Source: Chloroflexia bacterium
GTDB taxonomy: Bacteria; Chloroflexota; Chloroflexia; QHBQ01; JAICKM01
DNA length: 64,000 nucleotides
NCBI GenBank assembly: GCA_038228295.1
Contig: JBBRPH010000027.1
Coordinates: 375-64,374, forward strand
Direction of reading: 5' to 3'
Part shown: one piece after another, positions 1 to 64,000 of the stretch
Layout of the letters: every line of letters starts with the position of its first letter
How positions within the stretch are numbered: the stretch's first letter is position 1
Notes under the pieces: generated by a model
What the model was told of the DNA's origin: nothing
Database searches by the model: none
The model's input: only the letters and a program-made list of their open reading frames with translations
Translations under genes and position numbers: made by a program

Positions 1-519
1 CGGACCATCATACAGTGTCGCCGTTGGGACGGCATCATAGCTCAGGGGCCGCCCGTCCGCTTCCCACGCACCCAGGCCGCCGTCTAGCACGCCCACATCG
101 CGGTAGCCTGCCGCCAGCAGCATCTGCGCCAAACTGGCGCTTTGTTCATCGTGCGGTCAGCCACAGTAGACGATTAGTGGGCGATCATGGGGCAAGGTGT
201 CCAGCCGGCCGGCGACGGCCGCCGGCGGGAACAGTTGCGCGCCGGGGATACGACGCACTGCATAATCCTCCGGCAGCCGCACATCCAGCAGCACCACTCG
301 GTTGGCCGCCAGATCCGCCGCAAGTGCGGCCGGCGACACCCGTCGGAATGCCTCCGGCGCTGCCGTCACCGAGACGAGCGGCGCGGGCGTGAGCAGCGGC
401 GGCAAGGTCGGCGGCACACGCAGGGACGGTACGCCTCCTGCCCCCGGTTCCGGCGCCGTCGCGCAGCCCGCCGTCAGTAACAGCACACCGATCCCCAACA
501 CCCACAGCATTCGCTTCAT
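1..519 (-). CDS. Rhodanese-domain lipoprotein, probable selenoprotein (UGA at 159-157 read as Sec); runs off window start
   Basis: Lipobox LTAG-C; rhodanese core VLLDVR..IPGA..LIVYCG. The same frame continues past TGA without another stop to position 1: PHDEQSASLAQMLLAAGYRDVGVLDGGLGAWEADGRP (rhodanese C-terminal motif). Confidence 0.75.
126..140 (-). promoter_or_regulatory. Candidate bacterial SECIS hairpin
   Basis: GCGCCA-GTT-TGGCGC perfect 6-bp stem starting 16 nt after the in-frame UGA; the apical loop begins with G. Confidence 0.55.
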
Positions 520-698
520 GGCCCATTATACCAGATGCCCCCCACCCGGCCCAACGCGCCTACGCCTCAGGCAGCCCTGCCCCGGCGCCGCCAATACCGC
601 CCACAGCATACGCTCCCGCCTAAGCGCTAAACAGGCGTGGCTCAGGAGCGTGTGTTCCTGAGCCACTTGCCTACAGCCTACCGCTGCCCATGTATCGG

Positions 699-1823
699 CT
701 ACTGGTCTGACCGCTTGCGGAAGAGCTTGAGCGGCGCACCGGCGCTCGGCCCCGACGCAGCAGCGCGGGCATAGGCGAGGATGCTGATCTGTGCGGCCAG
801 GTTTTTGGCGACCGTGCGGAAGGCTTCGGCCGGCGCCGACTGCGGCTGGTCCACGGTGATCGGCTTACCACTGTCGCTGCCCAAGCGCACCGCCAGCGTC
901 AGCGGCAGTTCGCCCAGGAACGGCACGTCGAGATCGTGCGCCGCTGCGGCCGCGCCGCCGTGCCCGAAAATCTGTGTTTCGTGTTGGCAATTGGGGCAGA
1001 TGAACGTCGTCATGTTCTCCACGATGCCCAACACCGGCACGTTCAGCTTCTGGAACATCGCCAGCGCACGCTTGGCATCCATCAAGGCCACATCCTGCGG
1101 CGTGCTGACGATCACTGCGCCGGTGAGCGGCAGCGATTGGGCCACCGTCAGTTGCACATCACCGGTGCCTGGAGGCATATCCATCACCAAGTAGTCCAAC
1201 TGGCCCCACTCGACGTCATACATGAATTGGGTTAGCAGTTTGGTCAACATCGGCCCACGCCAAATCACCGGTGAATTATCGTCGGGCAGGAAAAAAGCGA
1301 TGGAGATCATATCCACGTTATAGGTGCGGATCGGCTCGATTTTACCGCTGGGACTGCTTTCCGGCTTGCCGACGGCGCCCATCATTAAGGGCACATTAGG
1401 GCCGTAGATGTCGGCATCCAGCAGGCCCACGCGCGCGCCGGTCTGGGCCAGGGCCAGGGCCAGGTTCACCGCCACGGTGGACTTGCCCACGCCGCCTTTG
1501 CCGCTGCCGACGGCGATGATGTTGCGCACGCCGGGAATGCCCTCACGCTGCGGCACATAGGAGCCTTGCACCCGCGAAGTCATCGTCGCGGTCGCCGAGG
1601 TTACACCGGGGATGGCGCCCACCGCCGCCTCGGCCTGTTGCTTCATCTGCTCTTTGACCGGGCAGGCCGGCGTGGTTAAGACGACAGTGAAATTTACTAC
1701 ACCGTCACTAATCTTTACATTTTCAACAAACTTCAAAGCCACAATATCTTTATGCAGATCGGGATCACGCACCGTCCGCAAAGCATCAAGCACTTGTTCT
1801 TCCGTTACCGCTGTTAGCGTCAT
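699..1823 (-). CDS. mrp: Mrp/NBP35 (ApbC) Fe-S cluster carrier ATPase with N-terminal DUF59-like domain
   Basis: TTPACP, GSGKGGVGKST, DADIYGPNVP, WRGPM, DMPPGTGD and CPNC motifs. Confidence 0.93.
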   Translation of the reverse strand: MTLTAVTEEQVLDALRTVRDPDLHKDIVALKFVENVKISDGVVNFTVVLTTPACPVKEQMKQQAEAAVGAIPGVTSATATMTSRVQGSYVPQREGIPGVRNIIAVGSGKGGVGKSTVAVNLALALAQTGARVGLLDADIYGPNVPLMMGAVGKPESSPSGKIEPIRTYNVDMISIAFFLPDDNSPVIWRGPMLTKLLTQFMYDVEWGQLDYLVMDMPPGTGDVQLTVAQSLPLTGAVIVSTPQDVALMDAKRALAMFQKLNVPVLGIVENMTTFICPNCQHETQIFGHGGAAAAAHDLDVPFLGELPLTLAVRLGSDSGKPITVDQPQSAPAEAFRTVAKNLAAQISILAYARAAASGPSAGAPLKLFRKRSDQ

Positions 1824-2013
1824 GTTATCGCTCCCACTTAAAACCGGTCATTTATAAGCCGTAGTATACACGCTAGCATAGCAAACGGTTGCCACACCGT
1901 CTGTAAGACAACATCCAACTATACCCTTTTCTCCTAGCGGAGTCAACGCGCCGCGCCATAAAACGTTCGCTGAGACGCTGTTCAAGCCGGCCCCGTGCTC
2001 CCAGCGCAGCCAC

Positions 2014-2042
2014 TTGACAGGCAGGCGTGTCTACATTATAAT
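2014..2042 (+). promoter_or_regulatory. Sigma70 promoter of GntR-ABC operon
   Basis: Exact TTGACA-17 bp-TATAAT about 40 bp upstream of the GntR start. Confidence 0.8.
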
Positions 2043-2081
2043 TATCTCATAAAGATGATACATTAACACAAGCGAGGCACC

Positions 2082-2492
2082 ATGCCGATCTGGCTGACCA
2101 TTGATGAGCATAGCGGTGTGCCCATCTACCTGCAACTGGTGGATCAGGTACGCCACGCCCTTGAAGTGGGCGTATTGCAGCAGGGCGATGCCATGCCAAC
2201 CGTGCGCGAATTGGTGGAAGACCTCACGATTGCGCCCAACACGATTGTCAAAGCCTACGGCAAACTGCAAGACCTGGGGCTAATTAAGAGCCGGCCCGGT
2301 GCGGGCACGGTAGTCACTGGCGGCCTGAACGGATCGCTGCGCCACAGCCGGCAGGCGGCGCTCTACGAGCGACTGCACGCTCTGGTGCGGGATGCCGCCG
2401 GGTTGGGCATTGACTCCGCCGATCTCACGGCGCGCCTGCAAGCCGCAGTCGCCGAGGTCTATCCGCCGCGCACTGACGAAGGAGCCGGCTAA
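2082..2492 (+). CDS. GntR family transcriptional regulator (YtrA subfamily)
   Basis: PIYLQLVDQVR..GDAMPTVRELVEDLTIAPNTIVKAY..GAGT wHTH, short C-terminus; heads an ABC operon. Confidence 0.9.
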   Translation: MPIWLTIDEHSGVPIYLQLVDQVRHALEVGVLQQGDAMPTVRELVEDLTIAPNTIVKAYGKLQDLGLIKSRPGAGTVVTGGLNGSLRHSRQAALYERLHALVRDAAGLGIDSADLTARLQAAVAEVYPPRTDEGAG

Positions 2493-3469
2493 TGGCAATC
2501 TCCAGACTAACTGAGACGGCAACCGGCGTGCCGACCGGCACAGCGGCGGCTATCGAACTGCACAACCTGAGCGTCCAATACGGCACGCAGCGAGCGGTAG
2601 ACAACCTTAGCTTCACCGTGCCGGTGGGATCGATCTTCGGCTTCTTGGGGCCGAACGGCGCGGGCAAGACCAGCACGATCAAAGCGCTGCTCGGCTTCCG
2701 CCCGCCCGCCGCCGGCAGCGCGCGTGTGCTGGGCCACGACGTAGTGCGCGACAGCATGGCGGTGCGCGCCCACGTCGGCTATGTCAGCGAAACCAACAGC
2801 CTCTACGATGGGCTGACCATTCCGCAACTGCTCGCCTTTAGCCGCGCCACGGCCCCGCGCTGGAACGGAGATTTAGTCGCCCGCCGATTGCGGGATTTCG
2901 GTCTGCCCGCTAGGGGCCGCGTCGGGCGCTTGTCCAAAGGCATGAAGTCGCAGCTCGCGCTGTGCCTGGCGCTGGGTAGCGAACCGGATCTGCTGATCCT
3001 GGATGAGCCGACCACCGGGCTAGATCCGCTGGCCCGGCACCAGTTCTTGAACACCATCGTGCGCGACGTGGCCGCCGCAGGCAAGACGCTCTTCTTTTCG
3101 TCGCACATCCTCTCCGAAGTCGAAGCGGTGGCTGATCAGGTGGCGATCATCCGGGCCGGGCGGCTACTGGTTTGCGATGAACTCGACCACCTGAAAGCCA
3201 CCCAGCGCCTAATCAAGCTGGCCTACACCGAACCACCGCCGCCGGACGAACTCGCCGCCCTGCGCGGGCTGCCCGGCGTGGCGCGGGTGAGTGCTGCCGG
3301 ACGCGGCGTGCGTATCCTGGCCCGTGGCGATGTGGATAGCCTGGCCGCCGCCTTGCGCAGCCGCCCGCTCGCCCCGCATCATCTCGACTTGGTGCCGCTC
3401 AACCTGGAGAGTCTGTTTCTGGAATACATGAAAGACGACAAGGAAGGAGACGCGCCCGATGGTCGCTAA
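2492..3469 (+). CDS. ABC transporter ATP-binding protein (YtrB-like)
   Basis: GPNGAGKT, LSKGM, LILDEPT, SSH motifs. Confidence 0.92.
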   Translation: MAISRLTETATGVPTGTAAAIELHNLSVQYGTQRAVDNLSFTVPVGSIFGFLGPNGAGKTSTIKALLGFRPPAAGSARVLGHDVVRDSMAVRAHVGYVSETNSLYDGLTIPQLLAFSRATAPRWNGDLVARRLRDFGLPARGRVGRLSKGMKSQLALCLALGSEPDLLILDEPTTGLDPLARHQFLNTIVRDVAAAGKTLFFSSHILSEVEAVADQVAIIRAGRLLVCDELDHLKATQRLIKLAYTEPPPPDELAALRGLPGVARVSAAGRGVRILARGDVDSLAAALRSRPLAPHHLDLVPLNLESLFLEYMKDDKEGDAPDGR

Positions 3470-4214
3470 AGAACTGCTCGAAAACCGCTGGAAAGCCGGC
3501 CTCGGCGGCCTCGTTGCCCTGCTCATGGCAGTGTTCGCAGTCTATTCCCTAGTCTGGGTAAAGCAGTTAAGCCCGCTGACGCTGGACACGCCGTTGCTCT
3601 CCACCGCAGACCGCACGCTGGTGCGCCAGGAATTGGCGAGTATCGAGGTCTGGACCTGGGCCAACTGGTTCGCTAAAAACGCGGGCCTGATCCTGGCACC
3701 GCTGGCCGCTGTGCTCGGCGGCAGCGCGATTGCGGGCGAGGTTAGTCGGGGCACCATTTTCCTGCTGCTGAGTAAGCCCCTCAGCCGCGACCGCGTGCTG
3801 CTGACCAAATACGCCGTGAGCGCCACGATCCTGCTGCTAGTCAGTGTGCTGGCAAGTGTAGGCATCGTCCTGACCACGCTGGCGCTAGGCCGGTCGCTAC
3901 CGCTGGGCGGGTTAGCGATCTCGACCGTGTTGATCTGGCTGGGTAGCCTGTCGATCCTCGGTGTGGCGCTGCTCTTCTCCGTGCCGGCGACAGACAGCCT
4001 GCGCGCGGTGGCCGGCGCGCTGGTCGTGGCGCTGCTGATCGGCGTACCGGGCTTTAGCCCCGGCAACCGGCCCTGGAACCTGACCGCCTATTGGGCCAGT
4101 CTAAGTGCCTATCAGGGCCGCGAGTTCCCGCTACTCGAACTGGTCGTCTGTGGGGTCACGGCCGCGCTGCCGTTAGCGGGAGCGCTGCTGTTGTTTCGCC
4201 GCCGGGCGTTCTGA
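3459..4214 (+). CDS. ABC-2 type permease
   Basis: About six hydrophobic segments; IAGEVSRGTIFLLLSKPLSRDRVLLTK motif; overlaps the ATPase stop. Confidence 0.85.
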   Translation: MVAKELLENRWKAGLGGLVALLMAVFAVYSLVWVKQLSPLTLDTPLLSTADRTLVRQELASIEVWTWANWFAKNAGLILAPLAAVLGGSAIAGEVSRGTIFLLLSKPLSRDRVLLTKYAVSATILLLVSVLASVGIVLTTLALGRSLPLGGLAISTVLIWLGSLSILGVALLFSVPATDSLRAVAGALVVALLIGVPGFSPGNRPWNLTAYWASLSAYQGREFPLLELVVCGVTAALPLAGALLLFRRRAF

Positions 4215-4278
4215 TTGCAATTGGAACTGTAGGGGCGCTACGTGCTGCGCCCATGCGACGATGGAAGGAGGATCGGTA

Positions 4279-5172
4279 GTGCAAAAGGTGTTAAAATGGT
4301 TGTTCCCACTAGTGATTGTGGCGAACATTATCCTGGTGTGGGCGAAAGTATTAGATGCTCGCACGGCGCTGCTCGTCGGCGGTACACTGGAACTGTTGGG
4401 CTTCGTGCTGGGCCTGCGTGCGGTGGGCGCGGCAGTGCTAGCCTACCGGCGCAACCGCGCAGCAGGCTTGAACGTGGAGGCGGCGTTAGAAGACGGCTTG
4501 ACCATCCTGTTCCCGCGCCGGGTCGCCCGCCTAGTGGCAATGGAGCCGCGCATCTATGTTTGCCTCTACCGCTCCTTGCGCCGCCGCTCGCCGGCGGCCG
4601 ACGAGTTTGCCTATCACCGCCGCTCTTTCATCGGCTCAATAGTCGCGCTGATCTTTCTGACCGCGCCTTTCGAGGTACTGGCTTATGAACTGTTGGTGCC
4701 GTGGGCCGGAGTGCGGTGGGCCTTGCTAGCCGTCACAGTCTACTCGATGATCTGGCTGCTGGGCTTCTATGCCTCGCTGCATACCCTGCCCTACCGGCTA
4801 GCCGCCGACGGTCTGCAGTTGCACTACGGCATCTTAGCCGAAGGCAGCGTACCCTATAGCGCGTTGGCCGACGTGATGCTAGAGCGACACAAAGCCCCCA
4901 GCGGACGCGAGGGGTTGCAAACCGCACCCGACGGCGCCTGCTATCTTGCTGTCGGAGGACGCACCGACCTGACCCTGCGCCTAAACAAGCCGATAACCAT
5001 CGCGGGCCTTTTCAAACCGCTACCGGCCACCACCGTGCTGCATTTAGCCGCCGACGACCCCGCTGCGCTAGTCGTCGCCCTGCGTGCGCGTGCCGGCCTT
5101 GCGCCAACCGAGCCGCCTACCTCGGCGCAGCCGGTGGTTCGCGGGCCGTGGGCCGTAGCGCGCGAATCATGA
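4279..5172 (+). CDS. Membrane protein of unknown function (likely last gene of the Ytr-like operon)
   Basis: GTG start after AGGAGG; four hydrophobic segments and a soluble C-terminus. Confidence 0.7.
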   Translation: MQKVLKWLFPLVIVANIILVWAKVLDARTALLVGGTLELLGFVLGLRAVGAAVLAYRRNRAAGLNVEAALEDGLTILFPRRVARLVAMEPRIYVCLYRSLRRRSPAADEFAYHRRSFIGSIVALIFLTAPFEVLAYELLVPWAGVRWALLAVTVYSMIWLLGFYASLHTLPYRLAADGLQLHYGILAEGSVPYSALADVMLERHKAPSGREGLQTAPDGACYLAVGGRTDLTLRLNKPITIAGLFKPLPATTVLHLAADDPAALVVALRARAGLAPTEPPTSAQPVVRGPWAVARES

Positions 5173-5335
5173 GCTGTGGGCAATTTCCGCGCTTCGCGCT
5201 TCTTCACGGCCCTTCGCGGATCAAATGGTATTCGTAAGCAGCGCGAAGGGCGGAATAGAGCCGGGGCAGTTCAACCCGTCGTTATCCACAACGCAGTACT
5301 CAGCACGCTGCTCCATTCCGCACTCCGCATTCTTC

Positions 5336-6205
5336 TCAGCGACCCAGCCGGAAGAAGAAGCGTTGAGCGATCAGGAAGATGCCTAGCACCGGTAGGGTCA
5401 GCACCAGCGAGCCGGCCATCAGCAGCGGCCAGCCGGTGGGGTTGGACTGTTGCAACGCCTGGATGCCGACCGGCAGCGTGTAGTATGCCTGGTTGTTGAT
5501 GTACAGCAGGGGGCTAAGGTAATCGCTCCAATAGAACACGGTCGCCAGCACCGTCACCGCACCGATAGCCGGCCAGACCTGCGGCAGCCCGATGGACCAC
5601 CAGACGCGCCAGGAGCCGGCCCCGTCGAGTCGCGCCTGCTCAAAGGTGGCGGGCGGAACGCGGGCGAAAGCCCAGGCGAACAGTAGCACATAAAGCGGGC
5701 TGGTGCCCATAATCGCTGGGGCAATCAGCGCCAGCGGCGTATCCAGGATGCCGATGGTCTTGTAGATCAGGAAGCGCGGCAGCCAGAGCGCCATCGTCGG
5801 CACCAGCAGCGCGGCCACCGAGACCGCGACCAACGCCGTGCGCGCCCGTGCGGGCAACGTGGCCAGCGCAAACCCGGCCAGCGATCCCGTCAGCACGGTG
5901 AGCGGCACCGCCACTAGGATCACCAGCAGTGAGTTGCCCAGCCAGCGGCCCAGCGCAAAGTTTTGGAAGATGGTGGGATAATTCTCCCACGAAAGCACGG
6001 CCGGAATCCACTCAAAGCGGACGGCCGGCGGCAGGGTGGTCGCGCGCAACGAGGTGCTGAACATCCAGAGCAGCGGCAAGATGCCGCCCAACCCCACCAG
6101 CACGGTGAGCACCAGTCGGACTGGTTGCCACCAAGCCCGTTCCCAGCCCGGCGGTAGGCCCGGCACGGCGACCGTGGGTAAGCCCTCAACGGCATCATCC
6201 AGCAT
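5336..6205 (-). CDS. Carbohydrate ABC transporter permease (MalG-like)
   Basis: EQARLDGAGSWRVWWSIGLP EAA loop; WENY..LGNS pattern. Confidence 0.9.
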   Translation of the reverse strand: MLDDAVEGLPTVAVPGLPPGWERAWWQPVRLVLTVLVGLGGILPLLWMFSTSLRATTLPPAVRFEWIPAVLSWENYPTIFQNFALGRWLGNSLLVILVAVPLTVLTGSLAGFALATLPARARTALVAVSVAALLVPTMALWLPRFLIYKTIGILDTPLALIAPAIMGTSPLYVLLFAWAFARVPPATFEQARLDGAGSWRVWWSIGLPQVWPAIGAVTVLATVFYWSDYLSPLLYINNQAYYTLPVGIQALQQSNPTGWPLLMAGSLVLTLPVLGIFLIAQRFFFRLGR

Positions 6206-7121
6206 ATTGCACCTCGCGCCAGCGCCGCGCGGCCAGGAACAGGCCGCCGATCACCAGCGCGGTGACTGCGTACAGCACCAGCGTCATGGCGGCGGCATAG
6301 CCGTAGCGACCAAACTCGGTGGCGTTGCGATAGATCCAGTAGGGCAGATAGGTGGTCGCGTAGTAGGGTCCGCCTTGCGTCACAATCACCGCCGCGACAA
6401 AGCTGGCTTGGAAGCTGAAGACCACGTCGCGCAGCGTCAACAGCAACAGCGAGGGGGCCAACAGTGGCAACGTGAGGTGGCGCACCTGCTGGTCGCCGCT
6501 TGCGCCGTCCAGCTCAGCGGCCTCATAAAGGTCACGCGGGATCTCACCCAACGCCGCTAGCAGCAGCACCATGCCCTCGCCCACCGTGAACAGCAGCAGC
6601 AGGATCACCGCCGCCTGCGCCGCACGCGGGTCGGTCAGCCAGATGCCGGGGGTCGCGACCGGGTTCACCGCCTCCGTCTCCACCCCGCCGGCGAAGATTT
6701 GCGACAGTCCGTTGAGTGGGCCATAGAGCGGATTGAGCAAATACAGCCAGATCAACGCATAGGCCACATCGGGGATGAGTGTCGGCAGGTAGGCCGCGCC
6801 GCGCAAAAAGCTGGTAGCGCGCCCGCGGCTCTGCACCAGCAGGGCCAATCCTAGCGCGCCCAGCACCCGCAACGGAACCGCCACCACTACCAGGATCAGC
6901 GAAGCCCGCAGCCCGTTCCAGAACTTATCGTCGCGCAGCAGTTCAGCAAAGTTGTCGAAGCCCAGGAACTGCGGCGGGCTTAACGCATCGTACTGCGTGA
7001 AGGCAATTCCTGCTGTCAACAGCGCGGGCAGCCCGATCAGCCCGATCAGCCCGATCAGATACGGGCCGAGCATCGCGATCAGTCCCCAATGATAGCGTGA
7101 AATGCGTCGCGCGAACGCCAT
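6195..7121 (-). CDS. Sugar ABC transporter permease (MalF-like)
   Basis: GFDNF..D..FWN; IPRDLYEAAELDGAS EAA loop. Confidence 0.9.
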   Translation of the reverse strand: MAFARRISRYHWGLIAMLGPYLIGLIGLIGLPALLTAGIAFTQYDALSPPQFLGFDNFAELLRDDKFWNGLRASLILVVVAVPLRVLGALGLALLVQSRGRATSFLRGAAYLPTLIPDVAYALIWLYLLNPLYGPLNGLSQIFAGGVETEAVNPVATPGIWLTDPRAAQAAVILLLLFTVGEGMVLLLAALGEIPRDLYEAAELDGASGDQQVRHLTLPLLAPSLLLLTLRDVVFSFQASFVAAVIVTQGGPYYATTYLPYWIYRNATEFGRYGYAAAMTLVLYAVTALVIGGLFLAARRWREVQYAG

Positions 7122-7300
7122 GCGCTCCCTGTTTTCTAGGCACCTTGCCGTATAGCGAACCCTAACCGCTTAGGCCGTATGATAGCATACCGGTCCAACC
7201 GGCATCAAGCAGTGCCACTGTGGAGAGGAGATCCGCCCTGCGACAGTTGCCGACTTCGCGAGCGGAGCACCCTGCCGGCAGCAGCACGCTATAGTCGCTC

Positions 7301-9670
7301 CTATGCCGTCTTCTTCTCAACCGGTTTACGAGCAGACGGTGGCTTGGCCGCCGCCTTGTTTACGGCGGGTTTACGCGTGGCCGGCGCTTTGCTGCCGGCC
7401 TTGCCTTGGGCTGCGGCCGATTTCACGCCGGGCGTGGTGCGGCCGCGCGCCGCCGGGCGCTCCGGCATTTCGTCGGCGGGCACCACAGGGCCGCTGTTGT
7501 GCGGGATGCGGCCCGTATCCGCCGGCACATCTTTACTAGCCCAAGTGCATTGGCTGCACTTCGCGCCCTCGCCCTTTGGTCCCTGCATGATCAGGCCGCC
7601 ACACTGGGGGCACGCGCCCGCTAGCGGTCGGGTCCAGGTCGAGAAGGTGCAAGCCGGGTAGCGGTCGCAGGAAAAGAACGTCTTGCCGCGTCCGCTGCGC
7701 TTCTCCACCATCTGACCCTCACCGCAAATGGGACAGGGCACGCCTACCAGCTTCGGGATGCTGCGCTTGTAGCGGCAGGACGGAAAGCCCGCACAGGCCA
7801 CGAAGGGACCAAAGCGGCTGGTACGGATCAGCAGATCTTTGCCGCACTCCGGGCAGGCTTCGCCCAGCTTTTCCGGCTCCGGCTTATCGAGCGAGATATG
7901 GGCCACTTCGCGCTCGGCACGCGCAATTTCCAACTCAAACGGCCCATAGAACTCGCCCAACACGCGCCGCCATTCGCGCGCACCCTCGGCCACATCGTCC
8001 AGTTCACCCTCCATCTGCGACGTAAATCCTACGTCCACCACATCGGGGAACTGCTCGACCAGCAGATCGTTCACTACGCGACCCAGGTCGGTCGGCACAA
8101 ACTTCTTGTCGGTGCGCTCCACATAGCCGCGCTCTTGCACCGTGCTGAGGATCGGCGCATAGGTGCTGGGTCGCCCGATGCCCTTCTCCTCCAGTGTCTT
8201 CACCAGCGTCGCTTCGGTATAGCGCGGCGGCGGTTCGGTGAAGTGCTGATCGGGCCGCAGGCTGATCAGCGCTAGCGGATCGGCTTCGTTCAAAGGCGGT
8301 AGCGCCTTCTTATCCAGATCATCGGCGGCATCGCCCTGGTCTTGCCCTTCGCGATACACGGCCAGGAAACCGGGGAACTTAATTACCGACCCGGTAGCCC
8401 GGAAAGTATAGGGGCGCGGCGCTTTTGCGCCCGCCGGTCCGGCGCCAATATCCACAGTCGTCTGGTCCATGATCGCCGGGGCCATTTGGCTGGCGAGGAA
8501 ACGTTGCCAGATCAGCCGGTAGAGCCGTAACTGCTCCCCGGTGAGATGCGCAGCCACCGAGTCGGGGTCGCGACCCGGCCCGGTCGGGCGGATGGCTTCG
8601 TGCGCCTCCTGTGCGCCGCGCACCTTCTTGGTATATTGCGGCGGCGTGGCCGGCACATACTCCTTACCGTAGCGCTCGGCGATCACCACGCGCGCTTCGT
8701 CTTGCGCCGAATGCGCCACCTGGGTCGAGTCGGTGCGCATATAGGTAATCAGTCCGACCGATCCCTCACTGCCCAACTCCACGCCTTCGTACAACTGCTG
8801 TGCGATCTGCATGGTGCGCCGCGCCGTAAAGTTCAGCTTACGCGCCGCCTCCTGTTGCAGGGTACTGGTGATAAACGGCGGCGCGGCGTTGCGGCGCGTC
8901 TCGCGCCGTTTCACCGTCTCCACTGCATACTGAGCGCCGTCCAGCGCACGCATCACTGCGTCAGCGGCGGCGCTATCGCCCAACTCCGGTTTCTTACCGT
9001 TGATCGCGTTCAACGTGGCGTGGAATGTGCCTTCTTTGCGGCTTTTGACTGTGCCCATCAGGTCGGCACGGCACAAGTCAGCCTCAATGGTCCAGTATTC
9101 CACCGGTACAAAGGCCTCGATCTCGCGCTCCCGCTCCACCACCAAGCGCACGGCCACCGACTGCACACGCCCTGCCGACAGCCCACGCTGCACCTTTTTC
9201 CATAGCAGCGGACTCAGCTTATAACCGACCAACCGGTCGAGCAAGCGACGTGCCTGCTGGGCGTTGACCAGTTGCATATCAATCTCGCGCGGGTGGGCCA
9301 CCGCCTCGCGGATCGCCTCCGGCGTGATCTCGTGGAAGCTGATACGCTGCACGGTTCGCCCGCCGCCACGTGCCCCGGTCGCCTCAGCGATATGCCAGGC
9401 AATCGCCTCACCCTCACGGTCAGGGTCGGTCGCCAGGTAGACGGTGTCCGCCGCTTGCACCAGCGCCCGCAGATCCTTGACCGTCTGAGATTTATCGCGG
9501 CTCACCAGATACTGCGGCTCAAAGCCGTTCTCGGTATCAATGCCCAGTTTCGTCTTGGGCAGATCACGTACATGACCGCCCGACGCACGCACCTGATAGG
9601 CCCGCCCCAATACTTTACTGATCGTTTTCGCCTTTGTGGGCGATTCTACGATCACCAACTTTGTCGCCAT
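7301..9670 (-). CDS. topA: DNA topoisomerase I with C-terminal zinc ribbons and basic tail
   Basis: LVIVESPTKAKTI, ATDPDREGEAIAWH, SAGRVQS, LITYMRTDS, QEAHEAIRPT, GIGRPSTY; CxxC zinc ribbons. Confidence 0.97.
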   Translation of the reverse strand: MATKLVIVESPTKAKTISKVLGRAYQVRASGGHVRDLPKTKLGIDTENGFEPQYLVSRDKSQTVKDLRALVQAADTVYLATDPDREGEAIAWHIAEATGARGGGRTVQRISFHEITPEAIREAVAHPREIDMQLVNAQQARRLLDRLVGYKLSPLLWKKVQRGLSAGRVQSVAVRLVVEREREIEAFVPVEYWTIEADLCRADLMGTVKSRKEGTFHATLNAINGKKPELGDSAAADAVMRALDGAQYAVETVKRRETRRNAAPPFITSTLQQEAARKLNFTARRTMQIAQQLYEGVELGSEGSVGLITYMRTDSTQVAHSAQDEARVVIAERYGKEYVPATPPQYTKKVRGAQEAHEAIRPTGPGRDPDSVAAHLTGEQLRLYRLIWQRFLASQMAPAIMDQTTVDIGAGPAGAKAPRPYTFRATGSVIKFPGFLAVYREGQDQGDAADDLDKKALPPLNEADPLALISLRPDQHFTEPPPRYTEATLVKTLEEKGIGRPSTYAPILSTVQERGYVERTDKKFVPTDLGRVVNDLLVEQFPDVVDVGFTSQMEGELDDVAEGAREWRRVLGEFYGPFELEIARAEREVAHISLDKPEPEKLGEACPECGKDLLIRTSRFGPFVACAGFPSCRYKRSIPKLVGVPCPICGEGQMVEKRSGRGKTFFSCDRYPACTFSTWTRPLAGACPQCGGLIMQGPKGEGAKCSQCTWASKDVPADTGRIPHNSGPVVPADEMPERPAARGRTTPGVKSAAAQGKAGSKAPATRKPAVNKAAAKPPSARKPVEKKTA

Positions 9671-9789
9671 AACCCCTTGTCACCTTCCGGATAAGCCCCG
9701 CCGCCCCATAGGAACCCGGCACCGGCCTACCAATTATTGCATTCTATAAGGTATACGCACGTCGGATTGCATCCCCCGTGCGGCGCTTA

Positions 9790-9819
9790 ATCATACGCCA
9801 GCCCCCGCACGAGTGTCAA
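9790..9819 (-). promoter_or_regulatory. Sigma70 promoter of topA
   Basis: TTGACA-18 bp-TATGAT on the minus strand about 120 bp upstream of topA. Confidence 0.6.
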
Positions 9820-9920
9820 GCGAATGCGGAATGCGGAATGGACCAGGCGCAATGAACGATGCGGCGTGCTAGGCGATTGAGGAGCTGTAGTCGTGCTGCT
9901 TGCTGCGCCGGCGCCGCTCA

Positions 9921-11393
9921 CTACGGTAGGTTATAGGCATCCCAGTGCCGGCGATCACTGTAAAGCGCAAACACAGGGTACGGCTGGTCGGCCCAGAGTA
10001 GATACCCGTTCTGGAAGGGCTGGGCCGCCGCATGAAACTGGCTGCCGCTTTGCAAGCGCGCCTGTGGCGACTCCTGGGTCGCCCCTAGGTCACTAGCTAC
10101 CGTCGGCTGATCGATCAGCAACTGCCGCAGGCTCGCGCCGGGGTCGGCATCGGATGCCGGCAACGGATCAGGATAGACCCGCCAACCACCCTGCGCGGCA
10201 CCCGTCGCCTCGCGCACCAGCACGAAAACCTGGCCGTGGGCGCTATCACGAAACAGATAGCCGCGTTGGAATTGTTGGATCGCCCCCGCCGGGACACCCA
10301 CTTCATAGGCAACCGTCGAGCAGCCCAGCCGGCGACCGACGGCGGGCCGCGCATATACCCCGCCGGTATACCCGCTCACCGGTAACACCCACGGACACGG
10401 CGTACCGGCCGGCAGCAGCGTAGGACTGGGAGTCGCCGTCGCTGCTGCGGGGGGTGAGGCGGTCACAGGGGATAAGATCGGCACCACGGCCGTAGCGGTA
10501 ACGCTGTTAACGGCCGGTACCGTCGCGGGGCGTATCCCGGTTGCCGTAGCCGTCGGGTTGCGGACCACCGTCACACTTATAAGCGGCCCGGCTGTAGCCG
10601 TAACTGGGGGTAGACGAGGTGGAGTAGGATCGGCCGTATGAACAGGAGTAGCCGGGAAGGCTGTAATTGTAGCACGACTAGCAACCATTGCTAGCGCAGT
10701 GGCTGTCGTGTCGGCAACAAAGGCCGTAGCTCTAGCCGAGACGGCTGTAGCTGTAGTGCGACTAACAACGGTTGCTAGTGCAGCGGGTGTACTGCTGGGC
10801 GTGGACAGCGGTGTAACAGGGGTTGGTTCAACAGTCAGCGTAACTTGCGCCGGCGCAGTTGCGGTGGTCGTCACAACAAGGCTCGTTGTGCTAGGCACGG
10901 ACGTGGGCACGTAGATCGAGGGTGGGGTCGGCGTAGCTGCGGCAGGTAGCAAATGGTTAAACCAGGCCGCCATTGCGCTGCTCACCCCGGCGATCAGCAG
11001 TAAGGCCAAGCCCAGCATAATACTGACCGTGCAACTTTTGCTGCCCAGCAGCGCTTGGAGCATGATCGGACGGCTGGGCGGGGCGGCCGGCGCATCAGAC
11101 GCGACCGGGGGCAGCGCCACCCCCAACTCCTCAGCCAGCGTACGCAACCGCCCGTTGGTCGGGTTTTCGGCCAGCGCCCCCTGGATCAACTCGTCCATCC
11201 GGCCCTGCGACTCAGCCCAATTAATCAGGTTGTATGCAGTGTCCTTCAGGCTGCCCGGCGGCACAATGGCGTCCAGCGACTCACCCAGCCACATCCGCAC
11301 TAGGCGCGCCAGGCTGCTGTGATCCGGAAAGGCGCTGCGGAGCGCGCTATCCAATGCCCGTACTTGGGCTGGAGTGAGAGGACTGGCCGCCAT
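9921..11393 (-). CDS. EAD1-like N-terminal domain + TM helix + Thr/Ala/Pro-rich stalk + extracellular domain
   Basis: LTPAQVRALDSALRSAFP..LARLVRMWLGESLDAI..AYNLINWAESQGRMDELIQGALAENPTN matches the effector-associated domain 1 pattern as recalled; one hydrophobic helix; low-complexity linker. Confidence 0.68.
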   Translation of the reverse strand: MAASPLTPAQVRALDSALRSAFPDHSSLARLVRMWLGESLDAIVPPGSLKDTAYNLINWAESQGRMDELIQGALAENPTNGRLRTLAEELGVALPPVASDAPAAPPSRPIMLQALLGSKSCTVSIMLGLALLLIAGVSSAMAAWFNHLLPAAATPTPPSIYVPTSVPSTTSLVVTTTATAPAQVTLTVEPTPVTPLSTPSSTPAALATVVSRTTATAVSARATAFVADTTATALAMVASRATITAFPATPVHTADPTPPRLPPVTATAGPLISVTVVRNPTATATGIRPATVPAVNSVTATAVVPILSPVTASPPAAATATPSPTLLPAGTPCPWVLPVSGYTGGVYARPAVGRRLGCSTVAYEVGVPAGAIQQFQRGYLFRDSAHGQVFVLVREATGAAQGGWRVYPDPLPASDADPGASLRQLLIDQPTVASDLGATQESPQARLQSGSQFHAAAQPFQNGYLLWADQPYPVFALYSDRRHWDAYNLP

Positions 11394-11405
11394 AGAGTAA
11401 ATCCT

Positions 11406-12167
11406 TTAGTGCACCTGCGCCAACCATGCCCCCACTGTCTGCGCGAACCAGGCCGGGTGCAACAAGTGTACCGCGTGGCCGGTATCCGGCACCAGGATCG
11501 TCTCACACTGTGGGATGCGCGCCGCCAGGGCGGCTACCGCCGCCGGCGGGTTCACAGCATCGTCCGCCCCATTGATAATCAGCACGGGGCAACGGACGGT
11601 GTGCGCACGGCTGAGGCTGATGTCGCCGCTACTGTCCATGATCAACGCCCGTGTCGCGGCGGCCCAGCCCTGCGTCATGGCGCGCGCGCGCGCAACCCCA
11701 TAGCGCGCCACGATCTGGTCGCGCCAGGCGACCCGCGCCGGCGGGGGGGCATCCACCAGCGCCTCGATCTCGGCCACCTCCGGTAGTGCGTTTACGTCCA
11801 GCGCCCCGGCGATGCCCCAAGCCACCACGGCCTGCGCCGCTGCCGGCCGCAGGATCGCCATCAGCAGCGCCACTTCCGATCCATCGCTGAAGCCGCCCAG
11901 ATGGGCCGCCGGCACGCCGAGCGCATCCAGCAACGCCCACATCGTCGCCGCATCCTGCGCGTAAAAGTCCGGCGTGTAGCGCCGCAGGGCCGACCGCCCG
12001 TAGCCCGGCATATCGGGCAGGATCACGCGCCAGTCGCGGCGCAGGGAGGCCGCCACTTGCTCTAGGTCGCGTCCACTGTCGGTGAAACCGTGCAGCAACA
12101 GCAACGGCGGCCCTTGTCCCGCTTCCTCATAGTAAATGTCCCCTGTGGGGAGCGCAATGTATGGCAT
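11406..12167 (-). CDS. Alpha/beta hydrolase
   Basis: LLLHGF, GFSDGS nucleophile elbow, GADD, GH catalytic His; start taken at MPYIALP. Confidence 0.9.
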   Translation of the reverse strand: MPYIALPTGDIYYEEAGQGPPLLLLHGFTDSGRDLEQVAASLRRDWRVILPDMPGYGRSALRRYTPDFYAQDAATMWALLDALGVPAAHLGGFSDGSEVALLMAILRPAAAQAVVAWGIAGALDVNALPEVAEIEALVDAPPPARVAWRDQIVARYGVARARAMTQGWAAATRALIMDSSGDISLSRAHTVRCPVLIINGADDAVNPPAAVAALAARIPQCETILVPDTGHAVHLLHPAWFAQTVGAWLAQVH

Positions 12168-12365
12168 ACAGCTATTGTACCCGTCTCTGCCGTCACCCGC
12201 AACTACGTGCCGCCCGCGCAAATCTAAGCAAATCCTAATTATTGGCGACGGGTTCCTAAGATTCGCGCCCTATAATGACACTATACCGCAGCAAATAGAG
12301 GCGCGGTAACGAGACTAAAACACCAGGGAGCCCACGGGCAGCCCTTAACGAAAGGAATCACCAAC

Positions 12366-13265
12366 ATGGACACGCCAAACAGCAACAAACTACGCGCTGC
12401 CGCCGCCCTCGCCGTCGGCGCAATCGCGGTGGCCGGGGCCGCCTTTAGCGGCACCACTGCCTTCGCTCAGACCGTCCCCCCGGCCACCAGCCCCGCGCCC
12501 CGCGCCCAAAGCACACCGGCTGCGGGCCAGGACCAGGGCAACGGCACGCAGGCCGAACAGGGTGAGACGCAGAACCACGGCGGCCCCGGCGGCTTCGGTG
12601 GCCCCGGCGGGCATCACGGCCACGACGGCTTCGGTGGCCGCGGCGGCGCGGCAGCCACCCTGGACGGCGCAACCCGCAGCATCCAGCAGGCCACTGCCGC
12701 CGTCACCCTAGTCCGCAGCGACGTGACGGCCGTGCAGGGCAAAACCGACACCGCACAGGCCAAAACCTGGCTTGACCAAGCCGACGCGCTGATCAAGCAG
12801 GCGCAGGCGGCCAGTGATGCCAAGCAATACGGCCAAGCGGGCGCATACGCCCATACCGGCAGCGATCACGCGCGCACTGCTGCCACCTTGCTCGCCAATG
12901 CGGTCGGTGAGGCCAACCTACCCTCTGCCGCCGCCCACCCGAACGATAACGACGCGACAGCGGCAGCGACCGTGACCCAGGCCCAGGCCAGCCGCGACCT
13001 GAGCCGCACCTACAGCCGGTTGGTGGCCCAGGCCGCCGTGCTCAAAGCTGCCGGCTCTGTGTCCGGCGCAGCGGACTATCTGACCGCCGCGCAGAATGCT
13101 TACAAGCAAGCCTACACGACCTATGGTGCCGGCAAGTGGAGCGATGCCCGGAACAGCGCCCGCCTAGCCGACAGCCTCAGCCGCATCGTGGACGACCTGA
13201 TTCACGCCGCCCAAGCGCCCGCCGGCACGGATAGCCCGGTCACGGTGCCTGCGCCGACCTTCTAA
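12366..13265 (+). CDS. Secreted Ala/Gly-rich helical protein, unknown function
   Basis: AAGGA RBS; signal peptide ending AFA-Q; Gly/His-rich linker; two similar amphipathic helical repeats. Confidence 0.75.
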   Translation: MDTPNSNKLRAAAALAVGAIAVAGAAFSGTTAFAQTVPPATSPAPRAQSTPAAGQDQGNGTQAEQGETQNHGGPGGFGGPGGHHGHDGFGGRGGAAATLDGATRSIQQATAAVTLVRSDVTAVQGKTDTAQAKTWLDQADALIKQAQAASDAKQYGQAGAYAHTGSDHARTAATLLANAVGEANLPSAAAHPNDNDATAAATVTQAQASRDLSRTYSRLVAQAAVLKAAGSVSGAADYLTAAQNAYKQAYTTYGAGKWSDARNSARLADSLSRIVDDLIHAAQAPAGTDSPVTVPAPTF

Positions 13266-13286
13266 CCAGCCGACGACTTACAGCAG

Positions 13287-13320
13287 CGCCGCAGCGGACT
13301 CCTCCCCGCTGCGGCGTTTG
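13287..13320 (+). terminator. Intrinsic terminator between convergent genes
   Basis: CGCCGCAGCGG / CCGCTGCGGCG 11-bp stem followed by TTTG. Confidence 0.7.
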
Positions 13321-13329
13321 CTTGTGTCT

Positions 13330-14385
13330 CTACCAGGTCTGCCGCAGCACGCGCAGCCAGTTTGCGTGCGCCAATTTATGCAGTGCTGCGGTATCATAGC
13401 CATGCTGCTGCAAGGCGGCGATCAATAGCGGCAACCCGCGTACATCCCCGATCTCATTGGAGATCAGTGTGCCGTCAAAGTCCGATCCGAAGCCCACCCG
13501 GTCGATCCCCAGCCGGGCTACTAGGTAATCAATATGCGCTACCATCGTCGCCAATGGCGTATCCGCCTCGTTGTAGCCGTCCGCACGCAAGTCGCACACG
13601 GAAAAGTTGAGGCCCACCATACCGTCCGACGCACGGATCGCATCCAGTTGGCGGTCGGTGAGGTTGCGCGTTGAGGGACACAGCGCATGGACCGCCGAAT
13701 GCGTGGCGACCAGCGGCGCATCCGATAATCCGGCTACATCCCAAAAGCCCTGCTCATTCAAATGTGACAGATCGATCAGGATGCCCAGCCGGTTGCAAGC
13801 GCGCACCAATGCTTTGCCCGCAGCCGTCAGGCCCGGCCCCGTATCGGGCGAGGCCGGGTACTGGAACGGCACGCCATGCCCAAAGGCATTCGGCCGGCTC
13901 CAGACCAAGCCCAGTGAGCGTAGCCCCGCCGCATAAAACACCTCCAGCGCATCACCCGCCGGATCCAGCGCCTCAGCGCCCTCAAAATGCAGAATCGCCG
14001 CCAGCACTCCGCGCTCCAAGCAGGCCTGCAAGCCGTCCACTGTTCGCACGATCTGCACCTGCCCCGCCGACTCCTGTTCTAAGCGCAGCAGGCACGCGGT
14101 GAGCGCCAACGCCACCCGCTGGGCATAGCCAAAATCCAGCGGCGCGGCCAGACGCACGGCATAGCCCGTCTCGGTCACCGTCAGGTCCGAGTCGTCCGCG
14201 ACCCCACTGAGGTTGGGCGGCACAAAGGCCGCGAAAAAGCCGCCCGCAAAGCCGCCGGCACGCGCCCGTGGTAAGTCGAGATGCCCGGTCATACTGTCCA
14301 CAAAGGAGAGCGGTCCATCGCCACTCTGCTCATTTATGTAAAGCCGCAGCAATGTGTCATTATGCCCATCCAGTACAGGGATCAT
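13330..14385 (-). CDS. Membrane dipeptidase (peptidase M19 family)
   Basis: DGHND, HFEGAE, DLSH, ATHS, RNLTD, GFGSDFDG motifs. Confidence 0.92.
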   Translation of the reverse strand: MIPVLDGHNDTLLRLYINEQSGDGPLSFVDSMTGHLDLPRARAGGFAGGFFAAFVPPNLSGVADDSDLTVTETGYAVRLAAPLDFGYAQRVALALTACLLRLEQESAGQVQIVRTVDGLQACLERGVLAAILHFEGAEALDPAGDALEVFYAAGLRSLGLVWSRPNAFGHGVPFQYPASPDTGPGLTAAGKALVRACNRLGILIDLSHLNEQGFWDVAGLSDAPLVATHSAVHALCPSTRNLTDRQLDAIRASDGMVGLNFSVCDLRADGYNEADTPLATMVAHIDYLVARLGIDRVGFGSDFDGTLISNEIGDVRGLPLLIAALQQHGYDTAALHKLAHANWLRVLRQTW

Positions 14386-14625
14386 CCGCCCGGTCCGTCC
14401 TTTCCGCCTACAGGCCAATTATATCGAAATCGCCGGCGCTGCACCTGCCGTATTACTATTGATTATAGCCGTTCCACCCGCATCTGCAACCACACTCGCC
14501 GCTCGCTCGTTGCTATAATAAGCGCAGTACCCGATCCCAGCCCGCCCCAGCGGACTTCGCAGCGGTAGCCGCGACTCCGGTCGCCCCGTGGCACTGCCGC
14601 GCCCAGTATAGGAAGGCTAAAATCC

Positions 14626-17256
14626 ATGCACCCATTCACGACGCGCCGCGCCGCCGGCCTAGTGGTCGGCCTCTGTGCCCTATTGAGTGTGTTACCCACT
14701 GCCCCGTCTCGCCCAGTCGGAGCCAGCGCTGCGATCTCCGGCGTGGTCCCTACGCGGCAACCGGCCGCAATCGGCGCGCCGACAGGACTCCCGGCCGCCT
14801 TCGCCGCTGCCGGAGCCGAGTTCGGCGTGCCGCCCGCGCTGCTCGCCGCCGTCGCCTGGAGTGAGAGCCATTGGGACGGACGCGGCGGCGTAGCGAACGA
14901 CTACGGCCAGGTGGGCCTGATGGGCCTGCGCACGCCGCCCACCGGCAGCGGCCTGACCCGCGCCGCCGCGTTACTCGGCGTGGCCCCGCAGACCGCCGCC
15001 GGTGATGACCGCACCAACATCCGCGCCGCCGCTGCCCTGCTGCGCGATGCGGCAGCCCGCCTGGGCCGCCCCCGTGCCGCCGACCTCGCCGGCTGGTATC
15101 CGGTCGTCGCCGCCTACAGCGAGTTTAGCGATCCGTTGGTGGCCCGCAGTTATGCGTGGAGCGTCTTTGCCGTGTTGCAACACGGCGTACAGGCGGCCAC
15201 GGTCGCCGGCGAACCGGTCGCTATTCCCGCCGTCGGGCCACTAGTCCTGCCGGATAAGGCCGACCCGCTAACCGCTACCGCCCCGGCCACCGACGATTAC
15301 CCACCCGCGCATTGGGTTGCCGCCGCAGCGGGCAATTTCCAGTACGGGCGGAACTACGGCCCGCTCAATTTCATCGTCATCCACGACACCGAGGGCAGCT
15401 ATAGCTCAGCCATCAACTGGTTTGCCAACCCCGCCTCCGGGGTGAGCGCACACTTCATCGTCCGCTCAGCGGACGGCGACATCACCCAGATGGTCCATAA
15501 CGCCGACACCGCCTATCATGCAGGTAATTGGGACTACAACGTGCGTGCTATCGGGATAGAACATGAGGGATATGCCGCGCAAACGGGCTGGTACACGCCC
15601 GCTATGTATAACGCCTCGGCGGCGCTCGTCCGCACGATGGCCGACCGCTTCAGTATCCCGAAAGACCACGCCCATATCATCGGCCATTACCAGGTGCCCA
15701 ACCAACACCCGCCTATCCACACCGATCCCGGCCCCAACTGGGACTGGGCCGGCTACCTGGCCCAGGTGCGCAACGACAGCGCCGCCGCCGCCCGTGTGCG
15801 AAACAGCGATAGCGGCTTTCTCGCCAGCCCGGCCCCGGTAGACGCGGCGCACGGCTGGGGGTTATACGCGGGCAAAGGCTATGGCGGCGGCACGGCCGTG
15901 CGCGCCCTCAGCAACAGCGGCGCAGCCGATCACACCGCTACTTGGACTACCGCTCTGCCGGCTGCCGGAATCTACGATCTCTACGCCTACATTCCGTGGG
16001 TAGACAACGGTCGTGCCGACACCAGCAGCGCCCACTACATCGTCAGCACCAGCAGCGGGCCGCAGACAATCACGACGAGCCAGAAAGCCCTCACCGACGC
16101 AGGCATTCTCCAGGGCGGCCTGCCGCCTCAGGGCGAGTGGGGTCACTTGGGGCGCTTCAACCTGCCCGCCACAGGTACCGTCTCACTCGACAACAGCACA
16201 GGCGAGAGCGCGCTCAACGTTTGGTTTGATGCCATGATGTGGATCCCCGCCGGCACGGCCTCACCGCCGACCGTTCCCGCCACAGTGTCGCCTACTGTTA
16301 CACCCACGCACACCCCTACCTACACCCCTGCGCCCACCTTCAGCCCCACGCGCACCCCCGCGCCGACGCTATCACCCACACGCACGTCTACGCGCACCAG
16401 TACACCCACAGCGACCGCCACCCCGACCGCTAGCCCTACTACTACGCCGACGGCCAGCTGGACTCCCGGTCCCTGCGGCATGACTTTTATTGATCTGCCC
16501 GATACCCATTGGGCTTGGAGTTATGTCAACTACCTCTACTGCCGGGGCATTGTGGGGGGCTACAGCGACGGCACCTTCCGGCCCCAGGCTATCGCCACGC
16601 GCGGCCAACTAACCAAGATGATCACCATCGGGATGCACTGGTCCATGCCGCTGCCGCCCACTCCCACCTTTAGCGACGTACTGCCGGGCTCGCCCTTTTA
16701 TAGCTATGTTGAAACCGCCGCCGCGCATGGTGTGGTCAGCGGCTACAGCGACGGCACCTTCCGCCCGGCCAACCCGATCACCCGCGCCCAATTGTCGAAG
16801 ATGATCCTGCTGGCGAAAGGCTGGTCGCCGCTCTACCCGGCTATGCCGTCGTTCAGCGATGTACCCGCCGACTACTGGGCCTACGGCTACATCGAGGCGA
16901 TTCGCGCGCAAGGAGTGGTCAGCGGCTACAGTGACGGCACCTTCCACCCGGCCGATGTCGCCACGCGCGCCCAACTGTCGAAGATGTTAAGCACCGCCTT
17001 CCAATTGCCGGATGGTGGGCCTACGGCGACCGCCACGGCGACCGGCACTCCGCTCACGGCGACCCCTACCGCCCCGCCCACCGGCGGCACTACAGTCACC
17101 GCGACGGTTAGCAGCACCCCGCCTAGCGCGACTCGTACCGCCACCGGCACGCCGACGGCTACGGGCACGCAGCCCACCGTGACCCGTACCGCCCCGCCAA
17201 GTAGCACAGCGACGGCTACAGCCACGACTACTAGCGGCATCCATAGCAACCGATAG
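14626..17256 (+). CDS. Multidomain N-acetylmuramoyl-L-alanine amidase (lysozyme-like N-terminus, Amidase_2, Golvesin/CBM-like domain, three SLH repeats, Pro/Thr linkers)
   Basis: Signal peptide; FGVPPALLAAVAWSES; IVIHDTEG..SAHF..AYHAGN..IGIEHEG..HTDPG; three GYSDGTFRP..TRAQ SLH repeats. Confidence 0.9.
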   Translation: MHPFTTRRAAGLVVGLCALLSVLPTAPSRPVGASAAISGVVPTRQPAAIGAPTGLPAAFAAAGAEFGVPPALLAAVAWSESHWDGRGGVANDYGQVGLMGLRTPPTGSGLTRAAALLGVAPQTAAGDDRTNIRAAAALLRDAAARLGRPRAADLAGWYPVVAAYSEFSDPLVARSYAWSVFAVLQHGVQAATVAGEPVAIPAVGPLVLPDKADPLTATAPATDDYPPAHWVAAAAGNFQYGRNYGPLNFIVIHDTEGSYSSAINWFANPASGVSAHFIVRSADGDITQMVHNADTAYHAGNWDYNVRAIGIEHEGYAAQTGWYTPAMYNASAALVRTMADRFSIPKDHAHIIGHYQVPNQHPPIHTDPGPNWDWAGYLAQVRNDSAAAARVRNSDSGFLASPAPVDAAHGWGLYAGKGYGGGTAVRALSNSGAADHTATWTTALPAAGIYDLYAYIPWVDNGRADTSSAHYIVSTSSGPQTITTSQKALTDAGILQGGLPPQGEWGHLGRFNLPATGTVSLDNSTGESALNVWFDAMMWIPAGTASPPTVPATVSPTVTPTHTPTYTPAPTFSPTRTPAPTLSPTRTSTRTSTPTATATPTASPTTTPTASWTPGPCGMTFIDLPDTHWAWSYVNYLYCRGIVGGYSDGTFRPQAIATRGQLTKMITIGMHWSMPLPPTPTFSDVLPGSPFYSYVETAAAHGVVSGYSDGTFRPANPITRAQLSKMILLAKGWSPLYPAMPSFSDVPADYWAYGYIEAIRAQGVVSGYSDGTFHPADVATRAQLSKMLSTAFQLPDGGPTATATATGTPLTATPTAPPTGGTTVTATVSSTPPSATRTATGTPTATGTQPTVTRTAPPSSTATATATTTSGIHSNR

Positions 17257-17284
17257 CCCGCCGACCCTTGTTATAGCTTTTACA

Positions 17285-17320
17285 CAAAACGGCCCCGCTG
17301 CCTGTAGGCAGCGGGGCTGT
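17285..17320 (-). terminator. Intrinsic terminator
   Basis: 14-bp stem ACGGCCCCGCTGCC-TGTA-GGCAGCGGGGCTGT followed by TTTT on the minus strand. Confidence 0.75.
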
Positions 17321-17368
17321 CGTACTGATGCGCCTGCACTCTTTTAGGCGCAGGAGCCGGGGTGCGAA

Positions 17369-19036
17369 CTAGGGCGTGACGCAGAACGCCGCGATCGCCT
17401 CGTGTCCGCTCTTCACGCCATGCACTGTCAGTGACCAGGTGCCTGGATACAGCACCCCGCTGTTCAACTGCAACGTGCCGCCGCCGCTCGACGGGATGGT
17501 AAGCTGCTGCTGTGCGCCGAACACCGCACCGTCCGGATCGGTCAGCCAGTAGCCGGCCTGCTCGCCCGGCTGAAAGCCGGTGATCGTCACGGCGAAGATC
17601 GTGCCCTTACGCCCGCTCGACGGCGAAACCGTTGCGTCATGGGCGTGGCTCAGGTCACACGAGACCGGGGCCGGGGTAGCCGTCGGAGTGCCACCACCAC
17701 CACCGCCACCGCCACTCACGGCCTTCGGCGTGATTTTAAACCAAGCCACGGCCTGGTGCGCCGAATCCGCACCCTGATAGGTTAGTGCCCAGTTGCCTTC
17801 GGTGTTATTGGGCGACAAGATCGGCAGCAGGCTGCTGTCAAACACATCGTCTAACTCGCCGGGGTGATTGCCTGCATCTAGGGGAGCGGGTGTACCCAGC
17901 ACGCGCCCGGCCGGCGAAGTGATCCAGAAGCTCACCCGTTCGCCGGCCTTGAAGCCGCTGATGTGAATCTGGAATACTGTGCCCACCGGCCCGCAGTTCG
18001 GGCTGACTGTGGCCGATTGATTGTTCGGCACCTCGCCGCAACCCACCGGCGCGGCGGTCGGCGGCACGGCGGTCGGCTGGCCGGCCGGGACAGTCGGAGC
18101 CGTCGTGGGGTTGCCGCCCGGCGCCGGGCCATTGCAGCCCACGCCCTTGTAGCGCCAAGCATAGTAGTGTTGGCCTACGTTGCCCATCTGCACGGCAAAC
18201 GCCGTGCCGTTGTAGGACGGCACATAGGTCAGGATGCGGCGCTCGAACGCCTGGATCAGGACATCGGTCGCTTTGCCCGCGATCTTGACATTGGCCCAGT
18301 AGGCTTCGGTTAGCGGCAGGCCACTAGCGAAGTACCAGGGCTGATTCAGCAGCCCGTTGCTATACTGCCCATTCTGGTAGATCGGTCCGCTAGCGTTCAG
18401 GAAGTCCCAAAACACCTTCGGGATGTTGCGTCCGGTGCGGCCCTCGAAATAGACGAGATCTGTGCCCGTCTGCGCGGTCTTGCCGGCATCCGCTGTTACA
18501 GTGCCGTTGCGATCCACGACGTTAATAGCCTTTTGGCCCACCAGATTGCCTTTCGTCGCATCCAGCAACTTGCCGAAGGTGGCGTAGGTCGGCGCGGCGC
18601 TGTCGTCGCCGTCCGAGGCCAGCGGCACATCGGCGGCGCAGCGCTGCTCAAAATCGCTGTCGCCCACTTGCATTCGCCCGGTCATCAGCTCGTTTGCCAG
18701 CAGGCCGTTAGTCACATAGAACGCGCTGCTTTTGTCGCCGACCGGGTTGTTGATCTCCATGCGGCTCTTATCGAAGTACTGCACTAACCGCGTGCCGCCC
18801 ACGCCCTGCTTATAGGTCTCCTGCGTGGCGAAGCCGGGGATCGGCCCCCAATACCACGAACGGTCGGCCGCTTTGTGTTCGGCCACCGGCCGGTCGGTGC
18901 GCTCCCAGGTACGCTGGAAGGCCGCATCCGCAAACCCCGCCTGCGTTTGCGCCTGCACCGGGGTCAGTTGCCCCAGCCCGGCCACGACCAGAGCTACCGC
19001 CCCGATCCCGCGCCACATTTTGGTCCTCAGTTGCAT
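17369..19036 (-). CDS. Secreted protein with Chloroflexi-type surface domain and two Ig-like repeats
   Basis: Signal peptide; FQRTWERTD, VQYFDKSRMEI, QAFERRILTY motifs; duplicated GTxFxIxIxGFxxGExxxxWxTxPxG unit. Confidence 0.8.
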   Translation of the reverse strand: MQLRTKMWRGIGAVALVVAGLGQLTPVQAQTQAGFADAAFQRTWERTDRPVAEHKAADRSWYWGPIPGFATQETYKQGVGGTRLVQYFDKSRMEINNPVGDKSSAFYVTNGLLANELMTGRMQVGDSDFEQRCAADVPLASDGDDSAAPTYATFGKLLDATKGNLVGQKAINVVDRNGTVTADAGKTAQTGTDLVYFEGRTGRNIPKVFWDFLNASGPIYQNGQYSNGLLNQPWYFASGLPLTEAYWANVKIAGKATDVLIQAFERRILTYVPSYNGTAFAVQMGNVGQHYYAWRYKGVGCNGPAPGGNPTTAPTVPAGQPTAVPPTAAPVGCGEVPNNQSATVSPNCGPVGTVFQIHISGFKAGERVSFWITSPAGRVLGTPAPLDAGNHPGELDDVFDSSLLPILSPNNTEGNWALTYQGADSAHQAVAWFKITPKAVSGGGGGGGGTPTATPAPVSCDLSHAHDATVSPSSGRKGTIFAVTITGFQPGEQAGYWLTDPDGAVFGAQQQLTIPSSGGGTLQLNSGVLYPGTWSLTVHGVKSGHEAIAAFCVTP

Positions 19037-19053
19037 TTATTTCTCTCCTTCAT

Positions 19054-19091
19054 AAAGCGTAAAGCGTAAAGCGTGAAACGTGAAAAGGCGT
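19054..19091. repeat. Intergenic heptamer tandem repeat (AAAGCGT x3, then GAAACGT)
   Basis: Read directly; similar heptamer runs near 5315, 9823, 41551 and 46700. Confidence 0.7.
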
Positions 19092-19128
19092 CAGAACTCA
19101 TAACCCATTGGCCTTCGGCACTCCGCAC

Positions 19129-21291
19129 TCAGGGCAGCCAGCCGCGTGCGCGCACGGTATCTACCCCCAACAAGCCCAACAAAACCTCGTTCGGCGTGCC
19201 GGCGAACTCCGGATGTAGCTCAAAGCGATTACGTTGGAAATACTGCACTGTATAGGTTTTGCCGTTGGTCGTGTTGGCTTCCTGGAACTCCTCGCTGATC
19301 GGGTAGCCGAACACGGCCAACCCACCGTGGCTTTGCCAATAAGCTAGGAACGCGCCGCTCAGGTTGTGCTGCACCGGCGGGAACCACTGGTGGGTCGCGT
19401 CGGTCGGCTGCGGTGTACCGGGCAGGAAGGTGCGGCCCTTCGAGGTCTCTACCCCCAGCAGGCCCAACAGCACTTCATTGGCGCTACCAGCAAACTCCGG
19501 GTGCAACTCGAAGCGATTACGCTGGAAGTATTGCACCGTGTAGAGTCGGCCGTCGGTGGCACTCTGCTCCTGAAATTGCTCACTGATCGGATAGCCGAAG
19601 ATCGGCAGTCCGCCATGGGCTTGCCAGTAGGCCAGGAACGGCCCGCGCAGCGTGTGCTGCACCGGCGCAAAATAGGTGGGATCGGTGCTGACATTGGCGG
19701 GTGCAGGCACACCGTCAAAAGCCGGCGGGCGCGCCAGAGCCAGCGTGAAGTTGGCCTGCGCCCCGTTGCCGGCCGATCCACCCACTTCCACTGTCTGCGG
19801 CGCGGGAAAGCCGAAGCCGCCGCTTTTGATCGCCAACTGTACGGTGTATTTACCGGCCGGCAGCCCATCGAACACATAGAGGCCCGACGCATCCGGCTGG
19901 ATGTCGCGCGGCGGACTGCCGTTCTGCGGCAACAGCAACACATCCACCAGGGCCGGATCAATGCCCGTCACAGTGCCTTGCACCTTTGAACCGCCGGCCG
20001 GGCCGGGGGCGGGCTTGGGCGGCGGGCTGCCGGGCTTCGGTCCGGCCGGGGCTTGCTGCAACGCCCGTAGTAAGTTGATGCGACCCCAGCCCGCTTTCTG
20101 ATCGAAGCCGGGGTCGCCGATGTCGTCCGCCGTCTGCTGCAACAGCAGTTGCACCTGCTCCGGGGTCAGGTTCGGGTTCACCGACAGGATCAGCGCCGCC
20201 GCGCCGGCCACCATCGGGCTTGCCATCGAGGTGCCGCTTTCGCTCTCATAGTCCGGCTTGCGGTCGCGCACCCACGTACTCAAGATATTAATGCCCGGTG
20301 CGGCCACATCCACATAGTCGCCATACGACGAGAAGCCCGCCACACTGTCGCGGCGGCTACTCGCACTCACCGCGATCACTTCGTCGTAGCCGCCGGGATA
20401 TTCGGGCCGCCCGTCCGGCGTATTGCCGGCCGCCACAACGATAGTCACGCCTTTGCTGCGCGCATATTTGATCGAGTCATGTTCCGCGTCGGTGCCGAAG
20501 TCGGCGCCGGCACTGATGTTGATCACCCGCGCGCCGTTATCCACCGCCCAGCGGATGCCCTGCGCGAAGTTGTAGGTGGAACCGGCTCCCTGCGCGTTCA
20601 ACACCTTGACCGGCAGGATCTTCGTTTGCCACGAAATGCCGGCAATGCCGATACCGTTGTTGCCCGCCGCGCTGGCGATACCGGTCACATGGGTGCCGTG
20701 TCCATTGTCGTCATAGGGGTCTTCATTATTTGAGACAAAATTATGCCCCGGCAGGATACGCCCGGCAAACTCCGGGTGGTTGGTTGCCAGGCCGGTATCC
20801 AGGATCGCCACGATCAGGTCGGGGTTGCCGGTGCTGATGTCCCACGCCGGTTGCGCTTGCAGTGCGGTCAGCCACCATTCCTGATCGGCATAATGCTCAT
20901 CGTTCGGGGTCATCAAGAGGTGCATCGGGTAATCCGGCTCGGCATAGGCCACCGCCGGATTCGTGCGCAAGGCTGCCACCGCCGCCGCCACGTCGAGGTT
21001 GGCGCTACCCTGCAATAGATACAGACCGTTGCCCGCCGTCGCCGCTTGCGCCTGCAAGCCCCACTGCGCCAATAACCCGCCCATCAGGCCCAGCGCGTGG
21101 GTATCACGCAGTTGCACCACCACACGCCCCGGCAACCAATCCGCCGCCGTGCCTTGTGGCCCACGTACATTCACCGCCGGGGCCGCCGGGTGCGCCGCTG
21201 CGCCGCCCGATCCTAATCCCGTCCCCAGGCTCAGGGCCAGCACTAGCCCCGCCGCCACCCGGCCTATCGGCCGTCGCCACCAATCATGCAT
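19129..21291 (-). CDS. S8 subtilisin-like serine protease with C-terminal Chloroflexi-type repeats
   Basis: ILDTG, HGTHVTG, GTSMASP catalytic triad; two GGLxxFGYPISE..VQYFQRNRFELHPE repeats; GGAGG RBS before MHDWW. Confidence 0.93.
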   Translation of the reverse strand: MHDWWRRPIGRVAAGLVLALSLGTGLGSGGAAAHPAAPAVNVRGPQGTAADWLPGRVVVQLRDTHALGLMGGLLAQWGLQAQAATAGNGLYLLQGSANLDVAAAVAALRTNPAVAYAEPDYPMHLLMTPNDEHYADQEWWLTALQAQPAWDISTGNPDLIVAILDTGLATNHPEFAGRILPGHNFVSNNEDPYDDNGHGTHVTGIASAAGNNGIGIAGISWQTKILPVKVLNAQGAGSTYNFAQGIRWAVDNGARVINISAGADFGTDAEHDSIKYARSKGVTIVVAAGNTPDGRPEYPGGYDEVIAVSASSRRDSVAGFSSYGDYVDVAAPGINILSTWVRDRKPDYESESGTSMASPMVAGAAALILSVNPNLTPEQVQLLLQQTADDIGDPGFDQKAGWGRINLLRALQQAPAGPKPGSPPPKPAPGPAGGSKVQGTVTGIDPALVDVLLLPQNGSPPRDIQPDASGLYVFDGLPAGKYTVQLAIKSGGFGFPAPQTVEVGGSAGNGAQANFTLALARPPAFDGVPAPANVSTDPTYFAPVQHTLRGPFLAYWQAHGGLPIFGYPISEQFQEQSATDGRLYTVQYFQRNRFELHPEFAGSANEVLLGLLGVETSKGRTFLPGTPQPTDATHQWFPPVQHNLSGAFLAYWQSHGGLAVFGYPISEEFQEANTTNGKTYTVQYFQRNRFELHPEFAGTPNEVLLGLLGVDTVRARGWLP

Positions 21292-21644
21292 AAGATCTTT
21301 GCCTCCGTATGGACCATCATTGCTACCGTAAGCCGCGCCCCGACCCACCAAAAAGGGTCCCGCACCATCATTGTCCGAGACCCATCGCTAGTATAACAAC
21401 ATCCGCTCGATTCCCCAACCCCCTAGGCCAAAGCTTTATGCAACGCTTATAGATCCGCTGTCAATCCTTATGCGCTACTTAGTGCCGCTGCTCAATCCAC
21501 CCAGCCCTGTTGCGGTAACAGACAGCCAATACGATCAGATCCCCTATACGTTGCTATTAAAGCATAGAACGGTCTTTGAAAGCGTGGGACAAAGTGATAC
21601 AAAAAGGAGCACAAAAAGTAGTACGGCTCGGTAAGAACTCCCCA

Positions 21645-23498
21645 TCAGCGCACCACCGCCGTCACCCGCAACGCCGCGCCACACACTAGCCCCAACGCTG
21701 CCGCAATCGCCGGGGCCAACTCGCCCTGGATCGCATCACGCATATAGGCCGCCGGCACGCCCAGCACCGCCCGCCCGCCGGCCGGGTCCAGGCTCAACAA
21801 CACCGCATAGCGCAGCACTCGCCCATAAGTTTCGGCCGGCAGGCCCACCCGCAAATGGATTAACGCCGCCTGCCACAGCCGCCCACACGCTGCCCCGGCC
21901 AAGCCAGACTCGCCGGAAGCAGCAGTATCCTCAGCCGGTAACACAACCACAGCAGGCATTGCGCTCCCGACCGGCACAGCAAGCGGATTAACATTTTCCG
22001 CCAAAGTGCTTTGTGCTTCCGTGCGGCGCTGTGGGGCTAAAGCTGCAGCGCTTCGCGGCGCTTCGTGTCCCGGCGTTGCTTCAGGAGCCGACTCCGCCGA
22101 CCGCCCACGCCGCCGCACCAGGCTCGTAAAATAGGCGCCTGGCCGGCTCACGCGGCCTTTCGCTTGTGCCCGCAGCGTGGCTTGAATGGCCCACTCGTAC
22201 AGGTCGGGTCCGTGATCGGCCACACACTGCCGGTGCCACTCACGACTGCCTACATCGTTCAGTGCCGCAGTGCCCCAATCCAGCAGGGCCGTGGAGTCCT
22301 CCGCACTCAGCGGTGTTCCGGCCGAGGCCAGTGCGCCGTTAACGTTCGTAGATTCATCCGTTTTAACGGATTCACGATTAACGTTAACGAGTGTGCCCGT
22401 GAGTCCGCCTAGTGCGGACTCCTGTCCCAGGTCCACTCCGCCTAGTGCGGACTCCTTGCCCAGCGCCGCGCCTATACCCGCCTCTTCGCCGATCCTGCCT
22501 CCGCCCGATGCGGACTCGTTCGACTCCGCCCAATGCGGACTCCCCGTTCCGCCGACTCCGCCCGATGCGGACTCCATTTGCCGACCCTGCCCGATGGGCC
22601 ACGTCGTGCCGGTTTCGAGGCCGCACGGAGCGGACTCCTGCCGTACTTCTATAGCAAGCCCGATCTCCGCACTCGTAACGAGTCCGCTTGATGCGGAGTC
22701 CGCCTGGATCTCCATAATCCCCCCAGGTATACCCACTCCGCCTGCTGCGGACTCCCCTACCCCGGTTCCCTCCATTATAGGCACGGCACACGGGGGGTTA
22801 GATCCCCCTGTTTCCATTCCGTATTCAAACGTGCTTTGGCGCGCAGGCGCCAAGCGCGCACGATAACTGCCTGGTGCAGTTAGCCGCCGGCCGTCCACGA
22901 GCGTCGCCACGCCGGCGCGGTCCCGTGTGACACGATAGGCGCGGCCCAAGATAGTGGTCAAGCGTGTCAACTCCGTCGTGGGGCCGAGCGGGGCGAGCGG
23001 GATGGTTAGCCAGCCGGTGTGTTTGCGGGTCCAAACGTCGGCATCAAAGAGCAGATACTCCAGCAAGCCTAGCGATGGCAGTGGTAGTCCCCGTGTCACT
23101 CGGTACAACTTCTGCTTGCCGCGTGGAATCTCTACTTCTTCCACCTGCACCAAGCCGCAGGTCAGTAGCAGGTTGCTGTAGCGGGCAATCGTGTCCTGGG
23201 AGGTGTCCAAATAGGCGGCCAGTGCAGTCTGTGTGCAATGCGCCCACCCGAAATGAGGATGACCAGGGGTAGTCTCCTCAAAGCTGTGCAACGCCAGCAG
23301 CAGCCCCAACCCGGTCGGCTTCAGCAGTGGCCCCCACTCTCGCACCAGCGCGGGACTGATCTCGCCCACCGGTGGATAAGCGGATCGCGCCGCCGGGTGG
23401 GCCGTCCCTGCCGAGGTCGGCGAGGCGCTATGGGGGAATATAGTGGGCGCGCTCTCTTTTGCGCTAGGATCGCTGATAATCGCTGGTTTGCCGCGCAT
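21645..23498 (-). CDS. Putative replication initiator (N-terminal wHTH, central iteron-encoded region, C-terminal DnaA-N-like domain)
   Basis: CTQTALAAYLDTSQDTIARYSNLLLTCGLVQV wHTH; SRPGAYFTSLVRR motif; C-terminal LWQAALIHL..ETYGRVL..AVLGVPAAYMRDAIQGELAPAIAAAL resembles DnaA domain I; sits directly downstream of parAB. Confidence 0.72.
   Translation of the reverse strand: MRGKPAIISDPSAKESAPTIFPHSASPTSAGTAHPAARSAYPPVGEISPALVREWGPLLKPTGLGLLLALHSFEETTPGHPHFGWAHCTQTALAAYLDTSQDTIARYSNLLLTCGLVQVEEVEIPRGKQKLYRVTRGLPLPSLGLLEYLLFDADVWTRKHTGWLTIPLAPLGPTTELTRLTTILGRAYRVTRDRAGVATLVDGRRLTAPGSYRARLAPARQSTFEYGMETGGSNPPCAVPIMEGTGVGESAAGGVGIPGGIMEIQADSASSGLVTSAEIGLAIEVRQESAPCGLETGTTWPIGQGRQMESASGGVGGTGSPHWAESNESASGGGRIGEEAGIGAALGKESALGGVDLGQESALGGLTGTLVNVNRESVKTDESTNVNGALASAGTPLSAEDSTALLDWGTAALNDVGSREWHRQCVADHGPDLYEWAIQATLRAQAKGRVSRPGAYFTSLVRRRGRSAESAPEATPGHEAPRSAAALAPQRRTEAQSTLAENVNPLAVPVGSAMPAVVVLPAEDTAASGESGLAGAACGRLWQAALIHLRVGLPAETYGRVLRYAVLLSLDPAGGRAVLGVPAAYMRDAIQGELAPAIAAALGLVCGAALRVTAVVR
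22401..22754. repeat. Eight 21-bp quasi-palindromic iteron-like repeats inside the rep ORF
   Basis: Units (consensus GASTCCGC-N5-GCGGACTC) start at 22401, 22434, 22497, 22522, 22554, 22617, 22680 and 22734. Confidence 0.85.
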
Positions 23499-23583
23499 AG
23501 GTCAATCCTCGTATGAGGGTACATGACCGGCAGGCGGGCCGCACACAGAGTAAACGCTCCCCCTCCTATCGCCGCCGTTGCCC

Positions 23584-23612
23584 TTGACAAGGGATCAAAA
23601 CTGCGGTATGAT
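23584..23612 (+). promoter_or_regulatory. Sigma70 promoter, antisense to the parAB-rep direction
   Basis: TTGACA-17 bp-TATGAT with no protein ORF downstream on this strand. Confidence 0.75.
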
Positions 23613-23615
23613 AGG

Positions 23616-23805
23616 CGTGCAGGGTCTGGAAGCGGCTGTTAAAAGCCCTCCCACTACGCAAGTAGCGGACTTCCAGGATGACGCACTGACGGGAAGAGTT
23701 TACCGGCCACGCTTGCCAGGGTTAAGCCGATAGCTCCTCGGATGACAACAGTGTTGTGAAACCTGCTTTGAGAGGACTCGGGTGACGGCCGAGTCCTTTC
23801 TGTTT
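23616..23805 (+). ncRNA. Candidate small structured RNA (counter-transcript or 6S-like)
   Basis: Bracketed by a near-consensus promoter and a terminator; foldable (CTGGAAG/CTTCCAG, CTAC-GCAA-GTAG GNRA loop); no ORF. Confidence 0.55.
23770..23805 (+). terminator. Intrinsic terminator of the candidate sRNA
   Basis: GAGAGGACTCGG-GTGACGG-CCGAGTCCTTTC stem then TGTTT. Confidence 0.7.
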
Positions 23806-23891
23806 GCCCAGTTTCACCTCTTGCCCCAGGCTTTCCTCCATTACATATACAAAATCAAACGGCGCGCCGCCGCTACAGCCCTCGTGTACCA

Positions 23892-25130
23892 CTAACGTTT
23901 CCGGCTCTTCGGCACCGGCTGCACGTGCCGGGTTGTGATCGTCGGTGCTTCCGCTGTTTGGGCGGCGGCCGCTGGGATTATGGGGGCGCTGCCATACGGC
24001 AGCATCACGGCCAAATGATGCGGTAGCGGCTCGCCCTCGTAACCGGGATCGCCCAGCCGCTCTTTTTCCTCAATGTACTCCATCGCCGCACGTAACTGGG
24101 CGCGTAGCCGTACCATCGGCTCTAGCACCGCGTCCAGGTCGCGTACCTGCTGCCGGTTCAGCGGTACTTCCGTGTCTGCGCCCGGCTCGCCCAGGATCAT
24201 ATCGGCCTGCCGCAAAACGCCCATTAACAGTTCAATGCGTCGCTGCGGGTCGCCGTCCTCAAAGGCTGGTAGCACACTATCGGCCGTGGGTTCCGGGGGG
24301 ACGGGGGTGGCGGGTGTCGCCGGCTCCTTGTCGGTGCGGCCGGCTTTTCGGCGGGCCTGGGGTGGCCCGGCTCCCGCCTCGTCCCCGTTCAGCACCTGCG
24401 CCACAGCCCGCTCTACGGGCAGGCTCCGTTGCTCCTTCAGCAACTCCGCCGTCGCCAGTGTTTGCCGCCCGCTCAGGTCGTGGGTTTTGATCGCTTCAGC
24501 TAAGGCCAGTTGTACCGCCGGGTCATAGGCGACCCGTGTCAAGCCGCGCGTGCGGACTTCGGTTAATTCGCCGCCCAATAACTGCTCAATAGTTGGGTCG
24601 AGGTTCAGCATCGCCATAAAGTTTCGCACTGTGCGCCCTGACAGGCCCAACCGCTTTCCTACAAACTCATCCAACTCGTTTGATGACAGCACGGCGGCTT
24701 CCTGGGCCAGATCGTCGCGGATCTCGGTGATCGCTCGCGCAAACTCCAAATCGCTTAGGTCTTTGCGTTGACGGTTCTCGATCACTCGGTCCAGCCGCAT
24801 CTCGGTATCGGCCAGGTTCACCACTAGCGCCGGCACGGCATCCAGTCCTGCTTCGCGTGCCGCTCGTAGTCGCCGCTCGCCGGTCACGACGAAATAGCCG
24901 CCCTCATCGCGCCGCTGCACCGTGATGGGCTGCAAAATGCCTCGCTCACGCACCGACGCCGTGAGTTCGGCCATCGCTTCTGCATCGAAGTGCTTGCGTG
25001 GCTGGCGCGGATCAGTGTGGATCAAGTCGGTGTTGATCAGCTTGGCATCTTTAAGCGGCTGCACCCCCTCTTCGGGACTGGCCTGCATCAGCCCTTGCCA
25101 CGCACGTTGCGGCACGCGAGATCGGCTCAT
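23892..25130 (-). CDS. parB: ParB/RepB-family partition protein (plasmid-type, long C-terminus)
   Basis: QPRKHFD, GILQPITV, GERRLRAA, ENRQRKDL; the HTH region differs from Spo0J-type specificity residues. Confidence 0.9.
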   Translation of the reverse strand: MSRSRVPQRAWQGLMQASPEEGVQPLKDAKLINTDLIHTDPRQPRKHFDAEAMAELTASVRERGILQPITVQRRDEGGYFVVTGERRLRAAREAGLDAVPALVVNLADTEMRLDRVIENRQRKDLSDLEFARAITEIRDDLAQEAAVLSSNELDEFVGKRLGLSGRTVRNFMAMLNLDPTIEQLLGGELTEVRTRGLTRVAYDPAVQLALAEAIKTHDLSGRQTLATAELLKEQRSLPVERAVAQVLNGDEAGAGPPQARRKAGRTDKEPATPATPVPPEPTADSVLPAFEDGDPQRRIELLMGVLRQADMILGEPGADTEVPLNRQQVRDLDAVLEPMVRLRAQLRAAMEYIEEKERLGDPGYEGEPLPHHLAVMLPYGSAPIIPAAAAQTAEAPTITTRHVQPVPKSRKR

Positions 25131-25996
25131 GGCGCGGCCTGCCGTTTCGCCGGGCGCGGGGAGGTCGCGGCAGCATCCGGGCCACCGAAGCCCGGCGTGG
25201 TCGGCTCATCGGCCACAATCTCCGCCGCCAACTCCTGGTAGCATTTTGCTACCGGCGAATTACGCGCATACAGGCGGATCGGCACCCCCTGGCCCGGCGC
25301 TTCCGCCGCCACCACGCCGTAGCGGATGACCGACTTGAAAATGCGCCCGCGATAGACCTGCCCAATGTTCGTTAGGATCTCGCGGTTCAGATTGCTGCGC
25401 GAGTCGTACATCGTCGGCAGGATGCCCAGGATCTTGATCTCCGGATTAAGCTGCGCCACTTCGTTCACTGTGGTGATCAGCCGATGCACTCCGCGCAACG
25501 ACAGCAGGTGGGTCTGCAATGGGATCAGCACTTCGGTTGCCGCCACAAACGCATTCACGGTCAGCAGGGTCAAGCTCGGCGGGCAATCAATCAGGATGTA
25601 GTCGTAGCGGTCCAGCACCGGAGCCAGTGTGTCTTTCAGCACCCGTTCGCGCGTGTAGTTGCGGAACAGGTCCAACTCGGCCGCCGCTAGATCCAAGTTA
25701 GCCGGTACCAAGTCCATGCCCGCCACGGGGGTCGGGTGGATAATATCAAGGATGCTGCCCTCGCGCCGCACCATTACGTTGTACAGCGTCACATCTAAGT
25801 TGTCCGGATCTAGCCCCAGCGAGTAACTCGCCGCTGCTTGCGGGTCCAGGTCAATTAACAGCACACGCCGGCCCAGAACGGCCAGTTCGGCTCCCAGATT
25901 GACGGTGGTCGTGGTCTTACCCACGCCACCTTTCTGGTTGGCAATCGCGATAACCCGCGTCTTGGCTAGCGTCCGCCCCTGCCCAGTTTCGCTCAC
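25127..25996 (-). CDS. parA: ParA/Soj-family ATPase
   Basis: NQKGGVGKTTT, IDLDPQ, DCPPSL motifs; overlaps the parB start. Confidence 0.95.
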   Translation of the reverse strand: MSETGQGRTLAKTRVIAIANQKGGVGKTTTTVNLGAELAVLGRRVLLIDLDPQAAASYSLGLDPDNLDVTLYNVMVRREGSILDIIHPTPVAGMDLVPANLDLAAAELDLFRNYTRERVLKDTLAPVLDRYDYILIDCPPSLTLLTVNAFVAATEVLIPLQTHLLSLRGVHRLITTVNEVAQLNPEIKILGILPTMYDSRSNLNREILTNIGQVYRGRIFKSVIRYGVVAAEAPGQGVPIRLYARNSPVAKCYQELAAEIVADEPTTPGFGGPDAAATSPRPAKRQAAP

Positions 25997-26072
25997 GGCA
26001 ACCCTCTACTTAATAGTTAACCCAACTGCCTGCATCCGTCGCCCATAAACCCTGATCCGAACTCAGCACTCG

Positions 26073-26429
26073 TCAGGCCGCCGGGCTGCGACCTTCGCGG
26101 CTGATTACGCCCAACAGTTCTAACGCCCGGCGCAAGCTATTGGCGTGGAACTCTAATAAATAAGGATCGCGATCAATCAAGATGGCGCGAATCTCGACTA
26201 AGTGCAGCCCTGCCCGTTGCAACACCAGCACCCGCTCCAGCAGGTCTAGGTCGGCGGGCGTATACTGCCGCTTCCCTTCATCATCGGCCTCGCCGTCCGC
26301 TGCCCCGTCGCGCTGCACCCGCAAGTCTAACTGCTTCTCAATGTTGCGGAGTACGCGCGCCGTCGTCATTTGCCCTCGATCAGCCAACACTGCCAGGGCA
26401 TCTTGTGTACTGTAACCGCGACCTGTCAT
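26073..26429 (-). CDS. MerR-type HTH protein
   Basis: YSTQDA..TARVLRNIEKQLDL..GKRQYTPADLDLLERVLVLQRAGLHLVEIRAIL fits the MerR HTH/wing pattern. Confidence 0.7.
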   Translation of the reverse strand: MTGRGYSTQDALAVLADRGQMTTARVLRNIEKQLDLRVQRDGAADGEADDEGKRQYTPADLDLLERVLVLQRAGLHLVEIRAILIDRDPYLLEFHANSLRRALELLGVISREGRSPAA

Positions 26430-26612
26430 GTGCGTTCCCTGTGGTTCCTCTCGCCCAGCGCAGGCGACTATTTTCCCGTTGAGGCGTTTTGTCCCCTTAC
26501 ACAGCCAATTATAGCCGGTTTTTTTCCAGAGTCAAATCCCTACTACTCTAATGCGATGCCCATGTACTAACATATAGATAAGCCACCAGCCCCAACATGG
26601 TTGTCAGACCTA

Positions 26613-26641
26613 TTGACTTCATCTATGTTTTGCAGTAGTAT
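26613..26641 (+). promoter_or_regulatory. Sigma70 promoter of the ATPase-RHH pair
   Basis: TTGACT-17 bp-TAGTAT about 100 bp upstream of the ATG at 26743. Confidence 0.55.
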
Positions 26642-26742
26642 TAACATCAATGTCAAGGTGATAGCAGCGCATGGCAAGCGCAGGCCAGGTAAAAGAGACA
26701 CGCAATGACGGGCGCGTGGTCGGGTTTTATGAGAGGAACCGC

Positions 26743-27615
26743 ATGACGAGCCAGTACCAAAAACTAGCGATGGCTTTCTTCCATCCATCGTTGCGCGAAG
26801 ACCCCTTCAACCCCGAAGACAGCGCCCGCTATTTCTACCTCGCCGATCAGTACCGCGAAGCGCTCGACCTGCTCGTGCGCCACGTCTTGCGGCGTGGTGG
26901 CCTGTCCATCATCTACGGTGACGTCGGCCTCGGCAAAAGCAGCCTCATGGCAGTACTGCGTGGGCGCACGCGCAACAGTGACCTCTTCAAGAGCTTTGTC
27001 ATGGGTGAGATTCTTGATCCCTCGCAAGTTACGGATGCTGAGTTCACTCGCCAATTGCTGATCGCTTTCGACCAGAAGCCCTATGGTAGCACACGCTCCG
27101 AACTCAGCGAACAGTTCATCATCTTCCTGCAACGCCAGGCCCGTGAAGGTCGCGTGCCGCTGCTGGTGATTGATGAAGGCCAATGCCTTTCCTACGACGG
27201 CCTCGAACGGCTGCGGATCTTCCTCAACTATTCGCTGGACGACCACCGCATCCTCCAGATCGTCATCTTCGGCCAGCTTGAATTGCAGGAAAAGATCGCT
27301 AAAAAGCGCAATCTGGCCTCGCGCGTGCGGTTCACTATGACCCTTGCCCCGCTCAGTAGCGTTGCCCAGGTGCGCGAAATGATCGAATACCGCCTGCGGA
27401 CGGCGGGCCTGATTGACGGTGTGCAACTCTTCGCTGCCGGGGCCATTGAAGCTGTCTACAAACACTCCGGTGGCGTGCCGCGTCACATCGTGAACATTTG
27501 CTCGATGTGCTTCGACCAAGCACCGCGCCTCGACAAGCGCCAGATTGATGCCGACATGGTAGACCAGGTGGCCGCCCGCCTGATGCAAAAGGGAGCCTTG
27601 AACGATGGACGATGA
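26743..27615 (+). CDS. ExeA/GspA-like AAA+ ATPase (standalone)
   Basis: REDPF N-terminal motif, GDVGLGKS Walker A, LLVIDEGQ Walker B, IFGQLEL, SGGVPRHI; GAGAGGA RBS. Confidence 0.85.
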   Translation: MTSQYQKLAMAFFHPSLREDPFNPEDSARYFYLADQYREALDLLVRHVLRRGGLSIIYGDVGLGKSSLMAVLRGRTRNSDLFKSFVMGEILDPSQVTDAEFTRQLLIAFDQKPYGSTRSELSEQFIIFLQRQAREGRVPLLVIDEGQCLSYDGLERLRIFLNYSLDDHRILQIVIFGQLELQEKIAKKRNLASRVRFTMTLAPLSSVAQVREMIEYRLRTAGLIDGVQLFAAGAIEAVYKHSGGVPRHIVNICSMCFDQAPRLDKRQIDADMVDQVAARLMQKGALNDGR

Positions 27616-27997
27616 GAATTACAACCGCTCGTCACGCGGCTGGATCGAAGATCAGATGGCGAACGACCGCGCCCGTGAGGGCGAAGGCCGCCTCAAGCAG
27701 GTTGCCGTCTACTACTATCCCAAGCAACTCATCCCGTTGGACGAGCATCTCTCACGCCTCAACAGCCGCACACGTGCCTATGACGGCCTCAAAATCAACC
27801 GCAGCACCTATTTGCGGCTCTGCGGTGCGGTCCTGATGGATCTCCTTAGCGACCCGGCTTTCGCCGGTAATATGTTTGAGCGTCTTTACGATGAAGCGGA
27901 GCTGGAACATCGCCTGCGCGAACGTCTGCGTGACCTGCTTGAACTGCAACGCGCCTATCAGGAAGGTTCCCTCCGCCCCGTTCTGCCTGACTTGTAG
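27605..27997 (+). CDS. Small protein with possible ribbon-helix-helix DNA-binding motif
   Basis: KQVAVYY (strand), PKQLIPLDEHLSRL (helix), INRSTYLRL (helix); overlaps the ATPase stop. Confidence 0.55.
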   Translation: MDDENYNRSSRGWIEDQMANDRAREGEGRLKQVAVYYYPKQLIPLDEHLSRLNSRTRAYDGLKINRSTYLRLCGAVLMDLLSDPAFAGNMFERLYDEAELEHRLRERLRDLLELQRAYQEGSLRPVLPDL

Positions 27998-28406
27998 AAC
28001 CTGTATCCTCGGCATTGCTCACTGAACCCCTAATAGCATAATAAGCTAATATACTAATAAATCGGTCTGCCCGTACAGTTTCGTCTTTCCTGTATGTGCA
28101 ACGCTGTGCCCAATTAAACACAAACAACCTGCCCCCAACCTCTTGGAAAAATCCTCTCGTAACGCTATATTGCCCTAGGATGAGCTTTACATAATATACC
28201 AATATGGTTATTACTATTTTATCGGCAATTAGCTTTTCAGTGTGCTCAACAGTATAGGGTTTTACGGTAGCTTACTCAGATAATTGCTTGTGTTATGTAA
28301 ACCTAATTTATCGCAGCTTCTCACAATTGCCGTAAATCCTAGAATAGCGTGTCTATATATGCGTAACTGATCCATTTGTCTGCGTGTGCTGGCAATTGTT
28401 GCTAAT

Positions 28407-28495
28407 TATATTCTAGGAACTCGTGTTCCTAGAATATAGATGTAGTAATACGTTTGAATGCTAATCGCGTTAGGAACTCGTGTTCCTAACGCGAT
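28407..28495. repeat. Two perfect 32-bp palindromes sharing core TAGGAAC-TCGT-GTTCCTA
   Basis: 28407-28438 TATATTCTAGGAAC-TCGT-GTTCCTAGAATATA; 28464-28495 ATCGCGTTAGGAAC-TCGT-GTTCCTAACGCGAT. Confidence 0.9.
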
Positions 28496-28566
28496 AACCA
28501 TGTAAGCGGACGATAAAATGTTCCCTTAGCTGGGGCGTTGTGCTCCAAGCAATGGAGAGCATGGGG

Positions 28567-29154
28567 CTAGGCTCCCTTCAACGACCATACAGGCCCATGT
28601 CCAGGATAGATTATGGTGCCGTTGTGGGCACGGATTTTCGCCCAACTCTGTTGTACGGGGTCCAGCGGGTCGCCCATTGTAGCCCAGGGTGGCGTTAAGT
28701 CGCCGGTAAAGGCTTCGCCCGTATCCAGTACGAGCGTGAGGCTGTCGTCTGAATGCCCCGGTGTACTCACGGTTTCACCAAGGATGTCAATTCCTTGTAG
28801 GACGCTACGACTCTCTTCAGCAGTGACTATGAGGTTATCTGTCATGTCAATATCGCTATAGTGATCTTGTGGTTTCATGTGGCGTTGTAACAAGGGAATG
28901 CTTTGCTTTTGTGTTTCCAGCACGATGAGTTGGAGACCGAACTGTTTCAGATCCTGGGCGAGACCCGCATGATCAGGGTGATAGTGGGTGACAAGCAAAT
29001 AGGGGATGGTGGATAATTTGATGCCGGCGCGTTTGCACGTATGCTGAAATTGCGGTAGTGTGTTGGGCCAACCGGCATCAATCAGCAAATGCGGACGGTC
29101 CGTGGCGAGAACATAGTAGTTGGTGGATGCATAGCCCACATTGACGATATTCAT
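28567..29154 (-). CDS. MBL-fold metallo-hydrolase
   Basis: THYHPDHAG, TPGHSDDS, FTGD, PGHG motifs; lower GC than neighbours. Confidence 0.9.
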   Translation of the reverse strand: MNIVNVGYASTNYYVLATDRPHLLIDAGWPNTLPQFQHTCKRAGIKLSTIPYLLVTHYHPDHAGLAQDLKQFGLQLIVLETQKQSIPLLQRHMKPQDHYSDIDMTDNLIVTAEESRSVLQGIDILGETVSTPGHSDDSLTLVLDTGEAFTGDLTPPWATMGDPLDPVQQSWAKIRAHNGTIIYPGHGPVWSLKGA

Positions 29155-29189
29155 TGGAGCCCCCTCCCTTCGGCTATACAGCGGTTGCC

Positions 29190-29636
29190 CTACGACCGTT
29201 CCGTGACATGACTACGCACTACATCGGCATAGATGGGCTGTACGGTGCGGATGAACAGGCCCGCGCGCTCGGCAAACTCGGCTAGCCGTGCCTCGTCTAG
29301 CGGGTACAAGGGATGTGTCTCGTAGAGGCGCACCCAGCCGCGATCCCACTCCTCCAATTCAACCCCCAGGCCGAGCGTTGCTTTGAGGTCGAACAGGCAG
29401 AAGCTGAGGCCATGGCGGATTTGCGCGTTGCGGACGGCAGTTGCTTCGCAGTGCAGGCCCAGTTCCAGCTGGAGCGTGCGTTCGTGGATCCATACTTCGT
29501 AGTGAATCGCCTCATCGCTACCGTACCAAAGTTTGAGCAGGCGACCGTGCGGCTCAATGTGCAGCGGCTCCTCGCTTTCAGGCAAATAGGGTCGCAGGGC
29601 AGCGGGTAGGCGGCGTAGGAACTGATACGGCAGCAT
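29190..29636 (-). CDS. Hypothetical protein
   Basis: Start overlaps the lysA stop; globular, protein-like composition. Confidence 0.7.
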   Translation of the reverse strand: MLPYQFLRRLPAALRPYLPESEEPLHIEPHGRLLKLWYGSDEAIHYEVWIHERTLQLELGLHCEATAVRNAQIRHGLSFCLFDLKATLGLGVELEEWDRGWVRLYETHPLYPLDEARLAEFAERAGLFIRTVQPIYADVVRSHVTERS

Positions 29637-30892
29637 CAGGCACCTCGTGGTAGCAGGTCGGCATATGTTTCGCGGGAACGGATCAGGCAGTGAGTGGTAC
29701 CGGCGACCAACACTTCGGCTGGGCGTGGGCGGCTGTTGTACTGCGAAGCCATCGCAAAGCCATACGCCCCGGCCTGCCGGATCGCCAGCAGCGCACCTTC
29801 GCCCAGCGCCGGCAATTGCCGATCCGTCGCCAAGAAGTCGGACGACTCGCAGATGGGACCGGCCAAGTCGGTCAGGTAGAAATCATCATCGGGGCTGGGC
29901 TGCTGTAGCGGTTCGATGGGGTGGTAAGCACCATAAAGCGCCGGGCGCAGCAGATCGTTCATGCCGGCATCCGCGACGAGCAGTTGCCGGTCGGCGGTGG
30001 CCGATTTGCGGTACAGAACACGAGTGAGCAGTACCCCGGCCGGTCCCATCAGGTAGCGACCGGGTTCCAATTCCAGTTGCAAGCGACGTCCGGCTAGCAA
30101 AGGGCGCAAACCGGTAGCCAGTTCGGCTGGGCCTTGTGGCGCGTCGCCCGGTTGATAGGGAATCGCCAGCCCACCGCCGATGCCCAGGCTGTGCAGCGTG
30201 ATCCCTTCACCGGCCAGTGTATCCCATAAGGCCAGCAGGCGGCGCGTAGATTCTATAATCGGTGCTATCGTCTCCATCTGTGAGCCGATATGGGCGTGTA
30301 GGCCGACCGGGCGTAGATGCGGGTGCGTGACGGCCCAGCGGGTGAGGACTAGCGCCTCATCAGGCGGCACGCCAAACTTGCTGTTCGCAGTACCGGTCGT
30401 GATATACGGATGCGTATGTGCCTCCACATCGGGGTTGACACGCACCGCCACCGCTGCGACTGTGCCCAGCCCCGCCGCGATCTCGGCCAGCGCCGCCAAC
30501 TCGCCCCGCGACTCAATATGGAAGGCGCGAATGCCCGGACCGTGCAGGGCTTCGGCCAACTCAGTGCGGGTTTTGCCCACGCCGGCAAAGACAATGCGGT
30601 CCGCCGGAAAGCCACTATGCTGCGCCACGTACAATTCGCCGCCGGAGACCACGTCTACACTTGCACCGCGCTCGGCCAGCAGGCGGGCCAGGGTCGGGTT
30701 GCTGTTGGCTTTGAGCGCATAGCAGATGCGTAGCGGCACGCCGAGGTTGCCGAGGTGCTCAATCAGGCTATCGTAAGCGGCTTCGAATGTGGCCCGGCTG
30801 TAGACATAAAGCGGTGTGCCATACTCGGCGACCAACGCCGCCAGCGGCACATTTTCAGCGCAAAGCTGCCCTTCCTGATAGTGGAACATCAT
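29636..30892 (-). CDS. lysA: Diaminopimelate decarboxylase
   Basis: YGTPLYVY, YALKANSN (PLP Lys), DVVSGGE, HAHIGSQ, EPGRY, GPICESSD, GAYG. Confidence 0.96.
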   Translation of the reverse strand: MMFHYQEGQLCAENVPLAALVAEYGTPLYVYSRATFEAAYDSLIEHLGNLGVPLRICYALKANSNPTLARLLAERGASVDVVSGGELYVAQHSGFPADRIVFAGVGKTRTELAEALHGPGIRAFHIESRGELAALAEIAAGLGTVAAVAVRVNPDVEAHTHPYITTGTANSKFGVPPDEALVLTRWAVTHPHLRPVGLHAHIGSQMETIAPIIESTRRLLALWDTLAGEGITLHSLGIGGGLAIPYQPGDAPQGPAELATGLRPLLAGRRLQLELEPGRYLMGPAGVLLTRVLYRKSATADRQLLVADAGMNDLLRPALYGAYHPIEPLQQPSPDDDFYLTDLAGPICESSDFLATDRQLPALGEGALLAIRQAGAYGFAMASQYNSRPRPAEVLVAGTTHCLIRSRETYADLLPRGA

Positions 30893-31052
30893 GGTATACT
30901 CCCTAGTGGCTGGTGGATATTACGCCGCAGCCGGCTTGTGACGGCGGCGCGGTCGCCGGTTCTTACCGTCTCAGTATACCAGAACCGCCGCTACTCGATG
31001 CCTGGGCCGGCCTACTATCGCCGATCCCTACCTTGATTGAGAATAGCTTCTT

Positions 31053-32555
31053 ATGCCCAAACAAGCCCTGTTCCAATCTGCCGCCGTCGCGCGTAACCCG
31101 GCCGCATTGCCGTGGGTACAGGTCGCGCCGGTCGGCCGCTACTTTATGACCGACGACGGCGCGCCGTTTCTGCTGATCGGGCAGAACGATGCCGTCAACT
31201 GGCCTGACATGTGGCAGCTTCACTATGAAGCCGACATCGCTACCACCGAGCGCTATATCCAAAAACTGGCCGCGCACGGAGTGACCGTGATGCGGATGAT
31301 GCTGGAGTACTGCCACGACGACCACTGGTACTTGGAGAAGCCGGTCGGTCGCTTTGTGCCGGAGCAGGTGCTGTATTGGGACGACGTGATTGGCCTATGC
31401 GAGCGGCATGGCGTGCGACTACTGCTGTCGCCATGGGATACTTTCTTTATGGCGCGACGCTGGGGGCGGCATCCCTATAGCTACAAGAACAGTCCGTTTC
31501 GCGCGCCGGGCGATTTCTGTGTGCATCGCCCGGCCATTGAGGCCGAAAAAGCGCGCTTGGCCTTTATCATAGACCGTTGGGGCGATTCGCCGGCCGTCTT
31601 CGGCTTCGACCTGCTGAACGAGATCCATCCATATTGGGGTGGCAGCCCAAGCCGGCAGGGAGAGTGGATCCATGAGATCGCCACGTTCATGAAGGAGCGC
31701 GCGTTAGCCCGGCATGGGCGAAGGCACCTGCTGACTTGCTCTATCTTCGGGCCGATGCCGGAAGGGGAGTACCCCGCCCTGATTTTCCGCCACCCCGACC
31801 TGGATTTTGCTACCACACACATCTATTGGCCGGGCTGGATTGATATGCCGGAGAACACATTTGACTGTGTGCGGGCGGTGAACCGCAGTGTGCGCTTTGC
31901 GTTGGCCGAAATCCAAGATCACCGCCCGTATACCGACACCGAGACCGGGCCGATCCACCTGTTTCTTGACCATAAGCGGCAGCTAGAGGAGGCGTTCGAC
32001 ACCGAATACTATCATAATATGAGTTGGGCACACCTGATGAGCGGCGGGGCCGGCAGTGGGATGCGCTGGCCGAGCCGCGATCCGCACTGCCTGACCGACA
32101 GTATGCACGCGGTGCAGCGAGGTATGGCGCAGACCTGTCGCGCTATTGACTGGGCGCACTTTGCCGCCGACCCGCTGGAGCATCGGTTGCGCGTAGTGTC
32201 GCGCGGCGTGGCGGATACATACCAGGGCAGCGTGCCGCGTTTGGCGGTGCTGCCTGCGCTGCCTGCACGCGCCTACGGGTTGTCTGATGGGCTGACCAGC
32301 TTCCTATGGGTGCTGCGCGACAGCCGCGCTGTGGGACTGCATGATCCGTTGCCGGAGCCGGAATTGGTGGGTGCGGGTTGGCTATCCGGGAGCTACACCG
32401 TGGAGTTCTACGACACCTACAGTGGCACCCGAACTGGTGCTACAGCGATCTGGGTAGGTGAGCCGCCGCAAGACACGAGTCTGGGCACAGTATTACGCAT
32501 TCCTCTGCCGTTGGATGGACGCGATGTGGCCCTGGTGGTGCGGCGGAGTGGCTAG
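31053..32555 (+). CDS. Glycoside hydrolase, clan GH-A (GH5-like)
   Basis: FDLLNE acid/base motif, TTHIY, DTETGP nucleophile region. Confidence 0.75.
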   Translation: MPKQALFQSAAVARNPAALPWVQVAPVGRYFMTDDGAPFLLIGQNDAVNWPDMWQLHYEADIATTERYIQKLAAHGVTVMRMMLEYCHDDHWYLEKPVGRFVPEQVLYWDDVIGLCERHGVRLLLSPWDTFFMARRWGRHPYSYKNSPFRAPGDFCVHRPAIEAEKARLAFIIDRWGDSPAVFGFDLLNEIHPYWGGSPSRQGEWIHEIATFMKERALARHGRRHLLTCSIFGPMPEGEYPALIFRHPDLDFATTHIYWPGWIDMPENTFDCVRAVNRSVRFALAEIQDHRPYTDTETGPIHLFLDHKRQLEEAFDTEYYHNMSWAHLMSGGAGSGMRWPSRDPHCLTDSMHAVQRGMAQTCRAIDWAHFAADPLEHRLRVVSRGVADTYQGSVPRLAVLPALPARAYGLSDGLTSFLWVLRDSRAVGLHDPLPEPELVGAGWLSGSYTVEFYDTYSGTRTGATAIWVGEPPQDTSLGTVLRIPLPLDGRDVALVVRRSG

Positions 32556-32561
32556 CGGGGT

Positions 32562-32577
32562 GGTTTCATGTGAAACA
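32562..32577. promoter_or_regulatory. Candidate chromosomal parS site
   Basis: GGTTTCATGTGAAACA matches TGTTTCACGTGAAACA at 14 of 16 positions; intergenic. Confidence 0.65.
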
Positions 32578-32721
32578 ATAGCGTGGAACGGGCAGCTTGA
32601 AACGTGAACTACGGCTTTGTACATAGAAGATAGCTGCTAATGACCCCGTTGGACATCGCCACCGACGGTTGCACAACCAGTAGTATATTACCGCTACTCC
32701 GTTAGGAGTGTCAACGGAGCA

Positions 32722-32758
32722 AGATCAAACCGGACGGATGTACCGTCCGGTTTGATCT
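32722..32758. terminator. Bidirectional terminator-like hairpin
   Basis: Perfect 16-bp stem AGATCAAACCGGACGG / CCGTCCGGTTTGATCT between convergent genes. Confidence 0.75.
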
Positions 32759-32777
32759 ATTTGCCTGTCTATACGCG

Positions 32778-33782
32778 CTATTTGGGCGGCCAGGTTTCGG
32801 GATTGACGAGATTGGGCGGGCGGTCGCCGGCGAAGTAGGCGCGGATGTTGGCGGCGGCCATTGTCGCCATCGCGTTGCGGGTGGCCCATGTAGCGCTGGC
32901 GATGTGCGGAGCCAGCACCACGTTTTCGCAGATGAGTAGCTCCGGGTGGACCGTAGGTTCCTCTTCATAGACATCGAGACCCGCCCCGGCGATCGTGCCT
33001 GTGTGCAGGGCGGCGGCGAGCGCGGCTTCGTCTACAACCGGACCACGGGCGGTGTTGATCAGATAAGCGGTGCGTTTCATGCGGCCGAGACTGTCGGCAT
33101 TGATCAGGTGGTGCGTTTCGGGTGTGTAGTTGACGTGTAGGCTGACGAAATCGGCTTGGGCCAGTAAATCGTCCAACGGAGTGAAGCGGGCGTTGAGTTC
33201 GTGCTCCACGGCTGCATCTACCGGATGGATGTCGTAGTAGAGCACTTTCATGTTGAAGCCCAACGCACGGCGAGCCACAGCCTGGCCGATGCGTCCGAAG
33301 CCGACCACGCCGAGTGTGCCGCCCGTTACCTCGCCGCCCAGCAACATGAGCGGTCCCCAGCCGTGGAATTTGCCGGCGCGCGTAAAGCGGTCGCCCTCCG
33401 CGACCCGGCGGGCAGCGGCCATGAGCAAAGTCCAGGCGAAGTCGGCGGTGGTGTCGGTCAGCACGCCGGGCGTGTTAGTGACCGGGATACCCCGGCGCGT
33501 GGCTTCAGGGATGTCTATATTGTTGAAGCCGACCGCCATGTTAGCAATGATTCGCACATCGGGCATGGCCGCCATGACCTCGGCATCAATCGTGTCGGTG
33601 AGTAGGCAGTAGAGGGCATCATGACCGGGTAGACGGCGCAGGAGTTCGACCTTGCTCCAGATCGTGCCCTCGTCGCTGTTCGCGTCTACATCGGCGAACG
33701 TATGCAGCAGGTCAAGCCCGGCTTGGGGCACAGCTTGCGTGACCAAAACGCACGGCCGCCTACCGGCATCGTTATTTGACAT
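32778..33782 (-). CDS. D-2-hydroxyacid dehydrogenase (glyoxylate/glycerate reductase, GyaR-like)
   Basis: AVGFNNID, NTPGVLT, GFGRIG, INTARG, GLDVYEEEP, PHIAS. Confidence 0.93.
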   Translation of the reverse strand: MSNNDAGRRPCVLVTQAVPQAGLDLLHTFADVDANSDEGTIWSKVELLRRLPGHDALYCLLTDTIDAEVMAAMPDVRIIANMAVGFNNIDIPEATRRGIPVTNTPGVLTDTTADFAWTLLMAAARRVAEGDRFTRAGKFHGWGPLMLLGGEVTGGTLGVVGFGRIGQAVARRALGFNMKVLYYDIHPVDAAVEHELNARFTPLDDLLAQADFVSLHVNYTPETHHLINADSLGRMKRTAYLINTARGPVVDEAALAAALHTGTIAGAGLDVYEEEPTVHPELLICENVVLAPHIASATWATRNAMATMAAANIRAYFAGDRPPNLVNPETWPPK

Positions 33783-34068
33783 AACTCGCACTCCTTTGTG
33801 AGAATATTGGTAGACAGAGTTCAGCAGCAAGTGTGCCGCCGATATTCCATGAAGCACTCACGTATTCTTCCATCCAGTACACATTGGCCGCAATGCTCGG
33901 CTCCCCTATTTACGCCTTCGGCCACTTTTGAACGCCGGCGCTGTGTGCTCGCTCCGTATTATACGGCAACCAGCGGCGGGTGAGGCTACCTCCTGCGCCG
34001 ACTTTCTGCATTGAGTTAAGAGTAGGGTTGCACCGCACCCACTGCCTCACTAACATCTTGACATAACA

Positions 34069-34091
34069 AAGGCGGGCTTTAAGCCCGCCTT
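34069..34091. terminator. Terminator-like hairpin
   Basis: AAGGCGGGCTT-T-AAGCCCGCCTT just past the 34124 stop. Confidence 0.65.
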
Positions 34092-34123
34092 CTACGGCTC
34101 CTTGTACTTTTACTGCCGGTAGC

Positions 34124-34606
34124 CTACTGCCGGCTGCCTACCCGTTCGCGGAGGGCACGCAGGCGCTGGAAGTCGGCCATGATCTCGTCGAAGGGCAAGG
34201 CCAGGCCGCCGCTGGGATCGTAGATGGACGAGGGCAGGGTGGCGTAGGGAGCGGGATCTTCAAAGCAGGTAAGCAGCAGGCGTAGCAGATCCTCGGCCGG
34301 CGGTGGGCCGTGTCGCGCAGGCTTAAGCAGCCCGCGCCGCTCCAACTTGTGCAGGTTGCGGATCACGAAGCCGTGAATGGCAAAAAAGCGTGCGGCATTG
34401 TCGGGGCCGGCGATAAGGCCGTATTTATCGAGAAAGTAGTCCTGAGCGGCGGCTTCCGGGCTGTTAGGATCATCAATCCGATCCTCGGTGGGGTCGAGCG
34501 TGCTGCTGTCGGCGAATGTTGGGCGGGCGGTATACTCGCGCCAACCATTGGTGATTTCGCCCAAATTTTGAATATCTTCTTGCAGCAGATCGAGATCGTA
34601 GTGCAT
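34124..34606 (-). CDS. Hypothetical protein
   Basis: GAGGAGG RBS; 160-aa protein-like ORF followed by a hairpin. Confidence 0.7.
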   Translation of the reverse strand: MHYDLDLLQEDIQNLGEITNGWREYTARPTFADSSTLDPTEDRIDDPNSPEAAAQDYFLDKYGLIAGPDNAARFFAIHGFVIRNLHKLERRGLLKPARHGPPPAEDLLRLLLTCFEDPAPYATLPSSIYDPSGGLALPFDEIMADFQRLRALRERVGSRQ

Positions 34607-34995
34607 CGGTCGCCCCTCCTCGTGGCGGTCCCCACGGGCACACGCCCGGTGTTATGGGGGTGGTCAAGTGAATCATAGCATAGGCTCATAGGGGGAGTCA
34701 AGCGAACTGTTGGGGAGCCTTCGGGGTATATATGGTACGCAGGGCAGGCGAAGCGGAAGCCGCTCTACTCGCTCGTCCTGCGGAAGATTGCCGACAGCTT
34801 GCATGGGTGTGGTATAATGTAACCGTGCCTTAGCCGGCTGGAGAATTAACCAGATAGTCGGTATGGCACGGTCGGTGCGGGTGAGCTGGTATGACCCTTG
34901 CTTTACGGTTTATGCCGCTTCACTATATCAGATTGAACAAGCGCTCGAACAAGCTCTTATTTAGTAATCTGCCTTATCCGCTGTTGAACAAACCC

Positions 34996-35024
34996 TTGAC
35001 AAATAGCGGATAAAGCGGTACAAT
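34996..35024 (+). promoter_or_regulatory. Sigma70 promoter
   Basis: TTGACA-17 bp-TACAAT. Confidence 0.75.
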
Positions 35025-35102
35025 GCGTATAATAAAAGGTGGAGTATACCCGGTGGGATGGCGTGGCCCGGCAGGCTCCTGTGTAAGCAAAGACGGAGGC
35101 AG

Positions 35103-35477
35103 ATGGTGGACGATCTGACGACAATGGATGATGTGGGGTTGACGGCCCGCGTGGCCGCCGGCGATACCGAGGCAGTGGAAATCTTATATGACCGCTACAG
35201 TACGCCGGCCTACTCGCTGGCCCTGCGATTGGCGGGCGATCCGGCGCGCGCGGCGGACTTGGTCCAGCGCGCCTTTGGCCGCATTTGGGCCGATGCCCAA
35301 CGTTTTAACACCGAGACAATCCGCTTCAGCAGCCGGTTGTTTAGCCTGGTTAACTACTTGGCCCTGAGTCCGGCCCCGATGGCTGCGGCGCCGCGCCCAA
35401 CGGCTGCACTGCGCTCCCGCACGATCACCGGCCCCCTGCAGCCGGTGCCGGTGCGGGTGACTTGCCGCCACCAGTAA
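35103..35477 (+). CDS. ECF sigma-factor region-2-only protein (truncated or degenerate)
   Basis: DDVGLTARVAAGDTEAVEILYDRYS..YSLALRLAGD..AADLVQRAF matches ECF sigma2; no region 4 before the stop. Confidence 0.7.
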   Translation: MVDDLTTMDDVGLTARVAAGDTEAVEILYDRYSTPAYSLALRLAGDPARAADLVQRAFGRIWADAQRFNTETIRFSSRLFSLVNYLALSPAPMAAAPRPTAALRSRTITGPLQPVPVRVTCRHQ

Positions 35478-35548
35478 GTAGCTTCTGTTAGCCGGTTGGT
35501 CGCACGCGGATAGGTAATGCCGGTTGCGATTATCCGGTCGGATTTGCC

Positions 35549-35587
35549 GGGGCGTAGAGATTTCATCTGAATCTCTACGCCCCTTTT
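35549..35587 (+). terminator. Intrinsic terminator
   Basis: Perfect 14-bp stem GGGGCGTAGAGATT / AATCTCTACGCCCC then TTTT. Confidence 0.8.
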
Positions 35588-35610
35588 GTGTATCTGCTAG
35601 GAGGCGGCGG

Positions 35611-36783
35611 ATGGGGATACGGGTGGTGGCTGCGCGCCGGCGACAATGGTGGCGATGGGCCCTGCCGGCTGCTGTAGTGATCGCTGCGGCCGGCTGGTGG
35701 GTGTTTGTGGGCGGCTTCGGCGGGGTGAAGATCGACATCGGCGGCGCGAGCCAAGCCCATCTGACGCTGCCGCCGGGCTTCCAGGCTACTGTGTTCGCGT
35801 CGGGGCTGGATAATCCACGCTTCATGGCTGTGGGGCCGGGCGGCACCTTGTATGTGGCTGAGCGTGGGCAGGGGCGCATCGTGGCGCTACCCGACCGCAA
35901 CGGCGACGGCCAGGCTGATGAGCGCATCACCGTGGCCGGCGATTTGCACGCGCCGAGCAGCCTTGACTTCTACAAGGGCGACCTGATCGTCGGTGAGCAA
36001 GATGGAGTGCGGCTGATCCACCTGGATGTGAATGGGCATGAGAGTGGGCGCAGCGTATTGGTGCCGAATTTACCTACTGATGGAGTGCATACGACCAAGA
36101 CGGTGTTGGTGGGGCCGGATAGCCGGCTCTATGTGGCGATGGGATCGACCTGCAATCTGTGCGCGGAGAGCGACACACGACGCGCCACGGTGCAGGTCTA
36201 CAACATAGACGGCACTGGCGGCCGGTTGTTCAGCAAAGGGCTGCGGAACGCGGTCGGTTTAGCGATCAACCCGGTGACGCACGCCGTCTGGGCGAGCAAC
36301 AATGGACGCGACCTATGGGGCGACGACCGCCCACCGGAGACGGTGAACGTCTTGCACGCCGGCGCCGATTTTGGCTGGCCGCGTTGCCACGCCGGGCGGT
36401 TGCCCGATACCGAGGCGGGCGTGCCTGGCGGCTGCACGGGTGTAGATGCGCCGGTGGTCGAACTGGGCGCGCACCAGGCTCCGCTGGCGTTGGCGTTCTA
36501 CCAGGGTAGCCGGAACTTCCCTGCGGCCTACCGCGACAGCCTGTACGTCGCCTTGCACGGCTCGTGGAACAGCACGCAGTTAGTGGGCTACAAGGTGGTA
36601 CGGGTGCCGCTGCGCGCCGGAGTGGTCGACGGTCCGGCGGAAGATTTTGCGACCGGTTGGTTGCCGAGCCAAGCCGGTGCTGTCGGTCGGCCCGCCGGCT
36701 TGGCGATAGCGGCCGACGGCAGCCTGTTGGTGAGCGATGATAAAGCCGGTTTCATCTATCGCATCCGCTATACCGCACCGTAA
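35611..36783 (+). CDS. PQQ-dependent sugar/sorbosone dehydrogenase-family beta-propeller
   Basis: N-terminal TM; GSTCNLC, GLRNAVGL, DFGWP, HQAPLAL, HGSWN, GRPAGL, VSDD. Confidence 0.9.
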   Translation: MGIRVVAARRRQWWRWALPAAVVIAAAGWWVFVGGFGGVKIDIGGASQAHLTLPPGFQATVFASGLDNPRFMAVGPGGTLYVAERGQGRIVALPDRNGDGQADERITVAGDLHAPSSLDFYKGDLIVGEQDGVRLIHLDVNGHESGRSVLVPNLPTDGVHTTKTVLVGPDSRLYVAMGSTCNLCAESDTRRATVQVYNIDGTGGRLFSKGLRNAVGLAINPVTHAVWASNNGRDLWGDDRPPETVNVLHAGADFGWPRCHAGRLPDTEAGVPGGCTGVDAPVVELGAHQAPLALAFYQGSRNFPAAYRDSLYVALHGSWNSTQLVGYKVVRVPLRAGVVDGPAEDFATGWLPSQAGAVGRPAGLAIAADGSLLVSDDKAGFIYRIRYTAP

Positions 36784-37189
36784 CGAGTACCGCCTAGGGC
36801 AGGCGGACTAGCATAGAGCGCCTGCCCACGCTGGATACACGCCGGCTAAGGTAGAGACTCTTTAGGTAGCTGTTTAGAAACAGCCCTTCTGCAACCTTTG
36901 TTTTCCGTTGCCACCAGACTCATAGACTCATAAACCAACTTATTAGTACACTTGTTTACCGGCTTATTAGCCTATTCACTTGATAGCACAATATACCACC
37001 TTCAGAAACCCCGCCAACTCGGCTCAGGATCTTATTTTCTAGCCGAATCGCAATGATTTTCTGACATGAAAGGCCAATGATACACTTACGATATGATTGT
37101 GCTATGATTATGCTATGATCTGGGCAGAATATCGGCACGTTTGGTTAATTGTACTGGTATAGGACGCTAGCAAGTGAGAGGGCACAACT

Positions 37190-37687
37190 GTGTTTTGTTT
37201 GCAATGTGGGCATGGTTTGGTGGAGCGGCTACTACCCACGGAGGACCGCCCCCGGCTGGTATGTGACTCCTGTGGCTACATCCACTATCTGAACCCGCGC
37301 GTGGTGTGCGGCACGCTGCCGGTGTGGAATGGGCAAGTATGGCTGTTGCGGCGCGGGATTGAGCCACGGCGGGGCTATTGGAGCCACCCGGCCGGCTATC
37401 AGGAAGTGGGCGAGAGTACGCCTGACGGCGCGCTGCGCGAGACCCGCGAGGAACTCCAGTGGGCGGTGCGTATTGTGCGCCTACTAGGGGTGTACTCGCG
37501 GGCGGCCGCGCCAATCGTGAACGTGGTCTATCTAGCGGCCCCAGTAGATCCGATCGCCCACCCACACACCACGCCGGAGGCGTTAGAAGTGCTGCCGTTT
37601 ACACCGGCGACGATCCCCTGGGCCGATATGGCCTTCCCCAGCACCACCCAGGCGTTGCGCGACTGGATCGCAGGGCTAGCGTCGTGA
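37190..37687 (+). CDS. NUDIX hydrolase with N-terminal zinc ribbon
   Basis: CLQCG..CDSCG; PAGYQEVGESTPDGALRETREE Nudix box. Confidence 0.9.
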   Translation: MFCLQCGHGLVERLLPTEDRPRLVCDSCGYIHYLNPRVVCGTLPVWNGQVWLLRRGIEPRRGYWSHPAGYQEVGESTPDGALRETREELQWAVRIVRLLGVYSRAAAPIVNVVYLAAPVDPIAHPHTTPEALEVLPFTPATIPWADMAFPSTTQALRDWIAGLAS

Positions 37688-37736
37688 GCGGCGAGTTGTG
37701 TTCCATACTGGACTGCTTTTCGGCTGACAAACGGAT

Positions 37737-37846
37737 AACACAGAGGCACAGGGAGTACGGAAAGTTGTGTCTATGCTAAAATCCAGCCACCTTATTTCAG
37801 CTTAACGTCTTTCGCTTAAGTCTCCAGATCTCCGTGTCTCCGTGTT
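37737..37846. repeat. Imperfect inverted repeat of CACRGAG-type units flanking about 75 bp
   Basis: AACACAGAGGCACAGGGAG ... CTCCGTGTCTCCGTGTT between convergent genes. Confidence 0.55.
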
Positions 37847-37866
37847 GTCGCCGGCTCGCCCGCAAG

Positions 37867-38199
37867 TCAGCCCCGTCCGCCGAAGAACAGGCCGAAGCCG
37901 GCCGCGCCGATCGCCAGTACGCATTCTTCGAGCGTGCCTTCAATGGGCAAGGCCGTCCACTTGTTGGTGTGGCGCATATGTTCTAGGCGGTAGGTACTGT
38001 GGCTGGGGTCAAGCGGCACAATGCGCGCCCACAGGGCGTAGTAGCCCTCCCAGGCGGGGCGCTGAAACGGCTGCACTAATTCATAGAAGATCAGGCCGGT
38101 TTTGCGCTCTTCTACCAGCACGTCGGCGAAACGCGGGTCGTCGCGCACTACGGCTACGGCGCGGGCGGCCGGCGGGCCACCGCGGGTCAAGCGGCGCAT
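37867..38199 (-). CDS. Hypothetical protein (DUF3024-like)
   Basis: YRLEHMRHTNKW..TLEECV pattern, recalled only; contiguous with upstream genes. Confidence 0.55.
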   Translation of the reverse strand: MRRLTRGGPPAARAVAVVRDDPRFADVLVEERKTGLIFYELVQPFQRPAWEGYYALWARIVPLDPSHSTYRLEHMRHTNKWTALPIEGTLEECVLAIGAAGFGLFFGGRG

Positions 38200-38201
38200 A
38201 C

Positions 38202-38624
38202 TCAGGCTCCTCGTAATAGGGCATCCAGACGGCGAATACTGTCATCGAGTTGGCGACCCATCGTGGTTTTGAGCAGTAGCGTGGGGACGGCGGGTGCTTC
38301 CAGCCGAATTTCAGTGTGCGTGGCGCTGCCGCCGAGATCCGGCGTGAGGCTGATGGTTAGCGTGGCGGCGGGGTCGCCGTCCAGGGCCAGTGCGACTTGC
38401 CGCTCCGGCAGTAGCGTTAGCAGGCGCAGCGTGATCAGCTCCGGGTGGCCCATAAAGCGCGCCGCTGCATGAAATACCTGTCCCACGGCGGGTGATCCGC
38501 TCGGCCCGCTGGTAATCCCACTAATTGCGCCGATGAAATGCGGCGCGTTGCGGAGGTCGGCTACGTAGCGGTAGACGGCGGCGGGCGGCGCATGGACGAG
38601 GCCGGTCTTATCCAGATGGCCCAT
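38202..38624 (-). CDS. SRPBCC (START-like) family protein
   Basis: VHAPPAAVYRYVADLRNAPHF N-terminal signature. Confidence 0.8.
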   Translation of the reverse strand: MGHLDKTGLVHAPPAAVYRYVADLRNAPHFIGAISGITSGPSGSPAVGQVFHAAARFMGHPELITLRLLTLLPERQVALALDGDPAATLTISLTPDLGGSATHTEIRLEAPAVPTLLLKTTMGRQLDDSIRRLDALLRGA

Positions 38625-38629
38625 ATGCC

Positions 38630-40420
38630 CTAGGTCTCCTCAGCGGGTTCGGCCCGGCGCGTGCGTGATGCGCGCTTGCCGGTCTCGCCCTTATGGCCTT
38701 GCATACTGTAGAGCCGAATCACTTCGTCCACAGCCGTCGCGTCTTCCGGTAGCTTTTCGCGCGGTTGGAGGATGCGCGGGAAGCGCAGGGCATAGCCGGT
38801 GCCGCCCTCTGCGCCGGCCGAGTGCATGGGGCTGCGCGTCACCTCGTCGGCCTGTAGCTCAAACACGTAATGCGGCGTGACCCACACGGCCGGTTTGAGG
38901 ATGCTGACCACGCGCGGGTCGGGGTGGTCCAGCCGATCAGCCGCCAGCTTTTGTCCCAGGGCGATCCAGTCGGCGTTGCTCATGCCGCTGGCGCAGCGCG
39001 TGACAGTAGGGAACAGGTCATGTTCGCGGTCGTAGACGGCGCAGAGCAGTGAGCCAATGCCCCAGGCCGCCCGCGCTCCCCGCCCATAATCGTAGCCGAC
39101 GATCACCACATCTACGGTGTCACGCAGTTCGGTCGAATAGGAGCGCTTCAGCTTGATCCAGTTGAAGTCGCGCTTACCGGCTTGGTAGGGGCCGCTCAGT
39201 TTCTTGGCGACAATGCCCTCTAACCCTTCGCCGGTGCTGTCGTCGTAGAACAGCGCCATCTCCTCCGGATCTTCGGTGAACAGCGCATCGGTCACGCGCA
39301 GCGCCGGGCCGGGCGTGACCAGGCTTTCCATCCGTGCGCGGCGTTCTTCGTAGGGATGGGCGGTGATGTCCTCGCCGTCGGCCAGCAGCAGATCGAAAGC
39401 GACCAGGCGCAACGGCAGCCGCTCACTGGTCTCGGCGATATTGTGGATGCGGCGGCGCTTAGTGGTCTCCTGAAACGGGTAATACTTGCCCGTTGCGACG
39501 TTGTAGGCCATCGCTTCGCCTTCGATGATCACTTGCGCGCTCCGCACATCGCGCCGCACCGCGTCGGCGATTTCGGGGAACATCCCGGTCATGTTTTCCA
39601 GGCCACGCGAGAAGATCGTGACGTTCTCGCCGTCTTTATGCACCTGGCAGCGGAAGCCGTCGTATTTCGGCTCAACCGAGCAGCGGCCCAACCGTTTGAG
39701 GATCTCTTCTACGCTGTCGGCGCGCTCGGCCAGCGCCATGCGGACGGGATTGCCCACCTGCACGGCAATCTCGGCCAATGCGTCGGGGCCGCCGCGATAC
39801 AAGGTTTCGGCCACCAGGCCCAGGTCGCTAGACAGGTTGTAGGCGCGTTCGAGCGAGGGGCGCAGCGTTTTGCCGCCGGTCTTGGCCTGCGACAACGCAT
39901 CAAGCATCGTCTGATCGCCCCACCCGCCGCGCAACCGCCCGACCACAATCTTGGTGATATGCTTGGCGGCCTGCGCTGTGACCGACCCTAGCAACTGCGC
40001 CAGCAAGGTGATCTTGCGCTCCGCACTGCCCGATCCACTCGCCGCAGCTAATGCACTCAGGGCGGCATGAACTTCGAGCAACAGGATCGGCCGCGCCGGT
40101 CCCGTATCGCCCAGGCGGTTGCGGCACTCCGCCGCGACCAGCCCTGCGTCGCCCCGCTCAGCAAATAGCTGTTGCGCGTCCGCGACGGTGCAGCCACCGA
40201 CCTGGGCGATAGCCCGCAAAGCACTCTTTTCGTTGATGCCGAACTCGTTTTGCCGATACTCCGGGGCTAAATGGCCCTGCATCAGATAAACCAGCGGCGC
40301 GATTTCGTCGGAGTCGGCTTGGCCCAGTAGATCGGCCAGCAGGGCGATCATTTGGAGCCGGCTGCTGATCGGCTCTAATTGCTCAAAGGCTTCGGCGACA
40401 GTTTGGAACAGCAAAGGCAT
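38630..40420 (-). CDS. lig: ATP-dependent DNA ligase (archaeal/LigB-like)
   Basis: EPKYDGFRCQVH, IEGE, FDLL, EGIVAK, WIKLK, LRFPR motifs; N-terminal DNA-binding domain. Confidence 0.94.
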   Translation of the reverse strand: MPLLFQTVAEAFEQLEPISSRLQMIALLADLLGQADSDEIAPLVYLMQGHLAPEYRQNEFGINEKSALRAIAQVGGCTVADAQQLFAERGDAGLVAAECRNRLGDTGPARPILLLEVHAALSALAAASGSGSAERKITLLAQLLGSVTAQAAKHITKIVVGRLRGGWGDQTMLDALSQAKTGGKTLRPSLERAYNLSSDLGLVAETLYRGGPDALAEIAVQVGNPVRMALAERADSVEEILKRLGRCSVEPKYDGFRCQVHKDGENVTIFSRGLENMTGMFPEIADAVRRDVRSAQVIIEGEAMAYNVATGKYYPFQETTKRRRIHNIAETSERLPLRLVAFDLLLADGEDITAHPYEERRARMESLVTPGPALRVTDALFTEDPEEMALFYDDSTGEGLEGIVAKKLSGPYQAGKRDFNWIKLKRSYSTELRDTVDVVIVGYDYGRGARAAWGIGSLLCAVYDREHDLFPTVTRCASGMSNADWIALGQKLAADRLDHPDPRVVSILKPAVWVTPHYVFELQADEVTRSPMHSAGAEGGTGYALRFPRILQPREKLPEDATAVDEVIRLYSMQGHKGETGKRASRTRRAEPAEET

Positions 40421-40568
40421 GAGGCGGTTCTCCTTTAGCTAGACTGGCTCTATTATACCATACCTATCTGTAGGATCGGCCTGTTGCCGACTTGCGAGGG
40501 GGCGGGCAGCGTGCTATAGTGGGGACCGTGGACCGACCGCTAGTTTTGCCGAAAGAGGACTTGCCCGC

Positions 40569-41555
40569 ATGAAACTTGTGACTTATCTAACCGCTCAACA
40601 CACGGCTTGCTTAGGTATTGCATTGCCCGGCGGCATTGTAGACTTAGAACGCGCGCTGGATTGGGGCGAACCGGGGGAGGGGTTTGTTGACGGTGGCGTG
40701 CCGGCGACAATGATTGACCTGCTGGCGCGCGGGCCACAGACGCTGGCTGGGTTGCGCGCCCTGGCCGACCGCTTGGCCGCGCAACCCGCCGGCGCGCTCA
40801 CCCGCCTGCTCCTGCCGGCGGATACCGGGTTGCTGGCTCCGCTGCCCCGCCCTAATAATGTGCGCGACTTCTACGCCTTTGAGCAGCACGTCAAGACGGC
40901 GCGCGCCCAGCGCGGGGCTGAGATGATCCCCGAATGGTATCAGATCCCCGTCTTTTATTTCTCCAACCCTGACGCGATCTACGGTCCCGACGCATCGGTG
41001 TCGGTGCCGCAGGAGACGGCGGAACTGGACTATGAATTGGAACTGGCCTGCGTGATCGGGCAAGCGGGGCGCGACATCCCGGCGGCGCAGGCAATGGACT
41101 ATGTAGCGGGCTACACGATCATGAATGATTGGAGCGCGCGCGACGTGCAGCGGCTGGAAATGAAGATGAATCTTGGTCCGGCCAAAGGCAAAGACTTCGC
41201 CACCAGCTTGGGGCCGTGGTTGGTCACGCCCGATGAATTGGCCGACCGCCGCGAGGGCGAGGGTGCAGAGACACGCTATCGTCTCGATATGGTGGCGCGT
41301 GTGAACGGCAAGGAATACAGCCGCGGCAATGCCGCAGCCCTCACGCACACTTTCGCTCAGATGATCGCTTTCGCCAGTCGCGATGTTTGGCTCAAACCGG
41401 GCGACGTGATCGGCTCCGGCACGGTCGGCACCGGCTGTATCCTCGAACTGCGCCCCGAAACGGTCGGCGGCTGGCTTAAAGCGGGCGATGTGGTAGAGAT
41501 GGAGATCGAGCGGCTGGGTGTGTTGCGGAACCGGGTCATAGCGCGTGGCGCGTGA
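40569..41555 (+). CDS. Fumarylacetoacetate hydrolase family protein
   Basis: RDFYAFEQH, LDYELE, NDWSARD, KGKDF, GDVIGSGT. Confidence 0.92.
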   Translation: MKLVTYLTAQHTACLGIALPGGIVDLERALDWGEPGEGFVDGGVPATMIDLLARGPQTLAGLRALADRLAAQPAGALTRLLLPADTGLLAPLPRPNNVRDFYAFEQHVKTARAQRGAEMIPEWYQIPVFYFSNPDAIYGPDASVSVPQETAELDYELELACVIGQAGRDIPAAQAMDYVAGYTIMNDWSARDVQRLEMKMNLGPAKGKDFATSLGPWLVTPDELADRREGEGAETRYRLDMVARVNGKEYSRGNAAALTHTFAQMIAFASRDVWLKPGDVIGSGTVGTGCILELRPETVGGWLKAGDVVEMEIERLGVLRNRVIARGA

Positions 41556-41632
41556 AACGTGAAGCGTGCTTAAGCATTACGTAGCCGCCTGTCTTAGCGA
41601 AAGCGTGGGATGCCGGCCTGGGGGAGTGTGCG

Positions 41633-42232
41633 ATGTGGCGGAAGTGGGCGGGGTGCCTCGGCAGTCTCCTGGCCGCATTGGGAGCCGGTGGGTGTATAGC
41701 GGACCCAACTCCACCGTTGCCGATCTCCCACCCGCCTGTGTCACTGTCGGCTACGTCGGTGCCGCTCCAGCGGATACCGCCTACAGCCGGCAGGATTGCT
41801 CCGCCTTTCACCGAAATTGTGGCGACGCTTACCCGGCTGCAACAGCAAGATCAGGCAGCGGGTGACGACGATGACGCGGCGCGCAGGGCCTATGTCGCCA
41901 CGTTGCGGACGAAATCAATCCGCGACTGGGCAGGTTGGATTACCGCCGTTGGGCAAGCATCGGACGGGCGTGCGTTTGCCCAACTGTCGGCCCAACCCTC
42001 CCCGCACGCTGTGTCGCTCAACCGCCTCACGCCTACCGTGTATGCCGTTGAGCCGGGACAAGTCTACTTATCCGACTTCGCACCGGCCCAGTTCTCCGTG
42101 TTACGAATTGGGCAGGCGGTGCGCTTTAGCGGTGTACTCGACGACGTGGATTGGCTGGGTGCCGGCATCACGGTACGCGTTATAGGTGTGACCCTCACGC
42201 CGGTAGTTTCGCTCATGCCTGCTCTGCCCTAA
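41633..42232 (+). CDS. Putative lipoprotein
   Basis: Signal peptide with LGAGG-C lipobox. Confidence 0.6.
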   Translation: MWRKWAGCLGSLLAALGAGGCIADPTPPLPISHPPVSLSATSVPLQRIPPTAGRIAPPFTEIVATLTRLQQQDQAAGDDDDAARRAYVATLRTKSIRDWAGWITAVGQASDGRAFAQLSAQPSPHAVSLNRLTPTVYAVEPGQVYLSDFAPAQFSVLRIGQAVRFSGVLDDVDWLGAGITVRVIGVTLTPVVSLMPALP

Positions 42233-42259
42233 ACTCATATCACGCGAAAGGGTTGCTCA

Positions 42260-42760
42260 ATGGACACCGAAATGTTGATCACGCTGTTCGAGTACTTTAC
42301 CTGGGGGCGTAACCAGGTGCTGGATACGGCAGCGGGGCTGACGAGGGCACAGTTGCGGCAGGCCGACGAACCGGGAGGGTACGGCTCCATTTGGGATACG
42401 CTGGCCCACATGGCCGCTTCGGAGTGGATGTGGATGGAGCGCCTCACCGGGCAGTCGCCGACTGCGTTTCCGAGTGGCGACAACTTCGCCGATGTGGCGG
42501 CGCTGCGCGGCTGGTGGGATGACGTGCATTCGCGCAGCATGACCTACCTGCGCGGCTTGACCGCCGCCGATCTGGCACGCGAGATCCACTACCGCAACAC
42601 GCAGGGCCGCGAATTCCGCCGCCGGGTCTGGCACGTCTTGTTGCACATCGTCAACCACCAGACCGAACATCGCACGCAGATCGCCGCCCTGTTCACTCGC
42701 TTCGGCGTGGCGCCGCCCGCTACCGATCTGGTGGTGTACCTACCGTCTGACGGTAGTTGA
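42260..42760 (+). CDS. DinB/YfiT family protein
   Basis: SIWDTLAHM..E..W; HIVNHQTEHRTQI metal-binding histidines. Confidence 0.9.
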   Translation: MDTEMLITLFEYFTWGRNQVLDTAAGLTRAQLRQADEPGGYGSIWDTLAHMAASEWMWMERLTGQSPTAFPSGDNFADVAALRGWWDDVHSRSMTYLRGLTAADLAREIHYRNTQGREFRRRVWHVLLHIVNHQTEHRTQIAALFTRFGVAPPATDLVVYLPSDGS

Positions 42761-42768
42761 GGAAGCAA

Positions 42769-43143
42769 ATGGACACAGCGACCGCTATCGTGGTCGTTAA
42801 GGCATAGCAAGATGCGGCCAATCGGCAAGAGGTGGCTTGCCTGCTCGCACTAGCGGATCCACCGCTCGAAATAGTGGAACCACGCGGCTCGGGTTACGGC
42901 CGTGCGCTGCTGCGTGACTGGCTGAGTCGGGCCGGTCTAGAACTCACCACGCAGCGGATATTTGCGTGCGGCCTGGTTGTGGTGGCCCAGCACGGAATCT
43001 GGCGTGTGGTAGAAACGGGCACTGTAACCGGCGAGGCGGATCTTGCCTCGCACTTTCACGTCGCCGCTGGGCGGGTCGTGCAGTTCGCGCGACATGACCA
43101 GCTAGATACGGCGCTCGTAGCGGCGTCCTCAGCCAGCCGATGA
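42769..43143 (+). pseudogene. SnoaL/NTF2-like gene interrupted by in-frame TAG at 42805-42807
   Basis: GAGGA RBS + ATG, MDTATAIVVVKA*QDAANRQEVACLL.., continuous in frame with the 42832 ORF; the stop lies where Trp is expected. Confidence 0.55.
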
Positions 43144-43217
43144 GCAGGTGTGAGCGTGTGCCGCGGCAGCGCAGTATTAGCCAAGTGCAACCTATTTTGG
43201 TTAGACCAAGTGGGGGC

Positions 43218-43273
43218 AGACACCAAGAACGCAAAGATTCCGTTTGCTGCGGATCTTTGCGTTCTTGGTGTCT
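43218..43273. repeat. Perfect 21-bp inverted repeat (terminator-like)
   Basis: AGACACCAAGAACGCAAAGAT / ATCTTTGCGTTCTTGGTGTCT between convergent genes. Confidence 0.8.
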
Positions 43274-43284
43274 TTGCGGAGAAT

Positions 43285-44433
43285 TTACCGGCGCACGCTT
43301 TGCACCAATTCACCGGCGGGCGTAGTAGACGTGGCTGCCCAGGTCCAGGCCATTTTGGTTTTGAGTGTGCGCTCGATCAGGCGCATGGCCGGCAGGTCTT
43401 GGGTAATCACCAGCGAGACGGCGATGCCCGTTTTTTGCGCGCGCGCGGTGCGTCCGATGCGGTGGACATAATCTTCCGTCGTGCCCGGCACGTCATAGTT
43501 GACGACATGGGTCACGTCGGGAATGTCGAGGCCGCGCGCCGCGATGTCGGTGGCAACCAATACCGGTGAGTCGCCGTCGCGGAAAGCATCCAGCGCGCGC
43601 AGCCGCTCGTCGAGATTCAGATCCCCGTGTAAGGCCACATTGGGCAGTTGGCGGGCCAGCAGGGCGCGGTGCAGATCGTCAGTGTCGCGCTTGGTGCGCA
43701 CAAAGATGATCACTCGCTGGGCTGCTGGGTCGCGCAATAGGCGCACCAACGCAGGCAGCTTGTTGCCGTCGGCGATCATCTGCACCTGCTGCACCACACC
43801 CGCCACCGTGCTAGCCGGCGGGTCTACACGTGCCTCGATTGGATCATGCAGCAGCTTTTCGGCCAGCGGGCGAATCGCGTCGGGCATGGTGGCCGAGAAA
43901 AACAGCGACTGCCGTTGGGCGGGTAGGTAAGAGACTAACTTTTGCACATCGGGCAGGAAGCCCAGATCGAGCATCCGGTCTACCTCGTCCAGCACCAGCG
44001 CCTGCACATCCCCCAGCCATAGCTTGCGGCGGCGGATCAGGTCAAGCAGGCGGCCCGGCGTACCGATCACCACCTGTGCGCCGCGCTCCAGCCGCTGGAT
44101 CTGGTCCTGCATATTGGCCCCGCCGACGATCACGGCGGCCCGCACCGGCATTTGCTGGGCGTAGGCGGCGATATCTTCTTCCACCTGGTAGGCGAGTTCG
44201 CGCGTCGGCACAACGATCAGCGTGTGCAAACCGTCGTGGGCGGCGATGCGGTCTAGCAGCGGCAACGCATAGGCGGCGGTCTTGCCGGAGCCGGTTTGGG
44301 CGTTGCCGATCACATCATGGCCGTCGAGGACGGCGGGAATCACGCGCTCCTGAATCGGAGTCGGGGTATGGTGGTCGCGGGCAGCAATGCCCGCTTGTAG
44401 CGCGGGGCTAAACGCGAAATCTGTAAAGCGCAA
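43285..44433 (-). CDS. DEAD-box RNA helicase
   Basis: PTPIQ, AQTGSGKT, PTRELA, TPGRL, DEVD, SAT, ARGLD, HRIGRTAR. Confidence 0.95.
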   Translation of the reverse strand: MRFTDFAFSPALQAGIAARDHHTPTPIQERVIPAVLDGHDVIGNAQTGSGKTAAYALPLLDRIAAHDGLHTLIVVPTRELAYQVEEDIAAYAQQMPVRAAVIVGGANMQDQIQRLERGAQVVIGTPGRLLDLIRRRKLWLGDVQALVLDEVDRMLDLGFLPDVQKLVSYLPAQRQSLFFSATMPDAIRPLAEKLLHDPIEARVDPPASTVAGVVQQVQMIADGNKLPALVRLLRDPAAQRVIIFVRTKRDTDDLHRALLARQLPNVALHGDLNLDERLRALDAFRDGDSPVLVATDIAARGLDIPDVTHVVNYDVPGTTEDYVHRIGRTARAQKTGIAVSLVITQDLPAMRLIERTLKTKMAWTWAATSTTPAGELVQSVRR

Positions 44434-44768
44434 CAGGGTGCATCCTTTCTGTAGCGGAGGCCCAAGGGGGTCTCACATCCAACAGCAGGCCATAGAGGTT
44501 CCAAACCTGGGTGCGCCGGGGCGGCGCTGAAGGGGGGAATACCTGTTTCGTGCAGTGTTGCTCCGTCTGCCTGCTATCCATCACCCAACAAGTATACCAT
44601 AATTGCGTGTAGATTGCTGAGAGGGTACAACCAGTACCTGTTCAGCGGGGCGTGGCAGGGGGTGCGCCACTCCTCGTAAAACAAACGTTCAGATCACTAC
44701 TATGACAATGAATAGCTTCTGTGCGGCGTTTAGGGAGCACTTGACGGGGCGCTATAATCGTGTTATCA

Positions 44769-44792
44769 CATAAATGAACAGGTTCATTTATG
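44769..44792. promoter_or_regulatory. Probable TetR operator
   Basis: Perfect palindrome CATAAATGAAC-AG-GTTCATTTATG between a TTGACG-17-TATCAC promoter and the RBS. Confidence 0.75.
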
Positions 44793-44800
44793 GAGGTGGT

Positions 44801-45502
44801 ATGATCGAGAAAAAGAGTGGTGGCCTAAATACGAAAGCAGCCCGCACACGCGCGCATATTTTAGATACCGCACTCAGTTTGTTCGCGGCGCAGGGTTATG
44901 AGCCAACCACAATGCGCGAAATTGCTAAGGCCGCAACGTGTTCGTTGGGTTTAACCTATCGCTACTTCTCGTGCAAAGAGGATCTGGTGCTGGCGCTATA
45001 CACTCAACTGGAAAGTGAATTCGCCGCCCAAGTTGCAGCCCTACCACAAGGCCCACTGGCCGGCCGCTTTGCGGCGGCGATGCGCGCCAAGATCGCCCAG
45101 GTCGTTCCCTATCGCGACTCCTTTGCCGCCCTGTTCGGCGCGGCGTTGAACCCCGCTTCCGGTGTGTCGGTGGTCGGCGATAGTACGATTGGGATTCGCA
45201 CGCAGGTTACCACCGCGTTTCACCTGCTGGTACTCGGATCGCGTGATGCACCGCCGGAGCCGTTGGCCGGCCAGTTGGCTACCGTACTCTACGGACTACA
45301 TCTCGCGCTGCTGCTGGTGGCGCTCACCGACCGCAGCCCAGCGGGCCGCACCACGGCCGATCTGCTGGTATTCGTGGGCGATGCACTGGCCCTGATCGGG
45401 CCGCTGCTGGGCCTGCCGGAAGCAGCGGCGGCCCTCGCCCGCTTGGCGATGACCCTCGGACCCGCGCTCGGCGCGCTCACCCCACAGGAGGATATCTGTT
45501 AA
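44801..45502 (+). CDS. TetR family transcriptional regulator
   Basis: ILDTALSLFAAQGYEPTTMREIAKAATCSLGLTYRYFSCKEDL. Confidence 0.92.
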   Translation: MIEKKSGGLNTKAARTRAHILDTALSLFAAQGYEPTTMREIAKAATCSLGLTYRYFSCKEDLVLALYTQLESEFAAQVAALPQGPLAGRFAAAMRAKIAQVVPYRDSFAALFGAALNPASGVSVVGDSTIGIRTQVTTAFHLLVLGSRDAPPEPLAGQLATVLYGLHLALLLVALTDRSPAGRTTADLLVFVGDALALIGPLLGLPEAAAALARLAMTLGPALGALTPQEDIC

Positions 45503-46128
45503 TGAATGGACTACTCGCAAGCCTGCGTGCATCTCGGTTGACGTGGGACTGGAAACTGCTGTTGTTCTGGATCGTAGCCGGGAATAGTGGTACTTTGGTA
45601 ACCGTGTTGAGCGGCTACTCTTACTATCTGCTGCTCCCACTGACGCTGGGGTTGCTCCAAATGGGAGTTTTGTATCTACGCCATGTGCGCGGAACCGGCT
45701 GGTGGCTTGTAGCCACGCTGATCGGTATGGTGCTGGGCCCCAGCGGGGGTGGCGCGCAGCTATACCGCGATCTGCTGTTTGAGCATCCAATCGATTCCCA
45801 GATCGGTAGCGGCGCAGGCTTGAATTTGACGCTCGCGCTAATTGCCCTTCTACAGCTGCCCATCTTACGCCGCAACACCAGCCGTCTCGGTCTGCGCGCT
45901 GCCGCATTATGGATCATTGCTAATGGACTAACCTATTTCATGATAAGTGGAGAGTTCAGCTTTTTCTGGTTACGGGGACTCCAGAATACATACCTAGAGT
46001 GGTTTACCTGGGGGCTCCTGCCGTGGTTGCTCACCGGTGGCCTATTGGTATGGCTGTTGCATAGCGACTCGGCGCACGGCACTAATCGTGCTGTAGACGG
46101 GGCGGTTCCCACTCACCGGCGGAACTAG
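45502..46128 (+). CDS. Membrane protein of unknown function
   Basis: About six hydrophobic segments; TAATG coupling to TetR. Confidence 0.75.
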   Translation: MNGLLASLRASRLTWDWKLLLFWIVAGNSGTLVTVLSGYSYYLLLPLTLGLLQMGVLYLRHVRGTGWWLVATLIGMVLGPSGGGAQLYRDLLFEHPIDSQIGSGAGLNLTLALIALLQLPILRRNTSRLGLRAAALWIIANGLTYFMISGEFSFFWLRGLQNTYLEWFTWGLLPWLLTGGLLVWLLHSDSAHGTNRAVDGAVPTHRRN

Positions 46129-46179
46129 GCGGGGGTGCCGTTGCTGGGGGCGCACCGTGGGTTTGGAGGAGTCGGATTC

Positions 46180-46641
46180 ATGCGGATGTCCCCGCTAGGA
46201 ATGTATCGGTTTTATCACCGCCTCTATGGGCAAGGCTGGATCAAACTCGCTTTCTGGCTCTATCGCCTGCATCGCCTGATCTATGCTTGTGAGATTCACC
46301 CTACCGCTGTATTGGGGCCGGGCTGCCAGATGCCGCATTCGGTCGGCATCGTCATCGGTCCCAAAGCGCGGGTTGGGCGCGGCTGCTTTATCGGCCAGGG
46401 GGTCACCCTCGGCTATCGTTACCCCGGTCCGCGCGATCCGGTGGTCGGCGACGGCAACCCGGTGCTGGGCGACCACGTGATCATCGGCGCGGGCGCCGTG
46501 ATCCTCGGCCCGGTCCACATCGGTGATGGGGCCGTGGTCGGCGCGAACAGTGTGGTCACCCGCGATGTGCCGGCCCTGCAGATGGCCGTTGGTAACCCCG
46601 CTCAAATCCGTCCCCGCCGCCCGCGCCGTTCTCTGGTGTGA
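46180..46641 (+). CDS. Serine O-acetyltransferase-like hexapeptide acyltransferase (short, EpsC/WcaB-like)
   Basis: EIHPTAVLG..PH..GIVIG..IGQGVTLG..GAGAVILGPVHIG..GANSVV..GNPA. Confidence 0.85.
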   Translation: MRMSPLGMYRFYHRLYGQGWIKLAFWLYRLHRLIYACEIHPTAVLGPGCQMPHSVGIVIGPKARVGRGCFIGQGVTLGYRYPGPRDPVVGDGNPVLGDHVIIGAGAVILGPVHIGDGAVVGANSVVTRDVPALQMAVGNPAQIRPRRPRRSLV

Positions 46642-46747
46642 GTGCCTCGCTGTGGAGCTAAGACGCGTGAATAGGGAAAGCCGAAAGTCGGCGATGTAGC
46701 ACTTTCAACTTTCGATTTCCCACTTCCGATTTTCAACTAGGGTGCCG

Positions 46748-47263
46748 ATGGATACCACCAACGAATACGACGATAAGCACCGGATGCTCGCTGAGCGCCG
46801 CATCCGTGATGCGCTACAAAGCGGCGAACTCCAAACGGAGATTGGCCCCAATCAACGGTTGGACCTGGAAGATAATCCGTATGTGCCGGAGGATATGCGG
46901 CTGGCCTTCAAGGTTATGCGGAACAGCCACTACCGGCCCGACTGGATGGAATTGGGTGACGAAATCGATCACGACATCGCCGCTTGGCAGCAGGCCGCCG
47001 ACCGCCATTTTGCCACGGTGCGTGAGCGTTTAGACCGGGCGACCCAGCGTGGGTTGCACCTGTTGCGCGATGAAGTCAGCGCCTTACGCACGCGTCACCG
47101 CCGTGCGACCGCCGACCACGCCGCCGCCCTTGCGGAAATCAACAGCAAGATTCACCGCTACAATGCTACCGTGCCCACTGACAGCCTGATGCGCGGCACC
47201 ATCCCTGCCGATGCGGCGATGCGCGCCTTTGCTGACCGCCTGCCGGCTTACTTAAACTACTAA
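46748..47263 (+). CDS. DUF1992 domain protein
   Basis: AERRIRDALQSGE..LEDNPYVPEDMRLAFKVMRNSHYRPDW. Confidence 0.75.
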   Translation: MDTTNEYDDKHRMLAERRIRDALQSGELQTEIGPNQRLDLEDNPYVPEDMRLAFKVMRNSHYRPDWMELGDEIDHDIAAWQQAADRHFATVRERLDRATQRGLHLLRDEVSALRTRHRRATADHAAALAEINSKIHRYNATVPTDSLMRGTIPADAAMRAFADRLPAYLNY

Positions 47264-47283
47264 CCTGTAAAGGACTCTACCTG

Positions 47284-48600
47284 ATGGAACACCCCTTTGC
47301 CGCCTCCGGCGGCTCGATGCGCCGTACACAGGCGTTAGCCCCCGGCAGTGTCACCCGCCGCGTACTAGACAACGGTCTGACCGTGCTGGTCTATCCCAAC
47401 CCGGCCATCCCCGCGATCAATGTGCGCCTGAGCGTGCGCGCCGGCGCGATCTATGACCCCGCCGACCGCGCCGGACGCGCCTCGTTCACCGCGACGGCCA
47501 TGCGCCGGGGTACCGCGCACCACACGTTCAGTGAACTGAACGAGCGCACCGAAGAGCGCGCCGTCTCTGTCGGCGTGGATGCGGGCTACCACCTGCTGGA
47601 TGTGGGCGGGCGCAGCTTGCGCGAAGATAGCGATTTCCTGTTTGAGACGATAGCTGAGGTGCTACGTGAACCCTCGTTCCCCGATGACGAGATCGAGCGC
47701 TTGCGTGCCCAGTGGATGACCGGCCTGCTGGAAGGCGAAGACGATACACGCTCCAAGTCGGATGAAGTGTTCCGCGCCGCCATTTACCCCGCCGACCATC
47801 CCTACAGCCGCGATCCCGGCGGCACGCTCGCATCTATCCCCACGCTCACGCGCGCCGACCTGCTGGCGCATCACGCCGAACTGGTGCGCCCGGACGGAGC
47901 GATCCTGGTTATTGTCGGCGACACCACGCCCGACGCGGCGCTGGCCCTCGTTGAGCGCACGCTGGGTGACTGGCGTGTTGCTGGGCTGCCCCCGCCGTTC
48001 GCTGTGGCCGATGCTGCAGTGCCCCCTGCCCCACGCGAGGTGCAGCATTTTATCAGCGGCAAAACGCAAGCCGATCTGGTGCTGGGTTTTCCGGCGGTCC
48101 GGCGCAACAATCCCGACTATTACGCGCTGGAGATGATGAACCTGATCCTGGGGCGGCTGGGCCTCTACGGACGGCTGGGCAAAACCGTGCGCGAAGATCA
48201 GGGGTTGGCCTATTATGCCTACAGCGGCTTCGAGGCCGGTTTCGGGCCGGGGCCGTGGGCCGTGCGCGCGGGGGTCAATCCCAACAACGTGCGCCAGGCC
48301 GTGTCCAGTATCCTAACCGAGATGCGACGCATCCAGGACGAGCCGATCAGCGCCACGGAACTGGCCGCCGGGCAACGCTACTTGACCGGCACGCTGCCGT
48401 TGCGCCTGGAAACCAACAGCGGCATCGCTCGCCAGATTGTGGAGATCGAACTGTTCGATCTGGGCTGGGACTTTATTGGGCGCTACCCGGAGATTATCGG
48501 CGACCTGACAGTGGAAGCTGTGCAAAAGGCCGCGCAAAGCTATCTGCACCCCGACCGCTATGTGCTGGCAATCGCCGGCCCCAGCGTCCCGCCGGCATAA
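47284..48600 (+). CDS. Peptidase M16 family protein (non-catalytic subunit type)
   Basis: LDNGLTV, SRLGKTVREDQGLAYY-like motif; no HXXEH. Confidence 0.85.
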   Translation: MEHPFAASGGSMRRTQALAPGSVTRRVLDNGLTVLVYPNPAIPAINVRLSVRAGAIYDPADRAGRASFTATAMRRGTAHHTFSELNERTEERAVSVGVDAGYHLLDVGGRSLREDSDFLFETIAEVLREPSFPDDEIERLRAQWMTGLLEGEDDTRSKSDEVFRAAIYPADHPYSRDPGGTLASIPTLTRADLLAHHAELVRPDGAILVIVGDTTPDAALALVERTLGDWRVAGLPPPFAVADAAVPPAPREVQHFISGKTQADLVLGFPAVRRNNPDYYALEMMNLILGRLGLYGRLGKTVREDQGLAYYAYSGFEAGFGPGPWAVRAGVNPNNVRQAVSSILTEMRRIQDEPISATELAAGQRYLTGTLPLRLETNSGIARQIVEIELFDLGWDFIGRYPEIIGDLTVEAVQKAAQSYLHPDRYVLAIAGPSVPPA

Positions 48601-48632
48601 TTACGCCGCTGCGCTACAAAGGAGACTATACG

Positions 48633-49805
48633 CTGCTGCTGGAGAGGGATCTCGACGTGTTGGCGATGGGCGAACTACTGGTTCACCTCGTCGCTACGCG
48701 CGTCGGGGCATTGGCCGACGCACCGGGCTTCACCCGTGAACCGGGCGGCGCGGCGGCCAATGTCGCAACCGGTGTGGCCCGCCTGGGGCGGCGCGCCGCC
48801 GCGCTGGGCTTGGTCGGTGACGATCCGTTTGGCCGCTATCTTGTGCGGACGCTGGCCGGCTATGGCGTAGAGACAGGCTATATCGGTGTGCATCCGCGCA
48901 GCCATACGCCGGTCGCGTTCGTCAGCCGCAGCGAACTCGACCACCCGCCTGATGAACCCGGTGCCGATACCGATGCCGATGCCGCGCCGGGGGCCGCGCA
49001 ATTCGTCTTCTATCGCGAGGGCGGCGCCGATCAACTGTGGAGTCCGGCGAGTGTGCCGGAGGCGGCGGTGCCGCGCGCCCGCATCGTGGTCGGCAGCGGC
49101 ATCGCCCTGGCGCGCGCTTTGCCGCGTGCGGCCTTGCACAGCGCGTTTAATCAGGCCGCCGAGACGGGGGCGTTGGTGGCCTTCGATGTAAACTGGTGGC
49201 CGGGTCTCTGGCAACACCCGGAGAAGGCGCGTGATGCGTACCACGCCCTGCTACCGCAGGTGGACATCCTCAAGCTGAGTTCGGCGGAGTTGATTATGCT
49301 AACCGGGGGGGCGGCTTCGTCGGAGTTGAGCCGGCTCGACGCGCTGCTGCACGCCTGGGTGGGACGCTTGGTGACGGGGCGCAACCGGCCGCTGCTGGTT
49401 GCTCTTACCCGTGGACCGGCCGGCTGTACCTATGGCCTCTGGCGACCGGGTCGCCGCAACATGGAAGTCGCCCATCTTGCGGCCTGCGATGTAGCCGTCA
49501 AAGATCGCACCGGTGCGGGCGATGCGTTTTTAGCCGGCCTGCTTGTCGCGGTTCTCGACCGCCTAGCCCCATCCGACGCATCCGCCGGCGTGACCGGTAG
49601 CGCCGCTATAGCAGCGCAGCACGCAGCACTCGGCACGCAGCACTTGCCACTCGATTTGACCCTGCTTACCCTGGCTGATGTGGCCTTGTGCTTCACCTGG
49701 GCCAATGCGTCGGGCGCGCTGGCGACCACCCGCCAGGGAGCCATCGCCGGCCTGCCCGGCCGCAGCAACGTACTGCGTCTGATCAAAGGCAGCCGCTTAT
49801 CCTGA
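48633..49805 (+). CDS. PfkB family carbohydrate kinase
   Basis: GGAAANVA, GDDPFG, FDVN, DRTGAGDAF; start uncertain (CTG 48633 after AAGGAG, or GTG 48657). Confidence 0.88.
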   Translation: MLLERDLDVLAMGELLVHLVATRVGALADAPGFTREPGGAAANVATGVARLGRRAAALGLVGDDPFGRYLVRTLAGYGVETGYIGVHPRSHTPVAFVSRSELDHPPDEPGADTDADAAPGAAQFVFYREGGADQLWSPASVPEAAVPRARIVVGSGIALARALPRAALHSAFNQAAETGALVAFDVNWWPGLWQHPEKARDAYHALLPQVDILKLSSAELIMLTGGAASSELSRLDALLHAWVGRLVTGRNRPLLVALTRGPAGCTYGLWRPGRRNMEVAHLAACDVAVKDRTGAGDAFLAGLLVAVLDRLAPSDASAGVTGSAAIAAQHAALGTQHLPLDLTLLTLADVALCFTWANASGALATTRQGAIAGLPGRSNVLRLIKGSRLS

Positions 49806-49814
49806 GCGGCGGCG

Positions 49815-50003
49815 TTAGCGTCGTTTTTCCCGCAGCAGGTTGAACGACGCCACCGCCGCCGCCGCGCCGATGACCAGGAACAGAAGCGCCCCCAGCCACT
49901 GATCTTGCAAAAAGCCGCCACTCATCACAGACATACTGGCCGCTGCGATATACATCAAGCCGACTACGCCCAGCACCACCGCAAACACTAACCGTCCCAT
50001 CAT
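49815..50003 (-). CDS. Small two-TM membrane protein
   Basis: Two hydrophobic helices with a basic C-terminus. Confidence 0.55.
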   Translation of the reverse strand: MMGRLVFAVVLGVVGLMYIAAASMSVMSGGFLQDQWLGALLFLVIGAAAAVASFNLLREKRR

Positions 50004-50054
50004 CGCTGTCGTTTCCCTTCCGGTCTGCCTGTGTCAACGTTACTGTCGCCTTAA

Positions 50055-50666
50055 TTATAGCGCATCATCGGCACTTTGCCCAGCCGCGAAGCGCTTGACC
50101 ACGCGCGCCGGGTTGCCCGCCACTACCACATCGGCGGGGATCTCACCGGAGACCACGGCGCGGAAAGCGACCACCGAGTTCGCGCCGATGCGTGTGCCTT
50201 TCAGCACCGCGCTTTGTCCCGCCAACCACACATTAGGACCGACTGTGATTGGGCGGGTGGAGACCGGCGCGTTGGAGTCATGCCGCCGGGCCGGGTCAAG
50301 TGGGTGGAAGTCGCTGTCGAAGACGACCGTTGAGCCGAGGATGCACTGCGGGCCGAAGGTGATGGTCGTGTAGGCCATCACGCCCGCGCCGTTGAGCCGC
50401 GTGCCGCTGCCTACCTCAATGCGCGAGTCGGGCGTGTAGGTGATAAATACGTTCTTTTCGGCATGGCACCAGGCCCGGATGTCGTCGCCGAAGATTACGC
50501 GGCCCGGCCCGCGAATCACGAGCCGGCCGTTGGTCTGGAAATTGCGCCCAAACTGCACGCGGCGGCCTAAACGTAAGCGGAACCAGGCGACCCAGACGCG
50601 ACTGATCACTGTCGCCACCACGGGTTTCAGGCGGGCACGGAGGCCCACTGGCAGAAGTCCAATCAT
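50055..50666 (-). CDS. Hexapeptide-repeat O-acyltransferase
   Basis: DSDFHP, VWLAGQSAVLKGTRIGANSVV, VAGNPARVVK. Confidence 0.88.
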   Translation of the reverse strand: MIGLLPVGLRARLKPVVATVISRVWVAWFRLRLGRRVQFGRNFQTNGRLVIRGPGRVIFGDDIRAWCHAEKNVFITYTPDSRIEVGSGTRLNGAGVMAYTTITFGPQCILGSTVVFDSDFHPLDPARRHDSNAPVSTRPITVGPNVWLAGQSAVLKGTRIGANSVVAFRAVVSGEIPADVVVAGNPARVVKRFAAGQSADDAL

Positions 50667-50767
50667 GCGGCTATTATAGCAGGAGTGGGCCGTGTTGCGT
50701 AGGGCAGCGCCGAGTCTGTGTGCGTTATCGCAGTTGTCTGCCGGCGGCGGGACGAAAGGGGTTGGGG

Positions 50768-52429
50768 ATGGAGACTGGAATTGGCGCAAGCGCGATTACG
50801 CTGTTCTGGATGCTGATCGCCGTGGCGGCAGTAGCGATCCTGACGAAGTGGGTGCGCCTACCCTACACCGTGGCACTGGTCATCGCGGGGCTGACCATCG
50901 CCGTCGTGCCGGGCGCACCGACGGTTGAACTGACCCCCGACCTGATCCTAGCCGTCTTTCTACCGACGCTGGTGTTCGAGGCGGCCTATAATCTGCATTT
51001 CGGCCATCTACGTGACGTGCTGCGCACCGTTAGCCTGCTGGCGATTCCCGGCGTGCTGCTGACCGCGACCATCGTCGCGGCGTTAACGCACTGGGTTATG
51101 GGTTTCGACTGGCTAATCGCGTTTCTGTTCGGTGCGATTGTCGCGGCGACCGATCCGGTGTCGGTGGTTGCCACTTTCAAGGAGTTGGGCGCGCCTGCAC
51201 GGCTGCGAATGCTGCTGGAGGGCGAGAGCTTGTTTAATGACGGCACCGCGCTGGTATTATTTCGCCTCCTGCTGGGACTGGCGGTGGCGGGCGCGGTGGA
51301 TGTGGCCGGCAGCCTGGGGCAGTTCGGATTGGTGATTGCCGGTGGGCTGGCGTTAGGTGTGGCAGGCGGTTATCTTGTCACCCAACTAATGCGCCGCTTC
51401 GACGATTATCTGGTGGAGACGGTGCTGACGGTGGTGCTGGCTTACGGCAGCTACTTTCTGGCCGAGCAGTTGCACGTCTCCGGCGTGATCGCGGTGGTCG
51501 CCGCCGGCTTGGTGGTCGGCAACTACGGGCAGCGGGTCAGCTTTTCGCCTACCTCGCGCATCGCTGTCGGCCTGTCGTGGGAGTTTTTCGGCTTCCTCGC
51601 TAACTCGCTGATCTTCCTGTTCGTCGGCCTCCAGGTGCGGCAAACCCATTTGGCGGCTCATCTGGGGCTTATCGCGCCGGCGGTCGGCGCGGTGTTGCTG
51701 GCGCGGGTTGTGACGGTAGGGGTGGCGGCGGCGATTATGCGCCACCTACGGATCGAAGGGTCACTCCCCTGGCGCTGGCAGGTACTGCTGGTTTGGGGTG
51801 GGCTGCGCGGTTCGTTGTCGCTGGCGATGGCGCTGTCGCTGCCTTATACGTTGGGCGGGGCCGGGTCCGGGCTGCGCGAGGAACTGCTGGTGCTGACTTT
51901 CGGCGTCATTCTGTTTACCTTGCTGGTGCAGGGGGTGACGCTGCGCCCGCTGCTCCAACGCTTAGGCTTGATTCGCAACGATAAGGCTGGGCGGGCCTAT
52001 GGGGAAATTCAAGCGCGTTTGCGCGCCGTCCGCACGGCTTGCGCGGCGCTGGAAGAGCAGGTGCGCGAAGGCATTCTCACGCCACGGATTGCCGACCACC
52101 TGCGCGCCGAATATACAGCCCGCGAAGGGGTGTTGCTGGCCCAGTTTGAGGAGATCCATGTTAGCGACGCAGTGTTGTTCGACGGACAGTTGCGCGCCGG
52201 CCACCGCCAACTGCTGACGGTGGAGCGTACCACGCTGCGCGGTCTGCTCACCGCCGGGGCGATTGATGACGAGACCTGGCGCAGCCTGGCCGCCGAGATT
52301 GACCAGCGCCTGGCCGCGCTTGATGTAGCGCCTTCCGATGATTCCGATGATTCCGATGGCTTCCTCATGCATCCTGATCTGCCGCTGCCGGAACTTGCAT
52401 CCGTGCCACGCCCTGATGCTCCGTCGTAA
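50768..52429 (+). CDS. Na+/H+ antiporter, CPA1 (NhaP/NhaG) family
   Basis: ATDPVSV, EGESLFNDG, WGGLRG, VQG motifs. Confidence 0.93.
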   Translation: METGIGASAITLFWMLIAVAAVAILTKWVRLPYTVALVIAGLTIAVVPGAPTVELTPDLILAVFLPTLVFEAAYNLHFGHLRDVLRTVSLLAIPGVLLTATIVAALTHWVMGFDWLIAFLFGAIVAATDPVSVVATFKELGAPARLRMLLEGESLFNDGTALVLFRLLLGLAVAGAVDVAGSLGQFGLVIAGGLALGVAGGYLVTQLMRRFDDYLVETVLTVVLAYGSYFLAEQLHVSGVIAVVAAGLVVGNYGQRVSFSPTSRIAVGLSWEFFGFLANSLIFLFVGLQVRQTHLAAHLGLIAPAVGAVLLARVVTVGVAAAIMRHLRIEGSLPWRWQVLLVWGGLRGSLSLAMALSLPYTLGGAGSGLREELLVLTFGVILFTLLVQGVTLRPLLQRLGLIRNDKAGRAYGEIQARLRAVRTACAALEEQVREGILTPRIADHLRAEYTAREGVLLAQFEEIHVSDAVLFDGQLRAGHRQLLTVERTTLRGLLTAGAIDDETWRSLAAEIDQRLAALDVAPSDDSDDSDGFLMHPDLPLPELASVPRPDAPS

Positions 52430-52713
52430 TCACGAAACGCCACGATAACACAGCGTAGGATGCTGGGCAAGCGTGCGGCACAACCTACGCTTACGCACGG
52501 TGGTCGTCTACCCCGGCTAGGTGGGGCAGCGGCAGGCCGCCGGCTACAGAGGCGGGCGGCACGGGGACTTTGCGATGGACTTCGGCCAAGTGTACTGTGC
52601 AGTACGGGCGCTACCATAAGGTAAACTCCTCGCTTGCGTTGCTCTTACTATACCTCCCCTCCCCTCCCTTAAACGGGGTTGACAAACACGGGCCGATTGG
52701 GTAGTATGCGGAG

Positions 52714-53766
52714 ATGCCCGCCCGCGACGAGCAGCGAGGAGTCGCCGTGAGTAGCCTGGATAGCCGCAACCGCATAATCGCTGTACCCGATGTGGCCGCC
52801 GGCCTGCAACCGACGCGCCCCTCACCCCCCCCCGCTGCGCGCCGCCGCCTGACCCAAGCCCGGCGCGTTACGCAAATCGCCGTACTGGCCTTGATTGCAG
52901 CGGGGCTGACCTATACCCTGTGGAAGATGTGGCCGGACATCCGGGCCTATCCCTGGCACATCAACGGCGGTTATTTGCTGGCCGGGTTGATCCTGCTGCT
53001 GCTGCGCGGCCCGGTGATTTGCTTTGCCTGGCGCGAAATCTTGCGCCAAATGGGTTATCCACTGCCCGTCGCGACGGCGATCCGTGTTTACTTCTATTCA
53101 GGTATGGCGAAATATCTGCCCGGCAGCCTCTGGTATGCGGTGGGTCGCGTGTTGCTGGCCGAGGGGGTGGGCGTACCTAAGATGGTCACGAGCATCAGCA
53201 TCGCGTTGGAGACGGCGCTGGTCACGGTGGCGGCTATCGCCGTCGGGTCGGGCGCGCTGGCGGTGACGGTGGGCGACTCGCCCTGGTGGCTGGTGCCGAT
53301 CCTGGCCGCGCTACTGGTCTTCTTGGCTTGGCCGCAGCCCTGGTTCCGCCTGCTGAATTGGGGACTAGGGCGCATCGGTCGCACGTCGGTACCGCTGACA
53401 ATCAATGGGCGGCAACTGCTGGTGCTGTTGCCGTTGTTTCTGATGAGTTGGATCGTTTACGGCCTGATCTCCTTTTGCCTCACGGCGGCGCTGGTCCCCA
53501 ATCTGCCGTGGAGCGATCTGCCCGCCGTTACCGGTGTGTTTACTACTACTTGGATCATTGGCTTCCTGACCCTGCTGGTGCCTAACGGCTGGGGAGTGCG
53601 CGAAACGTTGCTGACCACCGCCTTGCATACCGCCCCGGTGTTGGCCTTACCGCTCGTGGTGGCCGCCGGCGCGGCCCTCCTGTCGCGGCTCGGATCGATC
53701 TTCGGCGAAGCGGCCTGGGCCGGCGTGGCCTGGTTGCTTAAGCCACCACCCGCGCCACGAACCTGA
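52714..53766 (+). CDS. Lysylphosphatidylglycerol-synthase TM / flippase-like membrane protein
   Basis: KYLPG, PNGWGVRE motifs; many TM helices; heads a glycosyltransferase operon. Confidence 0.8.
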   Translation: MPARDEQRGVAVSSLDSRNRIIAVPDVAAGLQPTRPSPPPAARRRLTQARRVTQIAVLALIAAGLTYTLWKMWPDIRAYPWHINGGYLLAGLILLLLRGPVICFAWREILRQMGYPLPVATAIRVYFYSGMAKYLPGSLWYAVGRVLLAEGVGVPKMVTSISIALETALVTVAAIAVGSGALAVTVGDSPWWLVPILAALLVFLAWPQPWFRLLNWGLGRIGRTSVPLTINGRQLLVLLPLFLMSWIVYGLISFCLTAALVPNLPWSDLPAVTGVFTTTWIIGFLTLLVPNGWGVRETLLTTALHTAPVLALPLVVAAGAALLSRLGSIFGEAAWAGVAWLLKPPPAPRT

Positions 53767-53773
53767 TCCGCGC

Positions 53774-55015
53774 GTGCAGATCGTCCATTGCATCTACGAT
53801 GACCTCGGCAACCCGTGGCTGGGCGGCGGCGGCGCAGTGCGTACCGACGCGATCAACCGGCGCTTGGCGGCCCGCGGCCATCAGGTAATTGTCGTCTGCG
53901 GCGGCTATCCTGGTGCCCCAGCGAGCGATGTGCGCGGCGGCGTGCTGTATCTGCGGACCGGGCGCGGCGGCGGCGGCTATCTCGGCAGCCGCTTGGCCTA
54001 CGTGGCGCGGACGGGGCGCTTGTTGAAAGCTCTGCGCTATGATATAGTGGTCGAAGATGTATCACCCTATAGTCCGGTTTTCGCGCCCCTGCGGTCTCGC
54101 CGGGGCGTTGCGAGTATTGCCGGCGTGCAAAACCTGTCGGGGGTCCATGCCCTGCGCAAATACGGTTGGGGGCCGCGCGGTCTGCTGCCGCGCCTGGTCG
54201 AACGCCCCTTGCTGCGGCGGTTTACCGACGTGATCACGGTTTCCCCCGGCATGGCCGACGCCTTGCGAGCTTGGTGGCACCCGCCCGGCGCGCACCTAGC
54301 CGTGATCCCTAACAGCGTGGGACCGGCGTTTGCCGCTGTGGCCGCTGCGCCCTTTTTGTCTGCGGTGCGTCAGGAACCCGTGATCCTGTTCCTGGGCCGT
54401 TTTGATCCGTATCAAAAGGGGCTGGACCGACTGTTGCAGGCGTATGCCGCCGCCGCGCCGCGCTTGCCGGGTATCCGGCTCGAACTGGCGGGTGGGGGGC
54501 CGGCGGCAGCAGTCGCGCAGGTGCGCGACTGGGCCGCCGCGTTGGATCTGCCGGTTGTTGAGGCCGCACCCGGTGCGACGGTAGCCGTCGCTGCTGGGCC
54601 GTTAGTGGTGTTACGTGGGCGACTGGACGGCCAAGCTGCGGTTGATGCGCTCTGCGGCTGCCTGTTCCTGGCCCTGCCGTCGCGCTACGAAGCCTGGCCG
54701 CTGGTGGCTATCGAAGCCGCCGCCTGTGGTCGCCCGGTTTTGGGCACCGCCGTGATCGGCGTGCGCGATGCCGCGCCGGCCACGGCGCACGGCTGGTTAG
54801 TGCCGCCCGACGACGTGGTGGCCCTGGCTGAAGGTATGGTGCGACTCGCCGGCGATCCTGACTTACGGGCCGCGTTAGGGGTGCGGGGGCGGACCTGGGC
54901 CGCCGGGTTCACCTGGGACGCGCTGGCCGCCCGTCAGGAGGCTGTCTATCTCGATCTGCTCGCCCGCGCCGGGGGAACCGCCGGTCTGGACGCGCCGGGG
55001 GCCGCATCCGCATGA
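53774..55015 (+). CDS. Glycosyltransferase family 4
   Basis: GGGAVR, LGRF..QKG, PSRYEAWPLVAIEAAACGRPV. Confidence 0.9.
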   Translation: MQIVHCIYDDLGNPWLGGGGAVRTDAINRRLAARGHQVIVVCGGYPGAPASDVRGGVLYLRTGRGGGGYLGSRLAYVARTGRLLKALRYDIVVEDVSPYSPVFAPLRSRRGVASIAGVQNLSGVHALRKYGWGPRGLLPRLVERPLLRRFTDVITVSPGMADALRAWWHPPGAHLAVIPNSVGPAFAAVAAAPFLSAVRQEPVILFLGRFDPYQKGLDRLLQAYAAAAPRLPGIRLELAGGGPAAAVAQVRDWAAALDLPVVEAAPGATVAVAAGPLVVLRGRLDGQAAVDALCGCLFLALPSRYEAWPLVAIEAAACGRPVLGTAVIGVRDAAPATAHGWLVPPDDVVALAEGMVRLAGDPDLRAALGVRGRTWAAGFTWDALAARQEAVYLDLLARAGGTAGLDAPGAASA

Positions 55016-56139
55016 TCCTGTTTATCACCCGTAAACACCCGCCCTCGATTGGTGGGATGCAGAAACTCAGCCAAAGCCTGACTGTGGAGGTCAGCAAACT
55101 GGCCCCCACGCAAACCATTTCTTGGGGGCGGTCGAGCGTCTTTCTGCCGTTGTTTTTGCTGTATGCCCTCATCCGCGCCGCGCTGACGATCCTCTGTAAC
55201 CGCCGCATCCAGGTGATCCACCTGAGTGATGCGCTGCTGGCCCCGCTGGGAATGCTGCTCAAGGCGCTGTTCCGCGTGCCGGTGGTGGTGACGGTGCATG
55301 GGTTGGACATCACCTTCAGTAATAGCGCCTATCAATGGTTAATACCGCGTTGCCTGGCGCGCATGGACCGTCTGATCTGCGTCAGCAGCACCACGCGCGA
55401 CCAATGCGTGCGGCGCGGCATCCCGGCGGCACTGTGCGAAGTGGTGCCCAACGGTGTGAACCTGGACGAGTTCACCTGTGGCGCGTCGGCGGAGGCACAG
55501 GCGGCACTTGACGTGCGGCTCGGCCCCGCGCAGGACGGGCGCAAAGCCCTGCTGACGGTGGGCCGCCTGATCGAGCGCAAAGGCGTGCTGCACTTCCTCG
55601 ACACGATCTTGCCGCGTGTGCTGGCCCATTGCCCCGATACTTGCTACCTCGTAGTCGGCGACGGGCCGCTGCACCACCTTTTGGAGACGCGCATCGCCAG
55701 CCTGCATCTGCAAGACCGCGTGGTGCTGCTCGGTCAGGTGGACGATGCGCTGCTCAAAGCGGCCTACCGCCGTGCGGCGCTGTTCGTGATGCCCAATGTG
55801 CCGGTGCCCAACGATATGGAGGGCTTCGGCCTAGTCGCCCTGGAAGCGGGTGCGGCGGAGCGCTTCGTGGTCGCCTCGCGCATAGACGGCATCCCGGAAG
55901 CCGTGGTGCCGGGCGAGAACGGCTTGCTGATCGATCCCGCCGATCCGCAAGCGTTCGCTGATGCGGTGGTGGCCCTGCTGGAGGACGATACAGAGCGCGC
56001 GGCGCGCGGTCGTCAGGCGCGGACCTTTGTGCGCGGCCATTATAGCTGGGATATAATCGCCCGGCGCTACAACGATCTGTTCCGGGGCGTGGTGCAGGCG
56101 GCGCTGGAACGTGGCGACCTGCCGCGCCGCCGCTGGTGA
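55012..56139 (+). CDS. Glycosyltransferase family 4
   Basis: GGMQ, PNGV, VGRLIERKG, EGFGLVALEA. Confidence 0.92.
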   Translation: MILFITRKHPPSIGGMQKLSQSLTVEVSKLAPTQTISWGRSSVFLPLFLLYALIRAALTILCNRRIQVIHLSDALLAPLGMLLKALFRVPVVVTVHGLDITFSNSAYQWLIPRCLARMDRLICVSSTTRDQCVRRGIPAALCEVVPNGVNLDEFTCGASAEAQAALDVRLGPAQDGRKALLTVGRLIERKGVLHFLDTILPRVLAHCPDTCYLVVGDGPLHHLLETRIASLHLQDRVVLLGQVDDALLKAAYRRAALFVMPNVPVPNDMEGFGLVALEAGAAERFVVASRIDGIPEAVVPGENGLLIDPADPQAFADAVVALLEDDTERAARGRQARTFVRGHYSWDIIARRYNDLFRGVVQAALERGDLPRRRW

Positions 56140-57398
56140 TGCGCCGGGTCGCGATCCTGGGTTGGTACGGTAGCCCTAACCTGGGTGACGAAGCTGAACT
56201 GGCCGCTATCCTGGCACACCTGGCCGGTTTCTCCCCCCCGCCCGCTGTGACTGTTTTTTCCCACCACCCCGCTCACACGCAGGCGGCGCACGGCGGCTAT
56301 CCCGGCGGCCTGCGTGCCCTACCGCGCAACCCGTTTACCGCTGCCGCGCTCCGTGCCCTGCGTGGCAGCCGCCTTCTGATCCTCGGCGGTGGCGGCCTAA
56401 TTCAAGATCAGACCAGCCTTTACAATCTACCGATCTTCACCGCCTTTGGCCTGGTTGCAGCGGCGCTGGGCCGGCCGCTGTTTTGGTGGGGTGTAGGCGT
56501 GGAGCCGCTAGTTACGGGGCTGGGCCGGGCGCAAGCGCGGCTGCTTGTCCGCCTGGCCCCCCCCGGCGGTGTGCGTGTGCGCGATGCCCAGTCGCGCCGC
56601 TTGCTGCTCGCCGCCGGGGTACCGCCCGCCCGCGTGGTGGTGAGTGCCGATCCGGCGGTGAGCCGGGGGCCGTGGGCAGGCGACGCGCAGCAGGCGGCGG
56701 CTGAGCAACCACCCGTCAATTCAGCCCGCAGCCTTCAGCCCGCAGCACTCGGCAATTCACGGCCCACGGCTCGAGTGGCTTTCTGTGTGCGCGATCTGCC
56801 GAACAATCCGAAAGGCGGCAGCTGGGGCTATCTGCTGCCGGTGGCGGCGCAGCGACGGTTGGGTCTCGGCGGGCGGGGGGCAGCGGCGCATAGGCGGCGC
56901 GCGACGGCGTTTTACACCCAGTTGGCGGCGGCGGCGGATCACCTGATCGAGCGCTATAACGTGCAGGTGCTGTTTGTGCCGTTCTGGCCGGGACGCGATG
57001 ACGCGATTGCGGTCCAAGTGCAGGCCCAGATGCACTACCCGGCGCGTGCCACGGCCTATCCCGCGCCGCTGACCCCGGCCCAGGCGCGGGCCTTGCTGGG
57101 CACGATGGAACTCGTGGTCGCGGTGCGCCTGCACGCGCTGATTTTCGCGGCGGCCGCGGGGGTGCCGGGGGTGGGCTTCGCTTATGCGCGCAAGATTCGC
57201 GGCTTCATGACGCGCACCGGCCAAGCCGCTCACGTCCTCAATCCCGCCACGCTGACTCGGCCGCTGCTGGAGGCCACGCTGGACCGCGTGTGGGCGCAAC
57301 GCGCCGGCTTGCACGACACCCTGGCGGCGCAGATGGCGGAATTGCAGACGCTAGCCGACGGGGACGCGGCATGGGTGCGCGCTTGGTTGGAGTCGTAG
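56136..57398 (+). CDS. Polysaccharide pyruvyl transferase (CsaB-like)
   Basis: GWYGSPNLGDEA, GGGGLIQD, ADP, VRLHALIFA, YARK. Confidence 0.88.
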   Translation: MMRRVAILGWYGSPNLGDEAELAAILAHLAGFSPPPAVTVFSHHPAHTQAAHGGYPGGLRALPRNPFTAAALRALRGSRLLILGGGGLIQDQTSLYNLPIFTAFGLVAAALGRPLFWWGVGVEPLVTGLGRAQARLLVRLAPPGGVRVRDAQSRRLLLAAGVPPARVVVSADPAVSRGPWAGDAQQAAAEQPPVNSARSLQPAALGNSRPTARVAFCVRDLPNNPKGGSWGYLLPVAAQRRLGLGGRGAAAHRRRATAFYTQLAAAADHLIERYNVQVLFVPFWPGRDDAIAVQVQAQMHYPARATAYPAPLTPAQARALLGTMELVVAVRLHALIFAAAAGVPGVGFAYARKIRGFMTRTGQAAHVLNPATLTRPLLEATLDRVWAQRAGLHDTLAAQMAELQTLADGDAAWVRAWLES

Positions 57399-57407
57399 GG
57401 CAGGGTG

Positions 57408-57878
57408 TTAGGATTTCGCGGGGTCGCCGGGGATAGGAGACTCTGCTTTAGGTTCGCCAATGGTCTTTTGCAGATAGGTGCCGGCAATTTTCATCCCGCC
57501 CACTCCGAGGATGGTCACGGTCATACGTTGAGCTTGGGTTTTGAACAAGGTACGTTCGCTAGGATTAACGCTATTATCTGCTCCATCCAGCAGGGTCAGC
57601 ACCACCTCACAAATGATCGCGGGCACGCGCGCCACTTGGGCCGGGTCGTAGTTGTGGGCAATGTTCCGCTGGATCGTCGTCTGGGCCTGACTCGCGTGGC
57701 GCAGTAGGTCGTTATGCTCTATCGTGCTGCACCATTGATCATAGGCCATACCGGCTCCTAGTGTCATCTCCGGCAGCGGCCGTTGTCGGTAATCGGGCAG
57801 TTCGGCGTAAATACGTAGGACGATCTCCGCCACGATCTGGGATTTATGTTGTTTCAGCCAATAGGTGACGGATTCCAT
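57408..57878 (-). CDS. Hypothetical all-helical protein (possibly RsbR-N/globin-like)
   Basis: GGAGG RBS; WLKQHKSQIVAEIV..ELPDY helical pattern. Confidence 0.6.
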   Translation of the reverse strand: MESVTYWLKQHKSQIVAEIVLRIYAELPDYRQRPLPEMTLGAGMAYDQWCSTIEHNDLLRHASQAQTTIQRNIAHNYDPAQVARVPAIICEVVLTLLDGADNSVNPSERTLFKTQAQRMTVTILGVGGMKIAGTYLQKTIGEPKAESPIPGDPAKS

Positions 57879-57911
57879 GCGGTTGCCTCCTAGCCGCCCA
57901 GCGGTAGCCTG

Positions 57912-58670
57912 TTATTCCGCAGAGTCTTTGTGCCTACCCGGATCGGGCAGCAGGACGGCACCGACCCCGTTGCGATAGGTATGCGGATCGTCGCCGGCTC
58001 TCCAAACGGTTACGCTACCCTCGCCCCAAACGCTCCACGCGCCGGCGGTGTGCAGCAGCGCGGTGTCTTCGTCAATGCCGATCATAGTGTAGTCGGCGGG
58101 GATCCGGCGGCGCAGATCGGTGACACTGTGATCGGCGAACATCCAAGCATTGTCGAAATGTGGAATCAGAAACCAGTGCGGCAGCAGACCGAGCGCCGGG
58201 ATAGGGCTAAACGGCTGCCCAGCGTGCATAGCGTCGGGATTATAGGTTAAGCCGCCGAGCATCATGCTGCCCGCACTGCACCCGGCCAGGGCCGCGCCGG
58301 CTTGGAAGCGCGCCAACGTGGCGTGCCAGACCGGCGAATCGCGCAATGTCTCCACCACATATTCCGGCCGGCCGCCGGAGTAATAAATCACCCCGGCAGC
58401 GGCCAGTGCCTCTACCCAGTGCGGGTCGTGCGCGTCGGCACGGCTATAGACCGGCACGCCGTAGGCTGCGGCCCCCAACGCGGCAAAGTGTTGTTGCCCC
58501 AGCGCGATCCAATCGGCCGGATTTTCCAGACCGGCGGCCGTGGGCAGGATGGCGACGTTGCGCCCGACGGTGGCTACGCGCTGTAAGACTTCGCGGTCTA
58601 CCTCATTCATCACCGGTAAGAACTCGCCGGAACCGGCTAGCAAGAGAGGTGCAGTGGGTAGGTGCGGCAT
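57912..58670 (-). CDS. Peptidase S51 / cyanophycinase-like protein
   Basis: LPTAA, SGG, GCSAG nucleophile, PHFD, GIDEDT. Confidence 0.88.
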   Translation of the reverse strand: MPHLPTAPLLLAGSGEFLPVMNEVDREVLQRVATVGRNVAILPTAAGLENPADWIALGQQHFAALGAAAYGVPVYSRADAHDPHWVEALAAAGVIYYSGGRPEYVVETLRDSPVWHATLARFQAGAALAGCSAGSMMLGGLTYNPDAMHAGQPFSPIPALGLLPHWFLIPHFDNAWMFADHSVTDLRRRIPADYTMIGIDEDTALLHTAGAWSVWGEGSVTVWRAGDDPHTYRNGVGAVLLPDPGRHKDSAE

Positions 58671-58800
58671 AAAGGTGTTGCCTAATGGTTGCGCCGCCAT
58701 GCGGATGGCAGTCTGGGACGGGAAGCAACTCCGCTGTCGCTGACGGTTCCCTCGCTACGGCGCTTAAGGCGGCATTACGCGCTGTTCAGGTCGTATGCGT

Positions 58801-60654
58801 TTAGTGTTCTTGCGTGTTGTTCGCTACGCCGGCCTCTTGCCGGGTTTGCGCGTCCTGGTAGATGCCGGCCAGTTCGCCAAGCAGCCGGGCGCGGGTGGCG
58901 ACATCCACGTTCATGCCGGCGATCTGCGCGCGCACGGTCTCTTCCGGTGTGCCGTTGCGCACAGCGGCTTCGACTTGCGTGCGGGCCAGGCCATAGACGG
59001 CTTCCGGTTGGACTGCATTGCTAACTTCCGCTTCGCTCTCACTGCCGCCAAAAAGCGAATTCCAGCCACTCGTGATGCTGTGGCCGATGGAGTTAACCCC
59101 GCCGGCGATGCTGTTGCCGACCGCGCTAGCCCCGTTGACGACAGCATTGCCCACGTAGCTTGCGCCGTTTGCGATAGCGTGTCCGGTGTAGCTCGCACCG
59201 TCGGCGATGCCGTGGCCGACCGCTGCGGCTCCGCGTGCGATGCCCCGCCCGGCTGAGCCTATGGCGTGCCCAACGGTGCCGACCCCGCGCCCGATATAGC
59301 CGACTCCTTTGCGCGCCGTCTCGCTGTAATGGCTTTCGCCGTTTACCTCATCGGTGCTTTGCGTACCCATGTCGGTTACGGTCAAGCCTTTCGGGTCGGC
59401 ACCGGGCAGTTGGTTACCGTGGCCCTGTTGCAGTGCGCCGGCCGTTACCGGCAATGCGCCGTGCGCGGTGAGGGCGTAGTGACCGAGACCTAGTAAGCCC
59501 AACCCGCCGCTGCGCTCCGCCTCGCCCAGCAGCCCCATGTTCATGCGGTAGTTGTGGACGGTGCCGTGCGTCAGTGCTTCACCACCGGCCGGTACTGCGT
59601 CGCCTTCGACACGGTAGTGAGTCGAGTCAATCGCCCGTCCGTCGCGTTTGTGGGCGGCGTTATAGGTATCCAGTTTCGCGGCTTCGCTGCGATTGATGCC
59701 CGGCGATTGGAAGGTGGTGACCTGGCTGACCAGGCCGGGGTACTCACTAGCCGCCGTCTGGGCCAGCGCCCCGCCCAGGCTATGGCCGGTCACAATGGCC
59801 GGGCCGGAGCGCGCCGCCGACTCCATAGCTTGGCGGATCACGGTGCGGTTTAGCTCAAACTGGTCGTGGCCGACCCCATCGGGGTTGAAGTCGGTGGCAA
59901 TGTCACCCCATTCCGACGGTTGGGTGCCGCGGAAGCAGACCACACTGGCTTGGCGCGGCTCGGCGGAGAAAAAGACACGCATCTGCATCCCGTTGCGCCC
60001 GGCGATCAATGGGCCGGCCGTGTAGTGGTGCCGGCGCAGCAGCGCGACCTGTTCGTTGCTGAGGGTGTCGGCATAGCCCATCACATGGGCCATTTGCTCA
60101 ATCAGCGCATCGTGGGTTAGATCCGGCTTACCGGGCGCGGCAGGGTTGCCGCTCTGATCGTGGCCGTCCCCAACCCGCTGCGCGACTAAACTCTGCGTGT
60201 GCTCGGCGCTGCGCTGGACCGCTTGTGGGGCCGCACTTTCCGTAGCCAATCCCCCCAGGGCCGGCGATGCGGTAGTGGCCTGACCAGCAGGACTAGCGGT
60301 TTGGGAGGCTTGCGCGGCGGGTGCGTCTGTCAGTTCCGCTCCTGCGGTCATGTTCTGCTCGGCTGGCCGCATAGCATCGCGCGCGAGGGGGGTAGCGCTC
60401 TGCTCGGTCCGGGCGGCGCTACGCTGTAGCATTTGTTGGACAGCGCGATTGCCGTGGGTCTGCTGCACTTGCTGGGCCAGGGCCGCCCGCACCACGCTGT
60501 TGCCGCGTCCGCTTAGGCGCGAGTCCCCCAGGTGCAAACCGCTGGGCGTGGCAAGCGACTCGCTGGTTCGCTGCACTGCGTCGGGGGTCGCTGCTGCCGG
60601 GTGCGCACGATGGTGTTCCTGCTCGTGTGCGTCGTTGGCTTGGCTGGGGGACAT
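58801..60654 (-). CDS. Lipase class 3 domain protein with eCIS-cargo-like N-terminus and Gly/Ala-rich repeats (candidate toxin)
   Basis: QQTHGNRAVQQMLQR and repeated VQR; FRGT, TGHSLGGALAQ, TFQSPG, GDAVP lipase motifs; GAGGTG RBS. Confidence 0.72.
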   Translation of the reverse strand: MSPSQANDAHEQEHHRAHPAAATPDAVQRTSESLATPSGLHLGDSRLSGRGNSVVRAALAQQVQQTHGNRAVQQMLQRSAARTEQSATPLARDAMRPAEQNMTAGAELTDAPAAQASQTASPAGQATTASPALGGLATESAAPQAVQRSAEHTQSLVAQRVGDGHDQSGNPAAPGKPDLTHDALIEQMAHVMGYADTLSNEQVALLRRHHYTAGPLIAGRNGMQMRVFFSAEPRQASVVCFRGTQPSEWGDIATDFNPDGVGHDQFELNRTVIRQAMESAARSGPAIVTGHSLGGALAQTAASEYPGLVSQVTTFQSPGINRSEAAKLDTYNAAHKRDGRAIDSTHYRVEGDAVPAGGEALTHGTVHNYRMNMGLLGEAERSGGLGLLGLGHYALTAHGALPVTAGALQQGHGNQLPGADPKGLTVTDMGTQSTDEVNGESHYSETARKGVGYIGRGVGTVGHAIGSAGRGIARGAAAVGHGIADGASYTGHAIANGASYVGNAVVNGASAVGNSIAGGVNSIGHSITSGWNSLFGGSESEAEVSNAVQPEAVYGLARTQVEAAVRNGTPEETVRAQIAGMNVDVATRARLLGELAGIYQDAQTRQEAGVANNTQEH

Positions 60655-60840
60655 AATCAGCACCTCGCGTCGGCTTGAAAAGCAATAATATTCTACATCG
60701 TCATCAAAGGCCCAAAGAAGCGTGGCTACCGTGTCAGTATAGCACAGTTTATGCCCTGTGAGAAGTGGCAACTTGTAGTTGCTGCTGCAAATTGGCGGAA
60801 ATGAGACACGCGATACTTAGCGCTATTTGCTGTCCCGCTT

Positions 60841-62016
60841 TCAAGAGGCCAGGCCGCGCCCCACCAATTCGGCGCGCGCCTGATCGGCTTGGTCGGTGGC
60901 CTGCTGGTCGCGTACCCATGTCAGCAGTTCAGCCACGCCGTCGGCAAAGTGCACCGTCGGTGTGTAGCCTAGCAGCCGCTGCGCCTTGCTGATGTCGGCG
61001 TAGCAGTGGCGAATATCGCCCGCACGGAACTGGCCCACGATCTCGGGAGCAATGGCCTTGCCCAAGCCTTGCGCCAGCGCCTCCGCCACCTCGCGCACCG
61101 TCACACGCAGGCCGGTGCCGATGTTCAGCGCCTCATAATCGGCCGCATCCGTTTCCAGGGCACGCAGGTTGGCCTGTACGATGTCGCTGACATGGATAAA
61201 ATCGCGCTGTTGGCCGCCGTCCTCAAAGATCAAAGGCGCCTTATTATTCAGCAATCGTCCGCTAAAGATCGCCGCCACCCCAGTGTAGGGATTGGATAGC
61301 GCCTGGCGCGTCCCGTAGACGTTGAAATAGCGCAACGCGACCGTCGGAATGCCGTAGGCGCGGCCCACAGCCAGGCACATCTCCTCTTGATCGCGCTTGT
61401 TGATCGCATAAATCGAAGTCGGAAAGAGCGGCTTGTCTTCATCGGTGGGGATGGGCGTGGCCGGGCCGTCGCATAGCGGGCAGTGCATTTCCCAGTCGCG
61501 GGCCGCCAATTGGGCTTCGCCGCGTAGTTTGGGATAGACGCCACCATGTGTAGGGCATCGGTAGGCGCCTTCGCCGTAAATAGACATGGATGACGCGACG
61601 ATCAGCTTGCGGACGGCTCCCCGGTCGGTGGTCAAGGCTTCGAGCAACACTGCCGTGCCGAGCGTATTGGTCCGCGTATAGCGCACGATCTCGTACATGG
61701 ACTGGCCCACGCCGACCTCGGCGGCCTCATGGTACACCACCTCGATGCCGGCCAGCGCGCGACGCACGGCGGCGGCATCAGTGATGTCGGCCTGGTAGAA
61801 CTCGGCGGCGGGATGCAGGTAGTGCGGGCGACCATCGGCTCCCAACGGCTGCGGGCCGTGGACCTGGGGCAGCAGCGCGTCCAGCACGCGCACCTGATGC
61901 CCGCGTGCGATCAGTGCGTCTACTAGGTGCGAGCCGATAAAGCCGGCCCCGCCCAGCACCAATACCCGCTCACTCCGACCCGGCGTAGCCTGCCCATGCC
62001 CGTTCGTGTTGCTCAT
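60841..62016 (-). CDS. NAD-dependent epimerase/dehydratase (extended SDR)
   Basis: GGAGFIGSH, SSMSIYG, YAINK, YFNVYG, RDFIHV. Confidence 0.92.
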   Translation of the reverse strand: MSNTNGHGQATPGRSERVLVLGGAGFIGSHLVDALIARGHQVRVLDALLPQVHGPQPLGADGRPHYLHPAAEFYQADITDAAAVRRALAGIEVVYHEAAEVGVGQSMYEIVRYTRTNTLGTAVLLEALTTDRGAVRKLIVASSMSIYGEGAYRCPTHGGVYPKLRGEAQLAARDWEMHCPLCDGPATPIPTDEDKPLFPTSIYAINKRDQEEMCLAVGRAYGIPTVALRYFNVYGTRQALSNPYTGVAAIFSGRLLNNKAPLIFEDGGQQRDFIHVSDIVQANLRALETDAADYEALNIGTGLRVTVREVAEALAQGLGKAIAPEIVGQFRAGDIRHCYADISKAQRLLGYTPTVHFADGVAELLTWVRDQQATDQADQARAELVGRGLAS

Positions 62017-62825
62017 ACCTGCTCCTTTTTTTCACTCTGCTCAACCGGGGCGCGGCTTTTGACTGCCTGGCGGTGGCGCACCTGTGGGCCGTATAAGCCG
62101 GCGGCGGCATTCCAGCGGATGCGGAACAGGCCGCGTAGCGCACGCACGGCATCACGCCCGATCCGTACCTTCGTGCCACGCTCATCATGCCAGGTCACGG
62201 GTACTTCCATGATGCGATAGCCCCGCCGCTGGGCCAAATAGAGGATCTCGGCATCGAAACTGAAATCATCGAGGCGACCGCGGCGGAACAGGTCGTGCGC
62301 GGCTTCCCGGCGGAATGCCTTGAAGCCACAGGTTACGTCGCTGATGTCGCGTGTCGCCAGCAGATCACTCAGCCAGGTGAATACTTTGCCCAGCCGTTCG
62401 CGCAGCCAGGGCTGGCGGCGCACCAACACCGAGCCGGCCATTTTGCGCGACCCGATAACCAGATCCCACCCACTTTCAAGCCAGGGCCAGAACTTGTCTA
62501 ATTCACTGGGCGGGGTGGAGAGGTCGGCATCGGTGAACAACACATATTCGCCGCGACCGGCAGGCATCCCGGCGCGTAGGGCTTTGCCTTTGCCGCCGTT
62601 CGGCCCGTTAGCGATCACACGGTGGTGGGGTACGGCGGCCAGCAGTTCACGGGCCAGGGCAGCGGTGCTGTCGCTACTGCCGTCGTCCACCGCGATCACT
62701 TCGTAGCTGTAGGACTGGGCAGCCAGATAGGCCAGCAAGCGCGGCAAACTGTCGCGCATCCGTGCCGCTTCATTATACATCGGGATGACCACCGACAACC
62801 GGAACTCAGCGGGAGACGCGGACAC
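62013..62825 (-). CDS. GT2 polyprenyl-phosphate glycosyltransferase (Dol-P-Glc synthase-like)
   Basis: IPMYNE, VDDGS, GKG, FTDADLS, CGFKAF, FDAEIL; GTG start after GGAGG. Confidence 0.9.
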   Translation of the reverse strand: MSASPAEFRLSVVIPMYNEAARMRDSLPRLLAYLAAQSYSYEVIAVDDGSSDSTAALARELLAAVPHHRVIANGPNGGKGKALRAGMPAGRGEYVLFTDADLSTPPSELDKFWPWLESGWDLVIGSRKMAGSVLVRRQPWLRERLGKVFTWLSDLLATRDISDVTCGFKAFRREAAHDLFRRGRLDDFSFDAEILYLAQRRGYRIMEVPVTWHDERGTKVRIGRDAVRALRGLFRIRWNAAAGLYGPQVRHRQAVKSRAPVEQSEKKEQV

Positions 62826-63115
62826 ACATACCTCCGATAGGCAAGCGACCTCATGCAGCACCGGTTTGCCTCGGCACCGCCGCCTAGCATACCACACGCT
62901 GGGCAGCTACGTCAAGGCCGGCTCCGCCGCCTTGACCCTCGCTCGGCGGGGAATAGGCGTATGGGCGCTCTCATATTTGCTTGTGGGCGCGGGCGAGTGG
63001 TATAATAACCGAGAGTTGGTGCCACGGGCGACTGTGGCGTGGCCTTTTCTAGCGGAACTTGCCGGAACGGTCAACGCCGACCGGGCCGGGCACTTCAATG
63101 ATGAAGGAGAATCTG

Positions 63116-64000
63116 ATGGCAATTGATCCTTCCCTGGTTTGCTTTTTCCAGGGCGACTATGTGCCCCTGGCTGAGGCCAAAGTCGGTATCCTCACGCACG
63201 CTTTTAGCTACGGCACAGGCTGCTTCGAAGGTATTCGCGGCTACTACAATTCCGACCACGATCAGATTTACGTCTTCCGTCTCGATCAACATTACGCCCG
63301 CCTGAGCCAGTCGGCACGTATCGTGATGATTGACATCCCCTACAGCCCGACCGATTTGGGTGAGATGACGTTAGAGTGCATTCGCCGCAGCAATCTACAC
63401 ACCGATGTCTATATTCGTGCGTCGGGCTATAAGTCGTCGGAGATAATCGGTGTGCGCCTGCACAACCTGGAAGACGAGCTGTACATCGTGGCCCAACCGT
63501 TCGGCAACTATATTGATATTGACCGGCCGCTCCGCGCCGGGGTGTCGTCGTGGCGGCGGGTGGACGATAACATGATCCCGGCGCGGGCCAAGATCACCGG
63601 CGCGTATATCAACAGCGCCTTCGCCAAGACCGAGGCGTTGCTCAACGGCTTCGATGAGGCGATCATGCTCACCGGCGACGGCCATGTGTCGGAAGGCAGC
63701 GCGGAAAACCTGTTCATGCTGCGCAAAGGCACGCTCTACACGCCGCCGGTGACGGACAACCTGCTCGAAGGCATCACACGCGACACGATCATCACGCTGG
63801 TGCGTGACGAACTCGGCGTGCCGGTGGTCGAGCGCCCGATTGATCGCACCGAACTCTATGTGGCCGACGAATTGCTGCTCTGCGGCACCGGCGCGCAGAT
63901 CGCCCCGGTCGGCAGCGTGGACCACCGCGCCATCGGCAACGGCAGCGTGGGCGAACTGGGCCGCCGCCTGCAAGCGCTTTATTTCGACGTAGTGCGCGGC
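63116..64000 (+). CDS. ilvE: Branched-chain amino acid aminotransferase (partial, runs off window end)
   Basis: AAGGAG RBS; YGTGCFEGIRGY, RAKITGAYINS (PLP Lys), EGSAENLF, LEGITRDT, CGTGAQI. Confidence 0.93.
   Translation, partial: MAIDPSLVCFFQGDYVPLAEAKVGILTHAFSYGTGCFEGIRGYYNSDHDQIYVFRLDQHYARLSQSARIVMIDIPYSPTDLGEMTLECIRRSNLHTDVYIRASGYKSSEIIGVRLHNLEDELYIVAQPFGNYIDIDRPLRAGVSSWRRVDDNMIPARAKITGAYINSAFAKTEALLNGFDEAIMLTGDGHVSEGSAENLFMLRKGTLYTPPVTDNLLEGITRDTIITLVRDELGVPVVERPIDRTELYVADELLLCGTGAQIAPVGSVDHRAIGNGSVGELGRRLQALYFDVVRG

Follow-up and report, generated by a model that had tools for sequence, protein, structure and literature searches.

An 18-bp core, TAGGAAC-TCGT-GTTCCTA, lies at the apex of two palindromes between two convergent genes in the window (the whole 64,000-nucleotide stretch of Chloroflexia DNA analysed here), and among related genomes it is found essentially only where a conserved partition module, encoded to the left of the palindromes, is also present. 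The module is arranged rep-parB-parA-merR-like and, divergently, exeA-like-p130. We propose, with confidence somewhat better than even, that the core is a re-specified centromere of the parS type for the ParB of this module. The outer arms that lengthen the core into a long hairpin are probably the ordinary tail-less, bidirectional terminator-type hairpins of this genome, termination being judged from their position.

The core is identical in the two palindromes, which start 57 bp apart, and outside it their outer 7 bp are unlike, each outer arm being self-complementary within its own palindrome (Table 1). Neither strand has a T-run after either of the palindromes, and the G+C-rich stem followed by a U-tract of a canonical intrinsic terminator is not found at the twins. 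In these respects the window sequence agrees with the original prediction, which had described two palindromes with 14-bp arms at this spacing and with a common core, outer arms that differ yet remain complementary, and no U-tail on either strand. The twin pattern is far beyond chance; for the twin-core 14-mer GGAACTCGTGTTCC, 0.33 copies are expected in the window when up to two mismatches are allowed, and the folding z-scores of the core hairpins, calculated for single-strand folding, range from -9.5 to -11. A third copy, whose core reads AGGAGC-GTGT-GTTCCT, is also set between convergent ORFs (15-392 on the + strand and 699-1823 on the - strand). The gap that holds the twins has a GC content of about 38-46%, compared with 63% genome-wide, and the twins are flanked by the stop codon of p130 (27997, + strand) and that of the MBL-fold gene (28567, - strand), not placed in a promoter. 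The MBL-fold gene is lower in GC and was probably inserted recently beside the site pair; genomes G006, G004, G001, L061, and L065 lack it at this position, the site being followed directly by p148 in them. Besides the core, the only part of the gap conserved with the relative G006 is a block at 28284-28305 (TTGCTnGnGTTATGTAAACCTA / TTGCTTGTGTTATGTAAACCTA). After this block, at 28318-28345 on the + strand, lies a sigma-70-like match, TTCTCA-16-TAGAAT, that points into the twins and at which a short transcript may start.

Table 1. Features of the window discussed in the text, with positions counted from its first nucleotide.
Feature	Position	Strand	Description
Third core copy	637-666	none	GTGGCTCAGGAGC-GTGT-GTTCCTGAGCCAC; 13-bp arms with one G.T; outer arm GTGGCTC
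Putative replication initiator (rep)	21645-23498	-	617 aa; eight palindromic iterons of its own
ParB	23892-25130	-	412 aa; ParB_N 95.7 bits, HTH_ParB 28.5 bits; proposed reader of the core
ParA/Soj-type partition ATPase	25127-25996	-	289 aa
MerR-like HTH protein	26073-26429	-	118 aa; first gene of the merR-parA-parB operon; rival candidate binder
Divergent merR/exeA promoter block	26430-26742	none	conserved across the genus; near-invariant within 26500-26670
ExeA-like AAA_22 ATPase	26743-27615	+	divergent from the merR-parA-parB operon
p130	27605-27997	+	conserved 130 aa; found only with the module
AT-rich gap	27998-28566	none	569 bp with convergent genes on either side; holds the twins
Palindrome 1	28407-28438	none	TATATTCTAGGAAC-TCGT-GTTCCTAGAATATA; perfect 14-bp arms, 4-nt centre; AT-rich outer arm (TATATTC)
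Palindrome 2	28464-28495	none	ATCGCGTTAGGAAC-TCGT-GTTCCTAACGCGAT; perfect 14-bp arms, 4-nt centre; outer arm ATCGCGT
MBL-fold gene	28567-29154	-	195 aa; right of the twins
Canonical-type parS-like site	32562-32577	none	GGTTTCATGTGAAACA; 4 kb from the twins
Further long palindrome	34069-34091		
Core-bearing sequence, 22-bp duplex form			TTAGGAACTCGTGTTCCTAA

The first line of evidence is where the core occurs. In the 5.68-Mb assembly the pattern AGGARC-N4-GYTCCT has only three matches, all on contig C27, which at 64.8 kb makes up 1.1% of the genome; this is the genome-wide search that the original prediction had named as a check, and the core is not an abundant dispersed repeat. With the ExeA-like gene as the marker by which presence of the module was scored, 13 genomes of the order have the module out of 40, one whole family (27 genomes) being without it. 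Nine of these 13 genomes contain the strict site TAGGARC-N4-GYTCCTA, which is missing from all 27 that lack the module. When the pattern is relaxed to YAGGARC-N4-GYTCCTA and the search is extended to the class (251 genomes), one to six sites, often as pairs, are found in every module genome but one (12 of 13), and the five stray single matches found class-wide outside module genomes are fewer than the matches to the reversed-pattern control. The core is thus essentially absent from the approximately 240 module-less genomes. In one relative it also stays close to the module. G004, which is assembled in eight contigs, has two sites in the 400 kb around its module and both are within 8 kb of it; that module is on a 2.6-Mb contig without dnaA, which is located on another contig (the assembly is not closed).

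Some 30 sites give the consensus YAGGARC-N4-GYTCCTAA, a 7-4-7 dyad in which the central 4 bp vary among sites and in which about 45% of the orthologous sites read GAGC/GCTC rather than GAAC/GTTC. In the majority of g1 and g4 genomes p130 is closely followed by a site, 115-560 bp downstream. Further sites are found ahead of rep and within a 570-aa ORF in g4, and downstream of topA in G004. In g5 a site pair precedes a 958-aa gene about 4 kb from exeA, and p130 is detached from exeA, 5 kb from the site pair. L067, G003, and G005 carry a site inside parB itself, in the codons of its linker (LGASAPS, encoded by CTAGGAGCAAGTGCTCCTAG), G004 and L066 have a site with one mismatch at the same place, and the clade of L067-L069 has no site after p130 and has the one inside parB instead. 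Paired sites recur independently with a spacing of 46-118 bp. The closest relatives, whose module proteins are 93-97% identical, have the same core but with arms of only 7-8 bp (12 bp in G006), those with 93-95% identity in p130 having arms of only 7 bp, and most of them contain a single copy at the position of the twins. Hence, the extension of the arms and the local duplication are recent and specific to this lineage.

The second line of evidence comes from ParB itself. The protein retains both CTP motifs, GERRLRAA (GERRxRAA) and ENRQRKDL (ENxQRxDL), and matches solved Spo0J/ParB structures with E values of 1e-21 to 1e-28, with a weaker structural match to KorB (PDB 8QA8, E 3e-13). A search for related loci with the module ParB in a collection of genome contigs returned only distant ParBs from other phyla. 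The recognition helix of the module ParB, GLSGRTVRNFMAMLN, has been rewritten. Aligned to 6T1F and numbered as in Caulobacter, following Jalal et al. 2020 (PMC7383237), the protein carries the changes R173G, K171L, Q162D, and G201V and keeps G170, S172, N178, and R204. Since Arg173 is invariant among parS-specific ParB variants (Jalal et al. 2020, PMC7383237), its replacement by glycine means that the module ParB should not read canonical parS. The core, in turn, does not match the universal parS consensus TGTTNCACGTGNAACA, so that it is filed here as a variant and not as a canonical parS. Our search of the literature for the core motif or for a parS of Chloroflexi secondary replicons found nothing specific.

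In the mechanism that we propose, the core would be a cis-acting protein-docking site owned by the rep-parB-parA module. A dimer of the module ParB would load on the core in a CTP-dependent manner, with one AGGARC half-site for each HTH and the centres of the half-sites about one helical turn apart, and ParA could then segregate a large, putative secondary replicon. The three sites of this genome each stand at the apex of a long hairpin between convergent genes, a hairpin that the core palindrome may already have seeded. Several properties of the core and the module are those of known centromeres. The core is a short palindrome of the size expected of parS (about 16-18 bp), its cis copies are few and near parAB (three of the three matches in the genome are on C27), the module supplies an HTH-type ParB with intact CTP motifs together with a ParA partner, and site and ParB clade co-occur, as do the site and the other proteins of the module. 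The small number of copies, their dispersal on a single replicon, and their presence inside genes, one of them parB, are habits of parS and are unlike those of operators or terminators. Of the original prediction, which had offered a centromere for the plasmid-type ParB as one option, the ParB part is favored by exclusive co-occurrence with the module, by the few, dispersed copies on one replicon, by the rewritten helix, and by the copies inside parB, and that ParB binds the core, rather than p130 or the MerR-like protein, is what we infer from these sequence features.

Several considerations weigh against assigning the core to ParB. The linkage to the module is equally strong for p130, the ExeA-like ATPase, the MerR-like protein, and Rep. 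The CACGTG centre is conserved in canonical parS, whereas the 4-bp centre of the core is variable. Finally, a 7-4-7 dyad is the classic operator geometry of the MerR family, so that the layout is also of the MerR type, and a site placed after p130 resembles an ATPase-adaptor-centromere cassette.

The genome contains other pairs of ParB and site with which the module can be compared. A canonical ParB with the recognition stretch VGRSRSAVAN is encoded on C13, and the genome has eight canonical GTTTCAYRTGAAAC sites, six on C30, one on C23, and one in the window at 32562. The six sites on C30, of the canonical type TGTTTCAYRTGAAACA, lie at C30:43855-44229 with a spacing of 47-92 bp, 2.6 kb from dnaA (C30:46846-47328), and this array is probably the main chromosomal centromere, read by the ParB of C13. 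The site at 32562, whose intergenic position is kept in G001 and G004, is probably also read by the C13 ParB and not by the module ParB, and through it the ParB of the main chromosome may also touch the putative module replicon. A ParB paralog on C23 is accompanied by the palindrome TATTCCACATGGAATA, which occurs three times (59654, 59973, and 61943), is unique to this locus in the genome, and is positioned around and inside parB. With one of the three palindromes inside parB and with GKRQAYISKMLALL as the recognition helix of the paralog, this locus is read as a second case of a ParB with a private site. C23 also has a canonical-like parS at 64600. On C93, which may be a small plasmid or a phage-like element, a parS-like TGTTCTACGTAGAACA, again unique to its locus, is at the centre of a 32-bp perfect palindrome (12269-12300), 1.2 kb from two ParB_N genes. 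At 14015-14042 of the same contig, two perfect DnaA boxes in inverted orientation form a 28-bp palindrome (GGTTATCCACA-TCGG-TGGATAACC). One ParB with one private palindrome is, as far as these sequences indicate, a repeated theme of the genome.

The main competitor of the ParB reading, unlikely in our view but a serious contender, is that the core docks another protein of the module, either p130, with the ExeA-like AAA+ ATPase as a cassette, or the MerR-like protein. p130 and the MerR-like protein are strictly linked to the module and are as conserved as ParB. All three have conserved putative DNA-reading segments (in the MerR-like protein the HTH is conserved), the site follows p130 closely in most g1 and g4 genomes, and the dyad has a variable centre. 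As for p130, the L067-L069 clade and the detached p130 of g5 speak against it. In addition, p130 has no match to Pfam or PDB profiles and belongs to no detectable DNA-binding family; the pattern of its sequence raises the suspicion of an RHH fold, and its AF2 monomer model is poor (pLDDT 60) and insufficient for a fold search. For the MerR-like protein, it is the location of the dyad that argues against it. MerR operators usually belong to the divergent promoter of the regulator itself, and their 7-4-7 dyad is centred where the -35 and -10 boxes are 19-20 bp apart. The geometry of the twin dyads is of this kind, but no suitable -35 and -10 boxes flank them, and the TAGGAAC dyad is absent from the divergent merR/exeA promoter in the seven genomes checked. 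That block contains instead two near-consensus sigma-70-like promoters, TTGACT-17-TAGTAT on the + strand and TTGACT-N16-TATAAT on the - strand, with 17-bp spacers and elements of their own, namely ACAT...TGTCA and the repeated AACAT-N3-TGTCA / TACTAACAT, the latter being candidate operators for the small regulators of the module. Similarly, rep contains iterons of its own (CTCCGC-N5-GCGGAS, n=8, 22400-22755), whose sequence has no relationship to the twin core. As these iterons and the merR/exeA elements both differ from the core, the other proteins of the module have other candidate sites.

A related alternative, which we rate as distinctly improbable, assigns the core to the ExeA-like AAA+ ATPase together with p130 as the cis site of an undescribed ATPase-adaptor-site system for the maintenance or replication of a Chloroflexia replicon of megabase scale. 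In such a system the core would possibly be recognized as an extruded hairpin, with the arms lengthened in this genome as reinforcement. Regarding the ATPase itself, the starts of all its homologs correspond to about residue 25 in the longest ORF (26671), and the ATG at 26743, preceded by GAGAGGAAC, is likely the true start.

Also rather improbable, in our view, is a role at the level of RNA, in which the twins would be a terminator or attenuator, an apex read by an RNA-binding factor, or the end of a small transcript from 28318-28345. The convergent setting, which the twins have in common with about 114 other long hairpins, the very stable predicted stems, and the sigma-70-like match 60 bp upstream on the + strand are consistent with such a role. 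Yet in relatives the core is also found in coding sequence (parB and the 570-aa ORF) and upstream of rep, the arms in relatives are only 6-8 bp, the A/G-C/T variants do not keep to G.U compatibility on the same strand with respect to the operon beside them, and Rfam gave no match at E≤1 across 21-33.5 kb.

In our preferred reading, the outer arms are of a kind that is common in this genome. Perfect palindromes whose arms reach 11 bp or more (11-25 bp) number 407 in the genome, compared with about 12 expected, at a density of 1.0 per kb of convergent intergenic DNA versus 0.025 per kb in ORFs, and 80% of those in convergent gaps have no T-tail. Within the window, convergent gene pairs are separated by such hairpins at 637, 13287-13316, 17292-17317, 28407/28464, and 32722-32758. 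Long tail-less hairpins therefore seem, from their position, to be the standard bidirectional terminators of the lineage, and the twins match this class in both form and position. This convention of the genome explains why the outer arms of the twins differ from each other and are nonetheless self-complementary. Two statements of the original prediction are undercut by it. Selection on the symmetry itself is no longer needed where tail-less perfect hairpins are common genome-wide and the arms of relatives are 7-8 bp, and the lack of a U-tail does not speak against terminators where tail-less hairpins are the norm between convergent genes. The twins are like the tail-less (I-shaped) terminators of high-GC bacteria in having long, perfect stems without a U-tract, in their convergent setting, and in a stem that is unique to each site, but differ from them in the conserved, protein-site-like apex common to all three copies and in the AT-rich composition of one stem. 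The outer arms may have arisen by selection, either for termination or to keep transcription away from a loading site, or else a quasi-palindrome may have been extended by template switching. Long palindromes of a separate family, near-identical in sequence (GGGTGTAGGSGCGCAAT-GA-ATTGCGCSCCTACACCC) and dispersed over C23:12809-12996 (three in tandem), C41:7594, C14:52362, C13:90521, C20:15597, and C34:56378, look like REP-like repeats.

Much less likely still is that the twins act as an extruded cruciform or single-strand hairpin, serving as a signal for priming, resolution, or recombination at an origin in the AT-rich gap. The perfect arms of 13-14 bp at all three copies, the AT-rich surroundings, and the minimum of the cumulative GC skew of the window near 28 kb are compatible with it, but the arms are not extended in the closest relatives and this genome has long perfect palindromes as a general feature. 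There are no DnaA boxes in the gap at up to one mismatch, the iterons clustered within rep, at a distance of 6 kb, are a better candidate for the origin, and no recombinase or nuclease is encoded near the twins, which leaves the cruciform/resolution option of the original prediction without support. As for the skew, the curve of the relative G004 over the 400 kb around its module is noisy, with no switch at the module and no clean origin signal, and a reading of the skew as a mark of the origin was dropped as the minimum of the window is not reproduced there.

The least likely of the readings, and a very improbable one, is that the twins form a double LexA (SOS) operator, as the original prediction had also suggested. 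The eight core bases of the Gram-positive-type LexA box, GAAC-N4-GTTC, are present in both twins, CGAACGATTGTTCT precedes lexA on C23, and about 12 intergenic TAGAAC-(AT-rich N4)-GTTCTA sites occur in the genome. The latter are the probable SOS boxes of this organism, and the twins differ from them in their flanks (AG/CT versus TA/TA) and in the composition of their centre (TCGT versus AT-rich). The twins are also at the 3' ends of genes and not at a damage-response promoter, with no SOS gene adjoining; the core bases are lost in the third copy, which has GAGC, and in the many orthologous sites with GAGC and/or GCTC (about 45%); and the distribution of the core tracks the partition module and not lexA, which is expected in all of these genomes. 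LexA may bind the twins incidentally in this one genome, but this is not a conserved function.

The essence of our preferred reading is that the core is a private parS of the module ParB, and several known systems resemble it in part. Among them are secondary replicons with a private parS, such as chromosomes 2 and 3 and the plasmid of Burkholderia cenocepacia and the ParB2/parS2 replicon of Vibrio cholerae. As in those replicons, a chromosomal-type ParB is encoded beside a plasmid-type initiator, a palindrome that is not the universal one is confined to the replicon, and a canonical ParB/parS pair at the dnaA region is present in the same cell. The module studied here departs from them in that the AGGARC half-site, the variable 4-bp centre, and the span of 18-20 bp have no described counterpart, in its uncultured Chloroflexia host, in its additional ExeA-like, p130, and MerR-like genes, and in that ParB binding is here predicted. 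Compared with the Spo0J/ParB-parS systems (TGTTNCACGTGNAACA; PDB 6T1F, 4UMK, and 6SDK), the ParB_N and HTH_ParB fold is the same and the sites are likewise palindromic, few, near parAB, and sometimes inside parB, as in spo0J of B. subtilis, but the site sequence is unrelated except for ACGT centres in some lineages, and residues Arg173, K171, Q162, and G201 are changed. KorB and its OB sites on IncP plasmids (PDB 8QA8) also combine a CTP clamp of the ParB family with dispersed palindromes, some of them in promoter regions as with rep in g4 genomes; no KorA-like partner was found for the module, however, and the OB sequence TTTAGCSGCTAAA is unrelated.

For this lineage, the abundance of long hairpins without U-tails between convergent genes is a caution that perfect symmetry by itself gives no evidence for a special element. 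If binding of the core by the module ParB is true, the pair would represent a distinct specificity class of ParB/parS, defined by an AGGARC half-site, a variable centre, and the exchange of Arg173 for glycine. A canonical pair and at least two further private pairs in one cell would then form a natural series in which to follow how centromere specificity is rewritten without cross-talk, and such pairs could supply orthogonal ParB/parS sets for the labelling of DNA.
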